The translations under genes were made by a program, and so were the position numbers. Below are positions 1 to 64,000 of a stretch of DNA of 64,000 nucleotides, one piece after another. The notes beneath the pieces were generated by a model. The model worked only from the letters and a program-made list of their open reading frames with translations. It did no database searches and had not been told where the DNA came from. This stretch comes from Eledone cirrhosa. Lineage: Eukaryota. Every line of letters starts with the position of its first letter. Positions within the stretch are counted from its first letter, which is position 1. The stretch lies in the NCBI GenBank assembly GCA_964016885.1, contig OZ024741.1, forward strand, positions 187,426,001 to 187,490,000, in the 5' to 3' direction.

Positions 1-3000
1 GTTGATGTTACTGTTGTTGATGTTACTGTTACTGTTGTTGATGTTACTGTTGTTGATGTTACTGTTACTGTTGTTGACGTTACTGTTACTGTTGTTGATG
101 TTACTGTTACTGTTGTTGATGTTACTGTTGTTGATGTTACTGTTACTGTTGTTGATGTTACTGTTGTTGATGTTACTGTTACTGTTGTTGATGTTACTGT
201 TACTGTTGTTGATGTTACTGTTACTGTTGTTGATGTTACTGTTACTGTTGTTGATGTTACTGTTACTGTTGCTGTTGTTACTGTTACTGTTGTTGATGTT
301 ACTGTAACTGTTGTTGATGTTACTGTTACTGTTGTTGATGTTACTTTTATTGTTGTTGATGTTACTGTTACTGTTGTTGATGTTACTGTTGCTGTTGTTA
401 CTGTTACTCTTGTTGATGTTACTGTTACTGTTGTTGATGTTACTGTTGTTGATGTTACTGTTACTGTTGTTGATGTTACTGTTACTGTTGTTGATGTTAC
501 TGTTGTTGATGTTACTGTTACTGTTGTTGATGTTACTGTTACTGTTGTTGATGTTACTGTTGTTGATGTTAGTGTTTTTGATGTTACTGTTACTGTTGTT
601 GATGTTACTGTTACTGTTGTTGATGTTACTGTTACTGTTGTTGATGTTACTGTTACTGTTGTTGATGTTACTGTTGTTTATGTTACTGTTACTGTTGTTG
701 ATGTTACTGTTACTGTTGTTGATGTTACTGTTGTTGATGTTACTGTTACTGTTGTTGATGTTACTGTTACTGTTGTTGATGTTACTGTTACTGTTGTTGA
801 TGTTACTGTTACTGTTGTTGATGTTACTGTTGTTGATGTTACTGTTACTGTTGTTGATGTTACTGTTACTGTTGTTGATGTTACTGTTGTTGATGTTACT
901 GTTACTGTTGTTGATGTTACTGTTACTGTTGTTGATGTTACTGTTGTTGATGTTACTGTTACTGTTGTTGATGTTACTGTTACTGTTGTTGATGTTACTG
1001 TTACTGTTGTTGATGTTACTGTTGTTGATGTTACTGTTACTGTTGTTGATGTTACTGTTACTGTTGCTGTTGTTACTGTTACTGTTGTTGATGTTACTGT
1101 TGTTGATGTTACTGTTACTGTTGTTGATGTTACTGTTGTTGATGTTACTGTTACTGTTGTTGATGTTACTGTTACTGTTGTTGATGTTACTGTTGTTGAT
1201 GTTAATGTTACTGTTGTTGATGTTACTGTTACTGTTGTTGATGTTACTGTTGTTGATGTTACTGTTACTGTTGTTGATGTTACTGTTACTGTTGTTGATG
1301 TTACTGTTGTTGATGTTACTGTTACTGTTGTTGATGTTATTGTTGTTGATGTTACTGTTACTGTTGTTGATGTTACTGTTACTGTTGTTGATGTTACTGT
1401 TGTTGATTTAACTGTTACTGTTGTTGATGTTACTGTTGTTGATGTTTCTGTTACTGTTGTTGATGTTACTGTTACTGTTGTTGATGTTACTGTTGTTGAT
1501 GTTACTGTTACTGTTGTTGATGTTACTGTTACTGTTGTTGATGTTACTGTTGTTGTTGTTGATGTTACTGTTACTGTTGTTGATGTTACTGTTGTTGTTG
1601 TTGATGTTACTGTTACTGTTGTTGATGTTACTGTTGTTGTTGTTACTGTTACTGTTACTGTTGTTGATGTTACTGTTGTTGTTGTTACCGTTAATGTTGT
1701 TGATGTTACTGTTACTGTTGTTGATGTTACTGTTACTGTTGTTGATGTTACTGTTGCTGTTGTTGATGTTACTGCTGTTGATGTTACTGTTACTGTTGTT
1801 GATGTTACTGTTGTTGATGTTACTGTTACTGTTGTTGATGTTACTGTTGTTGATGTTACTGTTACTGTTGTTAATGTTACTGTTACTGTTGTTGATGTTA
1901 CTGTTGTTGATGTTACTGTTGTTGATGTTACTGTTACTTTTGTTGATGTTACTGTTGTTGATGTTACTGTTACTGTTGTTGATGTTACTGTTACTGTTGT
2001 TGATGTTACTGTTGTTGATGTTACTGTTACTGTTGTTGATGTTACTGTTGTTGATGTTACTGTTACTGTTGTTGATGTTACTGTTGTTGTTGTTACTGTT
2101 ACTGTTGTTGATGTTACTGTTGTTGATGTTACTGTTACTGTTGTTGATGTTACTGTTACTGTTGTTGTTGTTAATGTTGTTGTTGTTACTGTTGTTGTTG
2201 TTGATGTTACTGTTACTGTTGTTGATGTTACTGTTGTTGATGTTACTGTTGTTGATGTTACCGTTACTGTTGTTGTTGTTACTGTTGTTGCTGTTGTTGT
2301 TGTTGTGGTGGTGCTGCTGCTGTTGTTGTTGTTGTGTTGGTGGTGCTTTTATGATCGTTGTTGTTGTGGTGGTGCTGCTGTTGTTGTTGTTGTGTCGGTG
2401 GTGCTGTTGTTGTTGTTGTGGTGGTGGTGCTGCTGTGGTGGTGGTGCTGTTGTTGTTGTTGTTGTTGTTTATATTGTTGTTGTTGTCATTAATGGCTGTT
2501 GTTGATGTTGCTGTTGTTGATGTTACTGTTACTGTTGTTGATGTTACTGTTGTTGATGTTGCTGTTGTTACTGTTACTGTTGCTGTTGTTGATGTTACTG
2601 TTGTTGATGTTACTGTTGCTGTTGTTGTGGTTACTGTTGTTGATGTTACTGTTGCTGTTGTTGATGTTACTGTTACTGTTGTTGATGTTACTGTTACTGT
2701 TGTTGTTGATGTTACTGTTGTTGATGTTACTGTTACTGTTGTTGATGTTACTGTTGCTGTTGTTGGTGTTACTGTTGTTGTTGTTGGTGTTACTGTTGTT
2801 GTTGTTGATGTTACTGTTGCTGTTGTTGATGTTACTGTTGCTGTTGTTGATGTTACTGTTACTGTTGTTGCTGTTACCGTTACTGTTGTTGATGTTACTG
2901 TTGCTGTTGTTGGTGTTACTGTTGTTGTTGTTGATGTTACTGTTGCTGTTGTTGATGTTACTGTTGCTGTTGTTGGTGTTACTGTTGTTGTTGTTGATGT

Positions 3001-6000
3001 TACTGTTGTTGTTGTTATTGTTACTGTTGTTGATGTTACTGTTGTTGATGTTAATGTTACTGTTGCTGTTGTTGTTGTTACTGTTGTTGATGTTACTGTT
3101 GTTGATGTTAATGTTACTGTTGTTGATGTTACTGTTGTTGTTGTTACTGTTACTGTTGTTGTTGTTATTGTTACTGTTGTTGATGTTACTGTTGTTGATG
3201 TTGATGTTACTGTTGTTGATGTTACTGTTGTTGTTGTTACTGTTACTGTTGTTGATGTTACTGTTACTGTTGCTGTTGTTACTGTTACTGTTGTTGATGT
3301 TACTGTTACTGTTGTTGTTGTTACTGTTACTGTTGCTGTTGTTGTTGCTGTTACTGTTACTGTTGTTGATGTTACTGTTACTGTTGTTGATGTTACTGTT
3401 GTTGTTGTTGATGTTACTGTTGTTGTTGTTGATGTTACTGTTGTTGATGTTACTGTTACTGTTGTTGATGTTACTGTTGCTGTTGTTACTGTTGCTGTTG
3501 TTACTGTTACTGTTGTTGATGTTACAGTTACTGTTGTTGATGTTACTGTTACTGTTGTTGTTGTTACTGTTACTGTTGTTGATGTTACAGTTACTGTTGT
3601 TGATGTTACTGTTACTGTTGTTGTTGTTACTGTTGCTGTTGTTACTGTTACTGTTGTTGATGTTACTGTTACTGTTGTTGATGTTACTGTTGCTGTTGTT
3701 GATGTTACTGTTGTTATTGTTACCGTTAATGTTGTTGTTGTTACTGTTACTGTTACTGTTGTTGATGTTACTGTTGTTGTTGTTACCGTTAATGTTGTTG
3801 ATGTTACTGTTACTGTTGTTGATGTTACTGTTACTGTTGTTGTTGTTACTGTTGTTGTTGTTGTTGATGTTACTGTTGCTGTTGTTGATGTTACTGTTGT
3901 TGATGTTACTGTTGTTGTTGTTGATGTTACTGTTACTGTTGTTGATGTTACTGTTGTTGTTACTGTTGTTGTTGTTGTTGATGTTACTGTTGCTGTTGTT
4001 GATGTTACTGTTGCTGTTGTTGATGTTACTGTTGTTGATGTTACTGTTGTTGTTGTTGATGTTGTTACTGTTGCTGTTGTTGATGTTACTGTTGTTGATG
4101 TTACTGTTGCTGTTGTTGATGTTACTGTTGTTGATGTTACTGTTGTTGATGTTACTGTTGCTGTTGTTGATGTTACTGTTGTTGATGTTACTGTTGCTGT
4201 TGTTGATGTTACTGTTGTTGTTGTTACTGTTAATGTTGTTGATGTTACTGTTACTGTTGTTGATGTTACTGTTGTTGATGTTACTGTTGTTGTTGTTGCT
4301 GTTGTTACTGTTGCTGTTGTTGATGTTACTGTTGTTGATGTTACTGTTGCTGTTGCTGTTGTTACTGTTGTTGTTGTTGATGTTACTGTTGTTGATGTTA
4401 CTGTTACTGTTGTTGATGTTACTGTGGCTGTTGTTGATGTTACTGTTGTTGATGTTACTGTTGTTGATGTTACTGTTGCTGTTGTTGATGTTACTGTTGT
4501 TGATGTTACTGTTGTTGATGTTACTGTTGCTCTTGTTGATGTTACTGTTGTTGTTGTTACTGTTAATGTTGTTGATGTTACTGTTACTGTTGTTGTTGTT
4601 ACTGTTGCTGTTGTTGATGTTACTGTTGTTGATGTTACTGTTACTGTTGCTGTTGTTACTGTTGCTGTTGTTGATGTTACTGTTACTGTTGTTGATGTTA
4701 CTGTTGCTGTTGTTGATGTTTCTGTTACTGTTGTTGATGTTACTGTTGCTGTTGTTGATGTTACTGTTACTGTTGCTGTTGTTACTGTTGCTGTTGTTGA
4801 TGTTGCTGTTGTTGATGTTACTGTTGCTGTTGTTGATGTTACTGTTACTGTTGTTGATGTTACTGTTACTGTTGCTGTTGTTACTGTTGCTGTTGTTGAT
4901 GTTACTGTTACTGTTGTTGATGTTACTGTTACTGTTGTTGATGTTACTGTTGTTGATGTTACTGTTGTTGATGTTACTGTTACTGTTGCTGTTGTTACTG
5001 TTGCTGTTGTTGATGTTACTGTTACTGTTGTTGATGTTACTGTTACTGTTGCTGTTGTTACTGTTGCTGTTGTTGATGTTACTGTTACTGTTGTTGATGT
5101 TACTGTTACTGTTGCTGTTGTTACTGTTACTGTTGTTGATGTTACTGTTACTGTTGCTGTTGTAACTGTTGCTGTTGTTGATGTTACTGTTACTGTTGTT
5201 GATGTTACTGTTACTGTTGTTGATGTTACTGTTACTGTTGCTGTTGTTACTGTTGTTGTTGCTGTTGCTGTTGTTGATGTTACTGTTACTGTTGTTGATG
5301 TTACTGCTACTGTTGTTGATGTTGCTGTTGCTGTTGTTGATGTTGCTGTTGTTGATGTTACTGTTACTGTTGTTGATGTTACTGTTACTGTTGTTGAAGT
5401 TACTGTTGTTGATGTTACTGTTACTGTTGTTGATGTTACTGTTGCTGTTGTTGAAGTTACTGTTGTTGATGTTACTGTTGCTGTTGTTGATGTTGCTGTT
5501 GTTGATGTTACTGTTACTGTTGTTGATGTTACTGTTACTGTTGTTGATGTTACTGTTACTGTTGTTGAAGTTACTGTTGTTGATGTTACTGTTACTGTTG
5601 TTGATGTTACTGTTGCTGTTGTTGATGTTGCTGTTGTTGATGTTACTGTTACTGTTGTTGATGTTACTGTTACTGTTGTTGATGTTACTGTTACTGTTGT
5701 TGAAGTTACTGTTGTTGATGTTACTGTTACTGTTGTTGATGTTACTGTTGTTGATGTTACTGTTACTCTTGTTGATGTTACTGTTACTGTTGTTGATGTT
5801 ACTGTTGTTGATGTTACTGTTACTGTTGTTGATGTTACTGTTACTGTTGTTGATGTTACTGTTGTTGATGTTACTGTTACTGTTGTTGATGTTACTGTTA
5901 CTGTTGTTGATGTTACTGTTGTTGATGTTACTGTTTTTGATGTTACTGTTACTGTTGTTGATGTTACTGTTACTGTTGTTGATGTTACTGTTGTTGATGT

Positions 6001-9000
6001 TACTGTTACTGTTGTTGATGTTACTGTTACTGTTGTTGATGTTACTGTTGTTGATGTTACTGTTACTGTTGTTGATGTTACTGTTACTGTTGTTGATGTT
6101 ACTATGTGGCTGTTGTTGATGTTATTGTTGTTGATATTGTTGTTGATGTTACTGTTACTGTTGTTGATGTTACTGTTGCTGTTGTTGATGTTACTGTTAC
6201 TGTTGTTGATGTTACTGTTGCTGTTGTTGATGTTACTGTTGTTGATGTTACTGTTATTGTTGTTGATGTTACTGTTGTTGATGTTACTGTTACTGTTGTT
6301 GATGTTACTGTTACTGTTGTTGATGTTACTGTTACTGTTGTTGATGTTACTGTTGCTGTTGTTGATGTTACTGTTGTTGATGTTACTGTTGTTGCTGTTG
6401 ATGTTACTGTTGTTGATGTTACTGTTACTGTTGTTGATGTTACTGTTATTGTTGTTGATGTTGCTGTTGTTGTTGTTACTGTTACTGTTGTTGATGTTAC
6501 TGTTGCTGTTGTTGATGTTACTGTTACTGTTGTTGATGTTACTGTTGCTGTTGTTGATGTTACTGTTGTTGATGTTACTGTTACTGTTGTTGATGTTACT
6601 GTTGCTGTTGTTGTTGTTACTGTTGTTGTTGTTGATGTTACTGTTGCTGTTGTTGTTGTTACTGTTGTTGTTGTTGAAGTTACTGTTGATGTTGTTGTTG
6701 TTGTTACTGTTGCTGTTGTTGATGTTACTGTTACTGTTGTTGATGTTACTGTTGTTGATGTTACTGTTGCTGTTGTTGTTGTTACTGTTGCCGTTGTTAC
6801 TGTTACTGTTGTTGTTGTTGATGTTACTGTTGTTGTTGTTGATGTTACTGTTGTTGTTGTTGATGTTACTGTTGTTGTTGTTGATGTTACTGTTGTTGAT
6901 GTTACTGTTGTTGATGTTACTGTTGCTGTTGTTGTTGTTACGGTTGCTGTTGTTACTGTTACTGTTGTTGATGTTACTGTTGTTGTTGTTGATGTTACTG
7001 TTGTTGTTGTTGATGTTACTGTTACTGTTGTTGATGTTACTGTTACTGTTGTTGTTGTTACTGTTGTTGTTGTTGATGTTACTGTTGCTGTTGTTGTTGT
7101 TACTGTTGCTGTTGTTACTGTTGCTGTTGTTGATGTTACTGTTGTTGTTGTTGATGTTACTGTTACTGTTGTTGATGTTACTGTTACTGTTGTTGTTGTT
7201 ACTGTTGTTGTTGTTGTTGATGTTACTGTTGCTGTTGTTGATGTTACTGTTGTTGATGTTACTGTTGTTGTTGTTGATGTTACTGTTACTGTTGTTGATG
7301 TTACTGTTGTTGTTACTGTTGTTGTTGTTGTTGATGTTACTGTTGCTGTTGTTGATGTTACTGTTGCTGTTGTTGATGTTACTGTTGTTGATGTTACTGT
7401 TGTTGTTGTTGATGTTGTTACTGTTGCTGTTGTTGATGTTACTGTTGTTGATGTTACTGTTGCTGTTGCTGTTGTTACTGTTGTTGTTGTTGATGTTACT
7501 GTTGTTGATGTTACTGTTGTTGATGTTACTGTTGCTGTTGTTGATGTTACTGTTGTTGATGTTACTGTTGCTGTTGTTGATGTTACTGTTGTTGTTGTTA
7601 CTGTTAATGTTGTTGATGTTACTGTTACTGTTGTTGATGTTACTGTTGTTGATGTTACTGTTGTTGTTGTTGCTGTTGTTACTGTTGCTGTTGTTGATGT
7701 TACTGTTGTTGATGTTACTGTTGCTGTTGCTGTTGTTACTGTTGTTGTTGTTGATGTTACTGTTGTTGATGTTACTGTTGTTGATGTTACTGTTGCTGTT
7801 GTTGATGTTACTGTTGTTGATGTTACTGTTGTTGATGTTACTGTTGCTGTTGTTGATGTTACTGTTGTTGATGTTACTGTTGTTGTTGTTGATGTTACTG
7901 TTGTTGATGTTACTGTTGTTGTTGTTGCTGTTGTTACTGTTGCTGTTGTTGATGTTACTGTTGCTGTTGCTGTTGTTACTGTTGTTGTTGTTGATGTTAC
8001 TGTTGTTGATGTTACTGTTGTTGATGTTGCTGTTACTGTTGTTGTTGTTATTGTTACTGTTGTTGATGTTACTGTTGTTGATGTTAATGTTACTGTTGCT
8101 GTTGTTGTTGTTACTGTTGTTGATGTTACTGTTGTTGATGTTAATGTTACTGTTGTTGATGTTACTGTTACTGTTGTTGATGTTACTGTGGCTGTTGTTG
8201 ATGTTACTGTTGTTGATGTTACTGTTGTTGATGTTACTGTTGCTGTTGTTGATGTTACTGTTGTTGATGTTACTGTTGTTGATGTTACTGTTGCTCTTGT
8301 TGATGTTACTGTTGTTGTTGTTACTGTTAATGTTGTTGATGTTACTGTTACTATTGTTGTTGTTACTGTTGCTGTTGTTGATGTTACTGTTGTTGATGTT
8401 ACTGTTACTGTTGCTGTTGTTACTGTTGCTGTTGTTGATGTTACTGTTACTGTTGTTGATGTTACTGTTGCTGTTGTTGATGTTTATGTTACTGTTGTTG
8501 ATGTTACTGTTGCTGTTGTTGATGTTACTGTTACTGTTGCTGTTGTTACTGTTGCTGTTGTTGATGTTGCTGTTGTTGATGTTACTGTTGCTGTTGTTGA
8601 TGTTACTGTTACTGTTGTTGATGTTACTGTTACTGTTGTTGATGTTACTGTTGCTGTTGTTGATGTTACTGTTACTGTTGCTGTTGTTACTGTTGATGTT
8701 GTTGATGTTACTGTTACTGTTGTTGATGTTACTGTTGCTGTTGTTGATGTTACTGTTACTGTTGCTGTTGTTACTGTTGATGTTGTTGATGTTGCTGTTG
8801 TTGATGTTACTGTTGCTGTTGTTGATGTTACTGTTACTGTTGTTGATGTTACTGTTGCTGTTGTTGATGTTACTGTTACTGTTGTTGATGTTACTGTTGC
8901 TGTTGTTGATGTTTCTGTTACTGTTGCTGTTGTTACTGTTGCTGTTGTTGATGTTGCTGTTGTTGATGTTACTGTTACTGTTGTTGATGTTACTGTTACT

Positions 9001-12000
9001 GTTGTTGATGTTACTGTTACTGTTGTTGATGTTACTGTTGCTGTTGTTGATGTTACTGTTACTGTTGCTGTTGTTACTGTTGCTGTTGTTGATGTTACTG
9101 TTACTGTTGCTGTTGTTACTGTTGCTGTTGTTGATGTTACTGTTACTGTTGCTGTTGTTACTGTTGCTGTTGTTGATGTTACTGTTACTGTTGCTGTTGT
9201 TACTGTTGCTGTTGTTGATGTTACTGTTACTGTTGTTGATGTTACTGTTGCTGTTGTTGATGTTACTGTTACTGTTGCTGTTGTTACTGTTGATGTTGTT
9301 GATGTTGCTGTTGTTGATGTTACTGTTGCTGTTGTTGATGTTGCTGTTGTTGATGTTACTGTTACTGTTGTTGATGTTACTGTTGTTGATGTTACTGTTG
9401 CTGTTGTTGATGTTACTGTTACTGTTGTTGATGTTACTGTTGCTGTTGTTGATGTTAATGTTACTGTTGTTGATGTTACTGTTACTGTTGTTGTTGTTAC
9501 TGTTACTGTTGTTGATGTTACTGTTACTGTTGTTGATGTTACTGTTGCTGTTGTTGATGTTACTGTTGCTGTTGTTGATGTTACTGTTGTTGATGTTACT
9601 GTTACTGTTGTTGATGTTACTGTTGTTGATGTTACTGTTGTTGATGTTACTGTTACTGTTGTTGATGTTACTGTTACTGTTGTTGATGTTACTGTTACTG
9701 TTGTTGATGTTACTGTTACTGTTGTTGATGTTACTGTTGTTGATGTTACTGTTACTGTTGTTGATGTTACTGTTACTGTTGTTGATGTTACTGTTGATGA
9801 TGTTACTGTTACTGTTGTTGATGTTACTGTTACTGTTGTTGATGTTACTGTTGTTGATGTTACTGTTACTGTTGTTGATGTTACTGTTACTGTTGTTGAT
9901 GTTACTGTTACTGTTGTTGATGTTACTGTTGTTGATGTTACTGTTACTGTTGTTGATGTTACTGTTACTGTTGCTGTTGTTACTGTTACTGTTGTTGATG
10001 TTACTGTTGTTGATGTTACTGTTACTGTTGTTGATGTTACTGTTACTGTTGTTGATGTTACTGTTACTGTTGTTGATGTTACTGTTGTTGATGTTACTGT
10101 TACTGTTGTTGATGTTACTGTTACTGTTGTTGATGTTACTGTTACTGTTGCTGTTGTAACTGTTGCTGTTGTTGATGTTACTGTTACTGTTGTTGATGTT
10201 ACTGTTGCTGTTGTTGATGTTGCTGTTGTTGATGTTACTGTTACTGTTGTTGATGTTACTGTTGTTGATGTTACTGTTACTGTTGTTGATGTTACTGTTG
10301 TTGATGTTACTGTTACTCTTGTTGATGTTACTGTTACTGTTGTTGATGTTACTGTTGTTGATGTTACTGTTACTGTTGTTGATGTTACTGTTACTGTTGT
10401 TGATGTTACTGTTGTTGATGTTACTGTTACTGTTGTTGATGTTACTGTTACTGTTGTTGATGTTACTGTTGTTGATGTTACTGTTTTTGATGTTACTGTT
10501 ACTGTTGTTGATGTTACTGTTACTGTTGTTGATGTTACTGTTACTGTTGTTGATGTTACTGTTACTGTTGTTGATGTTACTGTTGTTTATGTTACTGTTA
10601 CTGTTGTTGATGTTACTGTTACTGTTGTTGATGTTACTGTTGTTGATGTTACTGTTACTGTTGTTGATGTTACTGTTACTGTTGTTGATGTTACTGTTAC
10701 TGTTGTTGATGTTACTGTTACTGTTGTTGATGTTACTGTTGTTGATGTTACTGTTACTGTTGTTGATGTTACTGTTACTGTTGTTGATGTTACTGTTGTT
10801 GATGTTACTGTTACTGTTGTTGATGTTACTGTTACTGTTGTTGATGTTACTGTTGTTGATGTTACTGTTACTGTTGTTGATGTTACTGTTACTGTTGTTG
10901 ATGTTACTGTTACTGTTGTTGATGTTACTGTTGTTGATGTTACTGTTACTGTTGTTGATGTTACTGTTACTGTTGCTGTTGTTACTGTTACTGTTGTTGA
11001 TGTTACTGTTGTTGATGTTACTGTTACTGTTGTTGATGTTACTGTTACTGTTGTTGATGTTACTGTTACTGTTGTTGATGTTACTGTTGTTGATGTTAAT
11101 GTTACTGTTGTTGATGTTACTGTTACTGTTGTTGATGTTACTGTTGTTGATGTTACTGTTACTGTTGTTGATGTTACTGTTACTGTTGTTGATGTTACTG
11201 TTGTTGATGTTACTGTTACTGTTGTTGATGTTATTGTTGTTGATGTTACTGTTACTGTTGTTGATGTTACTGTTACTGTTGTTGATGTTACTGTTGTTGA
11301 TGTTACTGTTACTGTTGTTGATGTTACTGTTGTTGATGTTACTGTTACTGTTGTTGATGTTACTGTTACTGTTGTTGATGTTACTGTTGTTGATGTTACT
11401 GTTACTGTTGTTGATGTTACTGTTACTGTTGTTGATGTTACTGTTGTTGTTGTTGATGTTACTGTTACTGTTGTTGATGTTACTGTTGTTGTTGTTGATG
11501 TTACTGTTACTGTTGTTGATGTTACTGTTGTTGTTGTTACTGTTACTGTTACTGTTGTTGATGTTACTGTTGTTGTTGTTACCGTTAATGTTGTTGATGT
11601 TACTGTTACTGTTGTTGATGTTACTGTTACTGTTGTTGATGTTACTGTTGCTGTTGTTGATGTTACTGCTGTTGATGTTACTGTTACTGTTGTTGATGTT
11701 ACTGTCGTTGATGTTACTGTTACTGTTGTTGATGTTACTGTTGTTGATGTTACTGTTACTGTTGTTAATGTTACTGTTACTGTTGTTGATGTTACTGTTG
11801 TTGATGTTACTGTTGTTGATGTTACTGTTACTTTTGTTGATGTTACTGTTGTTGATGTTACTGTTACTGTTGTTGATGTTACTGTTACTGTTGTTGATGT
11901 TACTGTTGTTGATGTTACTGTTACTGTTGTTGATGTTACTGTTGTTGATGTTACTGTTACTGTTGTTGATGTTACTGTTGTTGTTGTTACTGTTACTGTT

Positions 12001-15000
12001 GTTGATGTTACTGTTGTTGATGTTACTGTTACTGTTGTTGATGTTACTGTTACTGTTGTTGTTGTTAATGTTGTTGTTGTTACTGTTGTTGTTGTTGATG
12101 TTACTGTTACTGTTGTTGATGTTACTGTTGTTGATGTTACTGTTGTTGATGTTACCGTTACTTTTGTTGTTGTTACTGTTGTTGCTGTTGTTGTTGTTGT
12201 GGTGGTGCTGCTGTCGTCGTTGTTGTTGTGGTGGTGCTGCTGCTGTTGTTGTTGTTGTGTTGGTGGTGCTTTTATGATCGTTGTTGTTGTGGTGGTGCTG
12301 CTGTTGTTGTTGTTGTGTCGGTGGTGCTGTTGTTGTTGTTGTGGTGGTGGTGCTGCTGTGGTGGTGGTGCTGTTGTTGTTGTTGTTGTTGTTTATATTGT
12401 TGTTGTTGTCATTAATGGCTGTTGTTGATGTTGCTGTTGTTGATGTTACTGTTACTGTTGTTGATGTTACTGTTGTTGATGTTGCTGTTGTTACTGTTAC
12501 TGTTGCTGTTGTTGATGTTACTGTTGTTGATGTTACTGTTGCTGTTGTTGTGGTTACTGTTGTTGATGTTACTGTTGCTGTTGTTGATGTTACTGTTACT
12601 GTTGTTGATGTTACTGTTACTGTTGTTGTTGATGTTACTGTTGCTGTTGTTGATGTTACTGTTGCTGTTGTTGCTGTTACCGTTACTGTTGTTGATGTTA
12701 CTGTTGCTGTTGTTGGTGTTACTGTTGTTGTTGTTGATGTTACTGTTGTTGTTGTTGATGTTACTGTTGCTGTTGTTGGTGTTACTGTTGTTGTTGTTGA
12801 TGTTACTGTTGTTGTTGTTATTGTTACTGTTGTTGATGTTACTGTTGTTGATGTTACTGTTACTGTTGTTGATGTTGCTGTTACTGTTGTTGTTGTTATT
12901 GTTACTGTTGTTGATGTTACTGTTGTTGATGTTAATGTTACTGTTGCTGTTGTTGTTGTTACTGTTGTTGATGTTACTGTTGTTGATGTTACTGTTACTG
13001 TTGTTGATGTTACTGTTACTGTTGTTGTTGTTATTGTTACTGTTGTTGATGTTACTGTTGTTGATGTTGATGTTACTGTTGTTGATGTTACTGTTGTTGT
13101 TGTTACTGTTACTGTTATTGATGTTACTGTTACTGTTGCTGTTGTTACTGTTACTGTTGTTGATGTTACTGTTACTGTTGTTGTTGTTACTGTTACTGTT
13201 GCTGTTGTTGTTGATGTTACTGTTACTGTTGTTGATGATACTGTTGCTGTTGTTGTTGTTACTGTTGCTGTTGTTACTGTTACTGTTGTTGATGTTACAG
13301 TTACTGTTGTTGATGTTACTGTTACTGTTGTTGTTGTTACTGTTGCTGTTGTTACTGTTACTGTTGTTGATGTTACTGTTACTGTTGTTGATGTTACTGT
13401 TGCTGTTGTTGATGTTACTGTTGTTATTGTTACCGTTAATGTTGTTGTTGTTGATGTTACTGTTACTGTTGTTGATGTTACTGTTGTTGTTGTTGATGTT
13501 ACTGTTACTGTTGTTGATGTTACTGTTACTGTTGTTGTTGTTACTGTTGCTGTTGTTACTGTTACTGTTGTTGATGTTACTGTTACTGTTGTTGATGTTA
13601 CTGTTGTTGTTGTTGATGTTACTGTTACTGTTGTTGTTGTTACTGTTGTTGTTGTTGTTGATATTACTGTTGCTGTTGTTGATGTTACTGTTGCAGTTGT
13701 TGTTGTTACTGTTGCTGTTGTTGATGTTACTGTTGCTGTTGTTGATGTTACTGTTGTTGTTGTTGATGTTACTGTTACTGTTGTTGATGTTACTGTTGTT
13801 GTTGTTACTGTTACTGTTACTGTTGTTGATGTTACTGTTGCTGTTGTTACTGTTGCTGTTGTTGATGTTACTGTTGAAGTTGTTGATGTTGCTGTTGTTG
13901 ATGTTACTGTTGCTGTTGTTGATGTTACTGTTACTGTTGTTGATGTTACTGTTGTTGATGTTACTGTTACTGTTGTTGATGTTACTGTTGTTGTTGTTGA
14001 TGTTACTGTTACTGTTGTTGATGTTACTGTTGTTGTTGTTGATGTTACTGTTACTGTTGTTGATGTTACTGTTGTTGATGTTACTGTTACTGTTGTTGAT
14101 GTTACTGTTGCTGTTGTTGATGTTACTGTTGTTGTTGTTGATGCTACTGTTACTGTTACTGTTGTTGATGTTACTGTTACTGTTGTTGATGTTACTGTTA
14201 CTGTTGTTGATGTTACTGTTACTGATGTTACTGTTACTGTTGCTGTTGTTGATGTTACTGTTGCTGTTGTTGATGTTAATGTTACTGTTTTTGATGTTAC
14301 TGTTACTGTTGTTGATGTTACTGTTACTGTTGTTGTTGTTGTTGTTACTGTTGCTGTTGTTGATGTTACTGTTGCTGTTGTTGATGTTACTGTTGCTGTT
14401 GTTGATGTTACTGTTACTGTTGTTGATGTTACTGTTACTGTTGTTGATGTTACTGTTACTGTTGTTGTTGTTGTTGTTACTGTTACTGTTGTTGATGTTA
14501 ATGTTACTGTTGTTGATGCTACTGTTACTGTTGTTGATGTTACTGTTACTGTTGTTGTTACTGTTACTGTTATTGATGTTACTGTTACTGTTGTTGATGT
14601 TACTGTTACTGTTGTTGTTGTTACTGTTACTGTTATTGATGTTACTGTTACTGTTGTTGATGTTACTGTTACTGTTGTTGATGTTACTGTTACTGTTGTT
14701 GATGTTACTGTTACTGTTGTTGATGCTACTGTTACTGTTCTTGATGTTACTGTTGCTGTTGTTGATGTTACTGTTGTTGATGTTGCTGTTGTTGTTGTTA
14801 CTGTTACTGTTGTTGTTGTTACTGTTGCTGTTGTTGATGTTACTGTTACTGTTGTTGTTGTTACTGTTGCTGTTGTTGATGTTACTGTTACTGTTGTTGT
14901 TGTTACTGTTACTGTTGTTGTTGTTACTGTTGCTGTTGTTACTGTTACTGTTGTTGATGTTACTGTTACTGTTGTTGTTGTTACTGTTGCTGTTGTTACT

Positions 15001-18000
15001 GTTACTGTTGTTGATGTTACTGTTACTGTTGTTGATGTTACTGTTACTGTTGTTGATGTTACTGTTACTCTTGTTGATGTTACTGTTGTTGATGTTACTG
15101 TTACTGTTGTTGATGTTACTGTTGCTGTTGTTACTGTTACTGTTGTTGTTGTTACTGTTGCTGTTGTTGATGTTACTGTTACTGTTGTTGATGTTACTGT
15201 TGTTGATGTTACTGTTACTGTTGTTGTTGTTACTGTTACTGTTGATGATGTTACTGTTACTGTTGTTGATGTTACTGTTACTGTTGTTGATGTTACTGTT
15301 GTGGATGTTACTGTTACTGTTGTTGATGTTACTGTTGCTGTTGTTGATGTTACTGTTACTGTTGTTGATGTTACTGTTGCTGTTGTTGATGTTACTGTTA
15401 CTGTTGCTGTTGTTGATGTTACTGTTGCTGTTGTTGGTGTTACTGTTACTGTTGTTGATGTTACTGTTGCTGTTGCTGTTGTTACTGTTGCTGTTGTTGA
15501 TGTTACTGTTACTGTTGTTGATGTTACTGTTGCTGTTGCTGATGTTACTGTTACTGTTGTTGATGTTACTGTTGCTGTTGCTTATGTTACTGTTGCTGTT
15601 GTTGATGTTACTGTTACTGTTGTTGATGTTACTGTTGCTGTTGTTGATGTTACTGTTGCTGTTGTTGATGTTACTGTTACTGTTGTTGATGTTACTGTTA
15701 CTGTTGTTGATGTTACTGTTACTGTTGTTGATGTTACTGTTGCTGTTGTTGATGTTACTGTTACTGTTGTTGATGTTACTGTTGCTGTTGTTGATGTTAC
15801 TGTTACTGTTGTTGATGTTACTGTTACTGTTGTTGATGTTACTGTTACTGTTGTTGATGTTACTGTTACTGTTGTTGATGTTACTGTTACTGTTGTTGAT
15901 GTTACTGTTACTGTTGTTGATGTTACTGTTGCTGTTGTTGATGTTACTGTTACTGTTGTTGATGTTACTGTTACTGTTGTTGATGTTACTGTTGCTGTTG
16001 CTGATGTTACTGTTGCTGTTGTTGATGTTACTGTTACTGTTGTTGATGTTACTGTTGCTGTTGTTGATGTTACTGTTGCTGTTGTTGGTGTTACTGTTGT
16101 TGATGTTACTGTTACTGTTGTTGATGTTACTGTTGCTGTTGTTGATGTTACTGTTGCTGTTGTTGATGTTACTGTTACTGTTGTTGATGTTACTGTTACT
16201 GATGTTACTGTTACTGTTGCTGTTGTTGATGTTACTGTTACTGTTGTTGATGTTACTGTTGCTGTTGTTGATGTTACTGTTACTGTTGTTGATGTTACTG
16301 TTGTTGATGTTACTGTTACTGTTGTTGATGTAGTTGTTGTTGATTTTGCTGTTGCTGTTGTTGATGTTACTGTTACTGTTGTTGATGTTACTGTTGTTGA
16401 TGTTACTGTTACTGTTGTTGATGTTACTGTTACTGTTGTTGATGTTACTGTTACAGTTGTTGATGTTACTGTTACTGTTGTTGATGTTACTGTTGTTGAT
16501 GTTACTGTTGCTGTTGTTGTTGTTACTGTTGCTGTTGTTGATGTTACTGTTGTTGATGTTACTGTTACTGTTGTTGATGTTACTGTTACTGTTGTTGATG
16601 TTACTGTTACTGTTGTTGATGTTACTGTTGTTGATGTTACTGTTGCTGTTGTTGATGTTACTGTTACTGTTGTTGATGTTACTGTTACTGTTGTTGATGT
16701 TACTGTTACTGTTGTTGATCTTACTGTTACTGTTGTTGATGTTACTGTTACTGTTGTTGATGTTACTGTTACTGTTGTTGATGTTACTGTTACTGTTGTT
16801 GATGTTACTGTTACTGTTGTTGATGTTACTGTTACTGTTGTTGATGTTACTGTTACTGTTGTTGATGTTACTGTTACTGTTGTTGATGTTACTGTTACTG
16901 TTGTTGATGTTACTGTTACTGTTGTTGATGTTACTGTTACTGTTGTTGATGTTACTGTTACTGTTGTTGATGTTACTGTTACTGTTGCTGTTGTTACTGT
17001 TACTGTTGTTGATGCTACTGTTACTGTTGTTGATGTTACTGTTACTGTTGTTGTTGTTACTGTTACTGTTGCTGTTGTTACTGTTACTGTTGTTGATGTT
17101 ACTGTTGCTGTTGTTGATGTTACTGTTGTTGTTGTTGATTTTACTGTTGCTGTTGTTGATGTTACTGTTACTGTTGTTGATGTTACTGTTGTTGATGCTA
17201 CTGTTGTTGTTGTTGATTTTACTGTTGCTGTTGTTGATGTTACTGTTACTGTTGTTGAAGTTACTGTTGCTGTTGTTGATGTTACTGTTGCTGTTGTTGA
17301 TGTTACTGTTACTGTTGTTGATGTTACTGTTGCTGTTGTTGATGTTACTGTTGCTGTTGTTGATGTTACTGTTGCTGTTGTTGATGTTACTGTTACTGTT
17401 GTTGATGTTACTGTTGTTGATGTTACTGTTACTGTTGTTGATGTTACTGTTGTTGTTGTTGATGTTACTGTTGCTGTTGTTGATGTTACTGTTGCTGTTG
17501 TTGATGTTACTGTTACTGTTGTTGATGTTACTGTTGCTGTTGTTGATGTTACTGTTGCTGTTGTTGATGTTACTGTTGCTGTTGTTGATGTTACTGTTGC
17601 TGTTGTTGATGTTACTGTCGTTGATTTTACTGTTGTTGTTGTTGATGTTACTGTTGCTGTTGTTGTTGTTATTGTTACTGTTGTTGATGTTACTGTTACT
17701 GTTGTTGATGTTACTGTCGTTGATGTTACTGTTGTTGTTGTTGATTTTACTGTTGCTGTTGTTGATGTTACTGTTGCTGTTGTTGATGTTACTGTTACTG
17801 TTGTTGATGTTACTGTTACTGTTGTTGATGTTACTGTTACTGTTGTTGATGTTACTGTTACTGTTGTTGATTTTACTGTTGCTGTTGTTGATGTTACTGT
17901 TGCTGTTGTTGATGTTACTGTTACCTGTTGTTCATGTTACTGTTGTTGATGTTACTGTTACTGTCGTTGATGTTACAGTTGTTGTTGTTGATTTTACTGT

Positions 18001-21000
18001 TGCTGTTGTTGATGTTACTGTTACTGTTGTTGATGTTACTGTTGTTGATGTTGTTGTTGTTGATGTTACGGTTACTGTTGTTGATGTTACTGTTACTGTT
18101 GTTGTTGTTACTGTTACTGTTGTTGATGTTACTGTTGCTGTTGTTGTTGTTACTGTTGCTGTTGTTGATGTTACTGTTGCTGTTGTTGATGTTACTGTTG
18201 CTGTTGTTGTTGTTGTTGTTACTGTTACTGTTGTTGATGTTACTGTTGTTGATGTTACTGTTACTGTTGTTGATGTTACTGTTGTTGATGTTACTGTTGT
18301 TGATGTTACTGTTACTGTTGTTGATGTTACTGTTACTGTTGTTGATGTTACTGTTGTTGATGTTACTGTTACTGTTGTTGATGTTACTGTTGTTGATGTT
18401 GATGTTACTGTTGTTGATGTTACTGTTGTTGATGTTACTGTTATTGTTACTGTTGTTGATGTTACTGTTACTGTTACTGTTGTTGATGTTACTGTTGTTG
18501 ATGTTACTGTTACTGTTGCTGTTGTTGATGTTACTGTTGCTGTTGTTGATGTTACTGTTGCTGTTGTTGTTGTTGTTACTGTTACTGTTGTTGATGTTAC
18601 TGTTGTTGATGTTACTGTTACTGTTGTTGATGTTACTGTTGTTGATGTTACTGTTGTTGATGTTACTGTTACTGTTGTTGATGTTACTGTTGTTGATGTT
18701 ACTGTTTCTGTTGTTGATGTTACTGTTGCTGTTGTTGATGTTACTGTTACTGTTGTTGATGTTACTGTTGCTGTTGTTGATTTTACTGTTACTGTTGTTG
18801 ATGTTACTGTTGCTGTGGTTGATGTTACTGTTGTTGATGTTACTGTTACTGTTGCTGTTGTTGATGTTACTGTTACTGTTGCTGTTGTTGATGTTACTGT
18901 TACTTTTGTTGATGTTAATGTTACTGTTGTTGATGTTGATGTTACTGTTGTTGATGTTACTTTTGTTGATGTTACTGTTGTTGTTGTTGATGTTGATATT
19001 ACTGTTGTTGATGTTACTTTTGTTGATGTTACTGTTACTGTTGTTGTTGTTACTGTTGTTGATGTTACTGTTACTGTTGTTGTTGTTACTGTTGTTGATG
19101 TTACTGTTACTGTTGTTGATGTTACTTTTGTTGATGTTACTGTTACTGTTGTTGATGTTACCGTTGCTGTTGTTGATGTTACTGTTGCTGTTGTTGATGT
19201 TACTGTTGCTGTTGTTGTTGTTACTGTTACTGTTGTTGTTGTTACTGTTGCTGTTGTTGATGTTACTGTTGCTGTTGTTGATGTTACTGTTACTGTTGTT
19301 GATGTTACTGTTGTGGTTGTTATTGTTACTGTTGTTGATGTTACTGTTACTGTTGTTGATGTTACTGTTACTGTTGTTGATGTTACTGTTACTGTTGTTG
19401 ATGTTACTGTTACTGTTGTTGATGTTACTGTTACTGTTGTTGATGTTACTGTTACTGTTGTTGATGTTATTGTTACTGTTGTTGATGTTACTGTTACTGT
19501 TGTTGATGTTACTGCTGCTGTTGTTGATGTTACTGTTGCTGTTGTTGTTGTTACTGTTACTGTTGTTGATGTTACTGTTGTTGATGTTACTGTTACTGTT
19601 GTTGATGTTACTGTTGTTGATGTTACTGTTGTTGATGTTACTGTTACTGTTGTTGATGTTACTGTTGTTGATGTTACTGTTTCTGTTGTTGATGTTACTG
19701 TTGCTGTTGTTGATGTTACTGTTACTGTTGTTGATGTTACTGTTGCTGTTGTTGATTTTACTGTTACTGTTGTTGATGTTACTGTTGCTGTGGTTGATGT
19801 TACTGTTGTTGTTGTTACTGTTACTGTTGTTGATGTTACTGTTGTTGATGTTACTGTTACTGTTGCTGTTGTTGATGTTACTGTTACTGTTGTTGATGTT
19901 ACTGTTGCTGTTGTTGATGTTACTGTTGTTGATGTTACTGTTACTGTTGCTGTTGTTGATGTTACTGTTACTGTTGCTGTTGTTGATGTTACTGTTACTT
20001 TTGTTGATGTTAATGTTACTGTTGTTGATGTTGATGTTACTGTTGTTGATGTTACTTTTGTTGATGTTACTGTTGTTGTTGTTGATGTTGATATTACTGT
20101 TGTTGATGTTACTTTTGTTGATGTTACTGTTACTGTTGTTGTTGTTACTGTTGTTGATGTTACTGTTACTGTTGTTGTTGTTACTGTTGTTGATGTTACT
20201 GTTACTGTTGTTGATGTTACTTTTGTTGATGTTACTGTTACTGTTGTTGATGTTACCGTTGCTGTTGTTGATGTTACTGTTGCTGTTGTTGATGTTACTG
20301 TTGCTGTTGTTGTTGTTACTGTTACTGTTGTTGTTGTTACTGTTGCTGTTGTTGATGTTACTGTTGCTGTTGTTGATGTTACTGTTACTGTTGTTGATGT
20401 TACTGTTGTGGTTGTTATTGTTACTGTTGTTGATGTTACTGTTACTGTTGTTGATGTTACTGTTACTGTTGTTGATGTTACTGTTACTGTTGTTGATGTT
20501 ACTGTTACTGTTGTTGATGTTACTGTTACTGTTGTTGATGTTACTGTTACTGTTGTTGATGTTATTGTTACTGTTGTTGATGTTACTGTTACTGTTGTTG
20601 ATGTTACTGCTGCTGTTGTTGATGTTACTGTTGCTGTTGTTGATGTTACTGTTGCTGTTGTTGATGTTACTGTTGCTGTTGTTGATGTTACTGTTACTGT
20701 TGTTGATGTTACTGTTGTTGATGTTGATGTTACTGTTGTGGTTGTTATTGTTACTGTTGTTGATGTTACTGTTACTGTTGTTGATGTTACTGTTACTGTT
20801 GTTGATGTTACTGTTACTGTTGTTGATGTTACTGTTACTGTTGTTGATGTTACTGTTACTGTTGTTGATGTTACTGTTACTGTTGTTGATGTTATTGTTA
20901 CTGTTGTTGATGTTACTGTTACTGTTGTTGATGTTACTGCTGCTGTTGTTGATGTTACTGTTGCTGTTGTTGATGTTACTGTTACTGTTGTTGATGTTAC

Positions 21001-24000
21001 TGTTGTTGATGTTACTCTTGTTGATGTTACTGTTACTGTTGTTGATGTTACTGTTGTTGATGTTACTGTTGTTGTTGTTGATGTTACTGTTACTGTTGTT
21101 GATGTTACTGTTACTGTTGTTGACGTTACTGCTGCTGTTGTTGATGTTACTGTTGCTGTTGTTGATGTTACTGTTACTGTTGTTGATGTTACTGTTGTTG
21201 ATGTTACTGTTGTTGATGTTACTCTTGTTGATGTTACTGTTACTGTTGTTGATGTTACTGTTGTTGATGTTACTGTTGTTGATGTTACTCTTGTTGATGT
21301 TACTGTTACTGTTGTTGATGTTACTGTTGTTGATGTTACTGTTGTTGTTGTTGATGTTACTGTTACTGTTGTTGTTGTTGATGTTACTGTTGCTGTTGTT
21401 GATGTTACTGTTGCTGTTGTTGATGTTACTGTTACTGTTGTTGATGTTACTGTTACTGTTGTTGATGTTACTGTTACTGTTGTTGATGTTACTGTTGTTG
21501 TTGTTGATGTTACTGTTACTGTTGTTGATGTTACTGTTGCTGTTGTTGATGTTACTGTTACTGTTGTTGAAGTTACTGTTGCTGTTGTTGATGTTACTGT
21601 TACTGTTGTTGATGTTACTGTTACTGTTGTTGATGTTACTGTTGCTGTTGTTGATGTTACTGTTGTTGATGTTACTGTTACTGTTGTTGATGTTACTGTT
21701 ACTGTTGTTGATGTTACTGTTGCTGTTGTTGATGTTACTGTTACTGTTGTTGATGTTACTGTTACTGTTGTTGATGTTACTGTTGTTGTTGTTGATGTTA
21801 CTGTTACTGTTGTTGATGTTACTGTTGCTGTTGTTGATGTTACTGTTACTGTTGTTGAAGTTACTGTTGCTGTTGTTGATGTTACTGTTACTGTTGTTGA
21901 TGTTACTGTTACTGTTGTTGATGTTACTGTTACTGTTGTTGATGTTACTGTTACTGTTGTTGATGTTACTGTTACTGTTGTTGATGTTACTGTTGCTGTT
22001 GTTGATGTTACTGTTACTGTTGTTGATGTTACTGTTACTATTGTTGTTGTTACTGTTGTTGTTGTTGATGTTACTGTTACTGTTGTTGATGTTACTGTTG
22101 CTGTTGTTGATGTTACTATTGCTGTTGTTGATGTTACTGTTACTGTTGTTGATGTTACTGTTACTATTGTTGTTGTTACTGTTGTTGTTGTTGATGTTAC
22201 TGTTACTGTTGTTGATGTTACTGTTGCTGTTGTTGATGTTACTGTTACTGTTGTTGATGTTACTGTTGCTGTTGTTGATGTTACTGTTACTGATGTTACT
22301 GTTACTGTTGCTGTTTTTGATGTTACTGTTGCTGTTGTTGATGTTACTGTTACTGTTGTTGATTTTTACTGTTGTTGATGTTACTGTTACTGTTGTTGAT
22401 GTTACTGTTGCTGTTGCTGATGTTACTGTTGCTGTTGTTGATGTTACTGTTGCTTTTGTTGATGTTACTGTTACTGTTGTTGATGTTACTGTTGCTCTTG
22501 TTGATGTTACGGTTACTGTTGTTGATGTTACTGTTACTGATGTTACTGTTACTGTTGTTGATGTTACTGTTACTGTTGTTGATGTTACTGTTGTTGATGT
22601 TACTGTTACTGTTGTTGATGTTGTTGTTGTTGATTTTACTGTTGCTGTTGTTGATGTTACTGTTTCTGTTGTTGATGTTACTGTTGCTGTTGTTGATGTT
22701 ACTGTTGCTGTTGTTACTGTTGTTGTTGTTGATGCTACTGTTACTGTTACTGTTGTTGATGTTACTGTTACTGTTGTTGATGTTACTGTTACTGTTGTTG
22801 ATGTTACTGTTACTGATGTTACTGTTACTGTTGCTGTTGTTGATGTTACTGTTGCTGTTGTTGATGTTAATGTTACTGTTTTTGATGTTACTGTTGCTGT
22901 TGTTGATGTTACTGTTGCTGTTGTTGATGTTACTGTTACTGTTGTTGATGTTACTGTTACTGTTGTTGATGTTACTGTTACTGTTGTTGTGGTTGTTGTT
23001 ACTGTTACTGTTGTTGATGTTAATGTTACTGTTGTTGATGCTACTGTTACTGTTGTTGATGTTACTGTTACTGTTGTTGTTACTGTTACTGTTATTGATG
23101 TTACTGTTACTGTTGTTGATGTTACTGTTACTGTTGTTGTTGTTACTGTTACTGTTATTGATGTTACTGTTACTGTTGTTGATGTTACTGTTACTGTTGT
23201 TGATGTTACTGTTACTGTTGTTGATGTTACTGTTACTGTTGTTGATGCTACTGTTACTGTTGTTGATGTTACTGTTACTGTTGTTGATGTTACTGTTACT
23301 GTTGTTGATGTTACTGTTACTGTTGTTGATGTTACTGTTGCTGTTGTTGATGTTACTGTTGTTGATGTTGCTGTTGTTGTTGTTACTGTTACTGTTGTTG
23401 TTGTTACTGTTGCTGTTGTTGATGTTACTGTTACTGTTGTTGTTGTTACTGTTGCTGTTGTTGATGTTACTGTTACTGTTGTTGTTGTTACTGTTACTGT
23501 TGTTGTTGTTACTGTTGCTGTTGTTACTGTTACTGTTGTTGATGTTACTGTTACTGTTGTTGTTGTTACTGTTGCTGTTGTTACTGTTACTGTTGTTGAT
23601 GTTACTGTTACATTTGTTGATGTTACTGTTACTGTTGTTGATGTTACTGTTACTCTTGTTGATGTTACTGTTGTTGATGTTACTGTTACTGTTGTTGATG
23701 TTACTGTTGCTGTTGTTACTGTTACTGTTGTTGTTGTTACTGTTGCTGTTGTTGATGTTACTGTTACTGTTGTTGATGTTACTGTTGTTGATGTTACTGT
23801 TACTGTTGTTGTTGTTACTGTTACTGTTGATGATGTTACTGTTACTGTTGTTGATGTTACTGTTACTGTTGTTGATGTTACTGTTGTGGATGTTACTGTT
23901 ACTGTTGTTGATGTTACTGTTGCTGTTGTTGATGTTACTGTTACTGTTGTTGATGTTACTGTTGCTGTTGTTGATGTTACTGTTACTGTTGCTGTTGTTG

Positions 24001-27000
24001 ATGTTACTGTTGCTGTTGTTGGTGTTACTGTTACTGTTGTTGATGTTACTGTTGCTGTTGCTGTTGTTACTGTTGCTGTTGTTGATGTTACTGTTACTGT
24101 TGTTGATGTTACTGTTGCTGTTGCTGATGTTACTGTTACTGTTGTTGATGTTACTGTTGCTGTTGCTTATGTTACTGTTGCTGTTGTTGATGTTACTGTT
24201 ACTGTTGTTGATGTTACTGTTGCTGTTGTTGATGTTACTGTTGCTGTTGTTGATGTTACTGTTACTGTTGTTGATGTTACTGTTACTGTTGTTGATGTTA
24301 CTGTTACTGTTGTTGATGTTACTGTTGCTGTTGTTGATGTTACTGTTACTGTTGTTGATGTTACTGTTGCTGTTGTTGATGTTACTGTTACTGTTGTTGA
24401 TGTTACTGTTACTGTTGTTGATGTTACTGTTACTGTTGTTGATGTTACTGTTACTGTTGTTGATGTTACTGTTACTGTTGTTGATGTTACTGTTACTGTT
24501 GTTGATGTTACTGTTGCTGTTGTTGATGTTACTGTTACTGTTGTTGATGTTACTGTTACTGTTGTTGATGTTACTGTTGCTGTTGTTGATGTTACTGTTG
24601 CTGTTGTTGATGTTACTGTTGCTGTTGTTGATGTTACTGTTACTGTTGTTGATGTTACTGTTACTGATGTTACTGTTACTGTTGCTGTTGTTGATGTTAC
24701 TGTTACTGTTGTTGATGTTACTGTTGCTGTTGTTGATGTTACTGTTACTGTTGTTGATGTTACTGTTGTTGATGTTACTGTTACTGTTGTTGATGTAGTT
24801 GTTGTTGATTTTGCTGTTGCTGTTGTTGATGTTACTGTTACTGTTGTTGATGTTACTGTTGTTGATGTTACTGTTACTGTTGTTGATGTTACTGTTACTG
24901 TTGTTGATGTTACTGTTACAGTTGTTGATGTTACTGTTACTGTTGTTGATGTTACTGTTGTTGATGTTACTGTTGCTGTTGTTGTTGTTACTGTTGCTGT
25001 TGTTGATGTTACTGTTGTTGATGTTACTGTTACTGTTGTTGATGTTACTGTTACTGTTGTTGATGTTACTGTTACTGTTGTTGATGTTACTGTTGTTGAT
25101 GTTACTGTTGCTGTTGTTGATGTTACTGTTACTGTTGTTGATGTTACTGTTACTGTTGTTGATGTTACTGTTACTGTTGTTGATCTTACTGTTACTGTTG
25201 TTGATGTTACTGTTACTGTTGTTGATGTTACTGTTACTGTTGTTGATGTTACTGTTACTGTTGTTGATGTTACTGTTACTGTTGTTGATGTTACTGTTAC
25301 TGTTGTTGATGTTACTGTTACTGTTGTTGATGTTACTGTTAATGTTGTTGTTGTTACTGTTGTTGATATTGATGTTACTGTTGTTGTTGTTGTTGTTGTT
25401 GTTACTGTTACTGTTGTTGATGTTACTGTTGTTGATGTTACTGTTACTGTTGTTGATGTTACTGTTACTGTTGTTGATGTTACTGTTACTGTTGCTGTTG
25501 TTACTGTTACTGTTGTTGATGCTACTGTTACTGTTGTTGATGTTACTGTTACTGTTGTTGTTGTTACTGTTACTGTTGCTGTTGTTACTGTTACTGTTGT
25601 TGATGTTACTGTTGCTGTTGTTGATGTTACTGTTGTTGTTGTTGATTTTACTGTTGCTGTTGTTGATGTTACTGTTACTGTTGTTGATGTTACTATTGTT
25701 GATGCTACTGTTGTTGTTGTTGATTTTACTGTTGCTGTTGTTGATGTTACTGTTACTGTTGTTGAAGTTACTGTTGCTGTTGTTGATGTTACTGTTGCTG
25801 TTGTTGATGTTACTGTTACTGTTGTTGATGTTACTGTTGCTGTTGTTCATGTTACTGTTGCTGTTGTTGATGTTACTGTTGCTGTTGTTGATGTTACTGT
25901 TACTGTTGTTGATGTTACTGTTGTTGATGTTACTGTTACTGTTGTTGATGTTACTGTTGTTGTTGTTGATGTTACTGTTGCTGTTGTTGATGTTACTGTT
26001 GCTGTTGTTGATGTTACTGTTACTGTTGTTGATGTTACTGTTGCTGTTGTTGATGTTACTGTTGCTGTTGTTGATGTTACTGTTGCTGTTGTTGATGTTA
26101 CTGTTGCTGTTGTTGATGTTACTGTCGTTGATGTTACTGTTGTTGTTGTTGATGTTACTGTTGCTGTTGTTGTTGTTATTGTTACTGTTGTTGATGTTAC
26201 TGTTACTGTTGTTGATGTTACTGTCGTTGATGTTACTGTTGTTGTTGTTGATTTTACTGTTGCTGTTGTTGATGTTACTGTTGCTGTTGTTGATGTTACT
26301 GTTACTGTTGTTGATGTTACTGTTACTGTTGTTGATGTTACTGTTACTGTTGTTGATGTTACTGTTACTGTTGTTGATTTTACTGTTGCTGTTGTTGATG
26401 TTACTCTTGCTGTTGTTGATGTTACTGTTACCTGTTGTTCATGTTACTGTTGTTGATGTTACTGTTACTGTCGTTGATGTTACAGTTGTTGTTGTTGATT
26501 TTACTGTTGCTGTTGTTGATGTTACTGTTACTGTTGTTGATGTTACTGTTGTTGATGTTGTTGTTGTTGATGTTACGGTTACTGTTGTTGATGTTACTGT
26601 TACTGTTGTTGTTGTTACTGTTACTGTTGTTGATGTTACTGTTGCTGTTGTTGTTGTTACTGTTGCTGTTGTTGATGTTACTGTTGCTGTTGTTGATGTT
26701 ACTGTTGCTGTTGTTGTTGTTGTTGTCACTGTTACTGTTGTTGATGTTACTGTTGTTGATGTTACTGTTACTGTTGTTGATGTTACTGTTGTTGATGTTA
26801 CTGTTGTTGATGTTACTGTTACTGTTGTTGATGTTACTGTTACTGTTTTTGATGTTACTGTTGTTGATGTTACTGTTACTGTTGTTGATGTTACTGTTGT
26901 TGATGTTGATGTTACTGTTGTTGATGTTACTGTTGTTGATGTTACTGTTATTGTTACTGTTGTTGATGTTACTGTTACTGTTACTGTTGTTGATGTTACT

Positions 27001-30000
27001 GTTGTTGATGTTACTGTTACTGTTGCTGTTGTTGATGTTACTGTTGCTGTTGTTGATGTTACTGTTGCTGTTGTTGTTGTTGTTACTGTTACTGTTGTTG
27101 ATGTTACTGTTGTTGATGTTACTGTTACTGTTGTTGATGTTACTGTTGTTGATGTTACTGTTGTTGATGTTACTGTTACTGTTGTTGATGTTACTGTTGT
27201 TGATGTTACTGTTTCTGTTGTTGATGTTACTGTTGCTGTTGTTGATGTTACTGTTACTGTTGTTGATGTTACTGTTGCTGTTGTTGATTTTACTGTTACT
27301 GTTGTTGATGTTACTGTTGCTGTGGTTGATGTTACTGTTACTGTTGCTGTTGTTGATGTTACTGTTGCTGTTGTTGATGTTACTGTTACTGTTGTTGATG
27401 TTACTGTTGCTGTTGCTGATGTTACTGTTGCTGTTGTTGATGTTACTGTTACTGTTGTTGATGTTACTGTTGCTGTTGTTGATGTTACTGTTACTGTTGT
27501 TGATGTTACTGTTACTGTTGTTGATGTTACTGTTTCTGTTGCTGGTGTTACTGTTGCTGTTGTTGATGTTAGTGTTACTGTTGTTGATGTTACTGTTGCT
27601 GTTGTTGATGTTACTGTTGCTGTTGTTGATGTTACTGTTGCTGTTGTTGATGTTACTGTTACTGTTGTTGATGTTACTGTTGCTGTTGTTGATGTTACTG
27701 TTGCTGTTGTTGATGTTACTGTTGCTGTTGTTGATGTTACTGTTACTGTTGTTGATGTTACTGTTACTGATGTTACTGTTACTGTTGCTGTTGTTGATGT
27801 TACTGTTACTGTTGTTGATGTTACTGTTGTTGATGTTACTGTTACTGTTGTTGATGTTGTTGTTGTTGATTTTACTGTTGTTGTTGTTGATGTTACTGTT
27901 ACTGTTGTTGATGTTACTGTTGTTGATGTTACTGTTGCTGTTGTTGATGTTACTGTTGCTGTTCGTGATGTTACTGTTACTGTTGTTGATGTTACTGTTA
28001 CTGTTGTTGATGTTACTGTTACTGTTGTTGATGTTACTGTTGCTGTTGTTGATGTTACTGTTACTGTTGTTGATGTTACTGTTACTGTTGTTGATGTTAC
28101 TGTTACTGTTGTTGATGTTACTGTTACTGTTGTTGATGTTACTGTTACTGTTGTTGATGTTACTGTTACTGTTGTTGATGTTACTGTTGTTGATGTTACT
28201 GTTACTGTTGTTGATGTTACTGTTACTGTTGTTGATGTTACTGTTGTTGATGTTACTGTTACTGTTGTTGATGTTACTGTTGCTGTTGCTGATGTTACTG
28301 TTACTGTTGTTGATGTTTCTGTTGCTGTTGCTGATGTTACTGTTGCTGTTGTTGATGTTACTGTTACTGTTGTTGATGTTACAGTTGCTGTTGTTGATGT
28401 TACTGTTGCTGTTGTTGATGTTACTGTTACTGTTGTTGATGTTACTGTTACTGTTGTTGATGTTACTGTTGCTGTTGTTGATGTTACTGTTGTTGATGTT
28501 ACTGTTGCTGTTGTTGATGTTACTGTTGTTGATGTTACTGTTACTGTTGTTGATGTTACTGTTGCTGTTGTTGATGTTACTGTTGTTGATGTTACTGTTA
28601 CTGTTGTTGATGTTACTGTTACTGTTGTTGTTGTTACTGTTGTTGATGTTACTGTTGCTGTTCTTGATGTTACTGTTACTGTTGTTGATGTTACTGTTGC
28701 TGTTGTTGATGTTACTGTTACTGTTGTTGATGTTACTGTTGCTGTTGTTGATGTTACTGTTACTGTTGTTGATGTTACTGTTGTTGATGTTACTGTTATT
28801 GATGTTACTGTTGTTGATGTTACTGTTACTGTTGTTGATGTTACTGTTACTGTTGTTGATGTTACTGTTACTGTTGTTGATGTTACTGTTACTGTTGTTG
28901 ATGTTACTGTTACTGTTGTTGATGTTACTGTTACTGTTGTGATGTTACTGTTGCTGTTGTTGATGTTACTGTTGCTGTTGTTGATGTTACTGTTGCTGTT
29001 GTTGATGTTACTGTTACTGTTGTTGATGTTACTGTTGTTGATGTTACTGTTACTGTTGTTGATGTTACTGTTGTTGATGTTACTGTTACTGTTGTTGATG
29101 TTACTGTTGTTGATGTTACTGTTACTGTTGTTGATGTTACTGTTGTTGATGTTACTGTTACTGTTGTTGATGTTACTGTTACTGTTGTTGATGTTACTGT
29201 TACTGTTGTTGATGTTACTGTTACTGTTGTTGATGTTACTGTTACTGTTGTTGATGTTACTCTTACTGTTGTTGATGTTACTGTTGCTGTTGTTGATGTT
29301 ACTGTTGCTGTTGTTGATGTTACTGTTGCTGTTGTTGATGTTACTGTTACTGTTGTTGATGTTACTGTTACTGTTGTTGATGTTACTGTTGCTGTTGCTG
29401 ATGTTACTGTTGCTGTTGTTGATGTTACTGTTACTGTTGTTGATGTTACTGTTGCTGTTGTTGATGTTACTGTTGCTGTTGTTGATGTTACTGTTGCTGT
29501 TGTTGATGTTACTGTTACTGTTGTTGATGTTACTGTTGCTGTTGTTGATGTTACTGTTGCTGTTGTTGATGTTACTGTTGCTGTTGTTGATGTTACTGTT
29601 ACTGTTGTTGATGTTACTGTTACTGATGTTACTGTTACTGTTGCTGTTGTTGATGTTACTGTTACTGTTGTTGATGTTACTGTTGCTGTTGTTGATGTTA
29701 CTGTTACTGTTGTTGATGTTACTGTTGTTGATGTTACTGTTACTGTTGTTGATGTAGTTGTTGTTGATTTTACTGTTGCTGTTGTTGATGTTACTGTTAC
29801 TGTTGTTGATGTTACTGTTGTTGATGTTACTGTTACCTTTGTTGATGTTACTGTTACTGTTGTTGATGTTACTGTTACTGTTGTTGATGTTACTGTTACT
29901 GTTGTTGATGTTACTGTTGTTGCTGTTACTGTTGCTGTTGTTGTTGTTACTGTTGTTGATGTTACTGTTACTGTTGTTGATGTTACTGTTCCTGTTGTTG

Positions 30001-33000
30001 ATGTTACTGTTGCTGTTGTTGATGTTACTGTTATTGTTGTTGATGTTACTGTTACTGTTGTTGATGTTACTGTTGCTGTTGTTGATGTTACTGTTACTGT
30101 TGTTGTTGTTACTGTTGTTGATGTTGATGTTACTGTTGTTGTTACTGTGTTACTGTGGTTGTTGATGTTACTGTTACTGTTGTTGATGTTACTGTTGTTG
30201 ATGTTACTGTTACTGTTGTTGATGTTACTGTTACTGTTGTTGATGTTACTGTTACTGTTGTTGTTGTTACTGTTGTTGATGTTGATGTTACTGTTGTTGT
30301 TGTTGTTGTTGTTGTTACTGTTACTGTTGTTGATGTTACTGTTGTTGATGTTACTGTTACTGTTGTTGATGTTACTGTTACTGTTGCTGTTGTTACTGTT
30401 ACTGTTGTTGATGTTACTGTTGCTGTTGCTGTTGTTACTGTTACTGTTGTTGATGCTACTGTTACTGTTGTTGATGTTACTGTTACTGTTGTTGTTGTTA
30501 CTGTTACTGTTGCTGTTGTTACTGTTGCTGTTGTTGATGTTACTGTTGTTGTTGTTGATTTTACTGTTGCTGTTGTTGATGTTACTGTTACTGTTGTTGA
30601 TGTTACTGTTGTTGATGCTACTGTTGTTGTTGTTGATTTTACTGTTGCTGTTGTTGATGTTACTGTTACTGTTGTTGATGTTACTGTTGCTGTTGTTGAT
30701 GTTACTGTTGCTGTTGTTGATGTTACTGTTACTGTTGTTGATGTTACTGTTGCTGTTGTTGATGTTACTGTTGCTGTTGTTGATGTTACTGTTGCTGTTG
30801 TTGATGTTACTGTTACTGATGTTGATGTTACTGTTGTTGATGTTACTGTTACTGTTGTTGATGTTACTGTTGTTGTTGTTGATGTTACTGTTGCTGTTGT
30901 TGATGTTACTGTTGCTGTTGTTGATGTTACTGTTACTGTTGTTGATGTTACTGTTGCTGTTGTTGATGTTACTGTTGCTGTTGTTGATGTTACTGTTGCT
31001 GTTGTTGATGTTACTGTTACTGTTGTTGATGTTACTGTCGTTGATGTTACTGTTGTTGTTGTTGATTTTACTGTTGCTGTTGTTGATGTTACTGTTGCTG
31101 TTGTTGATGTTACTGTTACTGTTGTTGATGTTACTGTTACTGTTGTTGATGTTACTGTTACTGTTGTTGATGTTACTGTTACTGTTGTTGATTTTACTGT
31201 TGCTGTTGTTGATGTTACTGTTGCTGTTGTTGATGTTACTGTTACCTGTTGTTCATGTTACTGTTGTTGATGTTACTGTTACTGTTGTTGATGTTACTGT
31301 TGCTGTTGTTGATGTTACTGTTGTTGATGTTGTTGTTGTTGATGTTACGGTTACTGTTGTTGATGTTACTGTTACTATTGTTGTTGTTACTGTTACTGTT
31401 GTTGATGTTACTGTTGCTGTTGTTGTTGTTACTGTTACTGTTGCTGTTGTTGATGTTACTGTTACTGTTGTTGATGTTACTGTTACTGTTGTTGTTGTTG
31501 TTACTGTTGCTGTTGTTGTTGTTACTGTTACTGTTGCTGTTGTTGTTGTTACTGTTGATGTTACTGTTGTTGTTGTTGTAGTTGTTACTGTTGCTGTTGT
31601 TGATGTTACTGTTGCTGTTGTTGATGTTACTGTTGCTGTTGTTGTTGTTACTATTGTTATTGTTGATGTTACTGTTACTGTTGCTGTTGTTGATGTTACT
31701 GTTGTTGATGTTACTGTTGCTGTTGTTGTTGTTACTGTTACTGTTGTTGTTGTTACTGTTACTGTTGCTGTTGTTGTTGTTACTGTTGCTGTTGCTGTTG
31801 TTACTGTTGCTGTTGTTGATGTTACTGTTGCTGTTGTTGATGTTACTGTTGCTGTTGCTGATGTTACTGTTGCTGTTGTTGTTGTTATTGTTGTTGTTGT
31901 TGATGTTACTGTTGCTGTTGTTGATGTTACTGTTGCTGTTGTTGTTGTTACTGTTGCTGTTGTTGATGTTACTGTTGCTGTTGTTGATGTTACTGTTGCT
32001 GTTGTTGTTGTTACTGTTTTTTATGTTACTGTTGCTGTTGTTGTTGTTACTGTTGCTGTTGCTGTTGTTGTTGTTACTGTTGTTGTTGTTGTTACTGTTG
32101 CTGTTGCTGTTGTTGTTGTTACTGTTGTTGTTGTTGTTACTGTTGCTGTTGCTGTTGTTGTTGTTACTGTTCCTGTTGTTGTTGTTACTGTTGTTGTTGT
32201 TGTTACTGTTTTTTATGTTACTGTTGCTGTTGTTGTTGTTACTGTTGCTGTTGTTGTTATTACTGTTGCTGTTACTGTTGTTGATGTTACTGTTACTGTT
32301 GTTGATGTTAATGTTGCTGTTGTTGTTGTTACTGTTACTGTTGCTGTTGTTGTTGTTACTGTTACTCTTGTTGATGTTACTGTTGTTGATGTTACTGTTA
32401 CTGTTGTTGATGTTACTGTTGTTGATGTTGATGTTACTGTTGCTGTTGTTGATGTTACTGTTACTGTTGTTGATGTTACTGTTGCTGTTGTTACTGTTGC
32501 CGTTGTTGATGTTACTGTTGCTGTTGTTGTTGTTACTGTTGCTGTTGTTGATGTTACTGTTGCTGTTGTTGTTGTTACTGTTACTGTTGTTGATGTTACT
32601 GTTGCTGTTGTTGTTGTTACTGTTACTGTTGTTGATGTTACTGTTACTGTTGTTGATGTTACTGTTGCTGTTGTTGTTGTTACTGTTACTGTTGTTGATG
32701 TTACTGTTGCTGTTGTTACTGTTACTGTTGCTGTTGTTGATGTTACTGTTGTTGTTGTTGATGTTCCTGTTGTTGTTGTTGATGTTACTGTTGCTGTTGT
32801 TGTTGTTACTGTTACTGTTGCTGTTGTTGTTGTTACTGTTGTTGTTGTTGTTGTTGTTACTGTTACTGTTGTTGTTGTTACTGTTGCTGTTGTTGTTGTT
32901 ACTGTTACTGTTGCTGTTGTTGATGTTACTGTTACTGTTGTTGTTGTTACTGTTGCTGTTGTTGTTGTTACTGTTACTGTTGCTGTTGTTGTTGTTACTG

Positions 33001-36000
33001 TTGATGTTACTGTTGTTGTTGTTGTTGTTGTTACTGTTGCTGTTACTGTTGTTGATGTTACTGTTGCTGTTGTTCATGTTACTGTTGCTGTTGTTGTTGT
33101 TGATGTTACTGTTACTGTTGTTGTTGTTACTGTTGCTGTTGTTGTTGTTGATGTTACTGTTACTGTTGCTGTTGTTGTTGTTACTGTTGTTGTTGTTGAT
33201 GTTACTGTTGCTGATGTTGTTGTTACTGTTGCTGATGTTGTTGTTACTGTTGCTGTTGTTGATGTTACTGTTGCTGTTGTTGTTGTTACTGTTGCTGTTG
33301 TTGTTGTTACTGTTGCTGTTGTTGTTGTTACTGTTGTTGTTGTTTATGTTACTGTTACTGTTGTTGTTGTTTATGTTACTGTTACTGTTGTTGTTGTTGA
33401 TGTTACTGTTACTGTTGTTGTTGTTACTGTTGCTGTTGTTGTTGTTGATGTTACTGTTACTGTTGTTGTTGTTGATGTTACTGTTACTGTTGTTGTTGTT
33501 GATGTTGCTGTTGTTGTTGTTGATGTTACTGTTACTGTTGTTGATGTTACTGTTACTGTTGTTGATGTTACTGTTGCTGTTGTTGTTGTTACTGTTGTTG
33601 TTGTTGATGTTACTGTTGCTGTTGTTGTTGTTACTGTTGCTGTTGTTGTTGTTACTGTTGCTGTTGTTGATGTTACTGTTGCTGTTGTTGTTGTTACTGT
33701 TGCTGTTGTTGATGTTACTGTTGCTGTTGTTGTTGTTACTGTTACTGTTGTTGTTGTTACTGTTACTGTTGCTGTTGTTGTTGTTACTGTTGTTGTTGTT
33801 GATGTTACTGTTGCTGTTGTTGATGTTACTGTTGCTGTTGTTGTTGTTACTGTTACTGTTGTTGTTGTTACTGTTACTGTTGTTGATGTTACTGTTGTTG
33901 TTGTTGATGTTACTGTTGCTGTTGCTGTTGTTACTGTTGCTGTTGTTGTTGTTGTTACTGTTGTTGTTGTTGATGTTACTGTTGCTGTTGTTGTTGTTAC
34001 TGTTGCTGTTGCTGTTGTTACTGTTGCTGTTGTTGATGTTACTGTTGTTGTTGTTGTTGTTACTGTTGCTGTTGTTGTTGTTACTGTTGTTGTTGTTGTT
34101 GTTGTTACTGTTGTTGTTGTTGATGTTACTGTTGCTGTTGTTGTTGTTACTGTTGTTGTTGTTGTTGTTACTGTTGTTGTTGTTGATGTTACTGTTACTG
34201 TTGTTGTTGTTGATGTTACTGTTACTGTTGTTGTTGTTACTGTTGCTGTTGTTGTTGTTGATGTTACTGTTACTGTTGTTGTTGTTGATGTTACTGTTAC
34301 TGTTGTTGTTGTTGATGTTACTGTTACTGTTGTTGATGTTACTGTTGCTGTTGTTGTTGTTGATGTTACTGTTGCTGTTGTTGTTGTTACTGTTGTTGTT
34401 GTTGTTGTTGTTACTGTTGTTGTTGTTGATGTTACTGTTACTGTTGTTGTTGTTACTGTTGCTGTTGTTGTTGTTACTGTTGTTGTTGTTGATGTTACTG
34501 TTGTTGTTGTTGTTGTTACTGTTACTGTTGTTGTTGTTACTGTTGTTGTTGTTGATGTTACTGTTGCTGTTGTTGATGTTACTGTTGCTGTTGTTGTTGT
34601 TACTGTTACTGTTGTTGTTGTTACTGTTACTGTTGCTGTTGTTGTTGTTACTGTTGCTGTTGTTGATGTTACTGTTGCTGTTGTTGATGTTACTGTTGCT
34701 GTTGTTGTTGTTACTGTTGCTGTTGTTGTTGTTACTGTTGTTGTTGTTGTTGTTACTGTTGTTGTTGTTGATGTTACTGTTGCTGTTGTTGTTGTTACTG
34801 TTGTTGATGTTACTGTTGTTGTTGTTGATGTTACTGTTGTTGATGTTACTATTGCTGTTGTTGTTGTTACTGTTGTTGTTTTTGATGTTACTGTTGTTGA
34901 TGTTACTGTTGCTGTTGTTGTTGTTACTGTTGCTGTTGTTGATGTTACTGTTGCTGTTGTTGTTGTTACTGTTACTGTTGTTGTTGTTACTGTTACTGTT
35001 GCTGTTGTTGTTGTTACTGTTGCTGTTGCTGTTGTTGATGTTACTGTTGCTGTTGTCGATGTTACTGTTGCTGTTGTTGATGTTACTGTTGCTGTTGTTG
35101 TTGTTACTGTTGCTGTTGTTGTTGTTACTGTTGTTGTTGTTGATGTTACTGTTGCTGTTGTTGTTGTTACTGTTGTTGTTGTTGATGTTACTGTTGCTGT
35201 TGTTGTTGTTACTGTTGCTGTTGTTGTTGTTACTGTTGCTGTTGTTGTTGTTACTATTACTGCTGATGTTGTTGTTGTTATTGTTGCTGTTGTTGTTGTT
35301 GTACTGTTGCTGTTGTGGATGTTACTATTGCTGTTGTTGATGTTACTGTTGCTGTTGTTGATGTTACTGTTGCTGTTGTTACTGTTGCTGTTGTTGATGT
35401 TGCTGTTGTTGTTGTTGATGTTACTGTTGCTGTTGTTGATGTTACTGTTGCTGTTGTTACTGTTGCTGTTGTTGATGTTGCTGTTGTTGTTGTTGATGTT
35501 ACTGTTGCTGTTGTTGATGTTACTGTTGCTGTTGTTGATGTTACTGTTGCTGTTGTTACTGTTGCTGTTGTTGATGTTACTGTTGCTGTTGTTACTGTTG
35601 CCGTTGTTGATGTTACTGTTACTGTTGTTGATGTTACTGTTGCTGTTGTTGATGTTGCTGTTGTTGTTGTTGTTGTTACTGTTGCTGTTGTTGATGTTAC
35701 TGTTACTGTTGTTGATGTTACTGTTGCTGTTGTTGATGTTACTGTTGTTGATGTTACTGTTGTTGTTGTTACTGTTACTGTTTCTGTTGTTGATGTTACT
35801 GTTACTGTTGTTGATGTTACTGTTACTGCTGCTGTTGTTGTTGTTACTGTTACTGCTGCTGTTGTTGTTGATATTGTTGCTGTTGTTGTTGTACTGTTGC
35901 TGTTGTGGATGTTACTGTTGCTGTTGTTGTTGTTACTATTACTGCTGATGTTGTTGTTGTTATTGTTGCTGTTGTTGTTGTTGTACTGTTGCTGTTGTGG

Positions 36001-38691
36001 ATGGTACTATTGCTGTTGTTGATGTTACTGTTGCTGTTGTTGATGTTACTGTTGCTGTTGTTACTGTTGCTGTTGTTGATGTTGCTGTTGTTGTTGTTGA
36101 TGTTACTGTTGCTGTTGTTGATGTTACTGTTGCTGTTGTTACTGTTGCTGTTGTTGATGTTGCTGTTGTTGTTGTTGATGTTACTGTTGCTGTTGTTGAT
36201 GTTACTGTTGCTGTTGTTGATGTTACTGTTGCTGTTGTTACTGTTGCTGTTGTTGATGTTACTGTTGCTGTTGTTACTGTTGCCGTTGTTGATGTTACTG
36301 TTACTGTTGCTGTTGTTACTGTTGCTGTTGTTGTTGTTGATGTTGTTGTTGTTGATGTTACTGTTGCTGTTGTTGATGTTACTGTTGCTGTTGTTGATGT
36401 TACTGTTGCTGTTGTTGATGTTACTGTTGCTGTTGTTACTGTTGCTGTTGTTGATGTTGCTGTTGTTGTTGTTGATGTTACTGTTGCTGTTGTTGATGTT
36501 ACTGTTGCTGTTGTTACTGTTGCTGTTGTTGTTGTTGATGTTGTTGTTGTTGATGTTACTGTTGCTGTTGTTGATGTTACTGTTGCTGTTGTTGATGTTA
36601 CTGTTGCTGTTGTTACTGTTGCTGTTGTTGTTGTTGATGTTGTTGTTGTTGATGTTACTGTTACTGTTGTTGATGTTACTGTTACTGTTACTGTTGTTGT
36701 TGTTACTGTTACTGCTGCTGTTGTTGTTGTTATTGTTGCTGTTGTTGTTGTACTGTTGCTGTTGTGGATGTTACTGTTGCTGTTGTTGATGTTACTGTTG
36801 CTGTTGTTGATGTTACTGTTGCTGTTGTTACTGTTGCTGTTGTTGATGTTGCTGTTGTTGTTGTTGATGTTACTGTTGCTGTTGTTGATGTTACTGTTGC
36901 TGTTGTTACTGTTGCTGTTGTTGTTGTTGATGTTGTTGTTGTTGATGTTACTGTTGCTGTTGTTGATGTTACTGTTGCTGTTGTTGATGTTACTGTTGCT
37001 GTTGTTACTGTTGCTGTTGTTGATGTTGCTGTTGTTGTTGTTGATGTTACTGTTGCTGTTGTTGATGTTACTGTTGCTGTTGTTACTGTTGCTGTTGTTG
37101 ATGTTGCTGTTGTCGTTGTTGATGTTACTGTTGCTGTTGTTGATGTTACTGTTGCTGTTGTTGATGTTACTGTTGTTGATGTTACTGTTGATGTTGTTGT
37201 TGTTACTGTTACTGTTGTTGATGTTACTGTTGTTGTTGTTGATGTTACTGTTGTTGTTGTTGATGTTACTGTTGTGATGTTACTGTTGTTGTTGTTGATG
37301 TTACTGTTGTTGTTGTTACTGTTGTTGTTGTTGTTGTTGTTGTTACTGTTGTTGTTGTTGTTGTTGTTGTTGTTACTGTTGTTGATGTTGATGTTGTTGA
37401 TGTTACTGTTACTGTTGTTGTTGTTACTGTTACTGTTGTTGATGTTACTGTTGTTGTTGTTGATGTTACTGTTGTTGTTGTTGATGTTACTGTTGTTGTT
37501 GTTGATGTTACTGTTGCTGTTGTTGATGTTACTGTTACTGTTGTTGATGTTACTGTTACTGTTGTTGATGTTACTTTTGCTGTTGTTGATGTTACTGTTA
37601 CTGTTGTTGTTGTTACTGTTGCTGTTGTTGATGTTACTGTTGCTGTTGTTGATGTTACTGTTGCTGTTGTTGATGTTACTGTTGCTGTTGTTGATGTTAC
37701 TGTTGTTGATGTTACTGTTACTGTTGTTGATGTTACTGTTACTGTTGTTGATGTTACTGTTACTGTTGTTGATGTTACTGTTACTGTTGTTGATGTTACT
37801 TTTGCTGTTGTTGATGTTACTGTTACTGTTGTTGATGTTACTGTTGCTGTTGTTGATGTTACTGTTACTGTTGTTGATGTTACTGTTACTGTTGTTGATG
37901 TTACTGTTACTGTTGTTGATGTTACTGTTACTGTTGTTGATGTTACTTTTGCTGTTGTTGATGTTACTGTTACTGTTGTTGATGTTACTGTTGCTGTTGT
38001 TGATGTTACTGTTACTGTTGTTGATGTTACTGTTACTGTTGTTGATGTTACTGTTGCTGTTGTTGATGTTACTGTTACTGTTGTTGATGTTACTGTTACT
38101 GTTGTTGATGTTACTGTTACTGTTGTTGATGTTACTGTTGCTGTTGTTGATGTTACTGTTGCTGTTGTTGATGTTACTGTTGTTGATGTTACTTTTGCTG
38201 TTGTTGATGTTACTGTTACTGTTGTTGATGTTACTGTTACTGTTGTTGATGTTACTGTTACTGTTGTTGATGTTACTGTTGCTGTTGTTGATGTTACTGT
38301 TACTGTTGTTGATGTTACTGTTACTGTTGTTGATGTTACTGTTGCTGTTGTTGATGTTACTGTTGCTGTTGTTGATGTTACTGTTGTTGATGTTACTGTT
38401 GCTGTTGTTGATGTTACTGTTACTGTTGTTGATGTTACTGTTGCTGTTGTTGATGTTACTGTTGCTGTTGTTGATGTTACTGTTGTTGATGTTACTGTTG
38501 CTGTTGTTGATGTTACTGTTACTGTTGTTGATGTTACTGTTGCTGTTGTTGATGTTACTGTTGCTGTTGTTGATGTTACTGTTACTGTTGTTGACGTTAC
38601 TGTTGTTGTTGTTGATGTTACTGTTGATGTTGTTGATGTTACTATTGCTGTTGTTGATCTTACTGTTGCTGATGCTGATGTTACTGTTGTT
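1..38691. repeat. Giant cryptic trinucleotide satellite (GTT/ACT/GAT/GCT triplets; main units GATGTTACTGTT[A/G]CTGTTGTT, 21 bp, and GATGTTACTGTTGTT, 15 bp); continues off the left edge
   Basis: Direct reading: uninterrupted for 38.7 kb, nearly every triplet ends in T on +; ends at ...gctgatgctgatgttactgttgtt|ttttcttagg. Confidence 0.98.
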
Positions 38692-38780
38692 TTTTCTTAG
38701 GAGTAAAACCCCAAAGCCTCCCTCTGAATTCTACTTGTGAAAAGCAGAAAACTGCGAAACCGATAAAGAACCAAATAAAC
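38692..38780 (+). repeat. Unique ~90-bp tail of the satellite (contains AATAAA); homologous to the inverted copy at 41787-41876
   Basis: cttaggagtaaaaccccaaagcctcc...ccaaataaac is the near-exact reverse complement of 41787-41876. Confidence 0.93.
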
Positions 38781-38891
38781 TATTGTTTAAGCGTCAGTCA
38801 TACAAAAGTGAGTTACAAACGAAACGAAATTTAATTTCGTTTCGTTATTTGTTTTTATCGTCTCCGCTGAACCGGTACGTACTCACGCTCT

Positions 38892-38899
38892 ATGCAAAT
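38892..38899 (+). promoter_or_regulatory. Octamer motif ATGCAAAT in the HHR monomer (present in all three copies)
   Basis: Exact octamer sequence; function not shown. Confidence 0.35.
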
Positions 38900-38984
38900 T
38901 AGTCTGCCCACTACTAATTTTCATTATAAAAGCATATCACGATATGTGCTTTTACGATTCTCTAGAAAGGCCGGAAGATAGGTA

Positions 38985-39029
38985 AATATTGCTGATGAGA
39001 TGTAACAACATCGAAACTAGTCCAATATT
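38985..39029 (+). ncRNA. Minimal type I hammerhead ribozyme (predicted cleavage after GUC, C39022)
   Basis: AATATTG-CTGATGA-GATGT(aaca)ACATC-GAAA-CTAG-TC-CAATATT: intact core, 7-bp stem I, 5-bp stem II, palindromic ACUAGU stem III typical of PLE/retrozyme HHRs. Confidence 0.92.
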
Positions 39030-39242
39030 CCTGTCTGGCTTTCTGGAGAATAGAGGAAAGGTGTTTCCTCGAAAACCAGTATGACTCTAAAAACCGGTTT
39101 GTCTGTGTGTTTACATACAGAATAGCTGGACACTCACAGTAAAGTGTCCAGTGAAAAGCTCGGTACATCTACATATGTACACGTGTGTGTATTCATATGC
39201 ATACTAGTATTTCAGTATACATATGTGGATGTACATTTTTAA

Positions 39243-39244
<2 letters not shown>

Positions 39245-39294
<50 letters not shown>

Positions 39295-39378
39295 ATTGTA
39301 TCTTATATAAATATATCTATATATAATGTGGGTAATATTACAAGTATGAGAATAGCTTAATGTAAAATAATAGGATAC

Positions 39379-39450
<72 letters not shown>
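39245..39450. repeat. (TA)n microsatellite interrupted at ~39292-39381 by a short terminal fragment of the element seen at 46658 onward
   Basis: ttgtatcttatataaat...aatgtgggtaatattacaagtatgagaatag matches 46659-46730. Confidence 0.85.
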
Positions 39451-39453
<3 letters not shown>

Positions 39454-41660
39454 AGTTTTAAATTCTTCCGAGCCGTTCGGCGCATCGAGCAGTAAGTACT
39501 CGCCAACGGTCTCGATCAGCGGCAACTTTTTCGAGACTGCTAGGTGATGTTGACTGCCATCAGGTTCTTCCGGAACGTTCGTCGCCAGGTGATCCTTGGG
39601 CAACCCCGCCACCGTTTACCGCCAGGCGGAGTCCAGTTCATCGCTGTTTTTGAATGCCGTTCATTTGGCAGACGCAGAATATGGCCAGCCAGACGGCACC
39701 GATGCTCCGTGACCACTCTCTCTAGCGTCCACGACTCGGCACTCCGCAGGATCTGCTCGTTTCGCACTCCGTCGCGCCAGGACACACGAAGGATCTTTCG
39801 CAGGCATCGCTGGTGGAAAGCGTTCGGCCGTCTCTCTATTTTTGCCGTACTCTTCCAGGTCTCGCTCGCATAAAGCACTGTCGGCAGCACGATGCTCTTG
39901 TACAGGCGCAGCTTGGTCTTGGTGCTAATGTATGAAGACGACCAGACTGGGCACAGCCGCTGCAAAACTGCGGCTCCTTTGCCGATGCGACAGTTGATGT
40001 CGAGCTCCGCATCGCCGCTGCTTATCAGGATACTGCCCAGATAGGTGAACTGATCGACTTCCTCGAGGTCCTGTTGGTTGACTCTGAACACTGGACCTGT
40101 GTTGCTGGCCGTTCTCATGACCTTGGTCTTTTTGGTGTTGATTCTCAGGCCGATCTTTTCTGCACTCTCTTGTAGGGATGATGTTAGGGCCTGCAGATAT
40201 GCACTGCTTTCAGCGATCAAAGCGATGTCGTCGGCGAATGCCAGGTCCCTCAGCCTCGACTGCCCTCTCCATGGGATTCCTCGACCGGGTCCTTCATCCA
40301 TTCGCCTTTGTACGAAATCGGCTGCCAGCAGGAACAACAGTGGAGAGAGAATGCAACCCTGTCTGACTCCGGAGACAATGTCAGAGAACTCCGTCACACC
40401 GGACTCAGTCCGCACGCAGCAGCTGGAGTTTTCATACAGGGGCTTGAAAATGGCGATGAATCTTGCAGGAATGCCGTACAGTTGCGCAACATTCCACAGC
40501 GACTCCCGGTGTACACTATCGAATGTCTTCTGGAAATCAATAAAATTGAGCGCCAAAGGCTGTTGTAGCTCAACGCATTGTTCGAGAATGTTGCGTAGTG
40601 TAAAGATCTGTTCCGTGCAAGATCGATTTTTTCGGAAGCCGGCTTGTTCCTCCCAGATCTCAGAGTCGACAGCCTGCCGGAGTCGACGCAGCAGCACAGT
40701 GCAGAACGCCTTGCCTGGGACTGACAGCAATGTGATACTTCGCCAGTTGCTGCAATCTGCCAGGTTTCCCTTCTTCGGCAGTTTGACGATGACAAGGCGC
40801 TGCCACTCAAGGGGAACCCGACCAACTCTCCAGCAGTAGTTCATCAAGTCTGTCAACGCCGTTATCGTGCTCTCCTCACCGAATTTGAGCAGCTCAGCAG
40901 AGATCTCATCCAGTCCGCCTGCTTTGCCGTTCCTCAAGTGGCTAATCGCATCTCTCGTCTCTTGCTTGGTGATATGGTCCTTGCAGACTTTGAGTACCTC
41001 AGTGGTTGCTGGGGTCTCTGCGGTCATATCTATCAGGGCGACCAGATTTGGTTGGTTCAGCATCTCCCGGAAGTGCTCCATCCATCTCTGCTCCTGTTCC
41101 GCTCCAGTGGTCAATGTCTTGCCATTTTTTGTCTCTCACTGGCATGCTGGCACCGCTCGACATTCCTGTCAACTCCCTCACGATGCGGAACAGTGCTTTT
41201 GTATCGTTTCGACCAGCAGCTTCCTCTGCCTCAGCACCCTTTTTCTCCAGCCAGTGACGTTTGTCCAACCGGCAGCTTCGCTTTACCTGTCGGTCGATTT
41301 GGCAGAATCTCGCTCGACATTTGCCTTTTTCGTCTGTCAATCAGGTCCCACGTTGGTTCTTGGATCCATTTTCCCTCCTCGTTCCTCGACTTCGGCCAGT
41401 AGTTCCTTGTGCTGCCTCAGTCACTGCTGTTGTGAACATCGTCCATTGATCTTCCAGATCTGCAGCCTCACTCAACTGTTGGAATCGGTTGCGTAGCGCC
41501 AGTTGGTACAATCGCGCTTGACCGGTATACTTCAGCTACTCCACTGCATATGGCTTTCGTCTTTCCGGTCTTGTCCGTTTCTTCAGGCGCAGCTGAAGTT
41601 CCGCACACATTAGGTGGTGGTCTGAGCCCACGTCTCACCTCGGTACACTCTGACGTCACA
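39451..41660 (-). mobile_element. 5'-truncated RTE-clade non-LTR retrotransposon (LINE)
   Basis: Begins in the APE endonuclease C-terminus (DVRVYRG..DVGSDHHL, frameshifted), then an RTE linker (DRQVKRSCRLDKRHW), RT, and a C-terminus DRDRWRVL..RC; 3' end runs into (TA)n; GC-rich relative to flanks. Confidence 0.93.
39540..41114 (-). pseudogene. RTE reverse transcriptase domain (524-aa open segment of a disrupted ORF)
   Basis: Motifs KKGNLADCSNWRSITLL, EEQAGFRKNRSC, FIDFQKTFDSV, GVRQGCILSPLLF, FADD, FTYLGS; upstream frameshifts and a premature stop at 39540. Confidence 0.92.
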
Positions 41661-41876
41661 TATATATGAAAGTGAGCCTTTTTTTACAAAATGAAAAAAA
41701 AAAAGGTGTCCTAAACAAGTGAAAGAATAAGAAAAATGGATGAAATCGTAAATGCAACTGTAGTCTTTTTTTTATAAAAAATATATGTTTATTTGGTTTC
41801 TTTATCGGTTTCGCAGTTTTCTGCTTTTCACAAGTAGAATTCAGACGGAGGCTTTGGGGTTTTACTCGTAAGAAAA

Positions 41877-42077
41877 AACAACAGTAACATCAGCATCAGC
41901 AACAGTAAGATCAACAACAGCAATAGTAACATCAACAACAGCAACAGTAACATCAACAACAGTAACATCAACAACAGTAACAGTAACATCAACAACAGTA
42001 ACAGTAACATCAACAACAGCAACAGTAACGTCAACAACAGTAACATCAACAACAGTAACATCAACAACAGCAACAGT

Positions 42078-42120
<43 letters not shown>

Positions 42121-42542
42121 GTAACAGTAACATCAACAACAGTAACAGTAACAACAACAACAACAACAACAACAGTAACAACAACAACAACAACAACAAC
42201 AGTAACATCAACAACAGTAACAGTAACATCAACAACAGCAACAGTAACATCAACAACAGTAACATCAACAACAGTAACAGTAACAACAACAACAACAACA
42301 ACAACAGCAACAATAACAACAACAACAGTAACATCAACAACAGTAACAGTAACAACAACAACAACAGTAACAACATCAACGACAGTAACATCAACAAGAG
42401 CAACAGTAACAACAACAACAACAACAACAACAGTAACAACAACAACAACAGTAACATCAACAACAGCAACAGTAACAACAACAACAACAACAGTAACAGT
42501 AACAACAACAGTAACAGTAACAACAACAACAACAACAACAGT

Positions 42543-42576
<34 letters not shown>

Positions 42577-42907
42577 GTAACAACAACAACAACAACAGTA
42601 ACAACAACAACAGTAACATCAACAACAACAACAGTAACATCAACAACAGCAACAGTTTACATCAACAACAGTAACAATAATAACAGCAACAGTAACATCA
42701 ACAACAACAACAGTAACATCAACAACAACAACAGTAACATCAACAACAACAACAGTAACATCAACAACAACAACAGTAACATCAACAACAGTAACATCAA
42801 CAACAGTAACATCAACAACAGCAACAGTAACAACAACAGCAACAGTAACAACAACAATAGCAACAGTAACAACAACAATAGCAACAGTAACAACAACAAT
42901 AGCAACA
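41877..42907 (-). repeat. ~1-kb inverted copy of the giant satellite (AAC-rich on +)
   Basis: Same triplets and the identical diagnostic terminal variants (actattgct..gatcttact..gctgatgctgat) as 38640-38691. Confidence 0.95.
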
Positions 42908-43088
42908 ATACTAGTATGCATATGAATACACACACGTGTACATATGTAGATGTACCGAGTTTTTCACTGGACACTTTACTGTGAGTGTCCAGCTATTCTG
43001 TATGTAAACACACAGACAAACCGGTTTTTAGAGTCATACTGCTTTTCGAGGAAACACCTTTCCTCTATTCTCCAGAAAGCCAGACAGG

Positions 43089-43133
43089 AATATTGGACTA
43101 GTTTCGATGTTGTTACATCTCATCAGCCATATT
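43089..43133 (-). ncRNA. Hammerhead ribozyme copy 2 (one stem I mismatch)
   Basis: Reverse complement reads AATATGG-CTGATGA-GATGTaacaACATC-GAAA-CTAG-TC-CAATATT. Confidence 0.88.
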
Positions 43134-43258
43134 TACCTATCTTCCGGCCTTTCTAGAGAATCGTAAAAGCACATATCGTTATATGCTTTTTCTATGAAAA
43201 TTAGTAGTGGGCAGACTAATTTGCATAGAGCGTGAGTACGTACCGGTTCAGCGGAGAC

Positions 43259-43892
43259 TGAAAAACTCGGTACATCTACATATGTACACGTGTGTGTATT
43301 CATATGCATACTAGTATTTCAGTATACATATGTGGATGTACATTTTTAACTTAATTGTTTAAGCGTCAGTCATACAAAAGTGAGTTACAAACGAAACGAA
43401 ATTTAATTTCGTTTCGTTATTTGTTTTTATCGTCTCCGCTGAACCGGTACGTACTCACGCTCTATGCAAATTAGTCTGCCCACTACTAATTTTCATTATA
43501 AAAGCATATCACGATATGTGCTTTTACGATTCTCTAGAAAGGCCGGAAGATAGGTAAATATTGCTGATGAGATGTAACAACATCGAAACTAGTCCAATAT
43601 TCCTGTCTGGCTTTCTGGAGAATAGAGGAAAGGTGTTTCCTCGAAAACCAGTATGACTCTAAAAACCGGTTTGTCTGTGTGTTTACATACAGAATAGCTG
43701 GACACTCACAGTAAAGTGTCCAGTGAAAAACTCGGTACATCTACATATGTACACGTGTGTGTATTGATATGCATACTAGTATTTCAGTATACATATGTGG
43801 ATGTACATTTTTAACTTAATTGTTTAAGCGTCAGTCATACAAAAGTGAGTTACAAACGAAACGAAATTTAATTTCGTTTCGTTATTTGTTTT

Positions 43893-43895
<3 letters not shown>
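43259..43895 (+). repeat. Head-to-tail tandem of the HHR monomer, period 465 bp
   Basis: aagcgtcag at 43361 and 43826; aaaaactcggtac at 43261 and ~43726. Confidence 0.92.
43557..43601 (+). ncRNA. Hammerhead ribozyme copy 3
   Basis: Identical to 38985-39029. Confidence 0.92.
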
Positions 43896-43934
<39 letters not shown>

Positions 43935-43973
43935 CATATATATATACATATATATATATACATATATATATAC

Positions 43974-44050
<77 letters not shown>

Positions 44051-44051
44051 C

Positions 44052-44120
<69 letters not shown>
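43893..44120. repeat. (TA)n/(TACA) microsatellite
   Basis: Direct reading. Confidence 0.97.
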
Positions 44121-44127
<7 letters not shown>

Positions 44128-44589
44128 AAAATAGTTAGTTATGAACATTCCAATAACTTAAAGAAAAGACCTAGATACAAGATACGTTTCTCTATCTATT
44201 ACTAGTAATATTCCTAAACTATTTTTTAGGGCCTTAGATAAATGCTTCCATCCCTCGCATACCTATAGTAAGATCTTTAACAAACATACAATCAAATTCT
44301 CTTATTCCACCACTTCCAACATCTCTAACATTATCTCTAAACATAATAATAAAATATTAAATAATAAATTATATCCATCCAATACTGAGCGTCATAATAA
44401 TAGCAATAGTAAACCCGACGTCAATGTTAACTCTAGGCTAGATTCTGTAAATTTAAATACGACGTCAAACGTTCATAACACCAATCTAAATCAGGAAACT
44501 TTAGTACCTATCGTAAATAACTTCTCCAATCCTATTCCTTCTATAAATAATACTAGGTCACTTGTTAATAACTCTGGTAATTTCTCTAA

Positions 44590-45025
44590 TCGTAATTGTA
44601 ATTGGCCTGTTAGAACTAAATGTCCTCTTAGTAACCAATGTCTTGATAAAAACTTAGTGTATGAATCAAAGGTTATAACTAGTACTAATTCTTTTACCTA
44701 TTTTGGTTCCACTTCCACTTCCTTTAAAGCAAGATTTTATAATCACAAGTCGTCTTTTAAATACCAACTTAAAAGAACTAACACGGCACTCTCAGAACTC
44801 ATATGGTCCTTAAAAGACAAAAATATTAACTACAACATTTCTTGGATGAAGGTTTGCAACGCCTCTCCTTACCAGAATTCTTCCCTATCCAGAACATGTA
44901 ATCTCTGCCTAGCCGAGAAATTTACCATTATTTCTAATTTTAATTCTATAATAAATAGACGTACTGATTTATTTTCGCTCTGCTTGCATAAATCCCATAG
45001 AACTTTCCATAAAGTATACAGCTAA
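44590..45025 (+). pseudogene. PLE GIY-YIG endonuclease domain remnant
   Basis: NLVY...YFG, FKARFYNH, TALSELIWSLKD, CNLCLAEK motifs. Confidence 0.85.
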
Positions 45026-46012
45026 TATCTTACTACCTAATTAGTTTAAAATCTTCTTTTCTCAAACGCTTTTATATCTTTTACAAATATACCCATCTTT
45101 CTACCTTATTTCAGTATATTATATTATACAATTTACTCATTCTATGTCGTTAGCGTTCCCCTATTTTTCTTCTTTTTTATCCTTTTTTCTTTTTTAATTT
45201 CTAATCTTTAATCTGTAACTTTTACTTCTCAATTACTTCTTAATTCATATTATAACTCACTATAGCATTTTCCTTATATTCTTGGCCATACAAACTATAT
45301 TTTTAATATATACTAATATTACCATTAGTAAATTTTGTAAACATATATTTTTTTTGACGTTATATATTTTTTCTTCCTTAAATTTTCCTCTTTCTTCTCT
45401 CCTTCTGTGCTCGTATTAAACCTATTATTTACTTTTTCCTATTACAATACATAGAAAAAAACTTGGACCCTAACTAATTCCTCTAAGTTCATAATTCATT
45501 TAACCTTTTCTTCATTCACCTTATCTCCTTAATATTTTTTTATTTTAATAATACATATTAATAAACTCCTTTTCGCACATATTATTAAACCCTTCAATAT
45601 ATAAACCTTAAATAAATACTATTCTTAATTCTTTTTTCTTTAATCATAAACATCACCATTCATAAACCTCATTAACTTTTAATTTCAAATTTTTTTTAAA
45701 ATTATGTATTGTCTTACAACGGATTTTTTTTCTCTATGAGAGAGTGTTTCTCAGTATTAAAGGTTATCTATCTCTCTCTCACTAATTTTCTCCTCCTCTC
45801 TCATCCTTCCTTTTATGCTCCTCCTGCATCATCCTTTCCTTATTATTATATTTTTTATTATTATTATTTTCTTTCTTCCTCTTCCTTATCTTTTCCTTCC
45901 TCCTTCCTTCTTTTTTTCTCAATCCCATATATCCATCTTATTTTATTTTTCATATGTTGATTTAACACTTCACTGCTCGCAAGTGTTTTTTAAGCTTCAT
46001 ATCATGTCGCCC

Positions 46013-46083
46013 TATTTTATCTGATGAGAACGCAAATATCATCCCATGATGATATTTGTCTTTGAAATGCGCATAATAAAATA
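46013..46083 (+). ncRNA. Type I hammerhead ribozyme at the PLE 3' end (predicted cleavage after AUA, 46075)
   Basis: TATTTTAT-CTGATGA-[caaatatcatc/gatgatatttg stem II]-GAAA-TGCGCA-TA-ATAAAATA; perfect 8-bp stem I, palindromic stem III. Confidence 0.88.
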
Positions 46084-46113
46084 CATAGAACTCTTTTAAC
46101 CATCTTTTGATCT

Positions 46114-46366
<253 letters not shown>

Positions 46367-46497
46367 TTTCAAACTCGCTCACTGTTTCAAAACATACTTA
46401 CTATATATATATACATGTAAAACATATATATAAAACATATATATATATATGTAAAACATATATATAAAACATATATATATATATATGTATGTGTGTG

Positions 46498-46791
46498 TGT
46501 TTTAAACAATCTTTGATTGTTATTTATAATGTATTTTGGCTCTGTAATATACTTGTTATTTTACATTGATCTATTCTCATACTTGTAATATTACCCACAT
46601 TATATATAGATAAATTCATATAAGATACAAATATATATATATATACATATATATATATTTGTATCTTATATAAATTTATCTATATATAATGTGGGTAATA
46701 TTACAAGTATGAGAATAGATCAATGTAAAATAACAAGTATATTACAGAGCCGAAATGCATTATAAATAACAATCAAAGAGTGTTTAAAACA
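46498..46791. repeat. ~290-bp palindrome: two tail-to-tail element ends around a (TA)n core
   Basis: 46498-46631 is the near-perfect reverse complement of 46658-46791. Confidence 0.9.
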
Positions 46792-47277
46792 TTTAATCAC
46801 TTAGGATCGTTTCATCCTAGCACAAGGCCGGGTTCATCCGAGTATATAATAAAGATTAAAGCACAAATATAATATCAGAATGTCATAAGAACATAAGAAC
46901 ATTAGGAGGATATATAATATTGGAATTAAGCATAAGTATCAACATTTAAATATGAAAAGATAGCAAAGGCGGAAGAATCTGAAAAATATGAGCATATAAA
47001 TTGCAATGAAATTAGGAGCAGCTAAAAGCATTAAAAATTTTAAAAAAATTTTAAATTAGAAAACCATGCTGCTATAGAGAAACATGCTGCTATAGAAAGG
47101 TTAAGATATATATGATAAGCTTTACAAAAATGTATAAAGTTAATAAGAGCAGGTGTGAGTTCAAATATAAATTTCAAAATATAAAAATACATCTCCAAAC
47201 GATATTTTTAATAATGAATATAAAATGTTCGACTGCGTAATTCAGTCATAAATATAAACTATTATTTTTCAAACTAT

Positions 47278-47459
47278 GGGCGGTGAATTGGCAGAATAGG
47301 TAGAGGGTTGGACATGCTCTCCTGCATAGTTACGTCCCTTTACGATCTGATTTCAAATCCCGCCAAGGTTAACTTTGCCTTTCATCCTTACGAGGTCGAT
47401 AAAATAAAGTACCAGTAATGCACTGGATAATTGCTGGCCTTGTGCCTAAAGTAGAAACA
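47278..47459 (+). mobile_element. tRNA-derived SINE with Nin/Deu-like central domain; 17-bp TSD attatttttcaaactat
   Basis: A-box-like tggcagaatagg, B-box-like ttcaaatccc, core tttgcctttcatccttacgaggtcgataaaataaagtaccag; TSD at 47261-47277 and 47460-47476. Confidence 0.88.
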
Positions 47460-47484
47460 ATTATTTTTCAAACTATTCAAATGT

Positions 47485-47672
47485 AATAATTGTTTCTACG
47501 TTTGGCACAAGGGCAGTAATTATCCCAGTGTATTACTGGTACTTTATTTTATCGACCCCGTAAGGATGAAAGGCAAAGTTAACCTCGGCGGGATTTGAAC
47601 TCAGAATGGCAAGGGCCGTAACTCTATGCGTCAAAGCATGGCGTTCCGACCCTCTACCGATACTGCGAATCC
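47485..47672 (-). mobile_element. Same SINE family, inverted
   Basis: Reverse complement of the 47278 copy. Confidence 0.88.
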
Positions 47673-48138
47673 AAATAATGCTGAATAAGTATACTCGGCA
47701 AAATAAAGATCAAATATAGGTTAAAGTATTATTATTATTAATCAAACCATTCAAATGAATTAATGTTGAGCAAATATAATCAGAAAAGTAAAAATTCAAT
47801 ATAGATTATCTGTCATCATCGGAAAAAACACCACATATTTGAATATTTTTGAAAATCCAGCTAGACCATAACCCACGAGAGTACTCGATACTTGAAGTAG
47901 TAGAGAGAGTAATATGAAAAGATTCAGGACCTCGAATATATATATATATATATATATATATTGTCTAACCTGATTAGGTTTTTCGTTGTTTTGGTATTGT
48001 ATGGCTGGGTTTTGCCTGCCGCAATTTTCAATTTGTCAAGCTGTCTAAACGTAATGCTATTACTCTGAGGTCCTACCCTTATTGGGTGCTTTGCTACTCA
48101 TTCCTAATTGTAGGTCACTATGCTCGGCCGCAGCCAAA

Positions 48139-48189
<51 letters not shown>

Positions 48190-48191
<2 letters not shown>

Positions 48192-48253
48192 AGGATTAAG
48201 TCTTGTCACAATTATGCCAGGTTGTTTCCATGTGACGGTGGACATATAGATGG

Positions 48254-48311
<58 letters not shown>

Positions 48312-48530
48312 TTCGCTTCATAATCATGAGGTCACACTTCGGACCATTTTTTTAGTCTTTTACCATAGCCACAGGTCCGTCCACCCATCCAAACCTTGTG
48401 AATGATATTGAGTAGATCGACACAGTATGGAAGCCCGTTGTTTGAACTGTATCCGTAATTTAAGGATTAAGTCTTGTCACAATTATGCCAGGTTGTTTCC
48501 ATGTGACGGTGGACATATAGATGGAACATT
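48190..48530 (+). repeat. ~70-bp direct duplication (48190-48258 and 48460-48529) flanking (TA)n and a decayed SINE-like piece (~48310-48440)
   Basis: ttaaggattaagtcttgtcacaattatgccagg...gatggaacat occurs twice. Confidence 0.75.
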
Positions 48531-48713
48531 CGGCCACTTCACACTCTAATCCAGTATGTTGAACAGCTGTTCGATCACCTGGATGCCCATACGCCATTCT
48601 CGTTATAAACATGTGTATATATATATATATATGTAGGAGGTGAGTTTTATTGTAGTACAATAAAGCAATGCAGATATCGGATAAGAAGCACTCTACAGTT
48701 TGTAGGACTGGAG

Positions 48714-48884
48714 TATATATAATATATAAGAACAAAAGATGGTTAAAAGAGTTCCATGTATTTTATTATGCGCATTTCAAAAACAAATATCATCATGCAA
48801 TAATATTTGTGTTTTCATCAGATAAAACAGGAGGACATGATATGAAGATTAAAAAACACTTGTGGATAGTGCAGTTTTAAATCA

Positions 48885-48887
<3 letters not shown>
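48714..48887 (-). mobile_element. Solo PLE terminal repeat of the 44121-46120 family, with HHR (48759-48829)
   Basis: Reverse complement of ~45955-46120; CTGATGA...GAAA-TGCGCA-TA-ATAAAATA retained. Confidence 0.85.
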
Positions 48888-48937
<50 letters not shown>

Positions 48938-48938
48938 C

Positions 48939-48991
<53 letters not shown>

Positions 48992-49097
48992 TGTGTGTGT
49001 CGCTGTCTGTGTGTGTAACTGACTGAAATTCTGAATAGTATAAATTCTAGGTATACTTGATCCACGCTTAAATCCACCAGAAGGCCATCTTCGTCAA

Positions 49098-49186
<89 letters not shown>

Positions 49187-49479
49187 AAGAGAGATATATA
49201 CATAGATACATGATTTCCACGAGCAGACGTTCAAAACTATATTTATATATGTCTGTGTGTGTGGGGGTGCGGGGTTCAAAAGTCAAACAGAAATAATATA
49301 TCTAAATTATCGTTTCATAAGAAGTTGAAGGGTAGAATCTATGACCGTTTTCAACCCATCTGAGGCTGCTCACAATGTTTAAACAGACATCAGATTAAGT
49401 CTATGAATTTTAATATCTAAAGAAAAGGCACCATCTGCACTATAAATAAAAGTCAAGTTTGTGCCATCATTTTTGATGA

Positions 49480-50012
49480 AGTGGAGGGGCGAGTTTGATT
49501 ATGAATACTTCATGGGGTAAAGAAAATAAAAAGACATCAGCTCAATTACTATTATTTTAATCTTTTCTTGGCAAGTTGCTATTAAAAATTCTCAGCTTAA
49601 TACGTCTAGACAGAACATTTGAACGCCAGACAAACTGTCAAATGTTGACGGATGACCGCAAATATCCTTTCAAAGTTCGAAACATTCATGTACAGGTGCA
49701 TCTAAAATATCATAAAGAAGAGATATCTAAAATTGTGACATCTAACCTAAAACCAAGTGTGGCTTAAGTGAAGATGAGGCCATATGTTAAAAATAAAAGA
49801 GGGAACTTTCACAATATAAAGGTTGGATTGAAAGCCTGGCTGGGAGCGAAGAAACCTAGAATCCCTAAAGATCACTTGGTGGAAGTCGTTAAAACAGGAA
49901 CTGAAGATGATATGAGTGATCTGGAAACAAGTGAAAGAAAAGTAGAGGACAGAACGTGGTGGAAGAGCGCTGTGAAGGGCTTATATTCTGTCAGGTATCC
50001 AAACAAAACTCG
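49480..50012 (+). mobile_element. Old, decayed RTE-like LINE 3' remnant
   Basis: GHML..., KKPRIPKDHL, EDRTWWKSAVKGLYS resemble the RTE C-terminal GRP.../DR..W motifs. Confidence 0.55.
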
Positions 50013-50136
50013 ATAATAATAATTGTTTCTATATTTGGCACAAGGCCAGCAATTATCCCACTGTATTACTGGTACTTTATTTTATCGACCCCGTAAGGGT
50101 GAAAGGCAAAGTTAACCTTGGCGGGATTTGAACTCA
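50013..50136 (-). mobile_element. SINE (3' part)
   Basis: tttatcgaccccgtaagggtgaaaggcaaagttaaccttggcgggatttgaactca. Confidence 0.85.
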
Positions 50137-50212
50137 TCATAAGTTTCTCATTAATATAGTATAGTTTGTATTGTGTAACAGAAACTATTGTATGCATATT
50201 TATGCAACTAAA

Positions 50213-50284
<72 letters not shown>

Positions 50285-50416
50285 AGACAATTTACTGCTA
50301 CACAAAAAAAATCTGTAATTCGATATATTTTTCTTTTGTTGATAGTGATAGCACCCACCCTCCTGGTAAATACCATGGTTGACAACCTCTTTAAATAGAG
50401 CAGCCAGTACTTGGTT

Positions 50417-50509
50417 GGTTAACCTCGGCGGGATTTGAACTCAGAATGGCAAGGGCCGTAACTCTATGCATCAAAGCATGGCCTCCGACCCTCTACCGAT
50501 ACTGCCAAT
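50417..50509 (-). mobile_element. SINE (5' part)
   Basis: aacctcggcgggatttgaactcagaatggc...ctaccgatactgccaat. Confidence 0.82.
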
Positions 50510-50660
50510 AATAATGATGATGATGATGAGGGGGAGGAGGGGGACAACGATAATGGCATGATGACAATAGGTATGTTTCGGTCTTATTGGACCTCTTCAG
50601 TGAAATATAACATACTACAGATAGCCAAATTAGAAATAAGTACATGGTTGCATTGATTTA

Positions 50661-50841
50661 TAATAATTATTTCTACTTTTGGCACAAGGCCAGCAATTAT
50701 CTCAGTAGGTTACTGGTACTTTATTTTATCGACCCCATAAGGATGAAAGACAAAGTTAACCTCGGCGGGATTTGAACTCAGAATGGCAAGGGCCGTAACT
50801 CTATCCGTAACTCTATCCGACCCTCTACCGATACTGCCAAT
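50661..50841 (-). mobile_element. SINE, near full length
   Basis: Same family core and ends. Confidence 0.87.
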
Positions 50842-51414
50842 GGCCATGAGTAGGTGTCAAACATTAATGTCTGAGTAAAATACACAGGGACATCAAACAA
50901 CTGTCATGTAAGGACAATAGCGGGGAGGAGAGAGATCAATTTAATTTAACAATAATTATATGAGCCAACGACTGATTCAATTCTACATTGTCTTGAAAAA
51001 CGAAGGACACATTGCATAATGCAGTTCGAGATAAATTATGATTAAAACAAAATACGACTGGAATAACATTAATCAAATGTCTGTCTTCTTTCTCGGAGAA
51101 AGACTAGGGTTAAAAACGATTTCTCAGAGCTAGTAAAGGGTGTACGCCTCTGCAGAAGAAACGAAGAATTAAGGAACACCAACATTACTCATGAAACGTA
51201 TGGCTAAAAACCACATTATTGCTAAATAATGATACCGTTGATCAAATCTAGCTTAGGGTTAAAGAAAACCACCACTGCCAACAAGAATAATAAGATGCCA
51301 ACTTAAGTGCCTAGTTGGGTCTCTCAATTTTCTGAACATTGCAGCCAATATTTCTCAATTTCTACCACACTGTTTTAGAAAATGAGGGAGATAATAGATA
51401 ATGTCGTCCTAGAT

Positions 51415-51723
51415 CAGGGGGGTGCAACATATTCCATTGGCAGGCCACTTTTGAACATTGGAACAACTATTAGGGCTATTAATATTTATTAAGCACTATT
51501 CCAAAGAGTCACCACAACTTCTTTCTATAACATAGAACTGGGAAATGATAACACATCAGTGAATCCCTTTAATATAGGTCAACTAACAGAGAACTTTATT
51601 ACGGTTACGAAAAAAATTCTAAATAAGGCTACAAGGTAAAAATTAAAAACGGTCATCGCGGGCCACTCTGACTGGTCTGGCAGGCTGGATTGTGGCCCGC
51701 GGGCCACCTGTTGCACGCCCCTG
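51415..51723. mobile_element. hAT (Charlie-like) MITE with 8-bp TSD
   Basis: TIRs CAGGGGGGTGCAAC / GTTGCACGCCCCTG; TSD tcctagat at 51407-51414 and 51724-51731; subterminal ggcccgcgggcc. Confidence 0.9.
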
Positions 51724-51769
51724 TCCTAGATATTATGTCAGAAAGTGAGGTATGATATATATGTATATA

Positions 51770-51901
51770 CCGTATGCCGACGTACAAATCGATCCGGCGC
51801 ATAAGTCGACCCTTAAAATTCGGAGGTCTAATTCAGATTTAGACCTACATTCGCCGGATAAGACGACCCCCCCTCCCTCCCAACCTCAAAAAAAATTACG
51901 G
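51770..51901. mobile_element. Possible pogo/Tc2-like DNA transposon end or mini-MITE
   Basis: ta|CCGTA start, repeated ataag(t/a)cgaccc motifs, TACGG at the end. Confidence 0.4.
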
Positions 51902-52442
51902 CAGTACTATCTCCACAGCTCTAGATCTGATTGCCGTTCTTTATTTGCACAAAATATAAAACATGCAAATAAACACTAAATAGTTGTAAAATATATATAT
52001 ATATGTGTGTATGTGTGTGTGTGTGTACATAAACACACTTGTGTACAAAATGGTTTAGTTTTCGGCTGTGTTTAAATATTTGACGAAATATTGACTATTT
52101 AAATGTGGGTTTTCTTGTTTGAAGTAACGATCATTAAATATTGAATAACATATTAACTTATTACCAATTAAACAGCGGGGTTTCTTGCCTGGGTAAATGG
52201 TATGACCAAACTATTCAATGGAACATTAACTAATTATTTTTGTTTTTATTATGTTTTAATAAACACCAAAAATAAAAGAACTGGTTTCTAATACAATTCA
52301 TTGTTAATTATAATTAGTGGTTTTCTTTCAATTTCTTTCTGGCACAAAATGGAAAAGAATGGGTTTTGCTGACAAATCTAATTAACTATTGTTATCAATA
52401 CAATTATCACGTGAGGTAATGTATGGAAACACTTCCGTTATG

Positions 52443-52458
52443 ATCATCACCATCATCA

Positions 52459-52503
<45 letters not shown>

Positions 52504-52733
52504 TATCCTCACATAATCCTCGTGATGATAATGATGTTGATGATATAAGGATTATCCTCACATAATCCTCATATCATCAACATCATTATCATCATCATCA
52601 CCATCACCATCATCTACATCAACAATGTCGCCTTATTCATCATCATCATCATCATCATCATCACCATCATCATCATCACCATCATCATCAACATCAACAA
52701 TGTCGCCTTCTTCCTCATCACCATCGTCAACAC

Positions 52734-52766
<33 letters not shown>

Positions 52767-52870
52767 TATCATCATCATCCTCATCAACATCATAATCCTC
52801 ATATCATCAACATCGCTATCATCATCACCGTCATCAGTATTACAATCATCATCAGCATCACCATCATCTT
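52443..52870. repeat. Degenerate (CAT)n microsatellite
   Basis: Direct reading. Confidence 0.95.
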
Positions 52871-52980
52871 CCTTGTCAACGTCATCTCTACAAGTATCGT
52901 TTCCATATTTTTATGCTTACTTTTTTTTATAATCGATAATTTATTTGTATATTCTATATAATATTTTTATGATTCCAGCG

Positions 52981-52983
<3 letters not shown>

Positions 52984-53067
<84 letters not shown>

Positions 53068-53117
53068 ACACTCTCTCACTCTCTAACTCTCTCTCCCTCT
53101 CTCTTTCTTTCTTTCTT

Positions 53118-53153
<36 letters not shown>

Positions 53154-53162
53154 CATTCTACT

Positions 53163-53194
<32 letters not shown>

Positions 53195-53260
53195 GATGTA
53201 TGTGTGGATGTATGTGGATGTATGTGGATGTGCATTTATAATATTTATATATATATATAT
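52984..53260. repeat. (CT)n, (TA)n, (TG)n and GGATGTATGT microsatellite cluster
   Basis: Direct reading. Confidence 0.93.
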
Positions 53261-53261
53261 A

Positions 53262-53465
53262 GGGGGTGGATTGGCAGCATCCGTAGTTGGTCGGACACCA
53301 TGTTTTGCAGCATAGAGTTTCGGCCCTTTACAATCTGAGTTCAAATCCCGCCGAGGTTAACTTTGCCTTTCATCCTTACGAGGTCAATAAAATAAAGTAC
53401 CAGTAATGCACTGGTACATGGTACACCAGTAATGCTGGCCTTGTGCCAAAAGTAGAAACAATTAC
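53262..53465 (+). mobile_element. SINE, full length
   Basis: ggattggcagc...gagttcaaatcccgccgaggttaactttgcctttcatcc...gtagaaacaatta. Confidence 0.87.
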
Positions 53466-53784
53466 TTAACTCGTCGAAACTTGATTTCAGACATGCATTG
53501 TGCTGCCGAGTGCTGCACGGCAGGAATGAAAATTAGTGCTGCAAAGAACTGTGGATGATTGCGCATGTGCATTCCACACACTCGGACATGTAAAGGAAAA
53601 ATGCATCGTTTTTGTTTTGTGTTGCATTTGAAAGATAGTCCTAATTGGGTAAAAATTAATACTTTTTTTTTTTTTTCACTTGTCTTCCTTTAACATTTAT
53701 ATATTTATACTGTGTTGTACCAGAGTTCTGTAATTCACATCGAGTATTACACATCTCGCAATGCTTCATATTACCATACTACTT

Positions 53785-53820
<36 letters not shown>

Positions 53821-54959
53821 AGGGATAACAAAATATCGTTGTAGGTAATCCAGTTAGAGGTTGTGAATACTTATTATTATGGATAGTTTTAGCGTACGGT
53901 GTTGTTTGACTCCACAAGAGGTTTACGTAGATGGCGAGTTTATGATTTCACTTGTATTCCTATTTAAGTTTATCTTGGAGTAATAAAATTGAAAAAGTGA
54001 AGAATAACATGGTCAACAGTACAAAAAAGGGGAATTTATTTACAGACTAACTATTATTTCTCTGATTAAGTTGTCTAAAAATTGCTGAACTCTAGAAGCA
54101 GTGCCACTCAATTTTAAATACGATGTTAGCTCAATCAGAACATCAGAGACTATTAAAAAAAATATATAACCGGCAAATCTACAAATTCAAATTACAGCAT
54201 CAATAATAACATTATAAAGATAGAGAGAGAAAAAAAGAAAGGGTGATAGATAAAGGAAAGAAAGAAAAAAAAGAAAAAGGAAAAGGAAAAAGGAAAAGGA
54301 AAAAGGAAAAGAAAAAGGAAAGGGAGAAATGAAAACAGAGAAAGATATATAGAGAGAAAAAGATATAGAGAATGGAGGAGAGAAAGCGGAGAGAAAAGGA
54401 TAAAGGAGAAATATATTAATGATATCAACAATAAATGAATACATGTTAATACATGAATAAATGTAAATAAATAAATAAATAAATAAACAAATTACATCGA
54501 GGATGATACAAAATGATACAAAATATGAAATATGAAAATATGAAAATAAATAAGCAAAAATGTGCGAAGAAATTTAAACATATTAAGATTATTGAAAGTG
54601 GTTAAAATATAGAGAGTCGAAAGTATAAATATGATAATGTTAAATATATTTATATGTGTATTGGTTATTTTAATAAATTAATTATATAATTAATTAATTA
54701 TTTGATTAATTAGTTGTATGTTATATTAGAAGTGAAAATGATATAAGATAAAATAAAATGCCAGAGATGAAATAAATTTAGGGAGAGAAATGGAGAGATA
54801 GAAAGTGAAAGATAGAGATACATAAAATATGAATGTAAATATAAGAGGTTTTCATGTTGGTTCATTGATAGATGATAACAATTATAACAATAATGATGAT
54901 GATGTGATATTATAATAGATCTAAGTGGTACAATTTGGGTATGGAATAGATAAGATGAA

Positions 54960-57525
54960 TTAAGCTGGTCTAAAGTTCTCAAATTTGGTGCAGAAAATAA
55001 TTTTTTCAATTTTACTGTTAAGTAGCATTTTGTTGTAATTTAAAATTGGGAAAAGTTCCATATTACAAAGACCACAGTGGGACATGCCAAATCGATAGGC
55101 CATTGCTGTTGATAGCTTCGTCCAGCTGATTTTATATTCCATGTTTGCATCTCTGAGTTGCCAGATTTTATTGGCGAGAGTTGTTGTATTTATGAGCTTC
55201 CTGTTATTCATAGAGTGTCTATGGACATACCACCTTTTCTTAAACTCCCCAGCTGTAGATCCTATGTAGTGCCATGTTAAGCTGCCTGAATTTATAGTAC
55301 ATAGGTATATTATATTTGACTCTAGGCATCCATTTTGTAATGGGCATTTGTCAGGTAGATGCCCGTTACATTTAGATGCCTTCCTATGTGCCGGTTTTTC
55401 TATATGGTTTTGTAAATTGTTATGTACGGGCTAGGAATTGGGTTTCTTGATGTATTGTGGTGATGTGTTCTGGCGTGTGTTTGGTTGTGATGATGTTATA
55501 TGCTTATGTTTTGTATTTAGTGTTATGGTACTTATTTGCGGGCTACTTGTATTATAAACTCTCTTATAGTTAATTTTATGCATGTGCGATTCTATGTTGT
55601 TGTAAGTGGAGTATGATAGTTTGATGGTTTTTCTATTAAAGATTTTATGATATTTATGAATTTTAGGGAAGTGTTTGTCAACTAATTTGAAGAAAGTGTA
55701 AGGTAGTTTTGTTTTTATAGAGGAGTTAAACACTGGATTGAACCATAAGTACTTTCTATCTCTGCATCTTCTATAGTTATTAGTGGTCTTTATATTAGTA
55801 TTCTGTTCAATTAATTCTCGTGCTTGTTGCCAATTTTTATGTTTAGTCCTAGATTTGTTGCTTCTATAGGTGTGGATAGTGCTATTAATATTAAGTGTGT
55901 TGTTATTTTTTTGTATCTGGTATGTATTTGAGTCTCTCTTTATGGCCTGCCTTAAGTAAAGCTATGTTATAGTAGTTAGCGTGTTCGTTAAAAATCACTA
56001 GATTAGAAGATAGGCGTGAGATTCTAAGGGATATGCTATGTGCTATGGAATTAATTATGAATCGAGGGTGATTAGAGTTATAATTAATGTAAGCTAAATT
56101 TTCATTATTTTTATGGAAGGGTTCTATTAGTCCTGGGTTTAGGTTAAGTGATACATCTAAGAAGTTAGCTTTTTTAGAGTTGAGTTCAAAAGTGATGTTA
56201 AGGCCCAATTTATTAAAGAATTTTCTAATCTTTTTCCGTAATCTTTCTAATGTTTGATTATTTAGGTTTTTAGCTAAAAGTAATGTATCGTCTCTATAAA
56301 TTCTTCCTTGTAGGTTATCAAATTTCTTATGCAAGATATGTGCTATATAAATTCCGACAATGTCCGTAACTTGGGCTGAATCATTTGATCCCATAGTTAT
56401 ATCGAAGTTATTCTGTTTATTTTTTCTTTCCCTGTAACTATTGTCGAATTTAATGATTGTTCTTTTAGCAGCTAGTATTATTTTAATTTCCTCTGGTGAA
56501 AGGTCAGAGTTTTTTTGTGCAAAGGATAGTGCCTTATTTAGGATTACAGGGGAAATAGAAGAGTAGTAGTCATTAATGTCAAATTGTATGAAGTCGGAAG
56601 ATTCTCTATTGTCTAATTTATTAAACCAATCTATTGCTTCCTTAGTGTTACCCCAGAGCTTGATTATTAGTTTTTCTTTAATTTGTGGTACTATTCTATT
56701 TAGTATAAACTTGCTAATTCTGCCTATATCTGATTTTGATAGACATATTAATCTAATAGTAGGGTCAGTTTCAAAGTTACATTTATGATCTTTCAGATTA
56801 AAAGTGGGTTTACAAGACGTTAGAGGTTCGGTTCTATCAGATATTTTAAGTTTTTTTACTATGTTAAGTCTTTCCTTATTAATGCTATTGAGTGTGGACT
56901 CTGTAGTTTTCTTGTATTTTTATGTAATTCCCGGTGTATAAAGTTGGTGTATATATTAAGGTTCATGGTGTATACGTTTGATGTTTTGTCTGCCTTTACT
57001 ATAATACCGTTGGTGTTACGTAATTTTTTTAGTAGTGCATTGATGTTATTTTGCAGTTTGTTATGATGTGTTCGTTTTTTTAAATTTAGTTTCCTTTATC
57101 ATGTTCATGAGGTCAAGTTCAAAGGCATCAAGTTGTGGATTGCTCAGTAGATTTTTGCAGGATCTAAACCCATATTTTTCACTGGTAGACTCATTATTTC
57201 TATCATTATTATTATTGGATTGGCAGTATCGGTGGAGGGTCGGACATAGTTACGTCCCTTTACGATCTGAGTTCAAATCCCGCCGAGGTTGACTTTGTCT
57301 TTCATCCTTACGGGGTCGATAAAATAAAGTAGCAGTAATGCACTGAGTAATTGCTGGCCTTGTGCCTAAAGTAGAAACAATTATTATGTCCTTTATCGTA
57401 ATGATATGCTTTCCATCTGATTCTACGGATAAAGTCATTAGTTCTTTGTATCATACCGAGCGTATATTCCTTATTTGTAGGTATTGGTATGTTTTTAAGG
57501 ACATTCCTATGTAGTGTCTTTCCAT
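54960..57525 (-). pseudogene. PLE ORF: N-terminus, RT, thumb, GIY-YIG endonuclease (frameshifts, stops, SINE insertion)
   Basis: SLK.IPIPTNKEY..FIRRIRW; MGSNDSAQVTDIVGIYI; RIYRDD; NFLDVSLNL; SNHP; DKHFPK.HKYHKIFNRKTIKLSYS; KCN..KCPLQNGCLESNIIY..HYIGST..FKKRW; CGLCNME. Confidence 0.9.
57217..57387 (+). mobile_element. SINE inserted into the PLE ORF
   Basis: Same SINE family; PLE-like sequence on both sides. Confidence 0.87.
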
Positions 57526-57884
57526 GTTAGTGCCGTGCGTTAAATTAATTGCTCAACCTAATGGGAGCTTGGTACAAGGGATAACAAAATATCGTTATAG
57601 GTGATCCAGTTAGAGTTTATGAATACTTCTTATTATGGATAGTTTTAGCGTACGGCGTTGTTTGACTCAACATGAGGTTTACGTAGATGGCGAATTTATG
57701 ATTTCACTTGTATTCCTATGTAAGTTTATCTTGGAGTAATAAAATTGAAAAAGTGAAGAATAACATGGTCAACAGTACAAAAAAAGGGGAATTTATTTAC
57801 AGTGTAACAATTGTTTCTCTGATTGAGTTGTCTAAAAATTGCTGAACACTAGAAGCAGTGCCATATATATATATATATATATAT

Positions 57885-58952
57885 AAGCCCTTCTTCAGGA
57901 GAAAAGTGGGTGGGAAGAGAGTTCCGAGGGTGTGCGGGGGAGTGGTGGAGAGACATTTAGAAAAAGGGGGGTAGGAAAAACGGTGGAAGGGGTACAAATA
58001 AAAATAAAAATAAACATGAAGATAAACAAGTGGTGGAAGGGTGTGGGGCGTGTAGGGGTGGTGGCGGGTGGAGTGGGGAGAGGGAGGTGGGGTGTCCGAG
58101 CGGGGAGGGCTGAAGGTGGTGTTTGTGTATGTGTGTAGGTGTATGTGTGTGTGTGTGTGTGTGTATGTGAATGTGAGAGTTGGGAGAACAACGAGGTTCC
58201 ATGTTCAGGAAAAGGTGTGTGTTTGGGTGGGGTGTGGGTCGGTGTGTGTGTACGTGTGGATGGTGAGGGGTCGGAGGGGTGGGGAGGGGGGATAGGATTC
58301 CGGAGGCTGAGTGTGTATATATGTGGGGGTACGCACGTGTGTGTTGGTGTTTATACGTTTTGTGGATGTAGGTGGCGTGGTTCGAAAAATAATTGTGAGT
58401 GTATGTCCGTGGGTAAGTTCCTAAGGTAGTTCCGTAGAGGGTGTGAAGAGTGCCGGATATTTTCCATGTTATTGAGTGGATAGTGGGAACGATGGCCAGT
58501 GGTGTGTAATCCGTTGGTTGTGGTGGTCGGAAGAGGGGAGATGTGGGGTGCGCGCGCAACAGGAAGTGGTCATAGTGTCAAGGCAGGATGAAGGTAGAGG
58601 AGAATGACAGGTGGAGAGGATTGTGTGTCTGTGTGTGCGGAGAAGTGGTCCGAGGGTAAAGGCAGGAGAAGGTGTAGCAGCAGTAGAGAAGGCAGGTGGA
58701 GAAAGTCAGTGCGTCAATGTGTGCTGAGGTGCGGAGGACAGGGGAGTGAGGATGGGTAGGTGTGGAAGGTGGAGTGAGGAGGGGGTAATGTGGGGGGTGG
58801 GGGTGAATTAGTAGAGGTGTTAGTGAGATGTGTGTGTGTGTGTGGGAAGGGGTGTGGGTGGAGCGGGGAGAGGGAGAGAAAAGGTGTGGGGGACGGTGGA
58901 GGGAGTGTAGTGTACTGGTGTGTGTGTGCGTATTTGGATGAGTGTGTGTGTG
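57885..58952. repeat. G-rich, strand-asymmetric low-complexity segment between (TA)n tracts (possible PLE 3' UTR on -)
   Basis: Many G3-G6 runs and GT repeats; on - it ends CTGAAGA-AGGGC just before (TA)n. Confidence 0.45.
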
Positions 58953-59819
58953 GTATATATATATATATATATATATATACATTTCAATTGATGAAAGTTG
59001 GTTGATCATATAATCCTCCGACTTTTTTGTAACCGGCGTAAAGCACTTTACGATTTGTATTCCTTAGGACTTTCTCGGTAAGATATCAACCGAAGTTTCA
59101 ATATTATGAATCGGTTTTATTTGTACATCTTTTTATTACATAATACTGTTATGTTATTAAAAAAATGTACAAATAAAACCGTTTCTCTTATTCATAATAT
59201 GTATATATATAAGGACACATAGACACAAACTCGTACAAGCACATACACACATACGCGTGCACTCACACATACAAACAAACAGAGACACTTATCCATTCAG
59301 GTGCATACTAAAAAGACAAAATTAAGTAAGCAAGATACAGACCAAGCTTTAGTTAACTAACAAATAATTGAATATAAGAGTAACTCATTTCTTGTTAATT
59401 AACGTTATCGAACAATATAATTGTTAAGTAAAGTGGAGCTCACACTTCTATCTATCCATCCATGAGCCCATAACTCGTGACGGAGTTGTATATGTGCTGC
59501 TGTGACATATGCCGTATCGCTGTATCTTGGCCATTTAATCCTAACAGAGCCCATCCTTCTCCAGGCTTGAGCACAGCCGAGTACTTTCAGAGAAAGAATG
59601 GAATAATCAATCACAGCTTGGAGCTGGTAGTTTATTAAATGACATCAGAGAGTGAAAAGTAAAGTTGTCCACAGTGATGTTTTAACGCAGAGCAGAGAGA
59701 GCCATATTGAAACTACAAAGTATTCTAATCGTTGTTCTAATGATTCAGCCCATTCACTGTCTTAAACATACGTATATCTACTTAATCATTTGTTTATCAA
59801 AACATCCGAGAATGGTTAA

Positions 59820-60230
59820 CTTACATCAGAGCGGTGGTTCTGTAGAATCGACTAAGTACCGAAGAAAATGCATTGTCGAGTTTGATTACGGTCCTCTACA
59901 TTCTAAATTCAAATCTCGCGAGGCTGACTTTGTCCTTCGCTATTCCGTCCTCCATACTTATATGTTCCAGTCATGTCATGATTTTTTTGTTATTCTTTCA
60001 GTAGTTTCAGTCATTAAACAGCGGTTATCCTGAGGCACCACATCTGTTTCATGATCATATTCACCAGTACTTATTTCATTGATCTCCTTTTGTCCAACAG
60101 CTATGTCACGGGAAATAAACACATGCTATTTTATTAGTTTTAGTCATTGGAAGGTGACCATGCTAGAACACTTCTTTCAGAGTTTCAATTTGATACTAAT
60201 TTTATCGATTTCTATTTGTCAAATGGCTAG
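59820..60230. mobile_element. Old decayed SINE fragments
   Basis: ttcaaatctcgcgaggctgactttgtccttc resembles the SINE core; two decayed tagtttcagtcatt...-type pieces follow. Confidence 0.45.
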
Positions 60231-60529
60231 GCTCACTTACTGATTTACGTCTGTGGTTTCCCCTTTTAATACAACGGTTCGTTATACGTTGTGGCTGTAA
60301 GATACTATAGCTTGTAATAGTGGTGTAACATACAGTGACATGTAACAGTGATAGGTTGTCCATTTATATCAATTTCCATGTAAGTTGTCGAAGTTGTCTT
60401 AGTTCGTGCGGAGAAAATGAAAGACGCGAGAGGTGTGTAACTCGAATCAAGTTATAGAATTATAAATGAACTGCATAGCAGTTCGTTACTGTAATGATTC
60501 CGGTAAGTTCGAAATACGAAGATAGTAAG

Positions 60530-60625
<96 letters not shown>

Positions 60626-61072
60626 ATATATATATGGCTAGCCTCTTCCTCACACTTTCACTCACTCTCTGCCAACCACCCTCTCTCTCCCTCCTCCATG
60701 GTCCCACACCGTACGAGATTCTTTCCTCGCTTACATTCGCGCGGCCAAGATGTGTCTTTGCCTTCTCGTCAATATTCGCAAGTTATGTTCAAAATGAATC
60801 ATTGACTTGATTTTCTCATTTTTTCCTCTTTACGTTGCCTCACCATTCGTGTTTGTTTACCTCTCTCTCTTTTTCCACCCAATTCTTTTTATCCCAATAA
60901 CTTATTTTAGTTATTGTATTGCCCTAGCCGGAGGTATATGGTCTGTAATGCGAAGAAATACCTATGATGGCTAGTAGACCACTGATGATGGATAGTCCTG
61001 GCTTCTATTTCTAATTCTTCCTTTTATTATATATATCATATTTGCAACAACACAGCTCGCCATTTTCCATTC

Positions 61073-61161
<89 letters not shown>

Positions 61162-61419
61162 AAGTGAGGGGGGATGTATCTACATAGCAAAATTGTAAAA
61201 TTGTAAAATTGTAAAATTGTAAAATTATAAAATTAAATTGTCTAGAATACCTGAAGTCATTCTTTTCCATTTTTTAGATTTACCTAATTGTACCAAAGAT
61301 TTCTCACATTTTCCAACACACACACACACACGTACAAACACATACACAGCTATTGTAAGTTGACGAAAAAATGCTTTAGAGAATGGAAAGATTGAATAAA
61401 CTCTTTCATAATATTCTAC

Positions 61420-62460
61420 ATCTATAATATTCCATTGTTTGGATCATTTCGTTTCTTATATAATCTTGACTTTTGTAACATCTTTTCGTGGTCTTTCTCT
61501 GGATTATCTGCCGGTTTACTTTTCCCGTAAAATCTATCAAGCGATTCTTTCCTTAGACATTCTGTGCTCGTATCCGTATTAAGGGAGCTCTAATCTCTCA
61601 ATTCGGATTAGTACCAACTTTAACTAGAGCGACTTTCTGCTCTCCAAGCTACGCAGCCTATCGCGTAACGTTACTCCAAAAACCCTTCAGTGGAACCCTA
61701 TTTCATCCTCTTGTATTCGCGATCGTATTCTTTCGGTCATTACTCAAGGATTCATGATCTTAATTAAGGGTAGGCGCAAACACCTACCACCTGTCAAATG
61801 ATGAGTGTAAACCTGGCGAATTGCTGAACCAGCTCCTGCAATTCTTGCATTTACTTCAGCCTACTGCCTTCCAACACACGTGAAAACAACCCCGAAATTC
61901 TTGAGTTTCACCTGCTTTACAGAAAATTTTAATTACATATAGAGTGCACAGGGCGGGTTCCTTGAAATGACCAGTGTCTCAGTCTTCGCAGCACTGATTT
62001 TCATTCCTGCAACGCAGCACTCGAAACCAAGCCTATCAAGCGGATGTCGGAAATCAACTTCCGACGAGTTAAGTAATACCATGTCGTTTACAAATTCAAA
62101 CCGACTGTTCCTACATCCGGCAGTCCTGATACAACTTCCAACCGGCTGCGTATATCAATCCTATCCATGAAGATTATGAATAGGGAAGGCGACAATACTC
62201 ATTATTCGTGACGTCTGATTTAAATGGTCTGGACTTAGTTCTATTTATCAAAACACAAATACTAGGGCATTGGTTTAGGGACTTCAAGACAACAAGAAGC
62301 TGCCCGTCGATCTTCGGACGCAGCACAGCCGAACAAGTATTCACTCTGTGGCAGGATTTCGAGAAATTGTCGAAGTATTGTCAAGAGGCGTATGCTTGCT
62401 TCGTGGACCTTGGAAAGAATGCGACCACGTTCCAAGGGACTTTATTGTAAAAGATTCCCC
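61420..62460 (-). mobile_element. Old RTE-clade LINE remnant with inverted 5' segment (62311-62460 on +)
   Basis: Minus: DGQLLVVLKSL..LSPSLFIIFMDRI..VMTERIRSRIQ..GVTLRDRLRS..RERPRK; plus: GRSTAEQVFTL..YACFVDLGK. Confidence 0.8.
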
Positions 62461-62929
62461 ATCACTTGTTGAGTGAATAGGTGTCACTGAGAAGATTTAA
62501 CAGAAACATATCCTTTGATTTCGACAAGTTTTTGTTAAGTTGTTCCAAAGATTTGAATTAACTAGAGTTTGCGTCTTATTATTTGAACACTCTTAAAGGA
62601 AGTTTTAGTTTTGAAATTGGGAGAATAGTTTCAGTTTCTCTCTACCAACCTTCCCTCAACAAATACTGGTTAACATAAGGATAGGGTGAGAGACATTTAC
62701 TTGAAGTGCCACAGGATGATATATAACTTCTAAACATCACATATCTGTGTTCCTTATTATATTTGTCCGTTTTGTAATCAAAAGTGTAACATTTAAAGGA
62801 AATTTGTCAAATACTTTCAGTAGATCAGCTAAATACTTTGAGCCACATTTGTTGGCTCGAAGGGACGACCGTTTGAAGGAAATACATCTTCTTGTCATTT
62901 CTACACTGTTTGTCCAGCCGTTTCACATC

Positions 62930-62932
<3 letters not shown>

Positions 62933-63021
<89 letters not shown>

Positions 63022-63053
63022 ATTTATCTTGACCTATCTATCTGTCTATCTCT

Positions 63054-63128
<75 letters not shown>
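62933..63128. repeat. (CT)n microsatellites
   Basis: Direct reading. Confidence 0.95.
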
Positions 63129-63132
<4 letters not shown>

Positions 63133-63234
63133 AAATGACGTCATATTAAGACTCTTCTGGTTCTGTGCCAGTAACATTGCCATACCACCTTGTCCCAATA
63201 TGCAGAGGCAGCATAACCGAATGATTATGAAGTT

Positions 63235-63560
63235 TACTTCGCAATCGATAGGTTCCGAGTTTGAATCCCACTGCGTGGTATCTTGAACGAGTCTTTTTTA
63301 TCTCGGGTCGACCTAAGCATTGTGAGTGAAATTAGGTAAAGGGAAACTGTTCAGAAGGCCTCGGGCGGACTACACCTTTCATTCAAAGGTCAAACCTTGT
63401 CACACACTCTATCACGTTGAATCTCCCTGAGAATTATGTTAAAGATACATCTGTCTGTGGAATGTTGAGCCACTTACACGTTAATTTCATGAGCAGATTG
63501 TTCTGTTGATCAAACAGCTCGAACTCCTCGTCGAAACTGGTGGAAGTCCATTCCTTCGTT
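63235..63560. mobile_element. Decayed SINE-like repeats
   Basis: B-box-like gagtttgaatccc followed by ttgtgagtgaaatt..ggaaactg..gaagg, similar to ~48380-48440. Confidence 0.4.
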
Positions 63561-63634
63561 CATAGTTAGCCAACTGTACTAAACATACTCTCCTTAAAAA
63601 TACATGCCTCTGTTTATGTAGGTCTTTATGTGTC

Positions 63635-63965
<331 letters not shown>

Positions 63966-64000
63966 AACAACAACGATATCAATGCCATCATCCCGGTAAC

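Follow-up and report, generated by a model that had tools for sequence, protein, structure and literature searches.

A putative non-LTR retrozyme family of Eledone cirrhosa with a Penelope-like insertion footprint

The idea that Penelope-like elements (PLEs) reverse transcribe the circular RNAs of retrozymes into tandem cDNA was put forward in 2020 (PMC7229834, Discussion), and a preprint by Li et al., which reports units of 51–972 bp, has since concluded that retrozymes are PLE derivatives, and suggests that their tandems are amplified locally (10.64898/2026.07.22.740005). PLEs themselves are described as having a one-sided tail, an inverted head-to-head copy, 5' truncations and partial tandems, and as inserting into (TA)n targets (PMC8557442, PMC3846280). 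The PLE of the green anole cleaves both strands and extends each of them, has a preference for ATT, and uses two reverse-transcription start sites that bound the tail (PMC11167929). The hammerhead ribozymes of PLEs are reported to be of a minimal type, either without helix III or without the contact between loops 1 and 2 (PMC7761336), and to be universal in Hydra elements (PMC8557442); what these hammerheads and the tails do is treated there as an open question. Both the retrozyme class and its link to PLEs are, therefore, already published; what the family from Eledone cirrhosa described below adds is mechanistic evidence.

The DNA analysed here (the window; 64,000 nt) corresponds to contig positions 187426001–187490000 of a 3.0-Gb assembly, and it holds three copies of a 465-nt unit, numbered such that unit position 1 is window position 38782 (equivalent to 43354). 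Copy A (38782–39243, plus strand; unit positions 1–462) had been flagged in an earlier note on this DNA as a tandem monomer, but it is a solo unit: its 5' end abuts the truncated arm of a different repeat, and its 3' end runs into a (TA)n tract (39245–39450), the likely target. Copies B and C make up a single head-to-head pair. The left arm, B, lies at 42907–43258 on the minus strand and covers unit positions 79–430, whereas the right arm, C, lies at 43259–43895 on the plus strand and comprises 1.37 units (positions 371–465, 1–465 and 1–77), terminating at what we refer to as the long end within a second (TA)n tract (43893–44125), again the likely target. The outer end of B is atypical, in that it is joined to a CAA satellite and has no short end. 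The proposed period of 465 nt is confirmed by C, in which 171 of 172 letters match at lag 465 over 43259–43895. All three of the near-identical copies that had been listed are indeed present, and all match the Rfam model HH9, but B is partial and on the minus strand, and A and C are not independent: they have in common a variant 29-mer that occurs only twice genome-wide, and, therefore, one has been locally copied or converted from the other. The whole unit is predicted to fold much better than shuffled sequences (z = −10.2; 0 of 100 as stable). There is no open reading frame of at least 100 codons within the window copies, and the RT plus GIY-YIG frame of an autonomous PLE is thus absent. No arm in the window carries two hammerheads, a feature by which non-LTR retrozymes are recognized and which the family displays elsewhere.

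Other repeats surround these copies. A GTT-rich 21-mer satellite extends over 38.7 kb (1–38688), with a 1-kb inverted copy at 41879–42907; both blocks join the same short repeat (38660–38789 and 41775–41908; 95% identical), which indicates an older local inverted duplication. Another short element, with arms at 41660–41870 and 38690–38781, also sits in (TA)n and is older (85–88% identity; 1,583 candidates); at several of its loci, two opposed arms end at two sites ~67 nt apart. A 531-codon LINE reverse-transcriptase frame, presumably RTE-like, occupies 39540–41135 on the minus strand (RVT_1, E 2e-32), with a 3' end that uses the same (TA)n run as copy A.

Each copy contains one hammerhead, namely, at 38974–39044 (plus strand) in A, at 43074–43144 (minus strand) in B, where one helix I pair is broken, and at 43546–43616 (plus strand) in C. 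The CUGAUGA/GAAA/GUC core that had been recognized in A is borne out at 38992–39022, and the predicted cut falls at the position given previously, after C39022 and immediately before CAAUAUU; the equivalent site in C would be after C43594. Helix I consists of seven pairs, a UA bulge and then, as had been described, a long extension (MFE z = −4.97; 0 of 200 shuffles as stable). Helix II is formed by GAUGU and ACAUC, and helix III is a single A-U pair capped by CUAG, which together make up the reported ACUAGU palindrome. The term 'minimal' does not, however, apply to this motif, as the reduction is confined to helix III, with helices I and II at full length. A strict hammerhead descriptor finds two matches in 38660–64000 and none in each of 200 shuffles. 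In the Rfam search that had been suggested, the three copies match HH9 with 33.7, 33.7 and 30.2 bits and E values between 9.4e-6 and 1.3e-4, the match at 9.4e-6 being full length, although none of these reaches the gathering score (52).

Taken together, the sequence features identify the motif as a type I hammerhead of the newt/axolotl type, with full helices I and II and a one-pair palindromic helix III. It is set apart from the minimal PLE-type hammerhead by its full-length, covarying helices I and II, and by the bulge within helix I. The closest likeness for helix III is HHR_Amex1 of the axolotl, which also has a single pair with a palindromic tetraloop and which, although called canonical, performs poorly as a monomer but well as a dimer (PMC7229834). 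A similar behaviour is predicted here: in the folded circle, helices I and II form with calculated probabilities of 0.65–1.0, the helix III pair has a probability of 0.0 in the monomer and the ACUAGU duplex is assigned −4.8 kcal/mol, and, therefore, a dimer is predicted. The earlier suggestion that the palindromic helix III calls for a dimer is thus likely to be correct, judging from the predicted pairing. For comparison, eight of the nine dimers that Li et al. report having tested did not cleave (10.64898/2026.07.22.740005). Covariation was scored over seven rows taken from subfamilies and a 432-nt sister family: 91% of the cells are paired and 6 of the 15 hammerhead pairs have changed on both sides, against 0–1 in slid controls. 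Because the rows are related and represent essentially two families, these counts amount to only two or three independent events. Elsewhere in the unit, at positions 113–120, the octamer ATGCAAAT is a candidate promoter element, for which newt satellite 2 provides a precedent; the octamer is found in the 432-nt sister family too, and is altered in the youngest lineage.

With a short non-coding tandem unit, one type I hammerhead in each and many dispersed loci, the family is, as judged from its sequence, a non-LTR retrozyme. The genome holds 1,633 exact matches to the 31-nt core (control 0), whereas the exact junction between unit position 77 and (TA)n, which defines the long end, occurs 2,283 times (control 0), the core count being the lower because of core variants. 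The junction near unit positions 3–9, the short end, is found 585 times on the forward strand, the reverse-strand count being inflated by multiple gap lengths. Short-end junctions are, therefore, about half as frequent as long ends, which implies that many insertions are without a sizeable second arm. The best 40 scored copies are 98–100% identical, and one identical 468-nt unit, the mark of the youngest lineage, is common to five loci inspected; these figures support the view taken previously that this is a young non-LTR retrozyme family. In the youngest lineage (L175 and L251–L255), the triplet at the cut site is GUU, as opposed to GUC in the window unit, alongside a helix II pair that has switched from A-U to U-A by compensatory change; GUU at this position may weaken hammerhead cleavage. 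The sister family, with a unit of 432 nt and 2,604 candidates (L096:117-548; L141–L165), has the same ACUAGU, a GUU triplet and a U-U mismatch at the base of helix II.

The geometry of insertion was analysed over 48 merged loci, made up of the 30 best BLAST matches together with every locus to which the first 100 core matches on contig C1 belong. Thirty-one of these have two arms arranged head-to-head, and none is tail-to-tail. One long end (66–78) is paired with one short end (462–9) in 27 of the 31 two-armed loci, long with long and short with short are each seen in 0 of 31, and the other four, including the B and C pair of the window, have an eroded or cut end. The 17 single-arm loci divide into 10 long, six short and one cut. 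A further set of 20 loci, most of them chosen by their long end, includes seven that are long plus short, one with a left arm that is only partly covered, and one that consists of two convergent pieces 2.2 kb apart. There are, then, two fixed 3' ends ~70 nt apart, each in (TA)n, with the short end falling at ATT. The 'tail' that they delimit (unit positions ~4–77; 43822–43895, plus strand, in copy C) contains a 13-bp hairpin. By contrast, the 5' ends are scattered. The arms read through the ribozyme cut site, and the notion that genomic ends lie at the ribozyme cut was rejected, as only 1 of 79 5' ends falls within 239–245 (1.2 expected), with no pile-up. At the inner junctions between arms (n = 39), the arms overlap in 25 cases, are blunt in three and are separated by intervening letters in 11. 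A possible 9-bp target-site duplication was discerned by eye at one locus (L007), although the (TA)n flanks generally mask duplications. Fixed 3' ends, a one-sided tail, 5' truncation, a head-to-head copy and a microsatellite target are together the insertion footprint of a PLE, insofar as it can be read from genomic sequence.

An inverted arm might also arise by fold-back, with a single cDNA priming itself, possibly on an antisense template, such that there is no second target-primed cDNA; this has been proposed for the head-to-head junctions with palindromes of rotifer PLEs (PMC3846280). The distribution of the 5' ends gives it some encouragement, since 18 of 79 lie at positions 10–60, around the tail hairpin (8.7 expected), and the two 5' ends are no more than 25 nt apart in 4 of the 31 two-armed loci; a haplotype common to both arms, as documented below, would fit as well. 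Nevertheless, the 5' ends lie at unrelated unit positions in the remaining 27 of the 31, either arm can be the longer, and a separate fixed 3' end in (TA)n belongs to the second arm, such that we consider fold-back very improbable as compared with two target-primed cDNAs.

The same two-ended layout is seen for an autonomous element of this genome. Intact PLE frames of 808 codons are present, and the 794-aa protein has RWK, DKT, CxCX5C, CxxC and CxH, a set given as the marks of the Hydra clade (PMC8557442); the frames are not recognized by Pfam and were placed by motif. This PLE was inspected at 20 loci, of which 10 are two-armed with both ends visible (by eye), and in nine of these 10, one arm terminates at the first and the other at the second of two fixed sites, both in (TA)n, with no pair of like ends. 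The two fixed ends are 171–176 nt apart, versus ~70 nt in the retrozyme. For the 432-nt sister retrozyme, which has homologous end sites, 16 of 24 loci are two-armed (by eye), and these comprise 10 that are clearly mixed, two that are probably so, one that is short/short and three with an eroded end. No hammerhead core was found by the descriptor used in the young intact Hydra-type PLE family (L121–L140). Several further PLEs were noted. The 3' part of a Hydra-like PLE at 44126–46115 (plus strand) ends in (TA)n and has its own hammerhead core at 46021, with a palindromic UGCGCA helix III; the minus strand has a related core at ~48821. A broken Hydra-like PLE in three frames at 54960–56919 (minus strand) was the query that found the intact family, and a very young canonical PLE family (L216–L235) has 777-codon frames, with 120 scored copies that are 99–100% identical.

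The reading of the unit as the pLTR of the adjoining PLE (44126–46115), or of three other PLE families, was rejected, as no similarity was found. The search covered 100 loci from four PLE families, out of tens of thousands of PLE candidates in the genome, and gave no similarity to the unit or tail, save for nested retrozymes and TA-rich noise. Based on the target and the geometry, a Hydra-clade PLE is our best guess for the partner. One could instead suppose that the family is DNA-only, being either a satellite or a rolling-circle element, or that it is a pseudo-LTR that became detached from an autonomous PLE so far unseen; the hammerhead would be a passenger in any of these cases. Local DNA copying does seem to have taken place between A and C, and the four PLE families covered by the partner search are part of the genome's set. 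Against this, the combination of fixed 3' ends, variable 5' ends and anchoring in (TA)n is as seen in an RT-encoding element of the same genome, the unit has no long reading frame, and none of the 20 loci chosen by their long end, irrespective of the ribozyme, has a PLE frame joined to the unit in place of further units. We attach the least credence of all to these DNA-only and passenger scenarios, and are highly confident that the insertion step was carried out by a PLE.

The nature of the template is addressed by the arms themselves. The mean distance between the two arms of a locus is 0.86%, as against 2.4% between loci (29 of the 31 pairs were measurable), the window arms B and C being an exception, with no minor allele in common. 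In a subfamily that is ~90% identical to the window unit, 31 variants are common to both of its arms. The youngest lineage provides the longest arrays: the C18 locus has arms of 17.6 and 8.0 units, with 22 of 23 full units identical (the 17.6-unit arm has 16 identical full units), and the C1 locus has arms of 6.9 and 13.0 units, with 17 of 17 full units identical; other loci have 8.8 units, 10.8 units, and at least 4.7 plus 2.0 units. A marker for this lineage has 71 genome matches at seven loci, and none of these lies in an arm longer than that of 17.6 units. Because long homogeneous arrays with one haplotype are present at several loci, it is for the longest arm alone, and only within this assembly, that a linear multimer can be excluded as the template. 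For the same reason, a private-haplotype test for circles was set aside, since both markers are multi-locus (71 and 33 matches) and linear sources are not excluded by it. Older arrays contain repeated variant blocks that represent local duplications and, therefore, growth at the DNA level also occurs. The spacings had suggested multimeric-circle templates; these were rejected because the variant blocks are local, irregular and not common to the arms.

The variants fixed at a locus differ from those confined to single units, in that 68 of 88 are transitions as compared with 113 of 242 (p = 8e-7), and 26 of 88 break predicted pairs as compared with 112 of 242 (p = 0.008). Only 1 of the 88 falls in the 17 core positions (3.2 expected), which is a weak signal, the loci having been partly selected on the core. 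The transition-rich and pair-sparing character of these sequence variants points to an RNA-level filter or mutational step, although it is no proof of circles. Moreover, A>G accounts for 14 of 28 locus-unique fixed variants versus 24 of 242 private ones (p = 1e-6). The asymmetry between sense A>G and T>C (14 versus 6) is not significant (p = 0.076), and, as selection friendly to G-U pairs fits equally, scars of RNA editing are not claimed.

A long, uncut, linear array transcript could also have been presented to the same two-strand PLE insertion machinery, in which case the ribozyme would be weak or incidental, and long arrays would arise by DNA duplication. This would sit well with the green-anole PLE, where insertion is unaffected by hammerhead mutants and unprocessed RNA is the main substrate (PMC11167929), and with the axolotl, where a one-pair helix III is a poor monomer cleaver (PMC7229834); in Eledone, source arrays of the same haplotype exist, older arrays have local duplications, and the youngest arrays carry the GUU triplet. 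Yet 5'-truncating copies can only shorten arrays, and the 17.6-unit arm is without a longer source in the assembly; furthermore, the hammerhead pairs covary and, albeit weakly, fixed variants seem to be sparse in the core. A monomer circle accounts directly for long identical arms, whereas a linear template requires either that a longer source is missing or that the DNA expanded rapidly. The GUU of the youngest lineage is compatible with uncut multimers as much as with stable circles. On balance, we regard the linear template as unlikely, but as the most serious competitor to the circle.

We therefore favour, as the probable explanation, a retrozyme inserted in trans by the RT-endonuclease of a PLE, probably of the Hydra clade, acting from both sides of a break on what was probably a circular monomer RNA; the circle step is less supported than insertion by a PLE, although it is still the better bet. 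Arrays would be transcribed, adjacent hammerheads would pair via ACUAGU and cut the transcript to monomers, and a host ligase would close these to circles. The PLE endonuclease would then nick both strands of (TA)n, with one cDNA initiating at around position 77 and the other at around positions 3–8, and each would run for a variable number of laps before the two were joined end to end, often via short microhomology. Local DNA duplications would be added later in older arrays. A bolder version, which we hold only tentatively and rate somewhat below even, is that two PLE RTs operate on opposite strands, each with its own obligatory start, on one monomeric hammerhead circle for up to ~17 laps, and that the change from GUC to GUU in the youngest lineage tunes the ribozyme down so that circles last. 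If true, this would be genomic evidence that a viroid-like RNA of an animal retrotransposes by a rolling-circle route, and it would offer a strand-specific explanation of the PLE 'tail'. The family gives exact predictions, namely, starts at ~77 and 3–8, one per strand, a (TA)n target and identical units per event; moreover, as the same genome offers a lineage of very recent origin and candidate enzymes that are intact, the model is testable in vitro.

The strict pairing of one long with one short end, and the identity of both arms, were not found for retrozymes in the literature searched, outside of which lay subscription papers and bioRxiv supplements; likewise, the literature search on cephalopod hammerheads gave no description of this two-arm rule. 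In common with the metazoan non-LTR retrozymes, the Eledone family consists of non-coding tandems of low GC content, with one type I hammerhead each and no LTR (PMC7229834). The unit of 465–468 nt is above the ~170–400 nt given there, but inside the 51–972 bp of Li et al. (10.64898/2026.07.22.740005). For those retrozymes, the accessible text of PMC7229834 makes no mention of paired arms that stop at two fixed points in (TA)n; conversely, expression and circles have been demonstrated for them and are predicted for the Eledone family. The family resembles the EN+ PLEs in its 5' truncation, inverted head-to-head copy, one-sided tail, (TA)n target and two start sites that bound the tail (PMC8557442, PMC3846280, PMC11167929), and it departs from them in having no ORF, a tail of ~70 nt rather than 30–40, arms of up to ~30 units, and a full-size rather than a minimal hammerhead. 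Finally, whereas the preprint of Li et al., in whose accessible text insertion ends are not analysed, links retrozymes to PLEs via co-occurrence and pLTR similarity, the link made here is via the geometry of insertion.

Follow-up and report, generated by a model that had tools for sequence, protein, structure and literature searches.

A head-to-head inverted insertion of a hammerhead-bearing tandem repeat with satellite cargo in Eledone cirrhosa: a variant of the PLE insertion type

Described insertion types and the present locus

Insertions of endonuclease-bearing Penelope-like elements (PLEs) have been described as containing a head-to-head inverted, 5'-truncated copy, partial tandems and an extension at one end; they lie in simple AT-rich targets, have a palindrome in the repeat, and may include unrelated cargo moved with the repeats in trans (PMC3846280, PMC8557442; here and below, sources are cited from those parts of their text that were available). 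The formation of the tandem and inverted structures of PLEs is named as an open task in PMC8557442. Tandem hammerhead repeats are known as non-LTR retrozymes and have been proposed to be non-autonomous derivatives of PLEs; in animals, retrozymes are assumed to move through circles (PMC7229834; bioRxiv 10.64898/2026.07.22.740005). Inverted 5' parts are not mentioned in the available text of PMC7229834. The PLE protein of the anole nicks and extends both strands of AT-rich DNA and is predicted to be a dimer; two internal starts bound a genomic "tail", and uncleaved RNA is used, being the dominant substrate in vitro (PMC11167929).

The locus described here lies in a window of 64,000 nucleotides (the whole stretch of Eledone cirrhosa DNA that was analysed). 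The insertion that it contains shares with PLE insertions each of the features listed above. In contrast to the described examples, it has no ORF, its inverted half is longer than one unit, and its extension is 77-80 nt rather than 30-40 nt; its junction is neither a palindrome nor an overlap, its halves are contiguous in the unit, and its cargo is a satellite. Like non-LTR retrozymes, the repeat is a non-coding tandem with a GC content of 37%, one type I hammerhead per unit and a short palindromic stem III (PMC7229834; bioRxiv 10.64898/2026.07.22.740005). However, its 465-nt unit is slightly above the described range of 150-450 bp (PMC7229834), and the insertion holds non-identical units together with a satellite, so that it is not a rolling copy of one circle.

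Two further systems are similar in part. As in PAc (anole Poseidon), two ends bound a stem-loop, the target is AT-rich, the template would be an uncleaved hammerhead RNA, and both strands would be extended; the sites of PAc, however, lie approximately 30-40 nt apart in an ORF, and its available description holds no two-start account of an inverted copy (PMC11167929). As in L1 twin priming, the outer end of the inverted 5' segment runs into the start of the direct segment, and short homologies are present (PMC2912911). Unlike L1 insertions, the locus has no poly(A) (none was found at 41787 or 41661) and no readable target-site duplication, both of its ends are recurrent sites of the family, and the likely enzyme is a PLE GIY-YIG/RT. 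The original prediction had placed the locus in the 5'-inversion layout of twin priming; the inverted segment and the contiguity of the halves bear this out, whereas the layout as a whole is that of PLEs rather than of L1. We were unable to find an account of end-to-end continuity, of a two-start model or of satellite cargo in PLE or retrozyme insertions in the open-access main texts covered. The insertion is a variant of the known PLE insertion type that carries a testable mechanistic hint.

Architecture of the insertion and its surroundings

The features of the window are listed in Table 1. The repeat unit is a hammerhead-bearing monomer of 465 nt, the positions of which (m1-m465) were set to 43354-43818 by self-alignment of the window. 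It occurs in tandem both in the window and in the public sequencing runs X1, X4 and X5, and is non-coding (GC 0.37; longest Met-started frames of 29 and 68 amino acids).

Table 1. Features of the window, with positions counted from its first base (m, position in the monomer)
Feature	Position	Strand	Basis
21-nt TG-rich satellite, the same as in the insertion, at least 38.7 kb, running past the left edge of the window; part of the sister locus	1-38688	+	Window sequence
3' end of the sister locus: tail, monomer m1-462 with third hammerhead, then (TA)n	38689-39243	+	Self-alignment, HH9
Unrelated LINE, 5'-truncated and frameshifted, flanked by TA units and lying between the two loci; 531-aa open RT stretch	39452-41658	-	RVT_1, E 1.9e-32
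AT-rich stretch, TA units beside the tail; flank or element extension	41661-41786	.	No second copy in the window
Tail, also present in the left locus with 3 of 93 nt differing; the insertion probably has its 3' end here	41787-41878	-	Its end is the position preceding m1 in the left locus
Cargo: 1028 nt of TG-rich satellite, 21-nt (6/15/21-nt) unit	41879-42906	-	Few bases common to the monomer at the join
Non-inverted partial monomer B (m79-430) with second hammerhead	42907-43258	-	Self-alignment, Rfam HH9, motif
Head-to-head inversion junction m79/m371	43258-43259	.	Exact microhomology 0; 6-nt G+T tract in common, 2-3 nt off register
Inverted 5' part (A): m371-465, full monomer m1-465, m1-77; outer end is the recurrent m77/(TA)n end	43259-43895	+	Self-alignment, loose ends in runs
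29-nt palindrome (m37-65), stem-loop between the two recurrent ends	43390-43418	.	Also present at 43855-43883 and 38818-38846
Type I hammerhead in monomer A2, with its cleavage triplet ending at 43594	43557-43601	+	Rfam HH9, 33.7 bits (gathering score 52)
(TA)n target tract adjoining the inverted end	43896-44125	.	Window sequence
5'-truncated PLE-like endonuclease fragment, 287 aa open	44162-45025	+	Directly behind the (TA)n tract
Nearly full-length decayed PLE-like element; frame from ~57500 to 54960	53817-57863	-	291-nt direct repeats at 53817-54106 and 57573-57863 (94%)

The plus-strand segment (A) consists of m371-465 (43259-43353), m1-465 (43354-43818; A2) and m1-77 (43819-43895), followed by (TA)n. 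The minus-strand segment reads m79-m430 from 43258 to 42907 and continues into approximately 1 kb of satellite and then the tail. When the plus-strand segment is flipped, the only base lost between the halves is m78 (the c at 38859 and 43431); since the final 2-3 bases of the plus-strand segment may derive from the TA target, the gap ranges from 1 to 4 nt. The head-to-head segments and one-base gap of the original prediction were reproduced by these coordinates, as was the spacing of the two hammerheads, the predicted cleavage sites of which (triplets ending at 43594 on the plus and 43096 on the minus strand) are 465 nt apart in the flipped molecule. Its single molecule of about 2.2 kb stands with respect to end-to-end continuity; the length is at least 2.11 kb and at most 2.24 kb, depending on whether 41661-41786 is flank or element. 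The tail identity between the right and left loci stops at 41787, and self-alignment gave no second copy of 41661-41786 in the window beyond one weak 24-nt match; this stretch may be flank. The target is a TA tract, with at most a few TA units on both sides.

The third predicted cleavage triplet, in the monomer of the left locus, ends at 39022. The three hammerheads score 30.2-33.7 bits against Rfam HH9 (E values of 1e-5 to 1e-4), below the gathering score of 52, and a search at Rfam gathering scores gave no matches in the 64 kb. All three copies have the conserved core, stems I and II of 7 and 5 bp, and a minimal stem III with a palindromic loop; the minus-strand copy, in B, has a mismatch at m209, in the second pair of stem I. 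In motifs of the minimal-stem-III type, cleavage is poor in monomers and improves in dimers (PMC4209133). The exact 27-nt hammerhead core was found at 0 loci in metagenome contigs and at 0 in viral contigs.

The left locus ends at m462, immediately before (TA)n. Because its satellite array ends in the same tail and hammerhead monomer, this array of at least 38.7 kb may have been seeded by a retrozyme and expanded in place. Long-range internal duplications, with offsets of approximately 8.5 and 9.9 kb, are present in the satellite at 1-38688. GCTATTG units number 3 in the satellite of the insertion and 0 in the left array. Neither the satellite nor the tail was retained as a coding sequence: the satellite has 360-1357 stops per frame, and the tail, considered as the 3' end of a PLE ORF, has an LN-x3-E spacing resembling the C-terminus of P0001-P0004, but with an E value of 3.3.

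The LINE that separates the two loci is presumably of RTE type. Two decayed PLE-like frames (44162-45025 and approximately 54960-57500) match the proteins P0001-P0005 with E values down to 4e-74 and have motifs that we take to be typical of PLEs; Pfam gave these remnants no name, and they are called PLE-like by these matches and motifs. No link between these frames and the hammerhead repeat was found. The element at 53817-57863 has TA tracts at both outer ends, and a motif scan of it gave no hammerhead. Elsewhere in the window, a second hammerhead-like repeat, in which stem II is long, is present at 45952-46128 (plus strand) and 48714-48890 (minus strand), the two copies being 88% alike and each lying beside a TA tract, and a third hammerhead-like core of different sequence lies at approximately 50560-50610 (minus strand). 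A near-perfect palindrome at 46498-46791 is centred on TA and has arms of 145 nt (97%); 131 nt of it recur at 39245-39370, inside the TA tract behind the left monomer. A SINE-like repeat of approximately 190 nt is found at 47275-47684, 50015-50841, 53258-53467 and 57202-57387, with some copies in inverted pairs.

Recurrent ends, junction and monomer alleles

Among 24 listed public runs, none of RNA, four (X1, X4, X5 and X22; X4 gave one contig and X5 two) were aligned to the left copy at 38690-39243 only. The monomer is very abundant in organism A, with 1059 contigs in X1. Where the tail meets the satellite, summed depth is lower than that of the monomer by three to four orders (depth being no copy number), and the rare satellite-linked subfamily occurs twice within 2.5 kb in the window. 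Over 38728-38781, summed X1 depth is approximately 2000 on the monomer side of the tail as compared with 35-130 on the satellite side; a different, commoner element may therefore also have this monomer-side stretch in front of m1. Tandem or circular joins from m462 to m1 are present in X1, X4 and X5, representing three organisms, and joins from the tail to m1 were found at 38781 in 14 raw reads with 10 different starts.

Among the three listed positions of 3' loose ends in X1, m77 followed by TA repeats is represented by 12 contigs, m459 by 2 and m143 by 1 (98 other loose ends across the four runs lie outside this listed set). Ends at m77 and at m459-462 recur. The tail of the insertion stops at the position followed by m1 in the left locus, the left copy itself stops at m462, and m77 recurs in X1; both outer ends of the insertion are therefore recurrent ends of the family, and the m77 end and the boundary before m1 flank the 29-nt hairpin m37-65. 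The m77 site has 3 nt of homology to TA, as compared with 21 sites in the monomer with at least 3 nt and 9 sites with 4 nt. That m77 leads the listed 3' loose ends even though 9 sites match TA better suggests that the family starts here at a fixed site and not by chance annealing. The 12 contigs may, however, be either outer ends of inverted copies or ordinary 3' ends.

These counts do not support, as worded, the claim that the TA-rich target had primed internally at ttttat. An insertion of the L1 type, in which TA microhomology let the second target end pair with some internal position on one and the same RNA and no start was programmed, is improbable in our estimation. The homology of 2-3 nt at the outer junction and the offset homology at the inversion junction are features of twin priming (PMC2912911) that such an event would explain; yet with so many sites of equal or better homology, m77 still leads the listed loose ends, TA homology is slight or absent at the m462 and tail ends, and poly(A) is missing.

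Small numbers of joints provide a second view of the inner breakpoint. X22 contains an opposite-strand joint of m69 with m298 (5 reads, 3 starts) and a joint of m402 to m70 (2 reads, of a kind not stated), and the lone X4 contig opens at m78, the runs giving no orientation for any of these. The small joint counts come from X22, a raw-read library in which read ends are massed on TTAA sites in a manner resembling restriction artefacts; the massed ends at 38782 and 38831-38833 fall on such sites, have loose parts with approximately 0.35 agreement, and were set aside as probable library artefacts. When the m69/m298 joint is read head to head, 6 of 7 bases are homologous in the T-tract m69-75, a match equalled by 5 of the 465 positions; the off-register 6-nt homology at the junction of the window is matched by 13 of 465. 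Starts of direct halves seem to cluster near m69-79. If the second breakpoint were uniformly random, it would fall within 1 nt of m78 in 3/465 (0.6%) of cases and within 3 nt in 1.5%; as the two breakpoints both seem to be recurrent ones, such a null is too generous.

The junction of the window itself (38860 to 39152 on the left-copy reference) is absent among the joints listed for the runs, and no colinear donor of the insertion was seen. An origin by fold-back on either half, as proposed for the palindromic junctions of Adineta, was rejected: the plus-strand segment continues via m431-465 and not via the satellite, and the minus-strand segment differs from the plus-strand monomer at 7 of 352 sites. 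We consider a misassembly or a chimeric fold-back read to be very improbable. Structures of this kind do trouble assemblies (PMC8557442), and a junction-spanning read is lacking among the listed joints; against this, the same 7 differences and the continuation of each half into a context of its own are unlike a fold-back read, and the ends match family ends in independent runs.

An event at the DNA level, either the inversion in place of a colinear insertion or a rearrangement or conversion via the left copy, is slightly less remote and also quite improbable. In-place inversion would yield an identical geometry, and two findings would suit it: the monomer A2 differs from the left monomer at only 2 positions (99.6% alike, 4.6 kb apart), and a rare satellite-linked subfamily is present twice within 2.5 kb. 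Such an event would, however, need one break exactly at the 5' edge of the element, no TA unit being present at the junction, and the other at a recurrent end. The original prediction had named pre-existing inverted repeats at the breakpoints as a sign of inversion in DNA, and none is present; the longest shared word is 7 nt, of TA-type sequence.

The alleles of the monomers bear on how many templates were used. A2 and B differ at 7 of 352 sites. At m144-146, B carries the allele of 313-315 of 316 X22 reads, and at m157 that of 322 of 323; the B alleles at these sites also make up all of the X1 depth, whereas A2 and the left copy share the rare allele. As A2 and B differ at inherited sites, they must already have been distinct when the insertion took place, which also excludes that one circle was copied in a rolling manner. 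The near-identity of A2 to the neighbouring left copy leaves room for a local origin, and the alleles leave the choice between one and two RNAs undecided.

Formation of the insertion

Our tentative preference, held with a confidence just short of even, is that a non-autonomous PLE derivative (a repeat of the non-LTR-retrozyme type) was inserted from one linear, uncleaved RNA with two fixed starts. A PLE protein acting in trans would insert the repeat into the (TA)n tract. The template would be a linear, uncleaved tandem RNA comprising one or more monomers, a partial monomer, the satellite and the tail, followed by another monomer or at least its beginning, and both nicked target strands would be extended on this RNA at two fixed starts flanking the m37-65 hairpin. 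The first cDNA would start just before m1, behind the tail, and run for 1.47 kb via the tail, the satellite and m430-m79 to stop at the second start site; the second would start at m77 and run for 637 nt to m371. The 3' ends of the two cDNAs would then be joined, probably aided by the T-tract m69-76.

Several observations can be set beside this model. The two decayed PLE-like frames in the window indicate that PLE enzymes exist in the source genome. Homology of the repeat to an autonomous PLE was not detected (best E value of 0.38 against five PLE-like proteins, and none to the two PLE remnants of the window). The interval of 77-80 nt between the two ends is twice the 30-40-nt PLE tail (PMC8557442). 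The unprocessed template that had been proposed fits the biochemistry of PLEs (PMC11167929); the accompanying claim of a single RNA is left undecided as against two.

Two RNAs, one per strand, form the main competing account, which we judge to be somewhat unlikely. A would derive from a tandem-monomer RNA and B from a satellite-carrying RNA, the two being joined head to head, and their adjacency in the unit would be a by-product: m77 is a fixed start, and cDNAs would stop at m66-79, at the foot of a (protein-bound) hairpin or at the 5' end of an RNA. The rare alleles of A2 are found in the left copy but not in B; the similarity of A2 to the left monomer and the 3 differences between the tails over 93 sites would also suit a separate origin of A. 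The m69 and m70 joints and the contig start at m78 show a cluster of starts. In Adineta Pen2a, moreover, the direct half holds the whole upstream pLTR, with a 15-bp overlap with the inverted pLTR, and had not stopped at the upstream start (PMC3846280). On the other hand, the cDNA of A would have crossed the same hairpin twice and m66-79 once with no stop, and the stop in the window is 1 nt from the start site, nearer than in the m69 and m70 joints. The satellite would still go through RNA in this case, as it would with one RNA and two starts and with L1-type twin priming.

One uncleaved RNA with two fixed starts, the reading that we prefer, suggests a wider scheme, which we offer as a speculation that is rather unlikely to hold in full. 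Each nicked strand would have its own programmed start on a single tandem RNA, and the downstream cDNA would be blocked at the upstream start; this would give PLE-type insertions their inverted 5' copy and their tail at one end. In this lineage, the retrozyme would take this route as a linear, uncleaved multimer rather than a circle and would seed the satellite at new TA sites, where arrays exceeding 38 kb could grow. With its high copy number, inverted copies and two apparently fixed ends, the family offers a direct genomic test, since the start of the direct half should track the end of the inverted half if one RNA was used, but not if there were two. As a single example of a known layout, with a mechanism that we infer, the locus ties the spread of a large satellite to a retrozyme.
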